Shown here piece after piece: positions 1 to 64,000 of a DNA stretch of 64,000 bases. The notes under the pieces are model-generated. The model was not told the DNA's origin. It worked only from the letters and a program-made list of their open reading frames with translations, and made no database searches. The position numbers and the translations under genes are program-made. The stretch's first letter is position 1. Every line of letters starts with the position of its first letter. Origin of the DNA: Moniliella sp. 'wahieum' (lineage: Eukaryota); assembly GCA_003971905.1 (NCBI GenBank), contig RSEE01000031.1:496001-560000 (forward strand), read 5' to 3'.

Positions 1-1088
1 AGTGCCTGAGGCCTGACTGTCGGTGGGGGGGGGCGTACCTCCACTGCCCATGGGGCGTCTGAAAGCCCACGGCGCTAGCGCGTCCGACCCTCAGATGTCC
101 CAGAGATATCAGACGGATATCATGTGAAGCTGAAGCTTGAAGCTTGAAGTGAGAAGCTGCTAGCGCGTATCAGTGTTGTGTGGACGCTGTGGAGTCCGCT
201 CCACCCGCTTGCTGCGCTGGGCCGGAGCGCACAAGACCCCTAAAGCTTAAAGCCTCCTAAAAGGCCTGCGGCCTAAGGCCTACAACGCCTACGACCGACC
301 CCCCTAAGCTCTAAGCCTAGATCTAACGCCCCCGCAAGCGCAAGCGCTAAGCGCTAAGCGCTGGACAGGCTAAGCGCCAAGCGGGAACATGGTAGGGGAA
401 CATGTAGCAAGAGTGGTACGTACTCAGCGTGGCTGTAGCTACATACTCCACACACCTGTTTTGTCCGGGGCAGCGTGGGTGCTATATTAGACACCATCGG
501 TGCCCGCACGGCGCCAGCCTGCGTCTGCCCCTCCTTCCCCCTTTTTTCACCATCTCCGTAGGTATAGACTGGTCGGGACGGATGGGGGGATCGGGGCCGC
601 TGAGCGCTGCATGGGCTGGGCCTTGTGGATGGCAGGCAGGCCATGGTTCGGACAGATAGGCAGCAAAGCGACCATGGATGGAGGATGCAGATGGGGATGA
701 TCAATTCGATGATCGATGACGAGAGTACGTTCGCTTTCAAGGAACTCAGCGTGCGTTGAACATCGATGAGGCTCATCGACATGTTCATCGGAATCGGACC
801 GGGATGCACATAAGTTGAACGTTGAACGTTTGCATGATACAAGGTGTGCTTACGTACTCTGCCACCCCCTGGCAGCTTCAGCCTGCGGTCCAAGCAGCGG
901 TGGCCAGCACAGGGGCGGAAGAGCGCGGAACAAGCTCTCTCGCCGGCCTTCGCGTGGCGCAGCCGCAGCAACTCAGCCAAAAAGATGGGCTTGGTTGGGG
1001 CCCAGTCGGGGCCGTCCCTCTTCTTGTACACTCGGGCCCGAGTGACTGCGTTGGCCGTTCCCCCCGAGCGCGGCTAGGAGCGCCCACC

Positions 1089-1560
1089 ATGCCCGCCCTT
1101 ACGCCCCAGCAGCACCGCACCCTCCTTTCTCTCTACCGCCGTGCGCTCAAGCAGGGCCAAGTCAGCTTTGCGGGCGACCCCAGTGCGCTCGCCGGATGGT
1201 TCCGCCACGTGCGCGCCCAGTTCCAACAGCCTCTGCCCCCGGCACGGGAGGGCGAGGATGCGGTGGCGGCCAAGGTGCAGGAATGGGAGGAAGGGCTGCG
1301 CTATCTCCGCCACAACATCGTCCAAGGCGTACGGCAAGAAGCGACGGGCGCGTACCGTACGTGGCGCCTCACCCTTCCCGCCGTGTTGTGCGACAACTGC
1401 TTCGAGTTTGAGTACTGACTGTTTTGGTGCGGGTCGTCGGGTTGGCAGGACTGAGGATCACCCCGACACGGAGTGGGCAACAATGAAGATATCAAGAAGG
1501 CCAGTAAGAAGCTCGCTAGCTCGGGAGTGGGGTGCTGCGGGGGAGCAGGCGGTGCGGGCG
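1089..1560 (+). CDS. MZM1: LYR-motif protein Mzm1/LYRM7 (Rieske Fe-S chaperone for complex III); N-terminal moiety of an apparent fusion with bL31m
   Basis: MPALTPQQHRTLLSLYRRALK...VRAQF...LRHNIVQG...GAY, intron 1357-1448 (GTACGT...TACTGAC...CAG), then RLRI.PDTE.GNNEDIKK...GCCGG, matching the fungal Mzm1 pattern; two indels needed after the intron; no stop codon after the CCGG tail. Confidence 0.8.
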
Positions 1561-2021
1561 TGTCGAACGCCCGTCCTTTTTCCACCCTGGCTCGGCGGCC
1601 TCAGCGTAGTCCCAGCACCAGCACCAGCACTGGCTTGGCCCTGGCGCGTAGCTTTGCCACGTCTGCACCGACGATGGGCAGGCCAACCAAGTTGCATACG
1701 CCTGGCCCGTGTCCAAGTTCCCAATGACGATCGTGTTGAACGATGGATCGTCGATTGACGTGTTTACCTCCTCCTCCTCGTGCGGCGATGCGGTTGACCA
1801 GGGACCCAACGAACCACCCGCTGTGGAACCCGTTGGCAGAGCGGTCCAATGCGTTGGGTGTCGCGGTCGATATGGAAGGTCAACTGGGCCGCTTCCAAAA
1901 AAAGTTCTCCCAAGACGACTTTGCGTTTGCCGAGGAGGACTTGGACTGGATGTCGGGCGGGCAAGAGGCGACGCGGGGTGCGACGGTCGTCAAGACTTCC
2001 AAGAAAGGCAAGAAAAAGTGA
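1561..2021 (+). CDS. MRPL36: Mitochondrial ribosomal protein bL31m (Mrpl36-like) preceded by a presequence-like linker; C-terminal moiety of the apparent fusion
   Basis: Across frameshifts: KFPMTIVLNDGSSIDVFTSS.PRAAMRLTRDPTNHPLWNP...DMEGQLGRFQKKF...KKGKKK* (TGA 2019-2021), the fungal bL31m signature. Confidence 0.75.
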
Positions 2022-2127
2022 ATGTTTGTTTTGCCTGGTATTCATGTAGCCCTCTCTTCTTGTCTATCCATCTACCTTGTCCACTGCAGGATCCTGAGAA
2101 AGGGCACAATGCTTGCGCAGGAAAGTG

Positions 2128-3126
2128 TCATATGCATACAAGTACAGCAGAAGCGAGGTGAAGCAACAAGGGGGGTAGAACGTAGCGAGTCGACCTAGCT
2201 CCGTGGCCTTTGCTCAAGTGCCGATCATCTTGCTCATGAGCGCGCTTGCGCTGAATCTCGGACGCCAGGTCATCCAACGCACTCTTGCGCACCGGGCGGC
2301 TGAGGGAGCGGAAGAGGTTGCGGCCGCCTTGGAGGCCGCACGGAATGCATTCAGACCCATGGGTTTCCCCCCGCGGGCTTGGGCGGACCCAACCCAATTT
2401 TGATGCCCCTGCCGTGCTAGGCGAGGCGGATGCGTCAACTGGCTTTTTGAGCTGGGTAGCAAAGCCAATCTTGATGGGTGCCGAAGCCTGGGTACGGTCG
2501 AGCTTGTGTTTTTCTTCTTCTTGCCTGGATCCTGCTCGGCCTTTTTGCTCCGCAGCAAGTTTTTGAGCGGCTTGAACCTGCTGCTCCAAAATCTTGCGCT
2601 GGCGCGATTCGTCGTCCAGCCGCACCCGATCCATCTTCTTCGCAGCGTCTTGGCGAGCCAGAGTTCCCGCCGAGTTGTCGATCCACTGGATGTACCACGA
2701 ATGGGGTACCTGCTCGTCTTCCTCCACTTTGGCTACACCCGTGCGGCCCAGGTGGCGCACAAAGCCCGCAAGGGAGGACCAGCGGGTAGCGTTCATGTGC
2801 AGGTGATGGCGCTCTTGGATGTACTCATTGTAGACCAGGTTGGCGCGGACCCTGCGTGTGCCGTAGCGGCGACTGAGCAGGTTGACAAACTGCCGCTCAA
2901 AGTCCTTGCTGAACTTATCGATCACTTTACCCGCCTGGGAGCCACCGACACCAGTGATGGCCTGCAACTGGCGCATGTGCGCCTCGGACTGGATGTGGCA
3001 CTTGTAGCCGTTGGCGTCGCGGCAGGGCTTGGAGCACACTTGGCAGTAGTACCGCAGCTTGGTCAGGCCACGCGCCTTTTGCGCGTTGGCCAGCGCCTTG
3101 GCGGAGCCTGCTTCGGCGCGACCCAT
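2128..3126 (-). CDS. KIN17: KIN17/Rts2 zinc-finger and winged-helix DNA/RNA-binding protein
   Basis: MGRAEAGSAKALAN..KARGLTKLRYYCQVCSKPCRDANGYKCHIQSEAHMRQ; ANLVYNEYIQERHHLHMNATRWSSLAGFVRHLGR; C-terminal end uncertain because of indels. Confidence 0.93.
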   Translation of the reverse strand: MGRAEAGSAKALANAQKARGLTKLRYYCQVCSKPCRDANGYKCHIQSEAHMRQLQAITGVGGSQAGKVIDKFSKDFERQFVNLLSRRYGTRRVRANLVYNEYIQERHHLHMNATRWSSLAGFVRHLGRTGVAKVEEDEQVPHSWYIQWIDNSAGTLARQDAAKKMDRVRLDDESRQRKILEQQVQAAQKLAAEQKGRAGSRQEEEKHKLDRTQASAPIKIGFATQLKKPVDASASPSTAGASKLGWVRPSPRGETHGSECIPCGLQGGRNLFRSLSRPVRKSALDDLASEIQRKRAHEQDDRHLSKGHGARSTRYVLPPLLLHLASAVLVCI

Positions 3127-3413
3127 GGGGAAAGCGGGGCAGGCAGGAAGGGCGGTTGGGGGCGGTCGGGGGCGGTGGCGGTGGCGGTGGCGACCCAGCG
3201 CTGCCCGATGGCGTCGACGATTTTAGGCGGAGGATGCGGATGGGCAGGCGGCGGCGGAACGCACCATTCCGCCCACGCGTCGCGCTTGGCCCAAGCGCGA
3301 CGGGTATTATTGTGGGCTTCAAGCCTGACGTTCAAGCTGAACTTGAGCTTAACCTTCAACCCCCAGCGGCCGCTCGCTTGCTTCTTGCCCGCCTGTCTCT
3401 GCGCCCCGCCAGC
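3127..3413. promoter_or_regulatory. Short divergent (bidirectional) promoter region between KIN17 and RFC1
   Basis: Start codons at 3126 (-) and 3414 (+) are head-to-head, 287 bp apart. Confidence 0.55.
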
Positions 3414-6396
3414 ATGCCGCCCAAGAAGCCCGAGTCGGGCCAGCGGGGCCTCAAGTCCTTCTTTGGCGCCTCGGCATCCACCGCCACCGTACGTGTGCTG
3501 CGTCCCCCCGCTCGCTCTGTCCTGACCACCCTCCCTCTCTCCTCTCTCCTCTTTCCCAGCCCGCCAAGACCGGCTCCGTAGCCAGCCAGCCCATGGTCCT
3601 CGACTCGTCCAGCGACGACGAGAAGCCCGTGCGTGCCCTGGGCAAATCCAGGACTACCTCCAAACCCCCCCGCGCGTCGGCTTCGGCGTCGGCGCCGAGC
3701 AAGAAGCGCGCCTTTCCTGAGAGCGAGAGCGAATCGGACGATGGCAGCGAGTTTGAACCGAGCCAGCGGTAAAGGGAGATGGCAAGACGGCCCACAAACG
3801 TGCGGCGATCGTCAAGTCCGAGTCGGACTCTGACTCGGAACCGGCCCAGCCGGTACCTAAGAAACGTGCTGTCCCCGCCGCTCGCACTTCCAAGCCATCG
3901 CCCAAGCCGGCGCCCAAGTCTTCTGCACCGAGGCAAAAGCCGGGAGCAAAGACACCAGGTGCGCCCTACTCCTCCGCTTCATGGCAATGCGGAGAACAAG
4001 AGGGACGAGCTAACCCCTTATGTTTGGTCTACAGTGCGGGACGAGGCGAATGTGCCGTCGTTCAGTGTGGAGGATGCAATGGAGCGGTTTGTCGATGAGG
4101 CTGCCCCGCCAGGCAAATGGATTCCGGGCAAGCACAGTGCGCCGCCTGCCGCGCCTGGGTCCAAGGAGATCCCGAGGGCAAGCCCGACTGTCTCAAGCCT
4201 TTCGTCTTTGTGTTTACGGGCGATCTGAGTTCGATCGGACGAGAGGAGGCGCAAAGTCTGGCGAAGCGGTATGGTGCACGCGTGACGGGTGCCCCAAGTA
4301 GTAAAACGACTCATGTCGTCTTAGGTTCGGGCGCGGGCAAGTCCAAGCTAAACAAAATCAAAAGTGGCAAGTTACCGTGTAAGTTAATTGACGAGGATGG
4401 CTTCTTTGCCTTGATTCGCAACAGCCAAGGTGGCGAGGTAACCCAGGAGCAAAAGGCCAAAGAGAAGAGGGACCAAGAGATGATCAAGGAAGTGGCACGC
4501 GAGATGCGCGAAGAGGACGCCTTGGCCTCACCAGCCAAGAAGGGGGCTGCGCGAGGAGGGGACCAAGGGACGAAGGAGGTGCAGCTAGGCAGCTCGGCCA
4601 GTGGGGCGGGCAAGCTGGGTGGACACGATGAGAACCAGTTGTGGACGACCAAGTATGCACCTCGTCGTGAACGCGACTTGGTGGGCAACAAGGCGAGTGT
4701 GACCAAACTCAAGGAATGGCTCGAACAGTGGGCGACCGCACGCAAAAAAATTCAAGCGGCCGGGGCCCAAGTTCTATGGCTCTTTCCGTGCCGTCTTACT
4801 CTCTGGACCTCCTGGGGTTGGCAAGACGAGCGCCGCGCACTTGGTGGCCCATTTGACCGGATACACCCCCGTCGAGTTCAATGCCTCGGACGCACGGAGT
4901 AAGAAGTTGGTCGAAGCGTCGCTGTCACAAGTGATTGGAACTCCAACCTCGATGGCTGGTACAATACAGGCAAGACATTTCTGATTGGCCGAGAAGAGGT
5001 GCCCATCACGGATAAGACGGTGTTGATCATGGATGAGGTGGACGGGCTTAGTGGGGCGATCGCGGTGGCGTAGGGGCGATCAACCAACTCATCAAGAAAA
5101 CGAATATCCCCATCATTTGCATTTGCAATGACCGTCGCAGCCCCAAGATGAAGCCATTTGAGCACACCACACTCGACATTACTTTCCGCAAGCCCGACGT
5201 GGGTGCCGTCAAGGCCCGGCTGATGTCCATCGCATACAATGAGAAATTGCAGATCCCGCCGCCGGTGATGCACTCGCTGGTGGAAAGCAGCCAGGGCGAC
5301 ATTCGTCAGTGTATCAATATGCTCTCCACATGGGCTCTGACCAACAAGACCATGAGCTTTGACGAGAGCAAGCAATTTGGCGCGGAGAACACCAAGCCGG
5401 GCATCCACCCCTTGGACCCTCTATGGCGAGCTGACGGGGCCCTATATGTGGAACGCGACCAATCGCAAGACTCTCAACGACAAGGCCAACTACTACTTTC
5501 AAGACTCGATGATGATGCCGCTGTTTATGCAAGAGAACTATATTAAGCAAGTGCCCTCGGCTACCGTTGGCCATCCTCGTCGCGAACTTGAAAACCTTCA
5601 ACTTTTCCCGTGCTGCCGACTCGATTTCCCTGGGCGACGTGATGGACGGGATGATCCATGGCACGCAACAGCACTGGTCTCTCATGCCAGCCCATGCCAT
5701 GCTTTCGACCGTCGCGCCAGCCTGCTATGCACGGGTAAGATCAGTACCCACTTTGCCTCCTTCCCAGCCTGGTTTGGCCAGAACAGCAAACAACAAAAGC
5801 TGCGCCGCGCCTTGGCAGATATTGGGGCGCGGATGCGGTCAGTGGCGTCAGCGTCGATGGACGAGATTGCCTTGTCGTACGAATCGGTTTTGTTTGACGA
5901 AATGACGCTTCCTTTACTCCGCCACGGTGCCGATGGGGCAGAGGAGGTGATTGGTACGATGGACGACTACTACTTTACTCTCGATGACCGAGACGCCATT
6001 CTGGAGCTGGGGATCGGAACGCAAGACATGGAGCAGATACTGAAGCAGATCAAACCCCAAGCCAAAGCGGCCTTTACCCGCAAATACAACAGTAGCGACC
6101 ACCCGATTATGCTCTACAAGGGCGACACGGTCGTGACCAAGGCCAAGCCGATCGGGACGGCGGACGTGCCGGATTTGGAAGAGGCATATCAGGATGAGGT
6201 GGTACCGAGCGACGAGGAGGACAGTGCACCCAAGGCGGACGATCTCTCCAAGGACCGCATGATCAAAAAGAAGCCTGCGCCCCGCAAGTCGAGCGCTAAG
6301 GCCAAAGCCAAAGCTCCTCCCAAGGCCACGACCAAGGGCAGAGCTAAAGGCAAGGCCAACTTCCTAAGCGACAGCGATGACGACGATGATTTCTAA
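3414..6396 (+). CDS. RFC1: Replication factor C large subunit (multi-exon, frameshifted in assembly)
   Basis: BRCT (FVFTGDLSSIGREEAQSLAKRYGARVTGAPSSKTTHVVLG), LWTTKYAP, Walker A SGPPGVGKT, EFNASD, Walker B LIMDEVDG, GDRGG, PIICICND, RFC1 C-terminal domain (MDDYY...KAAFTRKYN); first intron near 3489-3559. Confidence 0.95.
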
Positions 6397-6564
6397 GCCC
6401 CTTCTCCCTCGCACACTTCCTGTCCTTATCATCTATCCTCCGCATCCGGTTTCTCCCTCCCGTCTGTGGGTCATGTTGGTCCGGTAGATGGGACGGATTG
6501 GGCAGACTGTCCAGGACAGGGGTAGGACACGGTAGATAGATGCATACTGACCATGCCGGCATGG

Positions 6565-7124
6565 TTACCGGATCGTCTTGCCACCCAAGCCTACCGGCCC
6601 ACCCGGTCGAGTGGGGAACGGAGACGGCACCACCTCGCTCACCTTGCGTCCCAGACGAAGCGGAGTAAAGTGCAGCACGCGCGGGTCGGACCGCATACGC
6701 GCACGGATCTGGTTCAACGTGGTGGGGTTGGTATCGACTTGCATGATAAAGTAGCTGAGCAAAGGAGGCACAAAGCACGAAGCAGGAGACGGGGGCGGGG
6801 TAGGTAAGTTGGGTCAGTCGAGGAAGACGAGGTAGGTGGAACCCTACTGCACGGCAGCACGACAGCACGGCAGCAGCAGGTCGGGCGGGGGGGAACAAGA
6901 ACAGAACAGGAACAGGAACAGGAGTCTGGGTACTCACTCGCCTCGGAATGAGTGACTTGGTTGCGCTTCATGGTCTGGGGCAGCAGCCGGCGGCCCCAGT
7001 ACTGCATGCCGCGCACAACACCGCCATTGGTGATGATGGTGTTGGAGGTGTTGGAGAGCAGCGTCCGAAGCGGCGCCGACTGGGCCGAGTACGCAGCGAC
7101 GCAGAACAGCTCGTACAGGGGCAT
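6565..7124 (-). CDS. MRP17: Mitochondrial ribosomal protein bS6m
   Basis: MPLYELFCVA...IITNGGVVRGMQYWG..LP..MKR; intron 6755-6937 (GTGAGT...CAG); YFIMQVDTNP...MRSDPRVL. Confidence 0.9.
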
Positions 7125-7829
7125 GGGGCAGGCGAGAGGTCAGTTGGCGTGCGTCGCGTCCGGGTGCAGCCGGGGCAAGAGCGCGAGCAAGAGCGAGCGG
7201 AGAGAGATACGTACGGCATGGTCGACTCGCGTGCGCCGTGTGCGTGGGACTGGCACCTGTGCTCGTGTGGTGGTGGCAAGAAGCGGCGCGGCGGCGCGGG
7301 AGCAGCCGAGCTGGCGGCGCCGGCTGCCTTTGGCAGGCGAAGAAGGCAGGGCGGAATGCGGGGGAGAGGCTGAGCGCTGAGAAAGCGGCTGGGCAGCAGC
7401 CATTCCGCCCGCCTTGCTAACCCAGTACGTACTTACATTACCCCAGCCTGCCCGCTCGGCGCCCAGGGCAACATGATAATGGTTCCAATGCCACAGTCGC
7501 TTCCTGGGGACCTACTCGTACTGACGCCTGCAACCTACGGCCGTGTCCTGCCAAGGGCAACCCGCCTGCCGTCGACTGCCTCCGCAACCCAACCCAACCC
7601 AGCTAGCCACACCGCATGAACCACGTGACACGAAAAACCATCGACTGAGATCCCAGGGCGCACCCACCGATCTCTCCCGGGGTATCTCCCTCTGGCGGGA
7701 CAAGGGGGAAAGCAGAAGCGACAGGCGAGCGTGGCTCTTTTTAGAGGAAGGGAGGGGGAGGGGAGGGCAGAGGAGACGGAAAGAGCGGTAAGGGGGGGAA
7801 ACAAGAAAAGACAAAACACGCCACGAAAG

Positions 7830-7856
7830 GAAACGAAACGAAACGAAACGAAACGA
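7830..7856 (+). repeat. (GAAAC)n microsatellite
   Basis: gaaacgaaacgaaacgaaacgaaacg read directly. Confidence 0.8.
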
Positions 7857-8230
7857 AGAGGGAAAGAAAATAATGGTGGTTACGCCGTAAGGTAAGGTGG
7901 GGGCGGGGGGGGGGGGGGGGGGATAGGACAGAAGGAGGGTGGCACCGGTCCCGCCCAAAAGCGAGCCCTAGGTGCCTGGATCGACGATCGACGCACATCC
8001 CTCCTTGCCTATTAGCCACCTGCGTTGTGCGTTGTGCGTGTGCGTGTATGTGTAAGTGTGTGGTTTTGGGTTTGGGTTTGGGGGTTTGAGTTTGGAGGTG
8101 TTGTGTGTGGAGGTTTGAGTTTGGGGGGGTTGGGGTGGGAGGTGCAGTTGCGGGCGTTGATACTGTGATTGTCGGTGGCGCGGGGAAGGGGGGGGGGGGG
8201 GATGGGTCCAGGTACACGCCCGACAGTTAC

Positions 8231-11200
8231 TTAGCGCCGCAAAAAGTCCACTGACGGCGCGCGCGTCTCGACCAACCGACTGGCCACCGACGGCGACACC
8301 TTGTACCCGCGCGACGACAAACCCCGTCCCGGACCCAGCTCCTGCACCGGACCCTGCACCGGACGCTGAACCAGTTGCTGACCCGGACCTGGACCCCGAC
8401 CCGGACCGGGGCTGGGACGCGGGCGCGGGCGAGCCAGGCGCGGAGACGGTGCGGTCTTTATGATGGAACGGCGCCAGGAGGCGTTTGACTGCGGCCGCCT
8501 TGTCGGTCGGGGGTGGGGTCTTGCTCCGTCCGCGGGGCAGACGGGGACGGATGATGCCTCGCTCTTTGTCTTTGTCCTTGTCCTGGGTTTTGTCTTTGTC
8601 TTTTCTTTCGGGTCCTTTTCGCGGTCCTCGCTGCTCCTTCGTCGGCTGGGCGCGTGGCCATGGGCCAAGGAGGAGAGGGCGGTGAGTGAGGTGGTGGTTT
8701 TGCGCTTGTGCTTGAAGAGCAAGTTGGCCGCGGCCGAGCCGGGGACAAGCTCGGGGGCGGGTGGGAATGGCTCGGGCGGGTTCGGGCGCAGGATCGTCGT
8801 CCGAGCTGGGGAAGGTGATGCGGCACGGCCGGCATGGCAGATGCACCGGCCGAGCCAGCTGTCGGCGCGGCAAGGAGGGCCGCCGTACTAGGTGTGCTGG
8901 TGAGCGACGGATGTTTCCTTCGGAATGGCATGCGCCACGAATCGAGCGTAAGACTAGCTGCTACCCTGGGCAGTAGCGGGTTCGGGACCGACCGAGGCCG
9001 CGCTGGAGCCAGGCCCGCCTCCTGCCCCGCCAGCACCTTGGTTCGCCACGCCCCCGCACCACCCAGCGCTGCACTGGCCAAGGCCGAAGCCGGACGCAGC
9101 GAGGGCGTACTGGCTTCCTCTCGCTCCTTCTCTTTGCCCTCCTTGTCCCATGGCGACGGCAGCGCATCGGCCGAGGTAGAAGCAATGTCCAAGACGCGGA
9201 TCTTTTTGGTCGGATGCGCTTGGGCCAAGAGCGTGTACTCGCCAATCGAGTTGCGCCGCTGCATCCGTGCTGCCGCCACCACTGCCGAGCCTGATCCCGA
9301 CGTGGCCCCGGATACACCCACCCCCATCATAGGACCCGGCAACAGCGGCGTAGACGATAAGCGCGCGCGGGATGCCCTGCGTGGCTCAGAAGAGGACCCG
9401 TCAGCGTCCTTGTCCCCGGCCCCGTGGGCGCCGAGGCGCGCAACAAGAGTTGCGCCGGGGAGGAAACGCCCCAGTGCACCGGCTGCCGACGACGCGCCCG
9501 ATCCCGACGCAGCGGTCGAGGCGGTCGAGGCGGTGGGCTGGTGCACCGCAACGCACGTGGCCGACATCATCATGTGCTTATCCGACGAAGCACATTGGGC
9601 CCATGAGCAGGCCTTGATCAACCCTTCGACCGAGGGGGAGGATGCGGTGCCCCCCGCCCCAGCGCCCGGGACCGAGGCCCCGTCCAGTTCCCCGTTCGGC
9701 GCCGAGGCCGTCGCTGTGCCTTGGGACGCGGAAGCGGGATAAAGCGCCGCGCCCAACACGGCGAGCAACGGATCGGGTTTGAGCATTGCCGTGTGCGGGG
9801 TAATGGCTGAGCCTTTGGGCGGCAATGGCGACGCGCGGGGAAGGCGAGGGAAGGTTTGGGTTGGTCCAAAGGCGTGAGAAGAGGGGAGGAGGAGGAAGGG
9901 GGATGGCTCGCGTCGAGGTCGGTGCGAAGGGGACTCGCAGACGGGGGCAGGGGGAAAGAGGAAGGGAAGGATTCGCCCCGGCGCAACGAGCTGGGGAGGG
10001 CACGTCAGGATTGTTGGCTTGGTTGATTTGACGTTCGATCGTCATTAGCCACAGGTCCGTTCTCGCTCGTTGAGCGCGGCCAGCTCGAGGTGGTGCTCGC
10101 CGGCCAAGGTGAGACGGAAATGGGTAGAGGAGCGGGAGAGGAGCAAGGGTCGTTCATGTACGGCCACGTGGTCACACTCGCTCGCGCCAGCGGACCATAA
10201 TGCCGCACCTCGTACGCCCCATTCTTGCGCACCTTGGCCAAAACAATCAGGTCATGGTACAGCACGAGCGCCAGGTACTTGAACCGAACTGGCACCTCGG
10301 CAGGGGCCAGTTGCGCGTGATGGTAAAACACCTGCAGTGGTCCCGCCATCACCACCGGCCCCAAACGACGGACAGGAGGGGCGTCAAGACCGGGTGCGGG
10401 AGGATGCGCAAAGCCACCATCTCGGCCAACAGTTCTCGCTCCCGCTCTTTTCCCGCCTCGTCCACCTGCTCTGCAGCAAGCGAAACAGCCTCCAACGCTT
10501 CGTCCACAGCCACCAGCATTTGCGTCCTGGCCTCGGACTCAGGCAAGCCCGCCACTTGTTTGCGGATAGTAGTCAGCATCAGGCGATACAGCATAATCCG
10601 CTGCACGGGCTTGACAAAGAAATCGTGGAAACGCAAAAGAGGACCTCGACGGGTGTTGGGGACGGGAGCTGCACTGGCACCCAAAGGCGCGCTGCTCGCA
10701 TTCCCTCCTGCCGAGGCAGGCGACAGGCTGGGCACCGACGTGGCTGTGGAGACGGCAGTGCTAGAGGCAAGCGTAGAAAGCGCCGAGCTGCCTGTCGAAC
10801 TAGCAAGCGGGCTGGTGGGGAGCAAGTTCTCCTTGCCCTTGGGCCCAGCATCCAAATCAGACGTGAAACCCTGCACGGCGGGCAGGGAGGAACTGGAATC
10901 CGTCTTGCCTACCAGGGGGGGTGAGAGAAGGTGGTGGTGCCTGCAGTGTCCTCCCCTGCAGTGAGGTGAGAGGCAGCTTGAAGCTGCGATTGGGCGCGAT
11001 GCTTTTCCGCGACCGCAGCCGACTTGTGCGCAGCCTCCGACTGCCAACGGAGCATGTCTGAGCACGCGTCCTCATAGCCAGCCCAATCGGCCGCGTGCCG
11101 TTCGGCCTCGTGGATCAACTCGAGAGCCTCGGCGTGGCGAGAGCAGTAGTGCTTGTAGATGGCCATCCGAGGCGCCTGCAATATTCAGAGTGTCAGTCGT

Positions 11201-13207
11201 CCAAAATACCGTTATACAGCCATTATAAGGGTTCCAAGGGGCCAAGGGGCTCAAGGGGGGGAGGGGGGAGTAGAGTACGAACAATCTTAGCCAGCTCATG
11301 CGCCACCTCCATCACTGCTTGGTCCAACGCGGGGCTCATAGCTAAAACGGGGATGGAAGCGCTAAGGCCGCCCTGACCAACATCCTTGGATCCCGAGAGG
11401 GTCGCGGAGGCACTCCGTGCGCGTCGTGCGGGCCATGGGGAAGAATACTACAGTCGGACAAGACCTTATCCAGTCGAGCGAAAGCAGTTGATGCAGCCGC
11501 AAGATGGCCTCGGCGTTGCGCGTAACTGACTTGACTTTCCATCGTTGCTCGGCAACTTGATGTTCGGCCAGTACTTGGGCAGGCGTCTTGTCCTGCCTCC
11601 CCGTGCGTCGCCAACGACATTTCATCCACCGACGAAGGAGGGGCAAAGTACGCTGAGCGGGCAAGTTTTCGAAAAAGATCAAGACGAGAATACCCAGATC
11701 GTCAGCGTATTTGCGCTCGGTATCAGCCAGCTCGGTGAGGGCAGCGTAGAGTTTCATTCGCTTGGCCACAAGCGCCTTGCTGGGCGGCTTGGGTGGCTCC
11801 GGCGACGTCTCTGGCCCCGTGGAAAGCGGGACGAGGCGGGGCAGCTTGGACGAAGACGAAGCATGGGGAGACTCGGCTGCCGGGAGTGCGCCTTGGTCGG
11901 TTGGGGCTCGGGAGGAAGCGATTGGGACCCAAGGCGCGGCGAATCGGCATGGTTCGTGTGGGACAACCGCATCCATATGGGGTCCGATGCGGGCAAGCGG
12001 GAATGGGATTGCTCGGGTTTCTCCGCCCCGGAACGTCCGGGCGTAGTCGATCCTAGGGGAGGGGTAGGCGCAGGTGAAGAAGCTTGGTCGGAAACGGGGG
12101 TAGCCTCGAAAAACGATTGGCCCGACTCGAGGGCAGGGAGGCCAGACGCGGCAGGTAAGCGTAACTGTTCGCTTGCCGTGGCCGGGCGAGGTGAGAGACG
12201 AAGAGGAGGTGAATGAGATGGAGATGGTTGGCGAGGCGAGGGGGGTCTGCTTGTGCTGCATGCGAGGCTGGTGAGAGGGATGGGGTCATCCTTATACTCT
12301 TTTCGCCGCCAATGGCCAAGAAAGGTCGTGCGAGAGCAGAGGGAACCGGATCGGCCCGAGCGGACGGTTAACACGAGAGGAAGCGGAGGACGAGTCGGCG
12401 CTGGCGGTGCGAGGGCCGGGCCCAGAAGGGCGAAGGGACGCCGGGGGGCCCAGGCCCAGGCCAAGACCCTGACCCTGAGAGGTGGGGCGGAGATGGTCAG
12501 AGCCGGCGGTGGTATGCAGGTGCGCGGGCAGCTTGGTGAGGGGTTCTGACGACTGGGACGATGGTAGAGGCGAAGGCTGGAGGAGGCAAGGATCAGTACC
12601 ACTCTGGTTTGGCCCGAGCAGGGTTGGGAAGGGCCTCCCTCACTGGGGACCCACGGGAGGGAGAGATGTGTTTACATACCGTTCGGGAGCGAGAGACGAT
12701 GTGAGCAAAGGACGACGTGGCGAGGCTGGGAGGTGGATGTGGCTCGGGCGAGAGGGAGGGTGAGGGCGGAGGGCGGGCTGATGATCGGAGGGGGAAGGAC
12801 GCCCCGGTCGGAGGAGAGAGGCTGGTGGGCATCAGAAGAAGGGGCAGGGGGGGCAGGGGAGGGACAGGGGCGGATGCGGATGCGGATGCGGGAGCGAAGG
12901 GGAGGGCATTGAGGGGCAAGCTTTTGGTACGGCGGGTAGCCCCTAGGTCGGAGGGGATGTGGTCCGAGGGGGAGAGTCGGGGTCGTTGGGTGAGGAGAAG
13001 GAGGAGGGCTGGTCGGAGGCGGTGCCTGGGACGAGAGACGGGGGTGGATGGAGGCGCGGCGGGGGTCGGGGTGGGGAGCGGCTTGCGAGGCGGCTGGGAG
13101 GTCTGGTGAGGAGTCGGGCGCAGGCGGGCCGAGTGTGGCAGGGGCGGTGCGGGGGGTGGGGGTGCCGGGGTGCCAGGGGTAAGGGCGGGGGGGTGGTGGA
13201 GGAGCAT
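8231..13207 (-). CDS. Dbl-family Rho guanine nucleotide exchange factor (DH-PH) with long low-complexity arms
   Basis: Frameshifted blocks: YAALTELADTERKYADDLGILV; NAEAILRLHQLL; IYKHYCSRHAEALELI; LRFHDFFVKPVQRIMLYRLML; PH-like GPVVMAGPLQVFYH...KYLALVLYHDLIVLAKV; start and end approximate. Confidence 0.85.
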
Positions 13208-13566
13208 GTCGCGAGTGGTGCGAGGGGGGAGGGGGGGCAGGTGCCAGGCGACGGCTGGCGGGGCGGAGGCTGGGGTGGAGCAGAGGGGGCGGCGGGTGGG
13301 AGGCGGAGCGCGAGGGCGGGGTGGGCGGGAGGGCGAGGGGCGGCGGAGGAGGCGGGTGGTGCGGGCAAAGCTGAAGCCGAGGCCGAGGCCGAGGCTAAGG
13401 GAGCCGGAGCCAGAGTGGGAGCGGGAGTGGGAGTGGGCGGAGGCTGGTGGCGGGGACGCGGGTGGAGACGGCTGCGGCTGCGTTTGCGATGGCGGGGCGG
13501 CGGCGGCGGAGCGGGCATAGTGCATGCAGCCGGCATGCCAGGGCATCCGTCGGAGGAGGAGCAGGC

Positions 13567-13678
13567 GCAAGCAACAAGCAGTAGGCGACAAGCAAGCAGC
13601 AAGCAGCAAGCAACAAGCTAAAGCAAGCAACAAGCTACAAGCAAGCTACAAGCAAGCTACAAGCAAGCTACAAGCAAG
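13567..13678 (+). repeat. Degenerate CAAG-based tandem repeat ending in about four copies of an 11-bp unit (CAAGCTACAAG)
   Basis: caagctacaagcaagctacaagcaagctacaagcaagctacaagcaag at about 13631-13678, preceded by gcaagcagcaagcaacaag variants. Confidence 0.8.
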
Positions 13679-14565
13679 GGGGTTCCGATGGAGCAGCCTG
13701 CTTAGCTGCGCGCCACGCCAGCCAGAGAGCGCTGCTGCGCCGTGGCAAGCAGGCAGCACGCAGCACGCAGGCCACACGCTCGCAGCACGCCGCCGACAGC
13801 TGACACTTCGTCTTGAGTGCATGCAGCATGTCGCATGTCACATGTCACGGGCAGCCGCCTGCGACTGCGCTGGCTGGGCGGCGCCTGCGATGTGCGGCCG
13901 GCGGAGTAGCGGCCACGCACTGGCGCAGCCACGCGCCGCCCCACCGCCCGTCGCGGCGAGGGCGGCATGGCGCCTGTGTGCGCTGTCTGGCGCGGGCAGG
14001 CTGGGCGCTGCTTGGCCTGGCCAGTGCCTGACGTCTGAGTCTGAGGTCTGAGGCCTGACGCGTGCCTGGCCACCCACCGACCCACCGGCCGCCCACCCGT
14101 GTGTGACGAGTGTGACGCGTCACTGGTCATGCGCACCCGCCCGCACGGCGCCGGTGTGGGTGGGGCGGGGCGGGCGGCGGGATGGGGCCGAGGGACGCGT
14201 CCCGGGTCGCATGCCACGAGTCGTGCCACAGCTCCGCGGCCAACGTTCAAGTGGGGGCTGGTGCACGGGGCGAGTGTGCGCCACTGCGGGCCAGGCACGC
14301 GGGCGTGCGGTGGCCAGCGGCGAGTGGCCCAAGCAGAAGCAGGCAAATGTGTTGTGCGTTGGGGCGCCGCGGCCGACGCATGGGTTAGGTCAGCGCTGCA
14401 CGTGATGCCTGATGCGCAGGCGGAGGGGGGGCGGAACGAGGCGGAACAGAGGCGCAGGCGCGGCGGGGGCAGGGTGCAGGCAGGGAGGCAGTGGCGGGCG
14501 GGAGCAGCGCGGCGCTGCGGATTGAATAGTGACTGAGTGGGGCGCCGCCCCGCCAGTCTGTGGGC

Positions 14566-16050
14566 ATGGCTGCGCAGGAGCACGCTGCCTCGCCTGCCTC
14601 TTCTCCCCCGCCCGCACCACCCCAGTCCCCGCGCCCCCCAGCACCCCTCCTGCCCCCGCACCGCCCCCGCGCCCACTCCGTCGATATAATCCAAGCCATG
14701 GACCAGGCCACTGCTGCTGCCCACGCCCACGCCCAAGCCCAAGCCCAAGCTCAAGCCCAGCTCAAGCCCAAGCCCAAGCCAAGCCCAAGCCCAAGCCCAG
14801 GGCTACACGCTCAACTACGATGGCCAGACGGGCGGGTACAGCTACGCGGCATGCCGCCCAACTACCAGCACATGTACTACCCGGGCTATGGCAACAACTT
14901 CAACATGGTCAACCCGGGCATCATGACCGCTGGTGCTGGTGGGTGCAGCTGCCGCGCCGCTGGCGGCGCGGCTTCCGGCTCGCCCAAGCCCAAGCGGCCG
15001 CGCGGCCGCCGCGGCGCAACATTACTTCCCCTATGGCCATCCGCCTTACTTTGCTGCGGGCATGGTCCCCCCCGTGGGAGGGTACGACCAAGCGGCCGCG
15101 AGCTGCTGCCACAGCGGCGGCCCAGCTGCGGCCAGGCCAAACGGCCCCAGAGCGCCAAGGAAGTGGCTGAAGCCGAGCGCAAGTTTAAGAAAAAGGAGTT
15201 GCCCTTGCTCAAAAAGATGGCTCGGCCCATGTGCGCCCGCCAAAGCAGGCTCCGTCGGCATGGCAGATTTACTTCAACGAGTACATTGCCCAGTTGCGCA
15301 GTAAGAACCCGACGGAACGGTTGAACGTGTCGCATGTCGCGCGCAGTGCCGGGGAACAGTACATGCCTGCCCGAGGCGGAGCGGAGGCGGTACTATGAAG
15401 AATCGCTGCGGCGCAAAGCGCAGTGGGAAGAGGATGTCAAAGCGTGGCATGCCAGTCAGTCCTAGCGACATCAAGTTGGAAAATGCCTATCGGACGCAAC
15501 AGCGCAAGTCGGGCAAGAGCCGCAAGTCCAACCTCAAAGACCCGCATGCGCCCAAAAAGCCCCTGTCGGCCTACTTTTTGTTCCTGCGCTCCATTCGCGC
15601 CTCGCCCGAAATGACCAAGGAAATCTTTGATGCCGAAGCCGAGACGACCAAGCAAAGCGTCTTGGCTGCTACCAAGTGGCGCGAGCTGGCCGAGGAGCGC
15701 AAACAACCCTACCTTTAAAGCAGAACAGACAAGGTGCGCTACGAAGAGGCACGCAAAGTGTACGATTCCCTCACCGCCGTCGCTGGTGTCGATGCGGTGC
15801 AGGCGGCCCACCAAGCTCAGCAGGCAGGCAAGGAAGCTGCGCGCAAATTCGCCCAGGCCAATGACCAAATCCAGGCCATTGTCGCAGAACAGCGCGTTCC
15901 CCCGCCCTGACGTTTGATGTGGACGAGGAAGACGTACAGGCGGCACGATTGGCTGCCTCACACAAAGACCATGGCCGTCATGGACGCAAACTCGCCAGCA
16001 CCAAGCTTCAGGAACTGTTGAATGAGCCCGAGGCGAGCGACAGCAAGTGA
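14566..16050 (+). CDS. Two-HMG-box protein (Ixr1/exp1-like architecture) with Ala/Gln-rich N-terminus
   Basis: Box 1 across frameshifts: PKQAPSAWQIYFNEY...LNVSHVAR; linker DIKLENAYRTQQRKSGKSRKSNLKDPHAPKKPLSAYFLFL; box 2 QSVLAATKWRELAEERKQPYL; (AQ)n tract near 14720-14790. Confidence 0.85.
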
Positions 16051-16741
16051 TCAAAACGTCCCGTCCCATCCCGCACCTACCTCCTCACATCCCCTCACCT
16101 CATCCCCTCGTCTTACCTTGCCTCACCTCTTGTTGATCGGTACTTAGCTTCACGACCTTCCTGCGCACGGCTCCCACTTTGGCTTTTGTCCCTTTTCCTT
16201 TCTGTCGTATGCCCTGGTGGGGGCAGCAACCCTTCCCTGTTGTTTGTACCGTATTTTGATCCCCGCTGGGCACGCTTGTTCCTGTCCCCCCCCCCCACCT
16301 CCGCCTTCAGCGCTGCGGCCTCGTTCCGTTCCACGGACGCCTCTCAGCGTGGTGAGGTAGGCCCTGAGGGTCTGAGGCTCAAGCCTGACTCTCTATCTCC
16401 AAGCTACCAGCATCGCCAGTCATCGCCACCTCGATGGACCCTAGTCAGTCCCCAATCCAATCGTACCTCCCATGTCACATGTGCCACATCGTCTTCAATT
16501 GCCACAGACACGAGACAGAGAACAAAAACCGAGAGTAAACCGGAAGCGAGGAAAGTAAGGACGGAAGAGAAAGCCTAAAGGGAAGAAAGTGCGATCAGGA
16601 ATCAGGGAGGGGAAACAAGAGTCTAGTTACAAGTTGGGGCATAGCCATCGCACCCCGTCTGCGATAGGGCGGCACCCCCAATGCTGCATTACCAAGGATG
16701 CAAGGTGGGAAACATGGGGCATACGCGCCAAGCAGATCGAC

Positions 16742-19700
16742 TTAGGCCTGAGCCAGGCGCTGCGCAATGCGCTGCCGCGCGTCAGGACCCAGTGCGCAGG
16801 CGGTCGAGCAAGTTCTGCTCGTCCAACGCTGCCGCCAAAGAGGCGAGGATAGCATGTGCCTGGGGCGACTCGAGCAAGTCGGCCACTTTTTCGTCCGAAG
16901 CGTCCTCGGGGAGGGAAGTGAGCAAGGCGCGTTGGACCATACGCAAGCTCGCTGCGGCCGAGAGCGAGGCATCGGCAGCTTGCAACTGACGTTGCATGCC
17001 CACCTCGGCCAAACGCCGGCGCAAGCGCTGGTAAAAGTAGCGCCGTGTCTCGGGCCAGGTCAGCACGGCCTCCGCCACCCCGACACTCACCATCCGCCGG
17101 CCTTGTCGTGCGCATCGGCATAGGCCACCGCAATCGAATTGAACACGGGCGCCAGCTCTTCCTCGCGTTGGGCCAGCTGGGTCTTGGTCGTTGGATCGCC
17201 CGCGTTGGCCGCGCGAAGCGCAGCGTACGTCTTGTCCAGGCGCTCCATCCAGGCGCGCTGTTGCGGCGCACGCACCTTGATCTCCACCATGCCTTCGGGC
17301 TCCAGCACGCCCCCGCGTGCCGTCACATCCGTCGACAGCTCCATCAGCCATCCTGGTTGATCTTGGAGTCAACCACAACAAACGCCCCGCCGCGCAGCTC
17401 GCCATTGGGGGCAATGTGGACAAACACCGGTTGGCGGTAGTTGGTCAGCCATCAACAATGTACGAGCCGTACTTGAGAACTTGGTCAAACATGTCCTGCT
17501 GTCCACCCGAGAAGCCACGCCAGTTGGCAAAGATGATCAAGGGCAGGCCCTCGCGGTTAAAGTCGGCGATCGCCTGCGCCGTCTTGTACGCGCTGTTGGG
17601 GTACCAGACTTGGCCCGCCTCCATGATGCGCTGTTCCTGCGAATTGGGTTGGCCGGATCGGCAGGCACGATGCGTTCCACGTACGTGTCTCCACCGCGAT
17701 CGCGCCCATCGGGATCCCGCCCAGCCGACCACGGCCCACCACCACCGACGTCGCCCAGCCGCCCAACGTCTCTTGCCACGAACCCTTGTCGAAGAAACCA
17801 GAGAGATAGGTGCCATCTTCCTCCGTCTTGCCCTCCAGCATCCAACGCGGGTCGTACGGCCCCTTGGGCGGGGTGTAAGTAATGGTGCGGTCCCACGTGT
17901 CGTCCTTGATGAACCGAGGCAAGGGCAAATTCTTCTGCGCAGGCACATAGCTCATCCACTTGAGCGCCTGCACCATCGCCTTCAAGTCATCTTTCGCCAC
18001 CAGGTGCGATACACCGTTGCGGTACATAACTGTTCATCCAGGTGGGTTAGTACTCCTTGCACAAAACAGGGAAAAAAAAACGTACTCTGTGGTCCACCGA
18101 GCTGGAGGTTCGACGTGTACACTTCACGACCCAGAAGCTTGTTGAGGGCTTGGTACCCGGTCAGGATGAGCGGCGATCCGTCCACCTGGATCACCCGGTC
18201 GCCCAAGCGGCCAGGTAGGCACCAATGCCCACCGAACGACCCGTGACAATCGTCGCGGTAAAGATCTCGTCGCGCGCACGACTCGTCTCGCCCGCAATCA
18301 AGCCCGAGCCCGACAGGCATTCCACGCCCAACCCGTTCTGGGAGAGACCAATAATGTCCGTGATCACATGGTGCACCGATCCGTCCTCCTGCAACCGGGG
18401 CTCGTCAAGACGCCCCGGAGCATCCTTCTCCACTGCCGGTACGCCGCCTCGTCGAGGTACAGGTACTCCCATCCCTTGGCCGGGTCCGCCTCGTTGGTCC
18501 ACTTGACGCTAAACGAGTTGAGAATTTCGGTCGCGACCCCAATCCGAGCGCCCGAATTGGCCGAGATGTACAGGCGAGGGATGCCACGCTCCCGGGCCAG
18601 CTGCGACGCAAGCGTAAACAGCTGGTCCTCCTTGGGACCAAACGAACCAGCTTGAAGCGTCACATCGTTGGCAATCAACACCATCTCCCGGCCCTCGGGG
18701 AACTGAGGCGTCAGCATCTCGATCCGCCATGCCACCATGCCAATCTTGTTCAGGCCAGGGCCCGTTCCACTTCCCGCAGTTCCCCGCCTCGTGAGCACCA
18801 GCTCATGGGCCACCTGCACCGGCTCCGAAGGACGGTTGGGACGGCCACTGCTCGCCCACTCGGTCCGCAGCGCTTGGCGCAGCACATCGATAAAGTCGTA
18901 CGCAAACGTTGTCTGCAAGCATGGGCGCGCGACCGACGACTCTGCAAGGCCACTTTGGCCGACTGGGGCGCAAAGACCGATTGGCCATGCCGGGGTGCTG
19001 GCGTACCGGGCTCATTGAGCGAGTTGAGCAAGCGGAACCGTCCGGGGTGTCGATTTCCGAGTAAAAGTCGTACTGGACGGAATAGGCACTCTGGTTGGTG
19101 ATAAACGCGCGGATCGGCACGTACTGGCCCTCGATCAGAATGGGGATGCGGACCTCGGTCGAGGTGATGCGAAGACGATGGAAGCGATCAGCATACTGCG
19201 CCACAAACGAGTTGATCGCCTTCTTGACATTCTCCAGTGTCACATCCATGTTGTAAATGAACGTGACAAAGATGTGCGACGAGTCGGCGTTGCGGTACTC
19301 GGGTTGGCCAATGGCCACTCGACCAAGTCCAGAATCTCATTGACCAAATGCGAGCTCTCGTGCGCCAAGTAGGACCCCAAGTCCCCTGGGTCCGCTAGGC
19401 CGAACAAGAGAACGGACAAAGAAACGGCAGTCGGACGGGTTGCTCTTCGCCCGCCCATAGAACAGATGGATCGTCGACGACGGGACGGGCACCCGAGCAA
19501 TTTCAAACTCCTGGGTGAGCCGCTCCAGCTCCAGCTGGTAAGCGAGCGCAGGCTCAATGTTGCGAATCTGCATCTCCTCCTCCCACGTGCCGTCAGACTG
19601 CAGACGGACCGTGGAGAAGTAAGGGTACTGGCCCTCGTGGCAGAGCAGATAGGTCACCCGCCCCACCTTGGCCCGGGCCAACTTGCCCCCAACTTCTGGT

Positions 19701-22700
19701 CGCCTGCACCACCGCCTCCCGTGCCGTGGCCTCATCAATCTCGTCGGCATGCGTGATCGCACATTAACCACATTAACGGGAGACGTTGCGGTACTCATCT
19801 TGAAAGACTGAATGCAGCGCTGCAGCGCCTCTCCAGACCCTGCAAGCTGTCGCAGCTCGTGATTGCTCCTTGCCGCGTCTGAGGCACAATCGAGCCGGGG
19901 GAGAGGGCTTGGAAATCCGAAGCCGACGCCGAACGCTGGAGAGAGCGCAGTTCGTTCTGGGACAGGATGCCGTCTTGAGGAAGCGTGAAGGACCAGGTGG
20001 CCAGACCGCGCTCATCAGCATCAATGTCACCATCTCATAGTCGATCGAAGTGATATTGTAAATTCGATAAGCACGGAGAATGTAGGTGGCCAAAGCAGCA
20101 TAGATGATGTGTTGCTCCGGGTGGTCAAAGAACGAGTGCAACACATCGTACACAGAGTAGGTCGAATCAGACACCTCACGCAAGACCGAAAGGACGGGGT
20201 CATGGAACTCCGCATAACCACCATACGAAGATGACATGACAGAAGCTTTGAGAATCGTCTCGAGCTGAAGCGAGCGGTCCTTGAGGGATGGCAAGCTGGC
20301 CTCGATTGACACTTCACGTGCCTTGAGCGAGACAGGAGCAGACTCTTTGGATTGCAAGCTGCAAAGCTCGGAAAGGACAGTGGTGAGCTGCTCGTTGGTT
20401 GCCTTGGACGTTGAGTGAGCACCCTTGATGTAGTTGGTCAAAAGAGAAATGACCAAGGCATTCTTGCGAATCGCTCCATTGTGAGAAAACTGCAACTCCA
20501 CCACCTTGTCCAGATCGTCCGAGTGCGCCTCACGCAACAAAAGAACCTTGTCTGCCTCACCAGCAAATAGCGACTCGACCTCGTAGTACTTGTGGAGGAA
20601 TCCCAGCAACACGTTCAGCTCGTACGTCTCGAGACCTTGGTAAAGTGGTCAAAACCTCAAGCAACGGGGCGAGAGTAGTAAGGATCTGGCCTGGATCGGC
20701 GCCTGGACTTGGTCTCGGACAAAGTTCTCGCTCAGTTTGCGCAGACGCAAGGCAGGGAATGCATGGTGACGCTGATGGGCCGTGTCAATGTTGTGGCGCA
20801 ACAGGTCCTGCAGTTTGCCGGGGATGCGGCCAGCCAGAGTGGAAAGAACGGCATTGGCTTGGCTGTACGGCAGCTCGGGGTTCCGCAACAGCGTGATCAT
20901 TTCAGGAATCGCCGAGTGGAGCAAGTACGACTCATCAAATCCATCGAGCACATGGTTGACCGTGTTGACCAAGTACTCAAGCCGCTGGTGGGGCTTGGCG
21001 CCAACAATGACAGGCACCATAGTCGGGGAGAACAGCTTCAAATGGCTTGGCATGCTGGACGCGGCTCGGATCGTCGAGAGAGAGAATGCCAATAATGTCA
21101 CCGGGGACAAGGAGACTCCGGGCTGTTTGAGGAATGTCACCAACCCATCCTCGGCAGCAGTAAGAGGCAAATACATCTTCATCACTTCAATCTCGGCGAT
21201 AGCTTGGCCAGTAACGACGTGGTCCCCACTTTCGACCAGGAAGCGAACCAGCTTTCCCGGTGAGGGACTGCGGATCTGCGTCGGATCGCTTTCCTGCTCG
21301 ATCAGGCAGGTCTTTCCATCAATCATAAGCGGGTCATGCCCACTTCCTCGCGCCAGTAAACGGGGTGGGACTTGCCCGCCAAGCCAACCAACAACCCGCC
21401 ATCGGACAAGGGACGGAGAGAGACACGGGTCCGACCACCATTAAGGTACAAAGTCCACTCTTGGGCCGACGACTGCATGGCAGTGAAATTGAACTTCTCA
21501 CCCTCATAGATAAAGTCAATCGCAAAGACCGTTTTGAGCGTCGCACGCGCGGGACTTGACCCTTGTTCAGGATCGTCTTGTACTCGTTGATAGATTCTTG
21601 CGACAAGAGGAAGGCCTAACCGCAGCGCCGGAAATGATAGCCAGCTATTAGGCGGCGCTCGGCGGTAAGCTTGTCGTGGATGAGGCCATCGAGCCAGCCG
21701 TGGTGATGGTGTTCTTCTCGAATGCATCCGTCTCGAGAAGTTTGATGAGGTACTCGACTGTGGTTCGGAAATCGCCGCGAATCGACAGCTCCTTGAGCGA
21801 AATGACCATCTGCTTGCGCGCCTCACTCCGGTCCGCACCATAGGCAAAGACGTGACCAAATGACTGTCGGCGTACTCATGCAGCGCACCATTCGAGGCGA
21901 CGGAAAAGTACCCCCATGTCGAGGTGCTGGAACGGAAATTGAGCTCAGTCAACGCACCCATGCCCGGCTTGAATCCAGTGTCGGGATTTTCTCTGTGTAT
22001 GCGGCAAGCGACAACGTGACCCTTGGGTTGCGGCTTCCGTTGGGTCGAGTAGCTGGCGGATCGTCGAAATCAAAGTCGATCAACTCTGAGCCCTTAGGAT
22101 TCATGCCATAAAGTGTGCGAATGTCATGGATACGATAAAGCGGAATGCCCATGGCCACTTGAAGCTGAGCAGCAGGAATGTTGACGCCCGAAACCATCTC
22201 AGTGGTGGGGTGCTCGACTTGCAGACGAGGGTTGAGCTCGAGGAAGGAAAAGTCGCCCGAGTCTGGAGAATAGAGCCACTCTACCGTGCCAGCAGAGACG
22301 TAGCCGACAAGCTTGGCGAGACGCACCGCTGCCTTCTCCATCTCCTCCCGGGCCTGATCGTTAGCGATGGTGACGGGAGCCTCCTCAATGATCTTCTGAT
22401 GCCGGCGCTGGACACTGCAGTCGCGCCAAACATGCTGATCGCGTTGCCATACTGGTCAGCCAAAAGCTGAACTTCTAGATGGCGAGCCTTGCCTGCCAGC
22501 TTCATGACAAAGACGGGGGATCCAGGTACTTCGCCGAGAACGGCCGTGTAGAGTTGAGTGAAGTCTTCGGCTTTGAGCACATGCGAATGCCCTTGCCTCC
22601 TCCACCCTCAGAAGCCTTGATCATGACAGGGTAGCCAATCTTATCGGAAGTTGCCATTCCCTCCTCGGCCGAATGAATGCAGCGCTCTCATACACATCGT

Positions 22701-23428
22701 CCGAAACAGTGAGGAAGCCAGCGTCGGACATGATCGTCTCCGTAATGCCAGAGCCAGACCAAGGCATACAAGGTACCTCGGCGTGCTGGGCCACAATGGT
22801 GGAGGAGATTTTGTCACCAAGAGCGCATGGCGGAGCCTGGCGGACCCATAAAGATAATCTTGCTCTCCGCCAGCTGCTCCGGCAACCTAGGATTCTCAGA
22901 GGCGTGGCCCCTGATCAACAGAGTGTCAGAAAGTGCAGTGGGGAGGAGGGAGAGAAGAAGCAGGAAGGATAGCAAACGTACCAGCCAGCCCACGGCATGC
23001 ACGCCTGCGCTCGGGCAATGTCGACGATGAGGTCGACGTTGGCATAGTTGTTGTTGTTGGACCCGCCGGGTACCTCCACGTATTGGTCGGCCATACGTAC
23101 TCTGCATTGACTGACAGGTCCTCCGGGGTGGCCATGACGACAAACTCGATTGCACGCTCTTGGCCAAAGGTCTCGTACGCCCATTTGCGGATGGAGCGGA
23201 TCTCCTTGACGGCAGCGATACCATTGTTGCAGATGAGTACGCGGGTGATGACGGAGTGGCCCTCGTGTTGCTTGACAAAGTCGGTCACAGCGGAGGGAGC
23301 AGCGGTTTCGACGGGGTTGCCGCCTGGGGTTGGGAGGGGGCAGAGAGGTTAGCTCAGGGGCAGGGAGAAGGAGGGGGCGAGTACGCACCGACAAAGTGGG
23401 GGACAGTGGCGACGTCGGCAGCGGGCAT
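16742..23428 (-). CDS. ACC1: Acetyl-CoA carboxylase (multi-exon, frameshifted in assembly)
   Basis: BC domain [55 protein letters not shown]; biotin-attachment EIEVMKM; CT domain [46 protein letters not shown] 23428, stop about 16742. Confidence 0.97.
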
Positions 23429-26400
23429 GGTGGGTAGGAGCGGGGGGGGGGGCTAGTAGCAGGACAGGGCTGGTGTGGTCGTGTGGGACAGCGGGCGAGC
23501 GATGAAGCGGGGGCGTAGGTGGGTGCGGGGGCGCGTGGGCGAGGGTGGGGGACGCAGCCAGCGGGCGAGGGAGAGGGGGTGGTGGCGGTGGTGGTGGTGG
23601 TGTGGTGGTCGGGGGAGGCGGGTGCGCAGGCGAGGGGAGGGGCTGGGAAGCGAGCTTGGATTGGGGTGCGGCGGGCATGCATGCACAACGCAGGCTGGCA
23701 GTGCGCGGCGATGGCTGCGATTGTCTCCCAATTAAACTACCTGCTGCCCAACACGCACCAGCCGGCACGCCCCAGCCCAACTGCCGCCGCCCAACCTCAA
23801 ACCCAATCGGCCGCCAAGCAGCCACCACAGCCGAGCTGCTGGGGAGCCACATCGCACGCCGCCGCACCGCGCCACTGTGCCTGTCCGCCGGGCCGCAGCA
23901 GCGCGCCGAGCGAAGAAGCTCCAATTTCATTTGCCCCTGCATCGGGTGGAGAGTGTGGCGCAGGTGGGTTAGCCGCTGCTGCAGACGCCCCAGCCCACGC
24001 CGCACACAAGCAGCACCACGCAAAGCATAAGGGCCACCCCTTGCGCTCAGCAGCGCCCCGCCGCTCAACCCTCGGCAGACCAGGCCGCCCCCCTGCATCA
24101 GACGTCGACGGGTGTCAGCGCATGTCAGCGGTCTCGGCCTGCCTCCCCCATCCGCCCACATGCTTCACACATGGTCGTCGTCCTCCGTGCCTCAGCGCTG
24201 TGGACTCTCGGCAACAGAGCTCGGCACAAACGGCGGGGACGGGGGACCCCGACACTGGGGTGTCCTAACGGGGCTGCGGCCACTGGGCCACTAGGCCCCT
24301 ACCAGCCATCGATCGGTCATCTAGACGCCCCCATCTCGAGCTCACCGGCGGCCCCACAGCGCCCACCTGTCCCATAACCGGTAACCAGGCCTTCCAGATC
24401 CCAAGAACAAACACGCGCCCCAACACCCAACCGCGGTAGCTGTGCTGTTGAGCCCTCCGCTCTTGCGTTGGGCGGCCCAAAATGTGTGACATGGGGTATC
24501 TGCTCCAGCCGGCTACAGCTCCCCACTGCGATCGGAACCGTCGCGGGATGCACTGGCCAGATGGTCGATGATCGATGACCAATGCCCGTGACCGGTGACC
24601 GGTGACCGCTGCTAGTCACCTAGCGCCTAGCGGCCGGCCGATGCGCTGGCGGCACTTGTGCCGTGCGTGTGACAGGCGGAATGCGTGACGTGTGGCGCGT
24701 CCCCATAACGCATGACGCGTGACGCTTACCGGTCGCCAGTCTCCGTTCTTTTGGGCGTTGGTACTACCTGTGGTAGAGATGGTCACTAGATCTCGCATCG
24801 TTTCGATCGCAGCCCCATTGAACGATGGAAAGAACCAGCCGCAATCCATGACATCGATGACCAAGCCTTGCTACTAGCAAAAGAGGGTACCGCCTCGTAT
24901 CGCACCCCTATTCTGCTGCGGAAAACGCATACCGTTCCGCATGGTCCGTCAACGCGTCAACCATGCATCAACGCGCTCTTCGGCTGTATACTTATCACGG
25001 CAATATACCAACCACAGTGCACACGGAAAGCGTTGTTCGTTCGTCGGCGGGAGGCCGCGGACGCCACACACCTATCGTTGCCGGCATCCCGCCTTTCTCT
25101 CTGTGCACATTGTGCTAAGGTTATTCACGTGGTATTGGTTGCTCAGATCTCTCAGAGGGCGCTCAGACTGAGTACTGTGAGTCGTACACTGACTGAGTAC
25201 TCGGTACCCAAACGAAGTACCGAGTGTACTTGAGTATGGTGGTCATTTCGGCCGACATGTCTGATACGTTGAACGTTGATAGTACCGCGGAGCAACCGCT
25301 ACATACGTGGCCCACTGGCCAAAAAATGGGGCTTCTCTCACGCGTTACGCTCAAGAACGTCATCGCCCCAGGCCTCAGCGCCTTACCGCACCAAGCGCCT
25401 CAGCCTCATGCTTGTCACATGCTTGTCACAATGCGTGCACGTGAACGCGTGACGCGTGAGCGCCTGAGCGCCTTATTGAGCCTTGAAGCTCAGCTCAAGC
25501 TCTGCGCTCAAGCGCTCAAGCTCAAGCCTGATATTGATAACAACTAGCAATTGATAGCGATATACAGTAGGCGACTAGTGAATCCAGCGAACAGTGTCAA
25601 GGATGCATGATGATAACTGCGTACGTACAGTTGATGGTCGGTACGTTCAGTTGGCCTGAGGCCTGAGGCCCTCAAGGGTCTGAAGCTCTGAAGCTTCAAA
25701 CCTGAACATGTGCCGCAGTGCAAAGTGGAATACAGCGGAAACTTTTAAACTCATAGACATTCAGATCTCAGACGTCCAGTTCCCCTTGTTTTCACCCAGG
25801 GACAGGTGTGGCTTGTGCGAGAGTGGCTCACCTGTGAAGCACCTGTAAAATTTAAAACACCTTCCGGGCTTGGCAAAGCGGCGCGTGCATATTGCCTTGC
25901 CCCCCGGTGATTAATGATTGAAATAGTGATATTGATCATCGATCGTCCGTTCCGCGTTCCCCACGTCCAACTCTGATCGATCATCTCAGGATCGGATCCC
26001 ATCATGTTGTAACATGTAAACCCCACATCGCATGTCACTACAGGGGGAATCGAGGGGCTTGTCATGGGGCCTTTGGAAGCTTGAAACGCGCTTACTAGTT
26101 CTTGTAGTTACTGTTGTATGTCAGGGGGAGTGTTCTCTCTCTTCCGTCTCCAGCTGGTATTAGCCAAAACACCAACAATGCCCTTCTCTTCACCGTCCTC
26201 TTTTTCCATGGACACCCGCCTTTCGCCGTCGCATCTTTTCAGCTTTTGGGTTGATCATATGTTTTGCGATCGTCGATGCAAGATGGCCTCAAAAGCACTC
26301 ATCAGGCCTGAGGGGTATAAGCAGTGCATTATAATCTTCACTGTGACGACTTTTTAGCTGAGAAACAAACTATCGGGGAAAAAAGGCATGGCTGTACCAC

Positions 26401-28897
26401 AAACACAGTGATGGGACCCATCTTCTGCATCAACAACAAAAGCAGGTGATCGATGATCTGAGGCCTGCGATCTGGGAAGAAAACCCAACAGTTTTCTTGT
26501 GCCTGTATGTTGTCCAGTGCCCCTCTCCTCTCCTTATACGGAGCTCATCCGACAAAGTCGGGTCTGAGACTTTTGCGGAGAGATCGATAGACGTCTCCAG
26601 TCCGATGAGATACTCTGGGGGGGAGGGGGGAGGGCTCAGCTCGAGGTGTGAAATGTGACATGTGATAGCAGAGGCCGCCTTCGCCATCGGGATAAAAAGA
26701 GGAACGTGTGTGTGTGACCATGTGACCACCAGTAATGTGGCTGCCGTTCAACGTTCGTCACGTCCATCCGTCATTAATCATTGAGCTCAGCCAGCGCTGA
26801 GGCTCAGCGCTCAGCTCAAGCTCAACGAGCTCGCTCTTTTCCTCGTGATCGTATTCCTAACCGTCACGCGTATGAACACCAAAAGAAAAGTAAGCGAGAA
26901 GAGAAAACAGATTTAAAAACGCAGCGACACATTCTTCATTGCATCAGCATTCTCTCTCGATGTAATGCGCCTCTCAAATCCATATGATGTTGTTGACAGT
27001 GTGAACGTGGTGGGAAGTAGGCTTTATCGACTTCCAAGCACTTTCTTCTTTCAGCGTCAGCGTGGGACTAATTGTATTGCGTGCGTAAGGTCGAGAGATC
27101 GATCATCGCTATCAAATAGATCCATCGTAAACTTGACGAACTTGGCGTACGCACCAGGTTTCCGGTCGATCACCGATCGACCTCGTCAACCTCATCCGAA
27201 TGCACTTTCTCGTATTCAATGCCTACCACGACGTCCAACGTTCAACCAAAAACACCTATAGGTGTCTCGGTATTATGCGGAGCAGGGGGGTACGACGTAC
27301 GTGCGCGGTACGGGTTAACTTTAAACGGTACGTATGTATTACTACTTCCCTTGGTCGGGTGGCTCTGCTGGGCCCCACGACAGTCTCGTTACCCAATCGT
27401 ACTTGCAGTTACTAGTTACATATCAGCTATCGAACCAAAGAACCACGCGCGGGCATGATGCATGATGAGTGATGGGTGATGGATGGTGCGATTGATGGTA
27501 ATATCATAGGCGCATAGGCATTGAAGTGCATGCTGCTGCTGCATGAGGCCAAGCGCCAGGGCGTGCAAGAGCGGTAGTCAATAACAGACAGAAACGCGAA
27601 ACGCGTGAAAAAAATGAAGAAGATAGAGAGGATACTGCGACAAATGTGGCCATCAATCTCATCTTCTTCCATCTTATCTCGACAAAATAGAATATATACC
27701 CTCCGGAAGCGAGAGAAAAGAGGCACCTATCTTGCTTCGTCCCCTTTAATTATTCGCCCTCTCAGTACGCTTTCTTGGTGTCTACTCTCCCTATATTGTG
27801 ATTCTCTGGTGTTCGTATGGCATGCGACGTGCTTCCACCATCAAATTATGTCGGGCCGAACGACGTTAATGATGCACTTGAGACAGGAGGAAATAAGATA
27901 AGGGCGCATGGAAGAAATTTAAGCCGTATACCACAGGACATGACCAAGTACACTTGGTGGCGATATGACTGTACTGCGTGACCGCATGGTGGCCTCTCAG
28001 TGGCTGTCTTTGGGTCACTGACGGACGAAAGCCTTAGCAAAACTTACATTCACAAGAGAGAAAACGTGTAAAGGCGTGCTTGAACCTTGATGAATATTAT
28101 ACCACATGACCGGTGACCCCCAATGCGCACTGAAATCGTCGGCGTTCGACAATAAGCCCACCAACACACGTATTTTTCCTCTCTAATCTTCCTCGTGATC
28201 AGGCGCTCTGGATGGTATAGAGTCTCCGGCATGTTTTCCCACACATTAAATGTGATCTTCATGTATCCCACGCAACATCCGGCGCGGCTTGGAACTGAGA
28301 TGAGAATGGTGTGTGCCCGAAGGTTCTGGACTGCTGGCGATTCCATTGGTTTCCTTATTGGGTTGAACGTTGACGAGAGCAAGCACCACACACCCAATGA
28401 GTGCGCTGCCTGATTCGCGCAACATTTTTTTGTCTCAGCCTTATATAACATCAGAGGAAATGTGGCATTAATGTACCTATCACAGTCGGGGCTAATGAGA
28501 GGAAGACTAGAGTCGGGACTAAGCTAAGGGATGGAGCACTCTCGTCGGAAGAAGCAAGAGCAGATGACATGGTGCGACGCTGAACAACAGGGAAGGAGCG
28601 AGACGTTCGCGACAAAGAAATTGGAATGGGAGCGAGATCAGCCGAAGTTATGACAGTACACATCGGGATCTCGTTCCAATAGGCTTTTGTCGATTGATAT
28701 ACGCCTACCATATTTTTTCACCCCGAGAGATAACTTTGTGTTGGTCAATAAGATACGAGCAATATGATGGTTATAGCTAAATTAGGTACGGTGGCCAAGG
28801 GGCCATGCATGCGCGCGACATGATAGGCGCTCTCCGCCCAAGTCCAAGTCGGATGGCCGAAATAAGGCCACCAACTTTTCAGGATCTTTGCGACTAC

Positions 28898-29810
28898 TGT
28901 CGCATCCGTCCCACTTCCTTTTCCTTTCTCTATTGTATCTGCGGCAACCCCCCCTTTTAACGCGTCTTCCTTTCTACGCCCCCTCAGCTTGCATCCGTTT
29001 TCCCTTTTGATCTAGCCTGACCCCTGGTTGGTGGGGGGATCCTTTTCCCCATCTTCCATTCTCGTCCTCTTTCGTCTTTTCAGTATACTCTTGTCCCTTC
29101 CCGCCTATCCTGTCCGAGCCCTGAGCGTTTCCCAGCCAATTGATGCAGTACAGGCAGCCTCCTCTCCTCTTACTTAGCTCCATGACGGGTCACACACACA
29201 TTCCCATCGGATGTGGGTATGACCCTGTTCTAGATCTTCCTTGCCCCCTTTTGCGTCTCTTTCCTCTCATCACGCGTGGTTTACCGTGTGATAGCTTCTC
29301 CTCCGCCTCTGGTATATAAAAGGCACCATTCCATGCAGCCTGAATGAATACCATCTCCGGCATCCAAAGCAAAATCCCCTTCCAACATCCCACCTCCTCT
29401 TCCGACCTCGTCCTCCAGCTCTCTATCCGTCCAGTCGCGCGAGCCTCTTCCTTCAGCGCCGAGTCCCCGTACCAGCTCCTCGCGTAAGTTCTCTTCCAGC
29501 CACGTCGACAGCCGTCCCTGTCGTCCAGTCTCAGTTCTGGCAGTGTTTGCCCGCCACTGCCTCCTCCGTCCCTAAGTCTCAGAGGCTTTAGCCACGTTAC
29601 TACTTCCCAAGCCGGTGCATACGCAGTCTTGCCACACTACAGCCGCCTCAGTTTCGCGCCGAAAGGCCTCTCGTCGTCCCTAGCCCCGCTCGGATGCATC
29701 AACTATAGTCCAAGCGCGAAACTACCGTGAGTCGACCTACCGTGTCCTAATAAAAGGGAATGTACCTCATAAACCCGTGCGAGCCCCCTGGCGGGGGCCG
29801 CCCCATGACA
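28898..29810 (+). mobile_element. Candidate solo LTR of an LTR retrotransposon
   Basis: Begins TGTCG and ends TGACA; internal TATA (GGTATATAAAAGG 29311-29323), AATAAA at 29749-29754, GC hairpin at 29783-29798; no long ORF; flanks ACTAC/GTAAC do not form a target-site duplication. Confidence 0.4.
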
Positions 29811-30451
29811 GTAACCCTCTCTACAGCAGTGTTACAGTGTTAGTGTTAGCATAATCTGTACCCTACCGTTGTGGTGTGTTTGTATGCAAAAGACTTCTCT
29901 TCTATCATTATCCTGCATCGCGGACGTATATATCTCCCTACTAAGGACAAATATGATGCGCCATTGTTCTCCTTTTGTCTCTTCACTCCTACATGCATGG
30001 CAGTTGTCCCCATCCATGGGGGCACCCAGTATATTTGCCAGGTGTGCACGGTGATGGTTATATACATGCTGCTCAGCTCACGATTTGAGTGACGCCCCCT
30101 CCGCCCTTTGGAATTGTGGTGCAACACTGTATGACGGTTCTATCTTCCGTCTTGTACTTGAATTGTCTAAAAGAGCGCGTACATTGCCCATCCTTTCATG
30201 AAGGAGGCGCATGATCCGCCCGATGTACATGCTCAAGTGTATCAATGTGAGTCTCGGTAACAAAGAATAACGTGTTGTAACGTAAAGTGAAGGATGGAGA
30301 CGGATGCACCAACCAAGGCTTGTTGGATATCCTGCGCGGCAACTAAACACATATAAAAGAACGGGGGGTGGCTGCGCAGGGATCAGGGCTTGTCGCCTGG
30401 GTCAATCTTTTCGCCCTCATGCGCATTCAGGCGCGTGTGGTAGCGATACCC

Positions 30452-31427
30452 CTAGACGATTCGACACATTGAACCACAGCAATGTTCGCATTTACAACAG
30501 CCCTCTCTGCGCCCCTCATTGTTCATTCTTCCCACCAAAAAATCCGGGTCCGTGGGAGGAGGAGCAGGAGGAGGTGCGCCAGGGCGCACGCGGGGAATCG
30601 CAGGATCGCCTTCCAGAGTAGCGTCGCCTGCACCAGCGGTCGGTTGATACCGAATGTGGGTAGGAGGGGGGTTCGTACGATGACTTGGACGAGGCACAGG
30701 CAGCCAGGACTCTTGGATGCTTTGTGCGAGAGAAGCGCTGCTAGGGTCTTCATTGTGGGTGTGGCCCTGTTCATCCAATGATGTATGGGCGGTTCGGACT
30801 GCACAGCAGCCGACCCACCTTGAGTGTGGCATGCCCTAAAGTGCCACGCACTTCTTCATGCTCTGGCTCATTCTCAAGGGGGGCGGACGGATGCGCAGTC
30901 TCAACGTGACGAGGGAGTGAACCCTGCAGATCGGCAGAAGTCTGGGGGGCAGACGTTGCCTCTTGTTGCTGGCGCGGAGCAACGATCGTGCTCGTTCCAC
31001 TGCCAGCAGTCCATGGGGATGCAACAACCCCACTACCAGGGGAAGGGCTTGCGCCAGGTCCACTTCCAGAAGGGCTGCCAGTCTGGCTGCTCCACTGGCG
31101 AATGCGACGAACAACCTCGTGAAACATATTACTACCTCGCTCCACCTCGTCGATGGAGATTTGGCGGCGTCTCCGTTTCAAGGCCCTTTGCTCGTCAATG
31201 GGTCGGGTTTGAACACCGAGAGGGTCCTCAAACTCAGGCACCGCTTCTCCAGCATCCCCGCTTCCTGTATCATCAGAGGTTCCTTGACCCGCAACTTCCC
31301 CTACTTCTGGTTCAAGGGGTAAAGAATTGCTCAATTCATCATCAACTGCCGGCGGTAGTGTTGATTCGGGCCTAGTAACGGTCAAGGCAAGCCCCGCCAG
31401 GTACAATCTAGTAGCTTCTGCTGACAT
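30452..31427 (-). CDS. Hypothetical low-complexity protein ending in a Cys cluster and CaaX-like motif (GCCKCEHCCGSMCRIV*)
   Basis: Overlapping ORFs 30771-31427 and 30452-30832 can be joined by one frameshift; coding-like composition; no recognisable domain. Confidence 0.45.
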
Positions 31428-31957
31428 GGCAATGGGGGAGTATAATGCGTCTTGTCCGCTGTGTGAAATGGGGTGGGGGAAAAGGGCGAAAAAGGGGTTA
31501 GAAAGTTAGCGGACTGCCCGTGGTATCTCCCTGCCACACGTCGATTGAGGAACTGGGGTGAGCGGCGACGTACGCGGTCGAGGGGAGGAGTGGTAAAGAG
31601 AGGAGCGGTGGTGGGGGTGAGGGAGGACGCGTAGGCGTTTAGGCCTCATTGTCGGCTGCAAAAGGCTGAGCCACTCACGACTCTCACACGACTGAGCCTG
31701 GCTGGTTCAGCATCGCTTATGCAGGTTGTATACGCGAGGGATCGCTCTGTGGACAAGCGCGTATGGCACTACGTTTTATTTTCTCGCCTATCTTGCCGTC
31801 ATCCAATGCGGGCCCTCAATCGCTACGCATACTTTCGCCATTTAAGCGAACCTAGGCTCTCCTTTGTGTTGATCCGATCTCAAATTCCAGATGGCCAAAA
31901 GCACTTGGGATCCACGCAAGATCCAGAACGGGCAACATGCCAGAAGACATCACCCGA

Positions 31958-32970
31958 TCAGTGCTTGGGCGGGTTGTACTGCAGCCGGCGGTTGGTGATC
32001 GACGCCCACTTGTACCTCTTGACCCAAATGGAAAGGGCGAGCATGGTGGAAGCAATGATCATGTACTGGAACCCCATCTTCTTGCGCTCATCGTGCTCCG
32101 GCGAGGCGGCCCAGCTGAGGAAGGTCACAACATCCTTGGCCATCTGCGACGTGGTGGCCGGAGTACCATCCTCGTACTCGACTAGCCCGTCAAACAGGAC
32201 GCGGGCCATACCAATCTGGGTGCCAGGGAAGTAAGGGTTGAAGTTCATGCCCTCGGGCACGTGCACACCAGCTGGTGGGTCCACGTAGCCAGTCAAAAGA
32301 GAGAAGATGTAGTCGGCACCCGAGTGACGGGCCTTGACCATGAGCGAAAGGTCCGGCGGCAAGGCACCCTGGTTGGCAGCACGCGATGCCTCGTCGTTAG
32401 GGTACGGGGCAGGAATGTAGTCGGCCAGCTTACCCGGGCGAGTGAACATCTCGCCCTCGTCGTTAGGCCCGTCCTGGTACTCGTAATCGGCAGCGATCTC
32501 CTTGACTTCGTCGACGGTGTGGGAGACACCGACCAGGTTGCGCCAGGCAATACGAGTAAGCGAGTGGCACGAGGCGCACACCTCACGGTACACCTGGAAC
32601 CCGCGGCGAATCGAGGCGTGGTCATACGTCTCGAAGTGGCCGAGGTGCGGCCAGGGGTAGGCGGTCGGGTGCAGTCGTCCTTCTCGTTGGCACTCACTGC
32701 GGGAAGAAAGGGAGCCTCGCCGAATGCAGCGGCGTAGAGGGCGATGCTACCGACGACGGCAGCAGTGGAACCGTACGCAGCAGCGCGCGAGGCCCAGAAG
32801 GGGGCCTGGGCCGGGGCAGCGTGGGCAGCAGTGGAAGCAAAGCGAGTCTGATGGCGGCAGGCAGGGTTAGCGAGGCCGGCGGGGACAAGGGCGACAGACG
32901 GAGGAGGACGTACGCCCTGGGCACCGAGCGTGGAAGCGCGGCCGGCAGCCGAGCGGAGGAAAGAGGCCAT
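31958..32970 (-). CDS. CYT1: Cytochrome c1, heme protein of complex III
   Basis: Presequence MASFLRSAAGRAS; heme motif YREVCASCH; NQGALPPDLSL; NPYFPG..IGMARVLFDG; C-terminal membrane anchor; intron near 32850-32912. Confidence 0.97.
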
Positions 32971-33414
32971 CGTCACCGCCTCGAAGTGCGAGCGCGTCGT
33001 TTGTTGTGAGAAGCAAGAAGACGAGTGGGCGGACGGACCCCAGCAGCGCCAGCCCAGCCGGCCGCCCGCCTGACCAGCGCCGGCACTGGCCGGGCCAGAC
33101 TTGCGCCGTGCCGATTTGTAAGTTCCGCTGCCCAGCGCACGCCCAGTGTCGGGTCGGCCCCCGCTGCACATCCCGACACTGCCCCACGCTGCCCATGCAC
33201 CACATTACGTAGGCCATTAATAATTGCAGCTTGAAGCCGGGTGCTTGCCTCTTGCAACGTTCAAGAGGCAGTGCGTTCAGGCTCAGTTCAGCGCAGGCCA
33301 ATGTTTCAACCGCAACACCGAGGCCCACTGAATACATTTCAAGTGTCCCTCCCACTCCGCCACAAATGGCACGTCTGCAATGCGCCCCACACCAGCCGTC
33401 GTCGCTTGGGCAGC

Positions 33415-36400
33415 TTATAGATAGCTGGCCCATCCGATGTCTGCCAAACACGTCAGCCATCACACAGCAACCCTCCACAGCGCCCAGCACACGTACACAT
33501 CAACGCCAGGTTGACCGGCGACGTCGCGTCCGGATCAGCGAATCGACCAAGTTGGGCGTGGTCAGACGCAGCTCGGACGAAACTTGCCGCCGCTTGAATC
33601 CCTCGAGCTTATTGCGCACCGTGGTCAGCGCCGCACGCGCTTCGTCCAGGCGCAACGACGCCCCTGTCGACGCCTTCTTCTTGTGCGAAGGCGCCCACTC
33701 CACCAGCGGGTCGTGGATCATGGCCTCCAGCACGCTCATCAACGAGTCTTGTTGTCTCTCAGAATGGTCATCGACACCTCCGCAGCACGCCGGAAGACGC
33801 CATCAACGCCTGTCACCCAGAGCATCGACCATGTTGCTTGTCAAGCGGAACGGAACTCGCGCTCGGGATCTCGAATGTCTGCCCCTTTTCAAACAGACAG
33901 TTGAGGTCAACATGCACCGTATCGCCCGAGCTTGCGTCGAACAGAATGTTCTCGCCGTGCCGGTCGCCCAGGCCCAACACATGGCCCACCATGGACATGA
34001 CTGCGGCCGTTCGAGCGTAGCTCAACCGTGCACTGAGCCAGGCCGACGGCTCCGGGAAAGTTGGCGAGGCGAGGAACCACTCGTGGAACACGGGGGATAT
34101 CTGGGTACAGAACATCAGTCAGAATATGAACGATTGCCCAAGAACGGGACTTACATGGGTAGGACGTTGTTGGTAAAGATGTCGGCTGCATGCTTTGGTT
34201 TTGCCCGAATCTGGTCGAATAAGCCTTTAATCTCGTTGGACTGGAAAGCAAAAAGAAGAGTAAAGTTAGAAAAACGAAGAGACACGAGAGAGTAGGGTAC
34301 ACACATAGAGTGTTATGCCATGGGCCTTGTACAGGGCCGAGAGAATGTGACGCAAGCCAATCGTGTTGGGCCCACTCGATCAGACACATTTCGTTAAGAG
34401 TAACTACGCCATAGGTGCGAATGTAGAGTTACGTCGACGAGAATCGGCGTTGGCCTGAAGTAGCTTGTTGATCATGGCGTCGAAATCCATCAGGCGAGCG
34501 TCTTTCCGGAGGTCGTCCTTCGGTTTGCATAGGAAGTTGAACGAGGATCGTCACTGGCGTAGATGGTAATTTTACGCGGTTTTGCAGAGAGGACATCACC
34601 TCGATACATCGTCAAAGGCTGGATAGAAAAGGCAACAGTCAGAGAATAGATCAGAGGGGGGGGGAAGATCTAACTCACCTTTAATGCGGGGCAAGTCAGG
34701 CGGGAGAAAGGTTGATGCTGGGGTCAATCAAGTTGGTGGCAGGGAGGGAAACAATCAGGGACGACTGGAGAGGCAGAGAGTAACAGATGATCGGTAGGCA
34801 GCGCTACTAGCCTGGGGAAGTCACGTTTCATCGCACAAGGTCTTGGTGCCATTCGAGACAGCATGGTTACAGAGCACCAAAAGTTCGTGCGCCATGTGAG
34901 TCGCCTGCTCCACGGCTTGAGCACATTCTGTGCTTGGTGCTGCCCTGCTTGCTTCCGTTTGCTCCGCGCACGGACATATCGGTCGTGGACACCTTGATCT
35001 TGGAAATTATCGTAGCAAATCGGCGCCGACGCTCGCTGTCATTCGACTGGTACCCCCCCACCACGGCCCACTTGCTTGGGCGGGTACTCCTGAACCACCT
35101 TGATAATAATCGGCGCAACGTTTTCCATACCAGCTCGTTTTTGTGTGTCACCCGACATACCAGCTGAGGGAAAACTGCGAGCCACTGGTAGGCCGGCAGT
35201 TGCACAGAAGCCTTGGCGATGCGGGTGTTGATCTCCACAAACGACCTCGTTGCGGTGTCAGAAATATCGGGCTTGCCTCCGAACAGGTTGCCACCAGAGC
35301 AGGAGCCTCGCCATTGTCCAACCAGATCGTAAGAACCCGAGGCAGTGTACGAAAGAAGTACTTGGTCCCACAGTTGAGCGCATAGAGTAAGCTACGGACC
35401 ACAGTCTGGTCCACAGCAACGGGTTTTGATCGCTCGAGTCACGCGAACAGTCAGCGTAGTGACCGTGGGCGTACCACGACCGCTCGGACTTATCGTCGAT
35501 GACGTTGACTTTCATGTAGCTGTCAAGCAGGTCATTGCGGCTGTACCGCCCAGTACGTTCCATGATGTTTGTCCGCAGCAAGGATGCCTTGGCCGCCGCA
35601 GTCCGTTCTCCACTCGACATGGCCGACAACGCAGCAGGTGTCAAATCCATTCCGGCCAGTGCGTGATTCATCACTTGGATCGCCGACTGGAGTTGGTCAT
35701 CGCGAACGAGAAGTTTGGCGCGCTGGATGAAGGCAAATTGGGCACCAAGTTGTTGCGCTTGCTTGAAGCATAGCGCTGTAAGCTGTCTGGAGATGATCAG
35801 CCCTGCGGGCAAATTTGCTGGTCTGCACCCAAGCTGCTGCCACTGGGTCCCGCGGATCGAGCGCAGAAGAGCGCAAGGCATTGAAACCAGACCGATGAGC
35901 GCTGAGTAGCACCTCACGGACCCGGAATGATGGCAAGGTTGAATTAACTCTAGAGGCCAGCATCATCTTCGTCTCGTCCAGGCGGAGGGCGGCTTGGGTG
36001 TAGATTTGTTCAAGGTCTTGGATGGCTTGGAGGTTGAGAACTGACTCGTATACTCTTTCGTACTTGGGCTCGCCAGATCCGACCATAGGTTCACCAAACT
36101 GCTTTCGAGCTTCTTTCAATGCAATTTGGACAGTAGCCGAGTCGTCCATGCGAATTGCGAGTAGCAGGCGGGCCAAGGCATGCTTGTCGCTCGTGGCCGA
36201 TGGTAAATCTACGAGGCGCGCCACTTCCTCCCAATTGGAGAGAATGCAAGCTCCTTCCACCTCATACGAGGCCAAAAGTGTCTGCCACTCAGGGTGCTGA
36301 CTGAGGCACCACGGATGTGGTTTTGCATTGTGTCTGCAAGAAGATCGCGGTTCAGCATTCCATCCCAACGATGTCAAAAAAGGATTGAGGGGGCAAGAAG

Positions 36401-39400
36401 ACGTACCATAATGCCCCAAGTTGCGGAGACAATTGAGCAAACCCTTGTGCAGATCGGCATCTGTTGGGTCATTTTGCAGTTGAGCTCCCAGCACGACTGG
36501 GCAGCAGTCCAGCGGCCTGTCGATTCGTGTTCGCGGATCTGATGTTCCAGTGAAGGGTCTACAACCAATGTAGTGATGCCTCCATACCGTCGGGCTCATC
36601 CAAAGCGGCGTAATGCAATGCATCTTCTCGTATACACCCTGCAACTCGTCCGAGGCAGCCCTGCGTTGATCCCACCCATTTGTCGGTTCGCTTCCGAGGT
36701 TGAGGACTTTTCGCCCATAACACGAGTGACCATGCGGACCGTCTGCTCGAAATGCATCAGCGACCGGGCCCATGATTGGGTCTCAAAGGAAGCATGGGCG
36801 AGGACTGAAGGGCGGATGTTGTCCAGGACCGACTCGATCGTAATGATAGCATGGCTATCCTTATCCTGTTCTCGAACGCTGGGAACACGCCCCCCAGACC
36901 GATGTGAACGAGATCGGGCGTTGGCCATGGCCACTTTTGCCATACGTTTACGTCGCAGCCAGACGCCCAAGTGATCCAAGATGCCGAACACGGTCTGAGC
37001 CATCTTAAGGATCGTGGGCTGTTGCCCAACCTGATCTTGTCCCACCGACACAGACGGGGCTCGGTCAGGGAGTGCAGGACAGCAAGGAGCTCCGAGTGGA
37101 TCTGGTCTCTGCTGTCTGCACCCGTGGACCAGACGGCGAGGACGAGGTGGGGGAGGATATACTGCGCGATGGATAAGTCGTGCTCCAACACCACAGGCCG
37201 AAACACGGTAAAGATGGCGGCTGCAGGTGTGTGTCGGGTTGCCTTGATCAAGAGACTGGTCCAATTCTGTAGCCATTCCGCATAAGTGCTGCTCGACTGG
37301 CACAACGGCAGAGGCCGAGGTTGTCCCTCCTTGAAATACACGTTGTAGTGCGAGCCCAGCAGAGGGCCAATTGTGTCGAGCAAATGGCTGGGGAGACTGT
37401 TCCACCGCGCCAATACTCTGCCCGATTTGCCCATCACGGCCGTATTCTGGCTCTGTTGGGTTTGCGGAACAGCATCCAGCAAGGCAGGCGTGAAGCCACA
37501 AATCTTGAGCAGCTGCTGAATAGCGTATGCGAGCTTGACTTGGTGGGAAGAACTGTCCGTCGTACGGAACGCACGGACCAACAGATCCCGCACCAGCAAT
37601 AGAGCAAAGTCTGCTGCCTCGTCTTCGTCATCAAAGTTGATCACCATGGCCGTCGAGATACGTTCACTTGGTCCACCCGTCAAGTCAACACGGTCTGGAT
37701 CCACCGCACCAAACAGGCCAAGCACTCGAACGCCAACTCGTTCTGCTCTACCGTCGAAGCAAAGTCCAACCGGGCAGGAATGGCCAATAGCGTGGCCAGC
37801 AAACGCCCCACCAAGGGGTCGAACTGGTTGCCTGATGTGAGGGCATGGAGAAACAACTTGTTGTCCCACAGGAATTGGCGTAACGCAGTAAGCGCCTGCA
37901 GGATGAGCGCTGCATTGTCAGAAGCCAGGTCGTCCAAGAATGCCTCGATTTCGGCACGCTTGCCTCCCTCGAGCATGGGTCCGGCGAAGATCTGCCCAGG
38001 CCGGGATGGAGTCCAGAATCGGTCCCGACACATGCACGCGCGCCAGTACAGCACGAGCAGCCGCTCCTGGCCCCTGAAGGTCGCCGTTCCCATTGACGTC
38101 CGCACCGTCGGCTGTATCAGGGAGCTTCATCAAGCCGAGCACCATTGCCTTAGCTTGCGACTTTCTTGCTCGTCCAGTTGGGGCCAGATTGTGGCCAAGG
38201 TAGCCATCGTCTGCCCCAGGTACAAAGTCATATGCGAAGCTTGGAGTCCTGCCAAAAGCGTGTTCCAGGCCCGCAACACGCTTAGCCGCAAAGATGGCTT
38301 ATTGAGACTCGAAGTGAGGGTCGTGTTGAGCTGTAGTCAAATCAAGGTCAGCTGGTCCACCAGGGAAGGAGAAGCAAAGTGAAAGAAGGGAAAACGTACT
38401 TGAGGGATGATCGAAGAGACATGGCAACCCAAGATGTCGATGAGGCGAGCAAAGGCTTGGATGACCACACGGCGATCCGAGTCGGACCGACGTCCATGCG
38501 TGCCGTCCAATTCCTCACAGAGCCAAGAATGAATAGCCATCGCCTCGCCGCCCAGCCAGGCATCGAATGAAGGCTGATTTTTGTTGGTGCCATGATGAGC
38601 ACTCCGAGAAGAGATGCTGGTCGTGTAGACAAATTCCAGGGCTGGCAGCGCCCACTTCTGCTTCTCTTCCTGCCCGAGGCCAAGACGAGCTGTCCCAGGA
38701 CATCCGCTAAATATGGACGAAGAAGCTGGAGGAAGGTGACTTGGCCAGGGAACATACCAGTGAGCTGGTCAATCACTCCTTGTCGCGTTCGAGGGTCCAC
38801 CAACAGCGTTGAATAAAGAATGAAGGGCATGGTGTCCTTGCAGAGCTGAATAACGCTAACATCCAGATCCTTGGCGATGTCTTGTAACAGTTTGAGCTGC
38901 TGGGATTTGATCAACGCCGGAACCACGTCGTTCTTGGTAGCTTGCAAGAATTTGGACTTGCTCACCCCTGTCAGGCGTAGGACATCCTCCAGCAACGACG
39001 GGGCCGTCTCAGACTTGAGTACCACCAAAACACTGAGTTGTCCCATATAAGGGAGCAGGAGTTGGAAAGTAGTCCCTCCCTTGTAGCGGGCGAGTGCAGC
39101 AATCTGGGTATACGCCAAGCTTGCTGTGTAAGGCCCCGAACCAAGCGACTCAACCAGTTTCAGAAGCGCTTTTCCAGTAACGTGTCCGAGTTGAGTTGCC
39201 CCACGCCCCAAACTCTCTACCGTGGTAGCAACGATGCGTGAGTCGGAAGTGGAGAGAAGCTGTGTATGCAGCGCTGATGCAGTTGAGAACGAGCAGAGCA
39301 TGAGCCTTTTTGCGCACAGTGTGCAAATACTCAAAGCGCCGCCCCACGGTACACAACAACGCCATTGCCGCCACATTGCACGCGCGCGAACGGACGATCA

Positions 39401-41858
39401 AGGCCGTCTTGACCATCTCAAATAGGGCAATGTAATCCATGTCGTCCACAGCCGATTCCTCGCAATGGGCCAAGATGCGGCGGAAAGATTGCAGTGCTCG
39501 TGCAGCGCCCGTCATACCGACTTTGTCGTCCGCTACCATCTGTGTAGGAGCGGTGGCCACCGGAGCAGAGGGAGAACCGAAGGCAGAGAGATGCCTGCTC
39601 ATCACAGCTTTGAGCGATCCAACGATCCGGTCCAAAGCCTTACCGGCGTCAGGTGCGGCAATTGGGGCGGTTTGAAGGGGCGGATGCTCGTCCGGCGCGA
39701 GGAAAGAACCCGACTGGCCCCCGTCAACGAATGGGTGCGCCACGAAGAACCCGATGCAAAAGTCAAGCCTGCCATGGCGCTCAAGGATGGAATGCGGGCA
39801 TCACACACCGAGCAAGTCCACTTGCCTGGGTTCTGCGCTGCTCCCGCGGGCGACAAAACACCATGAGCATACGCGCACATGCGCAGCGCCGCCCGCGCAA
39901 ACTGATCGCTGTCCGCCATTCCAATGGTAAAGCGGGCGAGGCTAGGATTTCCTCCAAAGTCCAACGCGAATCTGGGCCTGGTCGGGCAGCAAGGCGACCG
40001 CCCAGAGAGTAAGATGTAGACCGGGCTCGTTTACCCCCCCCCCGCTCACCATTTACAGCGGGTTCATGGCTGAGGAGCGTTTAGTGGGCGGTGGTGGCGG
40101 GTTCAGGAGCTGTTAATAAGAGCCGCGTGTCATACACTTGCGATGGAAGCATCCACGCTGGGGCGGGGCGGTCGGTGCCCCATCAGCTGCAGGGGCAGCA
40201 AGGAAGGTCAGCGCAGGTTGACTCTGGGATGGGTGAGCGGCCGCCTGCACCGTCAATAAACGGGCCACAGCGTCGGCAAGAATGGTGCGATTGGGTGTGC
40301 CCTTCGTCCCAGCGGGTGAGGCAAGGAACAGGAGCGCTTCCCACGCATATGCCCTACTCCAATTGAGAATATCGTCCGCCACCGATTGTCGTCGCACCCT
40401 CCACCGAGCCTGACGCACTTGTTTCAGTGGCGGAGTCGGATACAGAAACGGGAGAGGTGACAAAGGTGGCCAAGTCAGCTGCCCGAGGCAAAAGCAGGGC
40501 GCGGACTGTCGAAATGAGCTGGTCGGATTGTGTGCCTCGGACAGCTTGCAGGAGGCTCGTCGTCTCTTTCAGGATAGCGAGCAAGGCGTACACATCTGCC
40601 TCGGACGCAGAGTTAGGAGGAAATCCATCTGAATGCTGTTCCGAGCGCAGTGAAGGGCACATAGACCTCAACTTGAGCCAGAGCAAATTCGACTGCGCTG
40701 GGTGCATGACATGCAACGCCAGTCATTCCGTCCTTTACTAAATGAACCAGCTCGGAAGCCGCAGCCACGCGGGCAGCAGCAATGGAGGCTGGCACATGGC
40801 TGGCAGGCAGCCCCCCGGGGGGAGGGCGGAAACAGTGGCTAAATCAAGCCGCCAATTGTCCAGCCAAAACCTAGCGACAGACATGGGCAGTGTGGCAAAG
40901 GTCTTGGGATCCGATCGCGAGAGGGGTGCCAGGATAATGACCAAAGAAGACAAAATGGATCTGGCAAAACGAGCTGCTGCTGCTGCTGCGTCGATGACTC
41001 CACCTCCGAAGAAGGGACATCCGACACACTCAGATCAACCCTGAGACTCATGTTATCCTCCTTGAGCCATAGCACTCGTACTTCTGCTGGCTTGGGGGTT
41101 GGAGCAGGGGCGAAGGTGAGGCCATCGGGGAGGAGGGTCAAAACCGCTTCACCAGGAAGAGGAGGGGGCACAGCTTGGCGGTCAGCCACACAGCGTCCAC
41201 GTCGGCATCCTTGAAGGAAAATGCGGGGACGGCTCAAGACAAAAGCACGGAGGGCAAGAGCAAAAGCAGAGCGCAATATTGGTATGATCAGTGAGCGTGA
41301 GGGAGTGAGTAGGCTGGCCTGGCTGACAAACTGTCTGTCCAGCGGGCAAGACTACTGGCCAGAGCAAGGTGATCGGGCTCAGACGGAGGATGCGAGAAAA
41401 GAGCGGCGTGGGCGACCAAAAGACGAGGGATGATCCAGATCATCACGGGTGCCGATTGATTCTGATCCTCGGGTGGTTTGGATCAAGTTGAAAGCGGTGA
41501 ACAAAGAGGGAAGAAAACTGGTCGCTGCGTACAAAAAATTCGAGTGTCTCTTGTGGGCCAAATGCGGAGGAAGGGCGGGGGGAGGCCAGCGAGGCGGCAA
41601 GGAGCGCAGGCCTCTCAGGATGTTCAGGAAGAAGAGGTAGGAGGTACTCAGCGGCGAGGAGACGAAGCATTGCATGCCTACCGGCCGTCTCAGCTTCCGA
41701 CGCGTCGGGTGTAGCGCCAGCGCCGTCTTGGTTTGCCTCTCGGCCGCCAGGACCAGAAGGAGGAGCAAGGATGCGCGCCGATCCATCCGTCACCGCTCGA
41801 AAGGCCTCCTTGCGCCGCTCGACGGCACGGGGTATGGCATCGAGTGGATGCTGGACAT
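33415..41858 (-). CDS. MEC1: PIKK checkpoint kinase ATR/Mec1/Rad3 (multi-exon, frameshifted in assembly)
   Basis: Kinase [52 protein letters not shown]-region blocks ([26 protein letters not shown]); spliced FATC end NLALM/YIGWASYL* (TAA at 33415-33417); 5' end approximate. Confidence 0.93.
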
Positions 41859-42428
41859 GGCCGGCAGCTGCTGGCGGCAGAGGCGGTGGCGGCGGTGGTG
41901 CTGGTGATGGGGTTTGGCGAAAGCTTTCGAGCCCGACTGAACGCGTCTGCCGCCCATTAAAATGCACAGTTCCAACACATGAAAGTTTCACGTCTTTCTT
42001 TCTGGCCGCGGCGTGTTCGACGTGTTTTGCAACGGCCTGCCAATATATATACAGGCAACAGATTGGACGAACTCGACAATTCGCAGTGACCGTCATCTCG
42101 AGGGCGCGTCGATGCCTCTAAGGGCGTCTGCTAGTAAACCAAAGTCCCACAGTGTAAAAATGCATCTCAAACCCGCTCATTAACACACCAGCTATCCCTC
42201 CTCTCACTAGAGTTATACACCGCAGAACAGTTACTCAGATCCAAAAAGAGGAGCCTGTGGGCCTGAGGCGCCACCCCTGCGTTGGAACTATACCCCTCCT
42301 CCTATCGAATCGGTGGCCTGTCGGCATGACTGATTGGTGGTGTGGACCGAATTAGACGAACAATAATGTGCACAAAGAAATGTTCTCATCCGCAACGACA
42401 TGAGAGCTGCCTGCCTCTTCTCCCACAC

Positions 42429-45400
42429 TCATCCATGCCGCCTCCATGGATCATATGGATCGTAGGAGCGGGGGGCATCAGCAAGCCAAGGCGCCTCCTG
42501 ATCCGGAAGGGAAGTGGGCATGTAGTTGTGTTGTGGGCGCGGTACGGGTTGGGCGGGAGGGAGGAAACGGGGCCAGGGTTGCGGCAAGGAATAGGGCCGA
42601 CGTGGCATGGGCGAAGAAGAGGAAGCCGAAACCGAAACGGACGAGGTGGACGTCACTTGGTTTCTGCCAATTGAGGCTTGCGACGTAGCGCCGGGTCCTA
42701 TTGCCGATGCACTCGCCGTCATCGCACAATTTCTGGGCCAGAGGAGGATACATGAGCTGTGCTGATCGTGGGTCGTGGCGTATAGGACATGGGGGTGCGT
42801 TTCACTCAACGTCCGTATCCCTGGAGCGCCTCCACCCCTGTCTCCAGCGGGTTTACGCAGACTGTGCGGTGCAGGCGATTGCACAGGTCCACTTGGAATG
42901 GCATACTGATTCCGGTCCATCGTGGCGAACGCATTCCGGCTACTTCCCCTTCCTGACGCCCTGGGAACGCCCCGGAAGCTTGGGATGGCGGGACTGTCAC
43001 TACACTGGAGCCATCACCAGTACCATAATATCCCCAACGGGAGGGGGTTTTGGGGTCGAGCGTTGAAGAAAGACGGGGGGGCATGCCGCCGAAACTCCGA
43101 GAGGGTTGAGGGGCACATTCCGATCAGAGTACTGCCCTGCATCGTCGTTGCGCATACCATTGTATGGGTCCACGCTGTTGGGGCAAGTAAGGAGCAGAGC
43201 GGGTAGACGGTTCGGGAGCAGGCGGCCGACGGGACCGATGCAGTACGTCCCAAGTAGACACGCCAACAGAGAGAGGAACCCCGTTAGGGGGCGTGCCAAG
43301 CGGAGTGGCATAGGAAGGAGAGGATGATGTGTTGCCTGAAGAGCCGTTCGAAAGCGATGTCAACGAGGGATCGCTGATGATAACCCGACGGTCCGGGTGG
43401 TGGCGATTGAACCTGGGCGCAGCCGGCATGCGCAAGGGCATCGACCCCAGGGACAGACTGGATGAACTGTCCGTTCCAAAGGTCGAGCTGCCCCCCTCGT
43501 TTTTCGAACCGCCACTTCCACCTCCACTCGAGGTGCTCTCGTTTCCTTGTCCTCGGCCATCCAGTTCCGACGCAGCTTGGTTGCGCTCCCAGAGCCCCGC
43601 TGTCGGTTTCCATCTCGAGGGTAAGCCAGAGACATCGGGAGTGGTCCTCCCTGCATCCATGTGGTGATGATGGTGGTGGTGGTGTTCGTGGCTGTGGCTG
43701 TGACTGTGAGCATGGGAATGGAACAGCTTCAACCGACGGAACCGTTCCGTCACGTCCTTAACCTTCTCCTGCGGGTTGCCACGCATCTTGGACCCTGAAC
43801 CTCCACGGCGGTCGTAATGTTTGCGCCACGAGTCGAGCTCAATCATAGGCCGAGAAGGGTAGGTAGTGATGGAAGATTTGGCATCCGAGCTCTTCAACCC
43901 ATACTGCCACCGTTCCTCATCCGACAAGAGCCACGGTGTTTGAATATACTCGACTGGTAAGTTGCGCAAAATGGGAAGCCATGTCTTCACGTAATCTCCA
44001 GGCCAGTCAAAGTCGAGGGCTTGCTTGATGGTGTTGAATTGGCGAGAAGCGCGGGGATCATTACCAACGCCAGCGACATATTGCCTTGTATGAAGAAACA
44101 AAAGGAAGGTCAGTGGCTGATCTATACAACAAGCAATGGGGGTCCGTACCAATTGCCGTAGTTGGACGTCGCATCATAATCAATCAAATGGCTAGCAAAG
44201 AACTCGGCCCCGACCCGCCAGTCGCAGGCCAAATCTTTGGACAAGAACGAAGCCACATTTTGCCGTCCACGATTGGACATAAACCCGCTCTCGCGCAGCT
44301 CGGTCACGTTGGCATCGATAAATGGAATGCCTGTGCGGGCCTCGAGCAGACGAGTGACGTGGTTATTAGGCTCGTCAGCCAAAGGGTCCCACATCTTCCA
44401 CCAAGACTGTTTCTTTTCCGCCTGGGGCGGGTCGGTGATCATTTCGAAGCCACCCAGGGAGTAGAGAAGATCGCCGAACTTGGCGGCTGCAAGGAAAAAG
44501 TAATCGCGCCACATCAGCTCGAATCTGACCCAATACGTGTTCTGGTCCTCCCCGAGTCGTTCCTCGAGCTGGTCCAAAACCTCCCAGATCTGCCGAGCCG
44601 AGATACAACCGTAGGCAAGGAACGGCGACATTTTGGTGCTGTATCCCGATCCCAGAAGATTGTTTCTAGTTTGCTTGTAACGGGCCACAGGCGGAAGACG
44701 TTCCTTGGCCGCAGGGCCCGAAGCCATTCGGCCCCGAATAAAGTACCACTCTAGTCGCTCTAGGGCCGACGTCTCTCCGCCCCGGAAGGGGAAGGCCGAT
44801 GCAGTGTGGCGCGAGGTGAGCATCGCATAGTCGTTCAGGGCTTCTGCACACTGGGGCTGAATGATGGCATGAAGAAGGAACTTCATCAGGTCATCCCAGG
44901 AGATAGTCTCGGTTTCCTCGTTGACTTGGCCTGTGGCTGCTGCATATGTAGGCGGGCGAGAGACTTTGGCCGTAGCGTGCCCACTATTGAGGACACCATT
45001 AATGTCCGAATGAGGGTCGATATCAAGTGAGTAGTTGCGCGTGTCGTGAATGTGGAGCGGGAAAGGCTTGAAACGAGCAGGAGGATGAGCAGTGGAGCGG
45101 ACCATACGCTTTCCTAGCGATTCGACCCGCTTCCGGAAGGGAGTGAAGACATCTGGGGTCTCTTTGATGTCAAACGGCAAGTCGGCAGGGTGGATCAGGG
45201 TTTTCCCATAGGCAAAGCTGAGCTGTACCTGCCGACTGTGCAGAGTTTTAGCCACAGCGTTCTCAATCTCAATGTCTTCGGATGCGGCCTCCTTCTGCAT
45301 CCATACTCCCTCGACAGAGTCACCCTGAGCTTGCAGCGAAGCGACCAACTCGCCTAGCACGTCCTCCGTTTTGCCAAAGCGGATCAGTAGGTCCGAACCA

Positions 45401-46375
45401 CGCTTGAGCAGGTTCTGCCGCAAGTCCGCCACACACTCCACGATGAACCGAACACGAAAACCACCCGTTTTCCAGAAGCCATACGTCGGCGTGCGGGCCT
45501 CGGGGCCTTTGCGCTCGTAGTTGGGCAAGCCCGAAAGCTCAATGGTCCGTTCGTCAAATACAAAAAAGGGAAGAATGTACTGTGACTGGGAAGCCAGATT
45601 CCACTCGTCGGCAAAGACACCCCCATCAATCCCTTGAAGGGTGTGGTTGGGTAAGCCAGGCCCAAGGAGAGCTTGACCCAAACGCATACTGTTACCGTGC
45701 GCTTTGAAATGCAGATTCTGGCCCATCCAAGTCGGCGGTGGCGGCGCACGGTCACGATGGGCAGAGGTGAAAAGGGGATTGTCGGTAATGCGCAAGTCGT
45801 TACGGAGCAGAACAATCAGGATGGACCGCCCCTCACGGTCAATGACGGATGCGGTTCCTGGTTGTAGTAACGGTACTGCTGCAGTACCATCCATGGCACT
45901 GGCTGTCGTACGGTCAGTCGAACCATAAGCGCCACTACCACGGTCTCTTCCCTCCCTGCTCGGTAGGAACGATGCAGCGGAGTCCGTGACGGTTTGATTC
46001 CTGGAATACCGTGGCGAGGAAGCCTCCGACGGTTCGTCCTTGTCCTTGGGACTATGCGAATTCGACCCAGCGCCATTCGGACGTTCGACAAACGGAGGAG
46101 GGGTACCTTTGGCTGCCGTAGAGGCAGCCACGTGAAAGACAGTGGGGACCGAGCCGGGGCGCAGTATCGGCCTCGGAGTTGTTGGGCTCAGGCTGAGGCT
46201 CAGAGCCTTCAGACACCGAGTGGTGCAGGCTCGAGCCAGTGGACGATTTGTCAGACTGGTTGCCACTGCTTCCACCGGATCCAGAGCCAGAGCCAGAGCG
46301 GAAGCTGCGATCGGTAGGCCCTGTGTTGTTGGCCACACACAGCACGTCCTGCCCATCCGTCCAGCTAGGGTCCAT
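42429..46375 (-). CDS. Cryptochrome DASH (photolyase/cryptochrome family) with long N- and C-terminal low-complexity extensions
   Basis: LRNDLRITDNP, PDVFTPFRKRVE, FRGGETSALERL, YKQTRNNLLG..YSTKMSPFLAYGCISARQI, FELMWRDYF, GFMSNRGRQNVASFL, DYDATSNYGNW, intron, QYVAGVGNDPR (DASH-diagnostic); distal 3' extent inferred across frameshifts. Confidence 0.92.
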
Positions 46376-47987
46376 GGCGGTGGCGGCGGCTGGCAAGGAA
46401 GAAGGGGTGGGGCGGCGGGAGGTTTGGTATGCAAGGAGGAACGCGTCCGGGTGGAACGGAGTGCTGGAGGGTTGTGCGTGTGGTCGATGGGCTAAGCGAC
46501 GGACCAATCAATATCCAATGCTGTCTAAGTAGGGCGGGTGGTTAGGATGTGACATGTGCATGTGACGTTTTGCTCCAAGCCACAGGGGGGGTTAGGTTAG
46601 GCCTTAGGCCTAGCTAGGCTGGCTAGGGCCCGATCCAAAAGGCACGATGTTGTGCCTGGCGTCGTTGAACCATACTAGCTTCATGAGCTTCAAGCGTCAA
46701 GCTTCCAGAGTCCCCGCTGGTCCCAGCTTCAAAGCGACAGTTGACGCGCGACCACCATGCGTCATTCTCATCGATCCTTGCCTCATCGATCGTCCTGTTG
46801 CTCCAGAGGGGTGGGGGATGGGCGTGGGGAGGTGACGCAGCGACGCGTGACGTACAAGCGGTCGCGGCGGCGGAAGAAAAGCAAGAGTCTGCGCATCTGA
46901 GATCCGAGAGCTGAAACGTGGGCCACTGGTGGATCCCAGTGGAGATCGCAGCCAGCTGCGCAAAGCAGCACACCAGGCAGCCCACCGCTCTTCTTCGGCC
47001 TTTGACCCACAGCCCCTCCCATCTCTCAGATCCCCGCCTCCTCGGTCTGACCCCATCGATATTCGATCTCTCAGATCTCATCTCTCTCCCCAGCAGCGGA
47101 ATGCAGGCCGCCGGCGGAATGGCACCATGACGTCATGATCACATCTGCGTTGCCACCCTGCTTGTCTCCTTGGTCTGTCTGTGTTGGTCGCATGACCGTA
47201 CCCAACATCGGCGGTCTTTCTATTGCGGGCTCTTCCCATCTCCGCCTCCGCCCTCCCCGGGTAGGTGGTAGGTGGTAGGTAGCAGCTCTCGTCCCAGGTA
47301 TTAGGTCCTAGCGCGCCCACAACGTTTCTCATCCAGCGCACCATCCCCCCTGGCTCTCACACTCTCATTCGCCTCATGTACCCCTACTGCTCCAGTCCGT
47401 GGGGCTCTGATATAATAACGAGGGGTTTAGAACAGCGTCAGCTTCTTTCTCTCTTCGTTGCAGTGTTTTGGTGGTGGTGTGCGACTTTCTTGATCATTTC
47501 TGGGGTGGTTCAAAAGTTGCACTGAGTTAACAGGAATAACTCCCTCTTTCCCCACCTGGATGTGATGGTCTCTGGAGGTTCTTTGACAGGAACGGGACGT
47601 TGCAAGCTACAACCAGGTGAGACCGCTTGGGGGGAGAGCATGCACATCTGTACTATACTATATCAAAGCAACATCGGCATGCGGAGAGGTGGTTGTAAAA
47701 GGGGCACCGGAGCGTGCAATTCCGCCGAGTGGCGTGGGCCGAGTTCCGCCGGGGAGGGGCTGGCGATGTAATTTGCGATTTCCGGTCGTTGCCCGTCTGT
47801 CGCGCCACCACTGCGCTCTGCTGGATTTGTGTTGGCGTCCGACTCCTGGTGGCGCTTCTTCCCGCACACTCTCTCGCGCCCCGACCACCGCCGCGGCCTG
47901 CTGTGCTTGCTCCTCCGCTGTCCTCTTCCTCTCCTTCCCTCCTTCCCTCCGTCTCTCCGTCCCTCCCCCCCCCTTCTCCTTCCCGCC

Positions 47988-49885
47988 ATGCCCCGCCACC
48001 CCCCCAACAGCACCCCCGGTGGAAACGGCGTCCCCTCCGAGCTGCTCTCCTCCACCTCCGGCCTCTTCCACACCATTGTTGGCAACGAGGACGACGGCCC
48101 CCGAGGGTCCCTGCTTGCCTTTGGTACCAGCTCCCCCATCCCCGGCTCCATACTGCCTCCACCCCTTCCACCAGGCGAGCTGGGGATGGGCATGGGGATG
48201 GGCATGGGCGGCATGGGTATGGGTATGGGTATGGGCATGGGTATGGGCTCCACCGATGCGCCCTCGCTCCTAGACGTTATTTTCTCTGGCATGCGCCCTG
48301 GTGGACCTCGACGCCAAGCAGCGCCTTCCAAGGAGGACGCTGAGGCGGCCCACCGCCAAGACGCCGCCAATGAAGCCGAGCTCGCTCAGATTTACGAGCA
48401 ATTTCACTTTGAACCGTTGTGGGCACGGTTGTCGGAGGCGCTGACGCGGCTGGAAGACGATCCTTCGGCAGCACAGGTGTTGCTCCCCTTGATTGAGAGC
48501 TTGATGGTTGTCTCCAAACACGTAGCGGTGGAAGGTGCATTTGAAGCACGTCGTCGGCAGCGTGTCAGCCCTCCGCTCGATGCACCCGCTTCGGAGGTCG
48601 AGCCCCGCACCCCGACCGAGGTGATGGCTGAAAACTTTTTCCGTTTCACCGAGAAGCATCGCAAGATCCTCAACACCATGGTCCGGCAGAACCCTTCCTT
48701 GATGAGCGGCAGTTTCTCTCTGATGGTCCAGAACCCGCAAGCGCTTGACTTTGACAATAAGCGCAATTACTTTACCCAGCAATTGCACAAAGGTCGCCGA
48801 GAGCACTACACCACCCTCAATCTAACTGTACGCAGGAGCGATGTATTTTACGACTCGTATCGTTTCCTTCGCCACTCGGGCCCCGAAATCAAGCATGGCA
48901 AACTCAACGTACGATTCTCGGGGGAGGAAGGTGTCGATGCGGGCGGTGTAACGCGCGAGTGGTTCAGCGTCTTGGCTCGAGCCATGTTCAACCCGGACAA
49001 CGCGTTGTTTGCCCCCTGTGCAGCCGACCGCAACACGTTCCAACCGAATCGGATGAGTTGGGTCAACGAGGAGCATCTTTCCTTTTTTACTTTTGTGGGG
49101 CGCATCATTGGCAAAGCCATCTACGACAACCGATTGTTGGATGCCTACTTTAGCCGGTCCTTCTACAAGCACATCCTGGGGAAAAAGGTCGACTACCGCG
49201 ACATAGAAGCGATCGATCCCGAATACTTCAAGTCGCTAGAGTGGATGCTTAACAACGACATCAACGGCGTCTTGGACCTGACCTTTTCCGTCGATTCCGA
49301 GGACTTTGGTGTGCAAAGGACAATCGAATTGAAACCGAAGGGCCTTACTATCCCCGTGACTGAGGAGAATAAGGTGGAATACGTCCGCCTTGTCACTGAG
49401 CAACGGTTGACCAAGGAAATCCAGATGCAAATCAACGCTTTCCTCAAGGGCTTCCACGACATTATCCCCCCGAGCTGATTCGTATCTTTACCGAGCAAGA
49501 GCTCGAGCTGCTCATCTCGGGCTTGCCCGATATTGAGGTTGACAGCTGGAAGAACAATACCGAACTGCACGGATACAGCTCGGCCGACCCGGTGATCCAA
49601 TGGTTCTGGCGTGCGGTCCGCAGCTTTGACCAGACCGAAAAGGCCAAACTGCTGCAGTTCATCACGGGTACGTCCAAGGTCCCGCTCGAGGGGTTTGGTC
49701 ACCTGCAAGGTGTGCAAGGCACCCAGCGGTTCAATATCCACAAGGCTTATGGGGACAATCGACTGCCCGCCAGTCACACCTGTTTCAACCAACTCGACCT
49801 GCCTCAGTACGACTCGTATGACAAGCTGCGCCAATCACTCTTGACAGCCATGCACGAGGGAGGTGAAGGGTTTGGGTTTGCCTAA
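47988..49885 (+). CDS. HECT E3 ubiquitin ligase, TOM1/HUWE1-like but only about 630 aa (C-terminal portion)
   Basis: [61 protein letters not shown], catalytic [14 protein letters not shown], ends EGFGFA*; one indel near 49470. Confidence 0.92.
48180..48248 (+). repeat. Coding (GGNATG)n hexamer repeat encoding a (Gly-Met)n tract
   Basis: ggggatgggcatggggatgggcatgggcggcatgggtatgggtatgggtatgggcatgggtatggg. Confidence 0.85.
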
Positions 49886-50441
49886 GTCCTGTTTTCCTAC
49901 CTTGGTCGATCATGTTTGTTTCCCTTCCCACCGTTTTCCTCATCAGCTGGGTCCAAACGAACGTTGTTGCTTTGATGTGGAGGATCGGAGTCCGTGGCAA
50001 GACGGGTAGAGCGAGAGACTAGACGAGAGGGAGGACAAAGAGGGTGCGAACAAAGCTGGTGGGAGAGAGGAGGGATTGATTGAGCAGAGGGAAACGAGAG
50101 GGTTGGGAACAGGTCCCACAAGGAGGAATACATCTGTGGGGAAAGAGTGAACGTGAAGACGAAGAGGCACCAACCAAACCACGCGGAAGAGGACCGTTGT
50201 GTAAAGAAGGAAGGGGAAATGCGGACACGGGGCAAAGGAAGTTGGTGGGGGGGCGGGGGGGGGGAGATACTGTTGATGCGGGGAACCCGGGGTGCAAAGC
50301 GAACAAAGTGCAAAAGATAGCACAAGGAAGTGAAAAAAGAGGCACAAACCCTTCGCAAAAAAATGAAGAAACAAACTAGAGGCCACAAAGCTATGGGGCC
50401 TTGCTCCATCAGAGCGGCCCTCAAGACCAGGCCTTGGAAGA

Positions 50442-53400
50442 TTAGGTGCCACGCGAGCGGTTGCGAACGTGTTGCGTGGGAGCCTTCTCGATGCTAGAAG
50501 CATGCGGGTAGGCGGGTGAAGCGGGAGGAAGCACGTTGGGCGAACGTGAAGGAAGGGGCGCGTAAGAGACATGCTTGCTCGTCGTGCTCATGTCAGGACC
50601 CTGGGAAGGGTAGGAGGCCAAAGGAGGATAGGGACTAAACGAATGTTCCTTTTGCCACGGCTCAGCCGGCATAGGCGGGGCAGAGGGACGGGTCTCCTCA
50701 TCGTCAGACCACTGACCATTGTCCAAAATGGCAGCCATGTCATGCGTGCCAATCATTTCGGTGCTAGCCCCCATGGCAGGATTTCCCAAGGGAGCAAGTA
50801 GCGGCGGAGGAGGCTGGGTCTCGTCGTACCCGCCAATGTCGGCGCCCCAACGGTCATCTTCGGCCTCGGAGCCATCGGACGTAGAGCTTTGACTGAGGCG
50901 AGTAGCTGGACGGAGGAAGCCATTGGCGTCCGCCACACGGGGAGCAGGGGCCAGCGACCCAGGAGCACCATTGGATACAAACGCTTGGCCAAACTGGGCC
51001 TCGAATTCAGCCCGCCGCTTAGCCTCGCGCTTGAGCTTGCGAAGACGACTGCGCTCCCACTCTTCCCATCGGCGCTTGGGGATTTTGGCCACGCTGGCCG
51101 CGGCCGCTTCATCCCCGTGGCCAGCACCCTTGGCCTCACCCTCGACCTTACGCGTCTCGCCCCAAGAGAAGTCGTCAAAGTGCCAGAAAGAGTAGACAGG
51201 CAGAATGAAGTTCCACACTGGCAACGCGATGAGGTAGACAAACATGTACAGAACGTACGTGACCTTGCGCGTGGCCAGTACGATGAGCACCGGGTAGACC
51301 CAAAACCACAGCCAAGAGCATGAGCGGGATGGCGTCACTGAAGTCCTTGGGCGGGTTGATGCAGGCTCGAATGATGAGTGTGTAGGTCAAAGCGATGGCG
51401 ACGGGCAGCGAGGCGGTACCGAACAGGTCCATAAACACAGAGAATTGCATGCTAAGGCAGAAGGTACCACAGAGATCACGGACCAAAACGAGTTCCATCA
51501 GGTTGTGCACCGTCGAGTTGATCCACCGACGGCGTTGGGATAGAAGCATTTTGAATGTGTCTGGCACTTCAGTCTTGCAACGGGCGCGGGGGCAGAAGAC
51601 CATTTTGCGTTGAGGAAAGTTACGCAGCATGAGCGTCGTCAGGAAACGGTCCTCGCCCAGAAGCAAGAGGTTCTTCTGATGAAGCGTATGAGCTGATCCT
51701 TGACTGTATTCACGGGTAATCTCGGGTGCCACAATGACGGGGACCCAGTCGTCGCCCATGTCTTTGCGGGCCTTGATGCGGTAGATAGAGAAACACCCTG
51801 GGAGACAGGTCACACCACCAAAGACCGATTCAAATGCCTTTTGGTTGTGGTGGGAGATAAAGTACTCAAACACTTGAATCATCGTCACCCAGGATTGATT
51901 CTTGTTGGTGATTCGCGTTTCCCCACAGGCACCCATAATCATGGGATCATGAGACATGCAGTCGGCCAAAATACGCATCGCGGACGGGTAAACCTTCGTG
52001 TCCGCATCCACCATAAGACAGAGCTCGAAAAAGTCAGGAGTGACACCGAGGAGGGTGTGGACCTTGCGGAAAAGGTCAAAATCGAGAGGAGACATGGGGT
52101 CATTGAACGTGCACCGCTGCAGGAAGTTCATGAGAATCATCTGCGAATCGCGCTTGCCACGGTTCCCTGGCTTGGCATCGTGCGCCTCTTCGGGCGTACC
52201 GCATTTGACCACAACCACCATAGGCGTACGGTGGCCTGGGCACTTGGTATAGTGCCCAGCGTACACCATGGCCATATTGTGCGCCTTAGCACCTCCTGCA
52301 ACTGAAGGGAAGCTCATCGGTGTCGGGGTGCCAAAGCGCGGGTCCGCATCAAGGAGTCCCACGCACGTATCAGGCGTGCTCTGTGCCTCGCCATGGCCTG
52401 TGACCATGCCGTCGGCAACGACAAAGAGGAGCTTGCGGTTGTCGGGGTAGTCCGAATTGGAGAGCGAAGCGAGCGTGTTGTTGATGCCTTCCTCTCCCTC
52501 TGAATACACGTGATGAGGGTGACAATGTAGGGCGAATCGCCGATCCCAGCAAGAGACATGTCAGTGGCAGGGGGGAGGCCGCCGTGGGAGGCAGTAGCCC
52601 AAGGCGCCGTACCAGGGTTGTTGACGTTCGACATAGCCCCGTCGGGCATCTGAGTGAGGGGGATGGCGCGCCCTGATCATAGCGGGGCTTGTCGGTCATT
52701 CGTCCTGCCACGAACCAGGCAAAGTAGAGTGCCATGAAAAAGCGAACGAAAATAAGGAGTAGAATGATGACCAACGATGAGTAGAGCACGAGTTGGGTGA
52801 AGAAGCAACCGGGCGTGATCTTGTCGATCTTGCCCGCATTGTACTTCTCCCGCAGACAGTTGAAGGTGTTCCTCCACTTGGGCTGGGTGTAAAGCAACGC
52901 GGTGGCATCCTTTCCACTTCCCGCAGGATCAGTGACCACGGCACGAATGATCGTGTCCACGGGGTCATTAGGAACAGGGTCTGGGTAGGCCGACATGTAG
53001 GGATCCATGTCCAACACAGTACCATCAATAACCTGTGCACGCCAAGTGAAGTTAGCACACAGTGTGAAGAAAAAACATAAGAGGGGGAAAGAAGACACAT
53101 ACAATGTAGTTGGTCGTGTTGGCCACGGTGATGGCAGGCCAACTCCAACCGACTTGGCGAGTCGAATTCTCAAACTTCTTGGAAGCCAGGTTGTCCGCCG
53201 TCAAGGGACCTGAAACGCAGCCGGGTTTCTGGCCCGTTGCCTTGATATTAACGTTGCACGTGTCGAGTTTGGCGGCGGCATAGGCGAGGCCAGTGCAAGA
53301 AGGGGCGTCGCGGCGGAAGAGGAAGCTAATGTCGGTACCCGGAGCATTCTGTGACACATTGTACAGGTTGAAGCCAACCTGTGTACTGTCAGGGACTTGG

Positions 53401-53908
53401 GCGTTGCCGATTTTGAACATCCAGCCATCGATGCCGAGCATGCCACTGTACTCGCGGTCGTTGAGGCTGTAGAACTTGTTGGATGTGTTTTGAGCCGAAG
53501 CGGGACAGAAGGCAGCGGTGAGGGCGATGGTGATGAAGATGACAAAGCCACCCATCAGAAGCGAGATGGAGCAGAGGGCGACCTTTTCGCGCCACGCTTG
53601 GCGGGAGGGCTTGTCCTTGATTCCACACGAACCCAGAATGGCCCCAGGAGCCCAAAATGTGACAATATGGGCGTAGACGGACCACCAGTTAATGCCACTT
53701 TTGGCGGCAGGCTGGTCGGGGGGGTTGATCATGGGTGCCTGGGGTGGCTGCGCTCAGGACGGGTGAGGGTCTTGGCGCGGCGCATCGTGGTGGGCGCACG
53801 GAGCGGTGGAGCAGCAATGGAAGCATCGATGGGGATGGACGTGTCCGGCTGCGGTTGCCCGCGCATGCGGATGAACGTCTTGGACGACAGGTCCGTCCGA
53901 CGAGCCAT
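50442..53908 (-). CDS. Chitin synthase, division 2, class IV-like (no myosin motor domain)
   Basis: [16 protein letters not shown]...[69 protein letters not shown]; intron near 53033-53101. Confidence 0.95.
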
Positions 53909-54816
53909 GGTGGGCGAGGCGGACGCGAAACGAGAGTGGCCTAGGTGGGCAGGCGGGTGGGCGGGGAGGGAAGGGGCGGCTGCAGGCACTGCACACGGCA
54001 GGAGAGAGTGGGGGGGGGGGGGGGCGGAGAGAAGGTAGTGGTGGTGGTGGTGGTGGTGGTGGTGGGTCGGGGCCACCCAGCCGCGCCACGCAGTGCGCCG
54101 GTGGGATCTGAGACGAAGCCAATCGCCGAAACTCGCATTTGCTGTGAAATTGCACGGGGGCTGCAGGGCCGCCGGCACGGCACCACTGCCGTGCACCACA
54201 GCAATCGGGGCGCATGGGCCCAGTCTCTGGCCAGGGGCTGCCTGGGTGACGGGCGTGGCGCAGACTGTGGGGCAGTACGCAGCACTTGGCCGCCTGGGCG
54301 CGCCCGCAGCCAGCCGCGCGCCATTGTCGGCAGCGCACTGCGCCCCTTGCTCCCTCCACGTGGGGCACGTCCGCGTCTCACATTGCCGTGACGCTGGCCG
54401 CACAGGCGCAGCCTCTGCCGCCCAGGCTCGGCGCCTCTCTGGCAGCGAATGCTTGGCGTCGCCCCGAGGGAAGTGTGCCGCCCCACTGGCCACGGCGCCA
54501 CTGTCGGCGGGCGCGGTGCACGTTGCCTACATCGGCACAGCCTGCTGCGCACTGCATCTGCCGTGGGAGGCTCGGCGCGGATCGCACTGGCGCAGTGCGT
54601 GCATGTGCCACCGAGGGCCTGCAGCTTGCACGGGGCAGCCAAGCCACTGTTGGGCAAGCGGCTGCCTGCGCGCTTTACAATGGGTTAATGGCAGTGCTCA
54701 GCCCGAGCGCAGAGGCCACTAGCTAGCCCTCCAGCGCCCCAGCTCTGAACAACACCCCTTCGCACTCGCCCGAGAAGAGCTAACCGCTTGATCCATGCCC
54801 CTTTCCTCTGGTACCT

Positions 54817-54861
54817 CATTTCGTCTTCATTTCGTCTTCATTTATCTTCATTTCGTCTTCA
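54817..54861 (+). repeat. Tandem 11-bp repeat (TTTCGTCTTCA), about four copies, one degenerate
   Basis: catttcgtcttcatttcgtcttcatttatcttcatttcgtcttca. Confidence 0.75.
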
Positions 54862-55287
54862 GTCTCTGTACGGATCCCGCGGCTATCCCACAGGCGTCGA
54901 GCTGTTCCTTGACATGACCGGTCCGATATACCCTGTCTTTGTCTGCGCCAACCTTCTGGCCAATCCTCTCCACAGGACCACAGAATACAGGCACGCTAGT
55001 CTTGCTCGTTCGGGCGCATACGCAACCTTTTTGCCACGCCAGTCGATGCCCCACAATTGAGAGGCCCCCCGCTTCGTCTCGAGCTCCGTGCGGATCTGCC
55101 AGCGGTGTTCAGACTCGACCAACTATGAGTGGCCTCTGTCCTCTCTCTAAGGGAAAGCACCCCTAAAATTGTGGGTTGGACTCCAGTCCGGGGCCAGTCC
55201 ATGAAAACATTCAAAGATAGCATAGAGAGGATGTTGGTGCTAGGCACCCGAATACACAGTATAGCGTGCCATGTCAACAAACAAAAA

Positions 55288-55388
55288 TGTCGTGTCCCGG
55301 GATCGAACCGGGGACCTTGAGGAATCCAGGCGGATTTGCTATTGAAGACAACTTCAATCTCACGCTCTCCCATCTGAGCTAACCCGAC
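55288..55388 (-). tRNA. tRNA-Phe(GAA) with an intron of about 28 nt
   Basis: Minus strand GTCGGGT TAGCTCAGATGGGAGAGC G TGAGA TT GAA G [intron containing CTTCAAT, complementary to the anticodon loop] ..CTCA AGGTC CCCGG TTCGATC CCGGG ACACGAC A, followed by a T-run Pol III terminator. Confidence 0.9.
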
Positions 55389-55989
55389 GTAGTGGCGCAC
55401 CTTTTTTGTCTTAGCCACAGGTCTGCAATTCATTCTGCTAGTGGACATTCTGGATTCACCCTATACCTTCCGCTTGTCGCCCACGCTCGCACAACCCCCT
55501 TGCCATGCCGTCCAGTGGCACCCCTACCACGAAAGAAACGCAAGCACCAAAGTCCCATGAGTGGACTGTTCCGACCTCACTCCCCGGAACCGGGGAGGGG
55601 CAGCCTGTCCGGACCGTCATCCAAGGGGAGGGGGGGGGGCAAGTGTTTTTGCATGGGACCCGTGGGTCGGCGGGGGCGGGGGGTCATGATAACTGACTCC
55701 AAGGTAGCTGGGTATGAGGACCGTACGTATATAGGGGGTTATACCTATAGTGGACCATCCGATCGGCCATAGACGTGGCATGCATAAGAATTCGCATGGC
55801 TGATATGAGGCACTTTCTTTGGACGGAGAGGCGTACTAACCATGTTCCGGGACAGGTGTGGTTGTGGCTGGATTCAAGCTTCAATGTTCGTGTCAACGTT
55901 CAACGAATACCAACATCATCACTCTAGAACACGGTACCAAGAGAGCCATCAACTAGGTCAATCAAAGGTCATCAGGCCGTCGGTCAGGA

Positions 55990-56560
55990 CTACCCATGTC
56001 GCATCCGTTCGACACCAATAACTATTAAGAGCTCCCCCTGTGGTATAAGATGAACCATACACGGCCGAGTGAAGGAGACATGAATTGAAGGTCAGCCATG
56101 ATAGCAGGGAAGGTACATACCATGCGCAGTAGGGAACTGGCGGATACAGTCGATGGCGAGGTTGGCCTCGACCGGACGGCGCCAACCAATCGCGCCAACA
56201 GAGTACAGCCCTGAGAAAGACAGAAGAAAGATGGTCAGCGCTTTGTCCATCGCGCAGCTGTAGAAAGATCAGACAAGGCTGAAACTTGAATGGAACTTGA
56301 CTTTTCCCCATGATGGGTAAGACTAACGAGACTCCGGTCAAAGTTGGGATCATCACCATAGGCCCACATCCCCGACGCGGCACGACGAGGATAGATGGGG
56401 GGGAGGGTGTGGAGACAAATAGCTTACCCTTGGTATAGAACGACGATGGGTCAGTGGGCTTCCGCAAGAGCGAGGGCGAGTGGCTGGTTGGAAGTGCAAC
56501 GCGGAGTGCTCGGCTGGAGGTGGTGGGACAAGGGCTGCCCGCATCTCACAACGTCTGGGG
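55990..56560 (-). other. Spliced snoRNA host transcript (non-coding or short ORF), divergent from SNX4
   Basis: Two clean introns on minus strand: 56211-56427 (GTAAGC...GCTGAC...TTTCTCAG) and 56038-56120 (GTATGT...GCTGAC...CACAG); exons encode nothing recognisable; outer limits uncertain. Confidence 0.6.
56265..56361 (-). ncRNA. Box C/D snoRNA, snR41-like (18S rRNA 2'-O-methylation guide)
   Basis: C box GTGATGA (56350-56356), D box CTGA (56269-56272), 14-nt guide AAGTTTCAGCCTTG just upstream of box D complementary to conserved 18S CAAGGCUGAAACUU; second guide CTCGTTA matches 18S UAACGAG; lies inside an intron. Confidence 0.8.
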
Positions 56561-57005
56561 AAGAAAAAGAGAAAAAATGAGCATGTGGAGGCCAGGTGGG
56601 ATTACGTCAGCGGGGTTTATACGCTTATGGGAAGGAGAGGAGTGAAACGTTTCAACGGGGCATGGCCTGTTTCGGCAGTGAAATTTGAAATTGGTGGCAG
56701 GGGCGAGTGGCGCGTGGCGGAGAGCAACTGGTTACTGACAGTGCTGCGCAGCACTGCGTCGGTGTGCCACGGCCAGTGAGATCAGTGAGAGGCAACAGAG
56801 ATCGTTGAGCGCCGGCGTAGATAAATAACGTTCTTAGTTAAACGTTGCCGCTCCATAATCAGCACGATTTTTGCACACATGCCCATCAGGTCGCCAGCAA
56901 TCTTGTTGCTCCTGGTGGCTTCCCCACGCCCCCCTCTCCCTCCCCATCCGCGGTGTCCCCATAGCCTAGTCGGCCCCCAGCGCGCTGGTCGGTCTTCTGG
57001 CACCA

Positions 57006-58803
57006 ATGCCCACTCCATCCGTTGCATCTCCCTCTGCACTGGCATCGACATCCGCGCTTCCTCCTGCCCCTGCCCCAGAGCCGGCACCGGCGCCGACGCA
57101 CTCCCTTACCCTCCACGTGTCCTCCTTCCTCCCACCCTGCCTCGTCCCCGCCGCTCGTCCGCAGCGAGCCGGAAGCCTGGTCCCAATCTGCTCGTCTCCC
57201 TTGAAGCTGGAAGTGCAGGCGCCGGGAAGGCACGGGTACCTTCGAGTCCAAGTCCTCCAACCGCAACGAGAAGGGGTACTTTTACCTGCGCCGCCTGGGA
57301 CAGAGGCAGATGAGGCGGTTTTCTCATTGGCCTCTTCGAGGGGGGCACAGGACCCGGAGGTAGAGATGACGGTTCCTGAAGAAGAGGAGGAAGAAGATGT
57401 GTACGTTACCTACTTGATCCAAGGCCAGACCAACCTGCCCCACTTTGCCCACCGTGAATGGGCGCGTAGGCGACGGTACGGGACTTTGCGTTTTTGCACC
57501 ATGCGTTGGTCCGTGACTTTGCCGCGTGTGTGGTGCCGCCATTGCCTGAAAAACATCGGATGGAGTACTGGTCCGGGCGACCGGTTCAGTCCCCCCTTTC
57601 TCCGCCGTCGCACCACCGACCTCGACATCTTTCTCCAACGACTCTGCCGCCACCCAACCCTGATGCAACACCTTTGCTCTGCTCCTTCCTCTCGTCTGAC
57701 GAGTGGGTACGTCCCGTCTCGCCCACACTTCTTGGAGATGATGAGACCAGAACTGACCTTCTTTCTTATCTTTTCTCTTTCTTCTCTCCTCGTCACTGTA
57801 AGGCGGTTGACATGCACACCCACTCCGCCATGTCGGCGCGGAAGAGCAATTTGTCCGCAATGGGCAATGCAGCGGTCGCACCTGGCTTGCTCAATAGCTT
57901 GTCCGACAAGATTGTGACTGCGCTGGGGCGGGTAAAGAAACCGGACGAGCAATTTGTTCCCATCTCGGATCAGCTGGACTTGTTGCAGGAAGCATTGGCG
58001 GCGCTTGATGGCGTGGTGAGCCGGCACCGATCGCATGCGGCGGGTATGTGCTGTCGTGTCTCTGGAGGCCTGGGCCGGTCGATACAGAGGGAAAGCAGGA
58101 AACGGATCCGGGGAGGAAAAACGACTAACCTGTTCTGATGGCTATGACATGATGACAGCGCTGGCAGACGAGTATGAGGACTTGGCGCTGGCCTTCAAAG
58201 CGTTTTCGAATTGGAGACGGCATGGCCCTTTTTTTGGCAGTTTGGCGATACGCGGAAGATGGGCAAGATGGTGCGGACAGATAGGAAGCGCAGTACGCAA
58301 CACGTTGCCCAGTGTCACAAGCGCTCGTGGCCTATGCCCAGGCTTACCAACGCGTTTTGCTCATTCGCCAAGCAAAGCAGATTGATGTGGAACAACTGAC
58401 GCACTACTATTCTGTGACTGCGGCCGAACGCGACGGTTGGGCGGGTTGGCCTATGGCCGTGCCTCGGGCGGCGTCCGCGCTGCGGGCATCACGGGATACC
58501 TACGCGACCAACTCGATCATCTACGTGGCGTGGACGAGGAACAAACACGGGTGGAACGCATGCAGCGACTCGAGGTTCGCATGCACGAATTGCAAGCGGC
58601 GGTGACGACGAGTGAGAAGGTGCTCAGGACCTTCTCCCACCAAGTCCTCTCCGAGTCGCTGGTGGTGCAGGACAAAAGCAGCGTGAACTTCACGATGTTT
58701 TGGCCGAGCTGACGGCGAGCAAAGTGGCCTGCACCAACACTCGGCTCAGCATTGGGACAACCTGCTCCACAGCCTGGGAGCCAGTGGGAGCGCGAGCGCT
58801 TAG
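57006..58803 (+). CDS. SNX4: Sorting nexin 4 / Atg24 (PX-BAR)
   Basis: PX: VYVTYLI, RRRY, LVRDFAACVVPPLPEKHRMEY..GDRFS..FL.RR..DL..FLQRLCRHPTL; BAR: LLNSLSDKIVTALGRVKKPDEQF, KQIDVEQLT, GITGYLRDQLDHLRGVD; introns near 57708-57800 and 58044-58158. Confidence 0.9.
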
Positions 58804-59222
58804 CCTAGGTTGGCGGGTGGCATGTGCTTGGCGTCGACTGTCTGTCTGTCTCTGGTGATGACGGTGATGATGGTGATGCTGGTGATGCTGGTGATGATGA
58901 TGAGGATCTTAGTGTTGACAGGGTGTGGTCGCAGATTGGGGCAGGCAGCGGCGGAAAAAAGGCGCGGTGGGGTTGGGGTAAATGGGGGGGCGGAATGGCG
59001 GCGGCTGGGCGCCTGTGTGGGGAGCAGCCAGTACGTCTGGTGGGCTCCAGCCAGGGGCAGCGTCATCCTCACGCGTCACCCTTCCCCTGCCGAGCCAACT
59101 CACACGCACCAGCCACTGCTACTCACCAACCCCCACCGCCTGCCCTCGCGTGGCCTCGCTTGCCCCCCGCCGCCACCACCACCACCGCCACCACCGCCAC
59201 CACCACCACCACCACCACCACC

Positions 59223-62200
59223 ATGGCCGACGCGGCGCCCAAGCCACGCGTCTTCAGCTCCGCCAGCATCTCCCGCCAGTTCCGCCAGAAGGCCGCCGCC
59301 GCCGACACCCGCCCTACCCCCCGCCCTGGCCCGCACCCACGCCCATCCGCACCTCCGCCTCCCCCGCCCACCCCCGCCCCCTGGGCCACCCGCCCTGCCT
59401 CCTCTTCCGCCGCGCCATCCCCTCCGCCGCCTTCCCCACCCCCCGGCCGCACCCACCCGAGGCCCACGCCGAAGCCCACGCCGAAGCCCACCCCCCCCGA
59501 CCAGCCCCTCTCCCTCCCCCTCTCCCCAGCACGCCCCGCCGCCTACCACCTCCTCTTCCTCCCCTCCTCCCGCCCCCCCTCCGCCGCAGCCAATCTGCTC
59601 ACATACAACGCCCTTGGCTCCCACCCCCCCCCATCTCACTCTCGATCCTTTGGGCCCCCCTGGGACGAGCTGGACGACGAGGACCTCATCACCCCACCAT
59701 CCTCCCCCTTTCCAACCCCCCCTCCTTTTCGCCCCCGTCCCCTGCTCCTCGACATCCCAAACACGCCCCCCCCAAGCATCTTGGCCCCACCAACCTCCTG
59801 TGGCCAAAAGAGTGTCACTGACTTTGACGACGAGACCCTCCCCCGCTTCCCGGCCCGCTCGTCCCAAGCCTACCAGACATCGCGTTTCCTCCCATCGCAC
59901 GCGCCCCGCTCTCACCCGCAGCAGCCCGTCGTCGACCCTGCCGCCCAGGCTCAGGCCCAAACCGCCATCCGGGGATGGGGACCACTGGCGCAACGATATG
60001 CCGCCCTCAACAAGCCCCATGGCCCAGTGGGCATAAGGTGGACAAGCCCAAGCCCAAGTCCCAGGCAACGCCCACGCCCACCCTGCAACGCCCGTGTCCG
60101 TGCCCGAATCCAAGTCATCTCATGCTGCCCACCCCCCAGCGCACACGCAAGCATCGGCATCGGCTTCCGTCCACTCGTCTATTATTACATCCCCACCAGT
60201 CCCGCGCGTCCTTTCACACATACCGGCGGTAGCGACCGTGCTCCAGCAGATGCACATCGTCCTCCCGCTTGGGGTGGCGTGAAGCGCAGCTTGCAAGGGA
60301 GGGAGACTGCCCCCGCTCCACCTACTGCACAGACAGCCCACTCTCCTCCCCGCACGCCCTCTGTTCTGTCCCCGACTTCACCCGTCGTACCTTCAGTACC
60401 CACGGGTGCCTCTTCGGTTCCACCAGAATCTACGGTTTCTACTTCCTTGCCTGCTGCCTCGCCCACGCGCCGCACGCTTTTGGGGGGCCTCCGGACCACA
60501 GTGCCATTGAACGTGCCGTTTACGTCGCGCCGAAGAGGAAAAGAGGCGGGAAGAGGAGGCGAATCGGGCTCGCGCGAGGGGGGCGGCCTTGGCGGAAAAA
60601 ATCGAGGCCGAGCGCAAGCTAAAGGAAAACAAAGCGCGGGCTGGCTCTGCATTGCACAGCAAGAAAACACCCCGTGTTGGTTCCTCCCACACTGGCTCTG
60701 CAGAGAAAGGGGGAGAGGCGGGGGTTCAAGCATCAAATGGCAACGAAGCCTACATTGCCGTCGAACCCATCGCTTCCACGCCGGCCACCTTCTTCTCCCT
60801 CTAAGCCAATTAACAAGGAAGAGCAAGCGCGGGAATTGGCAGCGGTACGGGCCGAAAGGGATACCCTGCTGCAAGAGCTGGAGGCAGCCAAGGCACATTC
60901 CATTCCCGTCGCGGTGGAGAATGGACCGAAGCACGCGTCGCCCCAACGCCCGAATGAGGCGCCTCTTCACCAGAATCACTCTGGTGCGTCAGAGCCGACG
61001 GTGACCTTGCCCAGTACTTCCTCGTCCTCGCCTCCTCTGATCCGGGCACGGGCTCATTTCCCCTCTCGACTCACGACAGAAACCAGGTCAACTGCAGTGA
61101 GCGCTGCGGTACTCCCCCCACCAAGCGCCTCCCCCTCCGCGCAGCCAACTTGCACTTGCCTCGTCCGGCTATCCGGCCCGTGTGGGACTATGTGAGCAAG
61201 TTTGACATGTCCGACAAGCGGCCCGTGTGGAGCCGGTTCGTCGTCCACTTGCCCTCTTTTCATTCGCCGCGGGGCCAGCTCTCTGCCGTACAACTCGCCC
61301 GTCTCAGGAACAAGGTCGCCCGTGCGCTTGACCGCCGGCCCAAGCGCGTCAGCAGTCTGACCGATCCTTGGGCCGACGTACACGGTGGCCTCGCCTCGTC
61401 TTCTTACCGAGGTGCCCAACTCTCCCCCCCGGGGCCATTCCCGAGGACGGCTGGGTGCTACCCCGCCCCCCCACTGTATCCCGCGTCCGTCTGCCTCGCC
61501 GCTGGTTGGCACGAGGGCTCAAGCCAAAAGTGGTGCAGGAGCAGCCTGCGTCTGGCTCGGTTCTTGTCCAAGGATTGGACGTGGCCAGTGCGCCTCCCGA
61601 CCAAGAATGGGTGCAGGAGGAGCTGTTCCCGTCCTCATTGATGGCCGTGTCGGGATTGACTACGGAAGCAGGAGAGCCTTGCTCCACCCAAATCGCCTTA
61701 CCGGGCAAGCAACTGAGCACACACCCGGGCAAGGCTCCTCCCATCTGGGCTCTACTAACGACACTAGTCCAACAGAACTGCCCACAACCCTTCTCCCTAG
61801 TGCAGAAACAACAAGGATGCTCTGTCTACGGCGCATCCCCGTTCCCGACGTTTCTTCTCAACCTGGCGACCCTTCCCTTCTCTCTGGCCTCGCTGTCCCA
61901 GCGTCCCCCTCGTCTCGACTTTTGCCCCCTCGCCAACCTGGATCTCATTGGCCCTCTCCTTCCGGCGACGATCAAAGCTTCAAACAATCTTCTTCTGCCC
62001 CGCGTTCCCCTGTGACTGCTATCGCTGCTCCGGGCCATGGGCGGCATGGTCTCCCACCTGCCCCCCATCCGATCCGACCGGGCGATGGCTTAGCACCTGT
62101 TGGAAGCGAGTCGGATGGTACTCTGTACGTCCCCCCCCCGCTTCTCCTCATCTTTCAAGCGCGAGTGATTCCGTTTCTGACCCACTTGTTTGGCCTTAGG

Positions 62201-63211
62201 CACGTCGTCTGGCCGAACCACCTGTCATACATGGGGGCTCAACTTTCCCATCGTGACGACACGCCCGCTCGGGCCGGAGTGACTCGGCGGATGTGACGTC
62301 CGAAGTGATCAAGCAAGTTTGGGCCCAGCCTAGTGGACATGCGCTTCCCAATCCAGAGCCGGTCACTGCGACCAAGACTGCTGAGGTCGCAAAGGCGTCT
62401 CCAGCGTCAGAGAAGGCAGCCCCAGCAGGTTCCTCCCCACGGGTGCCTACCTCTGACCCGGCTCGCGGCTCTCGGCGGCCGGAGCCACGTGCCGCTCCTC
62501 CCCAAGGTCCGCATGGGTACGGGACGGAACATGCAGCCACGATGACTGGATCGACGCTCCCGCTCCACCTGGGTTGGGGACCCGAGTAGCGTCTGCGTCT
62601 GCGTCCGCATCGGCCTCTGTCTCGCCCGTCTCGTTCCCGCCGGAAGGCCAAGAATGGAGCAGCGAATACGCCCCGGATTACGGCTACGGGTACTACCCCT
62701 CCCCCGCAATGCCGTTATCCAGTCCAGGCGACTACCTTGTGCCGCACGGCATGCCAGCTTTCTCTGCGCCCAAGCCGCTGGACGCTGGCAACCGTTTCGG
62801 ATCGGTCTACGCGCCCTACCCCCCCACGCAACCCACAGGCTTCTCCCCACCCTTTCTGCCCCGCTCCCGGCCCGCAACGGGCGCGGGGCCCGCGTTTCCT
62901 TGGGTGGATCACCAATGTTGCACCCGTGGCAGTACCCCGGACCAGGAACGCAGTACTATTCGTACCGTACGACGCCGTTCCTCCGCCCAGCTCCTTGGCT
63001 CGTCCCTCGTCCGCCCACCGACGCTGGCTCCGCTCCCGCTCCCGCTCCGGCCTCCTCCGCCCCCGCCCGCACCCCCGTCTCCGCGGACCCGGACCGCTCC
63101 CCTCGCTCGCCCGTCGCACCGGCTGCCACGTCGTCGTCCGACTCGGTGCGACGCGACCGGCTGGCCGAGCCCGGGCCGAGCGCGTTTGCTAGCTACGATC
63201 CGGTTTGGTAA
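59223..63211 (+). CDS. Large Pro/Ser-rich hypothetical protein with a central coiled-coil segment
   Basis: ATG in CCATGG after a (CCA)n leader; coding-like blocks over shifting frames (MADAAPKPRVFSSASISRQF; EEEKRREEEANRAR..LAEKIEAERKLKE; RPAIRPVWDYVSKFDMSDKRPVWSRFVVHLP; ends SYDPVW*); no domain recognised. Confidence 0.55.
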
Positions 63212-63609
63212 CCGCTACCCGTAATCGTACCCGCGGTACCCTGTCCCTCCCGTCCCGCATCGTGTCTGGGTCCGGTTTCTTTTTTTTTTGGGTCCCCTTT
63301 TGCTCTCGCCACTGATTTTGTCTGGGCGCCGGGTGGTGGGGAGCTTAGTTGTACTATAGGATGCACGTCCCTGTTATCTGGCAAAACGAGCTAAACAAGC
63401 TTGATTAGCAAGCAGGGAGGGTACGCTGGGTTGGACAGGCGCAAGGCAACAGTAGTAGATTGGAAGTTTGAAGGGTAGGGGGGGGAGGGAGAGATACGAA
63501 ATACGAGATACGAGAGAGGATCGACAAGAAGCTCAACCAAGTTCACCTTGGAATGCAGGTTCAACGAAGGCTTCGGCTTTAGGCTTTAGGCTTCAGGCTT
63601 CAGGCTTTT

Positions 63610-64000
63610 TTAGGCGGGTGTGCTCTCGTTGGCCATGCCCTGGGCCACGGCCTTGTACAGCTTGGACGAGGTAGGTGGGGGGCTCTGGGAGGTGCGGGAA
63701 GGGTGGTAGTGGATCACACCCACGGCGGCCAAGGAGCGACCGAGGGTGTGGCGCGGGTGGAGGCGGCGGGAGAGGGCCTTGACGGCGCGCGCGACGGGCG
63801 CGACGAGGTACGCCTCAAACGTAAAGGAGAGCAGCGTGTTGATGAGCACGAGGACAAACAAGCTCGTGTGGACGTAGGCAGGCAAATCGATCAGGCCCAG
63901 AATGTCAAACACCCAGCCGTGGCGGACAAAGAGCGCGTAGAGCGAGAAGCAGTCAAGAGGCACAACGAGGCAGCAACATGGGGTTAGTGTACATGGGCTT
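63610..64000 (-). CDS. YPK9: 3' end of a P5B-type ATPase (Ypk9/ATP13A-like); gene continues beyond the window
   Basis: KPMYTNP, two terminal hydrophobic helices (FDILGLIDLP...LFVLVLINTLLSFTFE) and the C-terminal SKLYKAV motif typical of fungal P5B ATPases. Confidence 0.7.
   Translation of the reverse strand, partial: SPCTLTPCCCLVVPLDCFSLYALFVRHGWVFDILGLIDLPAYVHTSLFVLVLINTLLSFTFEAYLVAPVARAVKALSRRLHPRHTLGRSLAAVGVIHYHPSRTSQSPPPTSSKLYKAVAQGMANESTPA

What the first reader, a model, noticed from the sequence alone, without database searches (positions are those of the whole stretch)
1089..2021. Mzm1/LYRM7 and mitoribosomal bL31m appear to be one tandem precursor with an internal presequence-like linker
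Seen: the Mzm1 C-terminal tail (GNNEDIKK...GVGCCGG) continues in the same frame with no stop into an Arg/Ser/Thr/Ala-rich, acid-free stretch (NARPFSTLARRPQRSPSTSTSTGLALARSFATSAPT) and then, after indels, into a bL31m domain. There is no intergenic space, and no Met precedes the presequence-like stretch (the next ATG, about 1674, lies after it). Known: R-x-F-S/A-T motifs are typical mitochondrial processing peptidase sites, and MPP-cleaved tandem precursors exist (yeast Arg5,6; S. pombe Rsm22-Cox11). Inference: a polyprotein that co-produces a complex III Rieske chaperone and a mitoribosome subunit at fixed stoichiometry, coupling translation to complex III assembly. I do not know this pairing as a described system.
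Basis: partly seen in the sequence, partly recalled or inferred. Interest (0 to 1): 0.8.

Follow-up and report, generated by a model that had tools for sequence, protein, structure and literature searches.

The report
Fused Mzm1 and mitoribosomal bL31m gene
In smut fungi and their relatives, a chaperone for respiratory complex III and a mitochondrial ribosome protein are encoded as one protein joined by a leftover import signal, and are probably cut apart inside mitochondria, an apparently undescribed example of a known rare gene design.

Summary
The fusion is real. Public contigs correct four one-base indels in this draft and confirm one intron, giving one 280-aa frame: Mzm1/LYRM7, an acid-free 46-aa linker, bL31m. 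A close relative shows the same frame, and 26 of 27 homologues are fused, all 13 named ones Ustilaginomycotina. R-x-[FY]-[SA]-[ST] occurs in 30 of 37 linkers (1.3 expected) and never in the flanking domains. Best reading: an MPP-cleaved tandem precursor like Atp25 or Rsm22-Cox11 (about 0.75); cleavage is not shown. The fixed-stoichiometry idea is weak: this genome has two fused genes plus two stand-alone bL31m copies, one with its own ATG and presequence. In mushrooms Mzm1 is fused to a C12orf65-like release factor instead (120 of 120 listed). The scan had noted that mushroom fusion, and an SQR-mL58 fusion in this genome, before. Five targeted literature searches found no description of this pairing; one relevant supplement was unreadable. 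New member of a known kind.

The parts
1089..1356 (+). Exon 1: start codon and LYR three-helix core of Mzm1/LYRM7 (residues 1-89); no separate presequence ahead of the first helix, but the first 29 residues are acid-free and basic
   Evidence: AlphaFold model of homologue P0002
1357..1448 (+). 92-nt intron (GTACGT, branch TACTGAC at 1413, TGGCAG)
   Evidence: skipped by an X2 contig; signals; same position in the C12 copy
1449..1538 (+). Start of exon 2: end of the Mzm1 core (ELGNN motif) and basic tail ending in Cys-Cys; two bases missing in the draft near 1461 and 1473
   Evidence: a tail Cys is present in 36 of 37 fused and 41 of 48 short stand-alone homologues
1539..1676 (+). 46-aa linker: 0 Asp/Glu, 5 Arg, 14 Ser/Thr; internal presequence-like segment, predicted disordered
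   Evidence: pLDDT <50 over residues 123-203 of P0002
1572..1586 (+). Candidate MPP site 1, RPF|ST (residues 132-136); RAF|ST in the C12 copy and in P0330
   Evidence: the cut itself is inferred
1647..1661 (+). Candidate MPP site 2, RSF|AT (residues 157-161); lines up with RTL|AT in the presequence of the stand-alone copies
   Evidence: the cut itself is inferred
1674..1676 (+). In-frame ATG downstream of both motifs; kept in C12 and P0330, Leu in the stand-alone copies
1677..2021 (+). bL31m (Mrpl36/YmL36) domain with acidic DLDWMS segment and Lys-rich end; draft indels after 1703 and at 1773; stop 2019-2021
   Evidence: profile A1 hits two PDB bL31m/YmL36 chains (3j6b_V E 6e-12, 6yw5_V E 1e-11)

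Best explanation
One spliced mRNA encodes a 280-aa (about 30 kDa) precursor: Mzm1/LYRM7, then the retained import signal of bL31m, then bL31m. Well supported: one ORF, conserved across Ustilaginomycotina. Inferred: the precursor enters the matrix led by the basic first helix of Mzm1 and/or the internal signal. Inferred: MPP cuts at one or both R-x-F|S/A-T sites, releasing Mzm1 (about 134 aa, 14.5 kDa) to chaperone the Rieske protein and bL31m (about 121 aa, 13.2 kDa) to join the mitoribosomal large subunit, with the signal between the sites discarded as in Atp25. Inferred: the fusion arose once when Mzm1, whose C-terminal tail is floppy, read into a downstream mitochondrial gene, and it persists mainly because cleavage makes it harmless. 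It does not enforce a 1:1 ratio in this organism.
For: Single ORF; 26 of 27 hits fused; further fused proteins from Ceraceosorus, Tilletiaria and Tilletia horrida. Motif R-x-[FY]-[SA]-[ST]: 30 of 37 linkers against 1.3 expected from shuffles, 0 of 37 in either flanking domain, 11 of 13 among 50%-identity representatives against 0.37. The consensus quoted by Woellhaf et al. (PMC5063612, passages) matches 21 of 37 against 0.9. The linker varies freely in length (33-90 aa after the tail Cys) yet keeps the motif, is acid-poor and is predicted disordered. Natural split: stand-alone copies on C27 and C5 group with the window copy (100/100), lack Mzm1 upstream, and C5 has its own ATG plus a presequence whose RTL|AT aligns with site 2. 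A Met ahead of the motif occurs in only 3 of 13 representatives, so a separate start is not the conserved route. Precedent: Arg5,6, Atp25, Rsm22-Cox11.
Against: No protein-level data. Neither window site fits the narrow consensus R[AFR][FLY][AKLS][HSTQ] quoted (second letter P or S). 7 of 37 linkers lack the strict motif, among them 3 of 4 Tilletia proteins, which keep F-S-T but lose the Arg. Friedl et al. (PMC8734313, passages) report that internal MPP cleavage needs a strong N-terminal presequence, and this protein starts directly with the LYR helix. 19 of 37 linkers (mostly Ustilaginaceae) do hold a Met before the motif. The C12 draft shows a stop just after the tail and an ATG in another frame; one X2 contig at depth 2.7 has one base fewer there and reads through (compared by eye). 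No single RNA piece spans both domains. TargetP, MitoFates and iMLP could not be run.
Confidence: 0.75

Rival explanations
1. One gene, two products made at the RNA level: an internal transcription start or leaky scanning makes bL31m from a Met ahead of the presequence, and internal polyadenylation or splicing makes Mzm1 alone, as in S. pombe Aco2-L21. The fused ORF would be a minor form.
For: Met before the motif in 19 of 37 linkers and in the C12 copy. The window has GTG at the matching place (1560). Internal polyadenylation precedent in bioRxiv 10.1101/2019.12.16.879015 (first half of the text). An earlier scan note (e1-7269519, unchecked) proposes a splice switch for the mushroom Mzm1-release-factor gene.
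Against: Met in only 3 of 13 representatives, none in the window or P0330. One branch-site motif per gene copy, no A-rich poly(A)-type signal by a simple scan, and the next AG after the acceptor lies +7 in the window but +8 in C12, so no conserved second acceptor. X2 contigs read through tail and linker in both fused copies.
Confidence: 0.12
2. The precursor stays whole, tethering the Rieske chaperone to the central protuberance of the mitoribosome and physically linking translation to complex III assembly.
For: The fusion is kept across a subphylum. Three Tilletia proteins lack the Arg of the motif. Yeast bL31 sits in a central-protuberance subcomplex whose member MrpL35 is tied to cytochrome oxidase assembly (PMC5683760, passages). 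Most mushroom Mzm1-release-factor linkers lack the motif (6 of 110 have it).
Against: A specific cleavage-type motif is conserved in an otherwise unconstrained linker. Stand-alone bL31m copies exist in the same genome. Rsm22-Cox11 does not act as a fused protein (Angerer 2015, PMC4381221, passage).
Confidence: 0.09
3. The fusion is selected for co-expression at a fixed ratio or to mask a ribosome-binding protein in the cytosol. This concerns why the fusion is kept and is compatible with cleavage.
For: Both named partners of Mzm1 (bL31m; C12orf65-like GGQ factor) bind the mitoribosome. Woellhaf et al. note that most tandem precursors yield mitoribosomal proteins and propose masking. LYRM4 is annotated fused to a C12orf65-type factor in five insects.
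Against: Unmasked stand-alone bL31m exists in this genome and in named rusts and Tremellomycetes. Partners differ between lineages, with a third, unknown one in Rhizoctonia and Ceratobasidium.
Confidence: 0.25
4. Artefact: two adjacent genes joined by errors in an indel-rich draft.
For: Four indels in 0.9 kb of the window copy. The C12 draft shows a stop after the tail.
Against: Independent contigs and P0330 read through the junction, and 26 of 27 homologues from other assemblies are fused.
Confidence: 0.02

Closest known systems
S. cerevisiae Atp25 (Rsf + M domain; Woellhaf et al. 2016, PMC5063612, passages read)
   Same: Two unrelated mitochondrial proteins in one ORF, an internal targeting sequence flanked by two MPP-type sites, one partner mitoribosome-bound and one tied to OXPHOS biogenesis.
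   Different: Different proteins; the ribosome-binding partner is N-terminal in Atp25 and C-terminal here; Atp25 has a cleavable N-terminal presequence, whereas this protein starts with the LYR helix; cleavage is shown for Atp25 and only inferred here.
S. pombe Rsm22-Cox11 (seen only as cited in PMC8734313, PMC5063612 and PMC4381221)
   Same: Lineage-specific fusion of a mitoribosome protein with a respiratory-complex assembly factor, cut apart after import.
   Different: Opposite order, complex IV instead of complex III, and Cox11 is a membrane protein (recalled); here both halves look soluble.
S. pombe Aco2-L21 (bioRxiv 10.1101/2019.12.16.879015, first half read)
   Same: N-terminal Fe-S-related matrix protein fused to a C-terminal large-subunit mitoribosomal protein in one fungal lineage.
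   Different: Aco2 makes a short form by internal polyadenylation; no sign of that was found here by a simple scan.
Arg5,6 (Friedl et al. 2020, PMC8734313, passages read)
   Same: Internal presequence-like segment with an MPP site at the junction, conserved among homologues.
   Different: Arg5 and Arg6 act in one pathway and the fusion is pan-fungal; internal cleavage there needs a strong N-terminal presequence.
Annotated LYRM fusions (Angerer 2015, PMC4381221, passages and most of Table 2; Dohnalek 2024, PMC11293456, passages)
   Same: LYR proteins fused to other domains, including insect LYRM4-RF-1; Lyrm7 is among the subfamilies with most fusions.
   Different: Angerer's text has no 'L31'. 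Dohnalek's table S3 could not be read and may list this fusion as a row.

Membership tests
MPP-cleaved mitochondrial tandem precursors | Two otherwise separate mitochondrial proteins in one ORF | tested here: met
   separate genes in named outgroups
MPP-cleaved mitochondrial tandem precursors | Internal presequence-like segment at the junction | tested here: met
   46 aa, 0 acidic, 5 Arg, hydrophobic moment 0.56 at residues 127-144; disordered in the model. Composition only; TargetP/iMLP not available
MPP-cleaved mitochondrial tandem precursors | MPP recognition motif at the junction, conserved | tested here: met
   30 of 37 against 1.3 expected; 21 of 37 for the published consensus. The window's own two sites miss the narrow published consensus by the second letter
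MPP-cleaved mitochondrial tandem precursors | Strong N-terminal presequence | tested here: inconclusive
   First 29 residues acid-free, net +4 and moment 0.57 at residues 7-24, but this is helix 1 of the LYR fold
MPP-cleaved mitochondrial tandem precursors | Cleavage by MPP into two mature proteins | not testable with these tools
   needs import or N-terminomics
MPP-cleaved mitochondrial tandem precursors | One mRNA carrying both coding regions | tested here: inconclusive
   Intron-less X2 contig reaches from exon 1 to 1617, past site 1; X1 covers 1581-1840; no single piece spans both domains, and X2's library type is not on record
Mzm1/LYRM7 | LYR motif, three-helix fold, Mzm1-type C-terminal extension | tested here: met
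   Invariant L14, Y15, F26 in A1; model helices 5-25, 30-48, 53-73 plus hairpin and helix. Best fold hits are other LYR proteins at E>=0.035. Stand-alone profile hits are named Mzm1/Fmp36 by their sources
Mzm1/LYRM7 | Binds and stabilises the Rieske protein | not tested
   function taken from PMC9502982 and PMC4381221 (passages)
bL31m (Mrpl36) | bL31 N-terminal domain homologous to yeast YmL36 | tested here: met
   PF21492 on all 27 homologues at E<=0.05, 5 above the cut-off; PDB 3j6b_V E 6e-12 and 6yw5_V E 1e-11

The most novel reading that the evidence does not exclude
Mzm1 serves as a reusable N-terminal carrier for mitoribosome-binding proteins in Basidiomycota. It was recruited independently ahead of bL31m (smuts and relatives), a C12orf65-like ribosome-rescue factor (mushrooms, jelly fungi) and an unknown protein of about 550 aa (Ceratobasidiaceae). 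Selection would keep these fusions because they tie the supply of the Rieske chaperone to the mitochondrial translation machinery, or mask the passenger until import, and the precursor may be imported and cut without a classical cleavable presequence.
Probability: 0.25. Interest if true: 0.75.

Novelty: new member of a known kind. Interest (0 to 1): 0.57.

Why it matters
[quoted passage not shown] This case makes the question testable. It is kept across a fungal subphylum that includes a genetic model. It has split again in this genome, with the internal signal site reappearing as the N-terminal one. The same N-terminal protein has taken other partners in other lineages, so neutral, co-expression and masking models can be compared. 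It would also test whether internal MPP cleavage can work without a cleavable N-terminal presequence. Practically, several database names for these proteins give only MZM1/LYR, so bL31m can look missing from smut proteomes.

Tried and rejected
Word search with exon 1 among longer proteins: 0 of 328 candidates scored, a sensitivity limit, since the bL31m query found the fusions. ESM Atlas gave leads under 0.9 only (LYR families 0.85; L31 0.84). Run search: no RNA holder listed; the two small-share runs were laid and cover only 1288-1840. Complex prediction of the Mzm1 part with the bL31m part of P0002: no answer, score 0.01, alignment not used; not used as evidence either way. Fold search: nothing at E<=0.001. 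The read-through was off by one base at the intron and gave false stops; corrected. The 'Met before motif' count was distorted by a loose pattern; replaced. The script stopped half-way; only its first part is used. The strict motif occurs in only 3 of 47 stand-alone bL31m leaders, so it is not a general bL31m presequence trait. A donor-like GTAAGA at 1504 was rejected as a second intron: no branch site follows, it is absent from C12, and X2 reads through. The bL31m tree (29 rows chosen by me, 147 columns) cannot place the organism or test one origin: deep forks are weak and the rust pair falls among smut sequences. Literature: searches (five of them aimed at this pairing: 34, 44, 45, 68, 69) showed no paper on it in their listings; 0 papers hold both bL31m and LYRM7, 4 hold Mzm1 and Mrpl36 (listing only). 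Burroughs and Aravind (PMC6514570, passages) has no 'LYR'. The library lacks most subscription papers.

Full report
VERDICT. Mzm1/LYRM7 and mitoribosomal bL31m form one gene, and the fusion is conserved across Ustilaginomycotina. It is most likely an MPP-cleaved tandem precursor (about 0.75; cleavage not shown). The proposed fixed-ratio coupling is poorly supported.

THE GENE. The window is an indel-rich fungal draft; its assembly has 69.5 Mb in 223 contigs. The gene starts at ATG 1089. Exon 1 ends at 1356, a 92-nt intron follows (GTACGT, branch TACTGAC at 1413, TGGCAG), and exon 2 runs 1449-2021. From 1476 to 1703 the draft itself is one open frame through the Cys-Cys tail, the acid-free stretch and ATG 1674. 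Two public runs were laid on the region. A 240-nt X2 contig skips the intron, supplies two missing bases and continues to 1617. An X1 contig covers 1581-1840 and corrects the indels at 1703 and 1773. Each is one contig at depth about 2; X2's library type is not on record, and no piece spans the whole gene. Read through these four places, the gene has 280 codons and one stop. An unnamed relative, P0330 (7 contigs), shows the same frame from Mzm1 exon 2 to the end with no Met before the motifs.

IDENTITY OF THE HALVES. Pfam scores on the broken window pieces are weak. Among homologues, 17 of 18 full-length proteins hit both Complex1_LYR and bL31_N at E<=0.05. A profile of those 18 (A1) finds yeast YmL36 and a second fungal bL31m in the PDB at E 6e-12 and 1e-11, and LYRM4 only at E 0.001. 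Stand-alone hits of the N-terminal part are named Mzm1 or Fmp36 by their sources. AlphaFold on the Violaceomyces homologue gives a confident LYR domain (block pLDDT 81-91 over residues 1-90), a disordered stretch at 123-203 and a low-confidence bL31m part.

DISTRIBUTION. The bL31m query among proteins of 143 aa or more gave 27 hits. 26 of 27 carry both parts in one ORF: 18 full-length and 8 called from exon 2 only. The profiles used were built from 18 of them. All 13 named hits belong to Ustilaginomycotina (Ustilago, Sporisorium, Kalmanozyma, Pseudozyma, Melanopsichium, Thecaphora, Violaceomyces, Tilletia, Microstroma, Sympodiomycopsis; placement from my knowledge). The profile search of 50% representatives listed the best 150 of 1533 hits: 8 full-length fusions and 7 exon-2-type pieces lead the list, adding Ceraceosorus and Tilletiaria. 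I looked up names for 30 proteins. bL31m stands alone in Kockovaella, Vanrija, Phakopsora and Melampsora, and Mzm1 stands alone in Rhodotorula, Mrakia, Lichtheimia, Actinomortierella, Paraphysoderma and Pleosporales. Two unnamed bL31m-only proteins (P0020, P0039) may be stand-alone copies in smut relatives or truncated calls.

THE LINKER. In the window the 46 residues after the tail cysteines hold no acidic residue, 5 Arg and 14 Ser/Thr, with RPFST at 1572-1586 and RSFAT at 1647-1661. Across 37 fused homologues the pattern R-x-[FY]-[SA]-[ST] occurs in 30 linkers (1.3 expected from shuffles) and in 0 of 37 Mzm1 cores and 0 of 37 bL31m parts. Among 13 representatives it is 11 against 0.37. The consensus quoted by Woellhaf et al. 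matches 21 of 37 (0.9 expected), but not the window's own two sites. Seven linkers miss the strict pattern, including three Tilletia proteins without the Arg. The sequences are related, so these counts are not independent events. A Met before the motif occurs in 19 of 37 but only 3 of 13 representatives.

A NATURAL SPLIT IN THE SAME GENOME. The assembly holds four bL31m copies and two detected Mzm1 copies. C12 is a second fused gene, 87% identical to the window copy over the bL31m part. Its draft has a stop after the tail and an ATG in another frame, which is the pattern that would refute the fusion for that copy. One X2 contig matching C12 by eye has one base fewer in the G-run there and reads through; this needs confirmation. 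C27 and C5 are 99.7% identical to each other and about 81% to the fused copies, lie beside RPL4, show no Mzm1 remnant in the stretches held, and group with the window copy at 100/100. C5 has its own ATG and a presequence-like leader whose RTL|AT aligns with site 2. I infer a lineage-specific duplicate that lost Mzm1 and regained a start. C27 and C5 may be haplotypes, and a mixed assembly is not excluded, although no third Mzm1 was found. Either way bL31m does not depend on the fusion, and a fixed 1:1 output is unlikely here.

OTHER PARTNERS OF MZM1. Several Mzm1 hits had long tails. A search with the Calocera protein returned 320 hits; all 120 listed carry an Mzm1 domain and a GGQ motif (117 with a full N-terminal core), almost all named Agaricomycetes or Dacrymycetes, some annotated C12orf65. 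Only 6 of 110 of these linkers have the strict motif, so they may work differently; an earlier scan note (e1-7269519, seen afterwards, unchecked) proposes a splice switch. Rhizoctonia and Ceratobasidium have Mzm1 fused via RSYST to about 550 residues without a Pfam hit (two gene models, no RNA check).

MECHANISM. Shown or well supported: one spliced ORF, two known domains, a conserved cleavage-type motif in a variable, acid-poor, disordered linker. Inferred: import, MPP cuts at one or both sites, release of about 14.5-kDa Mzm1 and 13.2-kDa bL31m, Rieske chaperoning (function from PMC9502982 and PMC4381221, passages) and ribosome incorporation. One difficulty: Friedl et al. found that internal cleavage needs a strong N-terminal presequence, and here the N-terminus is the first LYR helix (acid-free, net +4). 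Rivals: RNA-level separation (0.12), an uncleaved tether (0.09), artefact (0.02). On why the fusion is kept, I favour tolerance over selection for co-expression or masking (0.25).

COMPARISON AND NOVELTY. It looks like Atp25, Rsm22-Cox11 and Aco2-L21: a mitoribosome-related protein fused to an unrelated mitochondrial protein. Woellhaf et al. already note that most tandem precursors yield mitoribosomal proteins, so the design is known. The pairing was not found in the searches, nor in the passages read of the two LYRM surveys. Table S3 of PMC11293456 could not be read and could list it. Earlier scan notes report an SQR-mL58 fusion in this genome (not checked by me). Filed as a new member of a known kind, with the defining cleavage untested. 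Interest 0.57: solid, conserved and testable, with a natural split and partner swapping as the surprising parts.

Noticed in passing
proteins P0124, P0194-P0312: Mzm1 is fused to a C12orf65-like GGQ release factor in all 120 listed hits, almost all named Agaricomycetes or Dacrymycetes; the three Dacrymycetes keep an RSFST/RAFST linker, most others do not.
   Followed up: partly
proteins P0103 (Rhizoctonia solani), P0108 (Ceratobasidium sp.): Mzm1 followed by an RSYST linker and about 550 residues with no Pfam match: a possible third tandem partner, or a gene-model artefact.
   Followed up: no
L007 (G000:C5) ATG at locus position 1946, minus strand; L006/L001 (G000:C27): Stand-alone bL31m paralogues beside RPL4, with their own presequence-like leader; likely fission of a duplicated fused gene.
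   Followed up: yes
L003 (G000:C12) 829-1767, minus strand: Second fused copy; the draft shows a stop after the Cys-Cys tail and an in-frame-for-bL31m ATG at 1298; one low-depth contig reads through.
   Followed up: partly
G000 whole genome: RPL4 matches about 17 places on 15 contigs while KIN17 matches once: a heavily duplicated genome that keeps ribosomal protein genes, partly perhaps duplicated contigs.
   Followed up: no
window 1533-1538: The Mzm1 tail ends in Cys or Cys-Cys in 36 of 37 fused and 41 of 48 short stand-alone homologues; a conserved thiol feature of unknown role.
   Followed up: no
window 2128-3126, minus strand; 3414 onward, plus strand: Neighbours: KIN17 (Pfam E 1.6e-42) converging on the gene, then a gene that looks like RFC1 (recalled from sequence, not searched); both broken by draft indels.
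   Followed up: no
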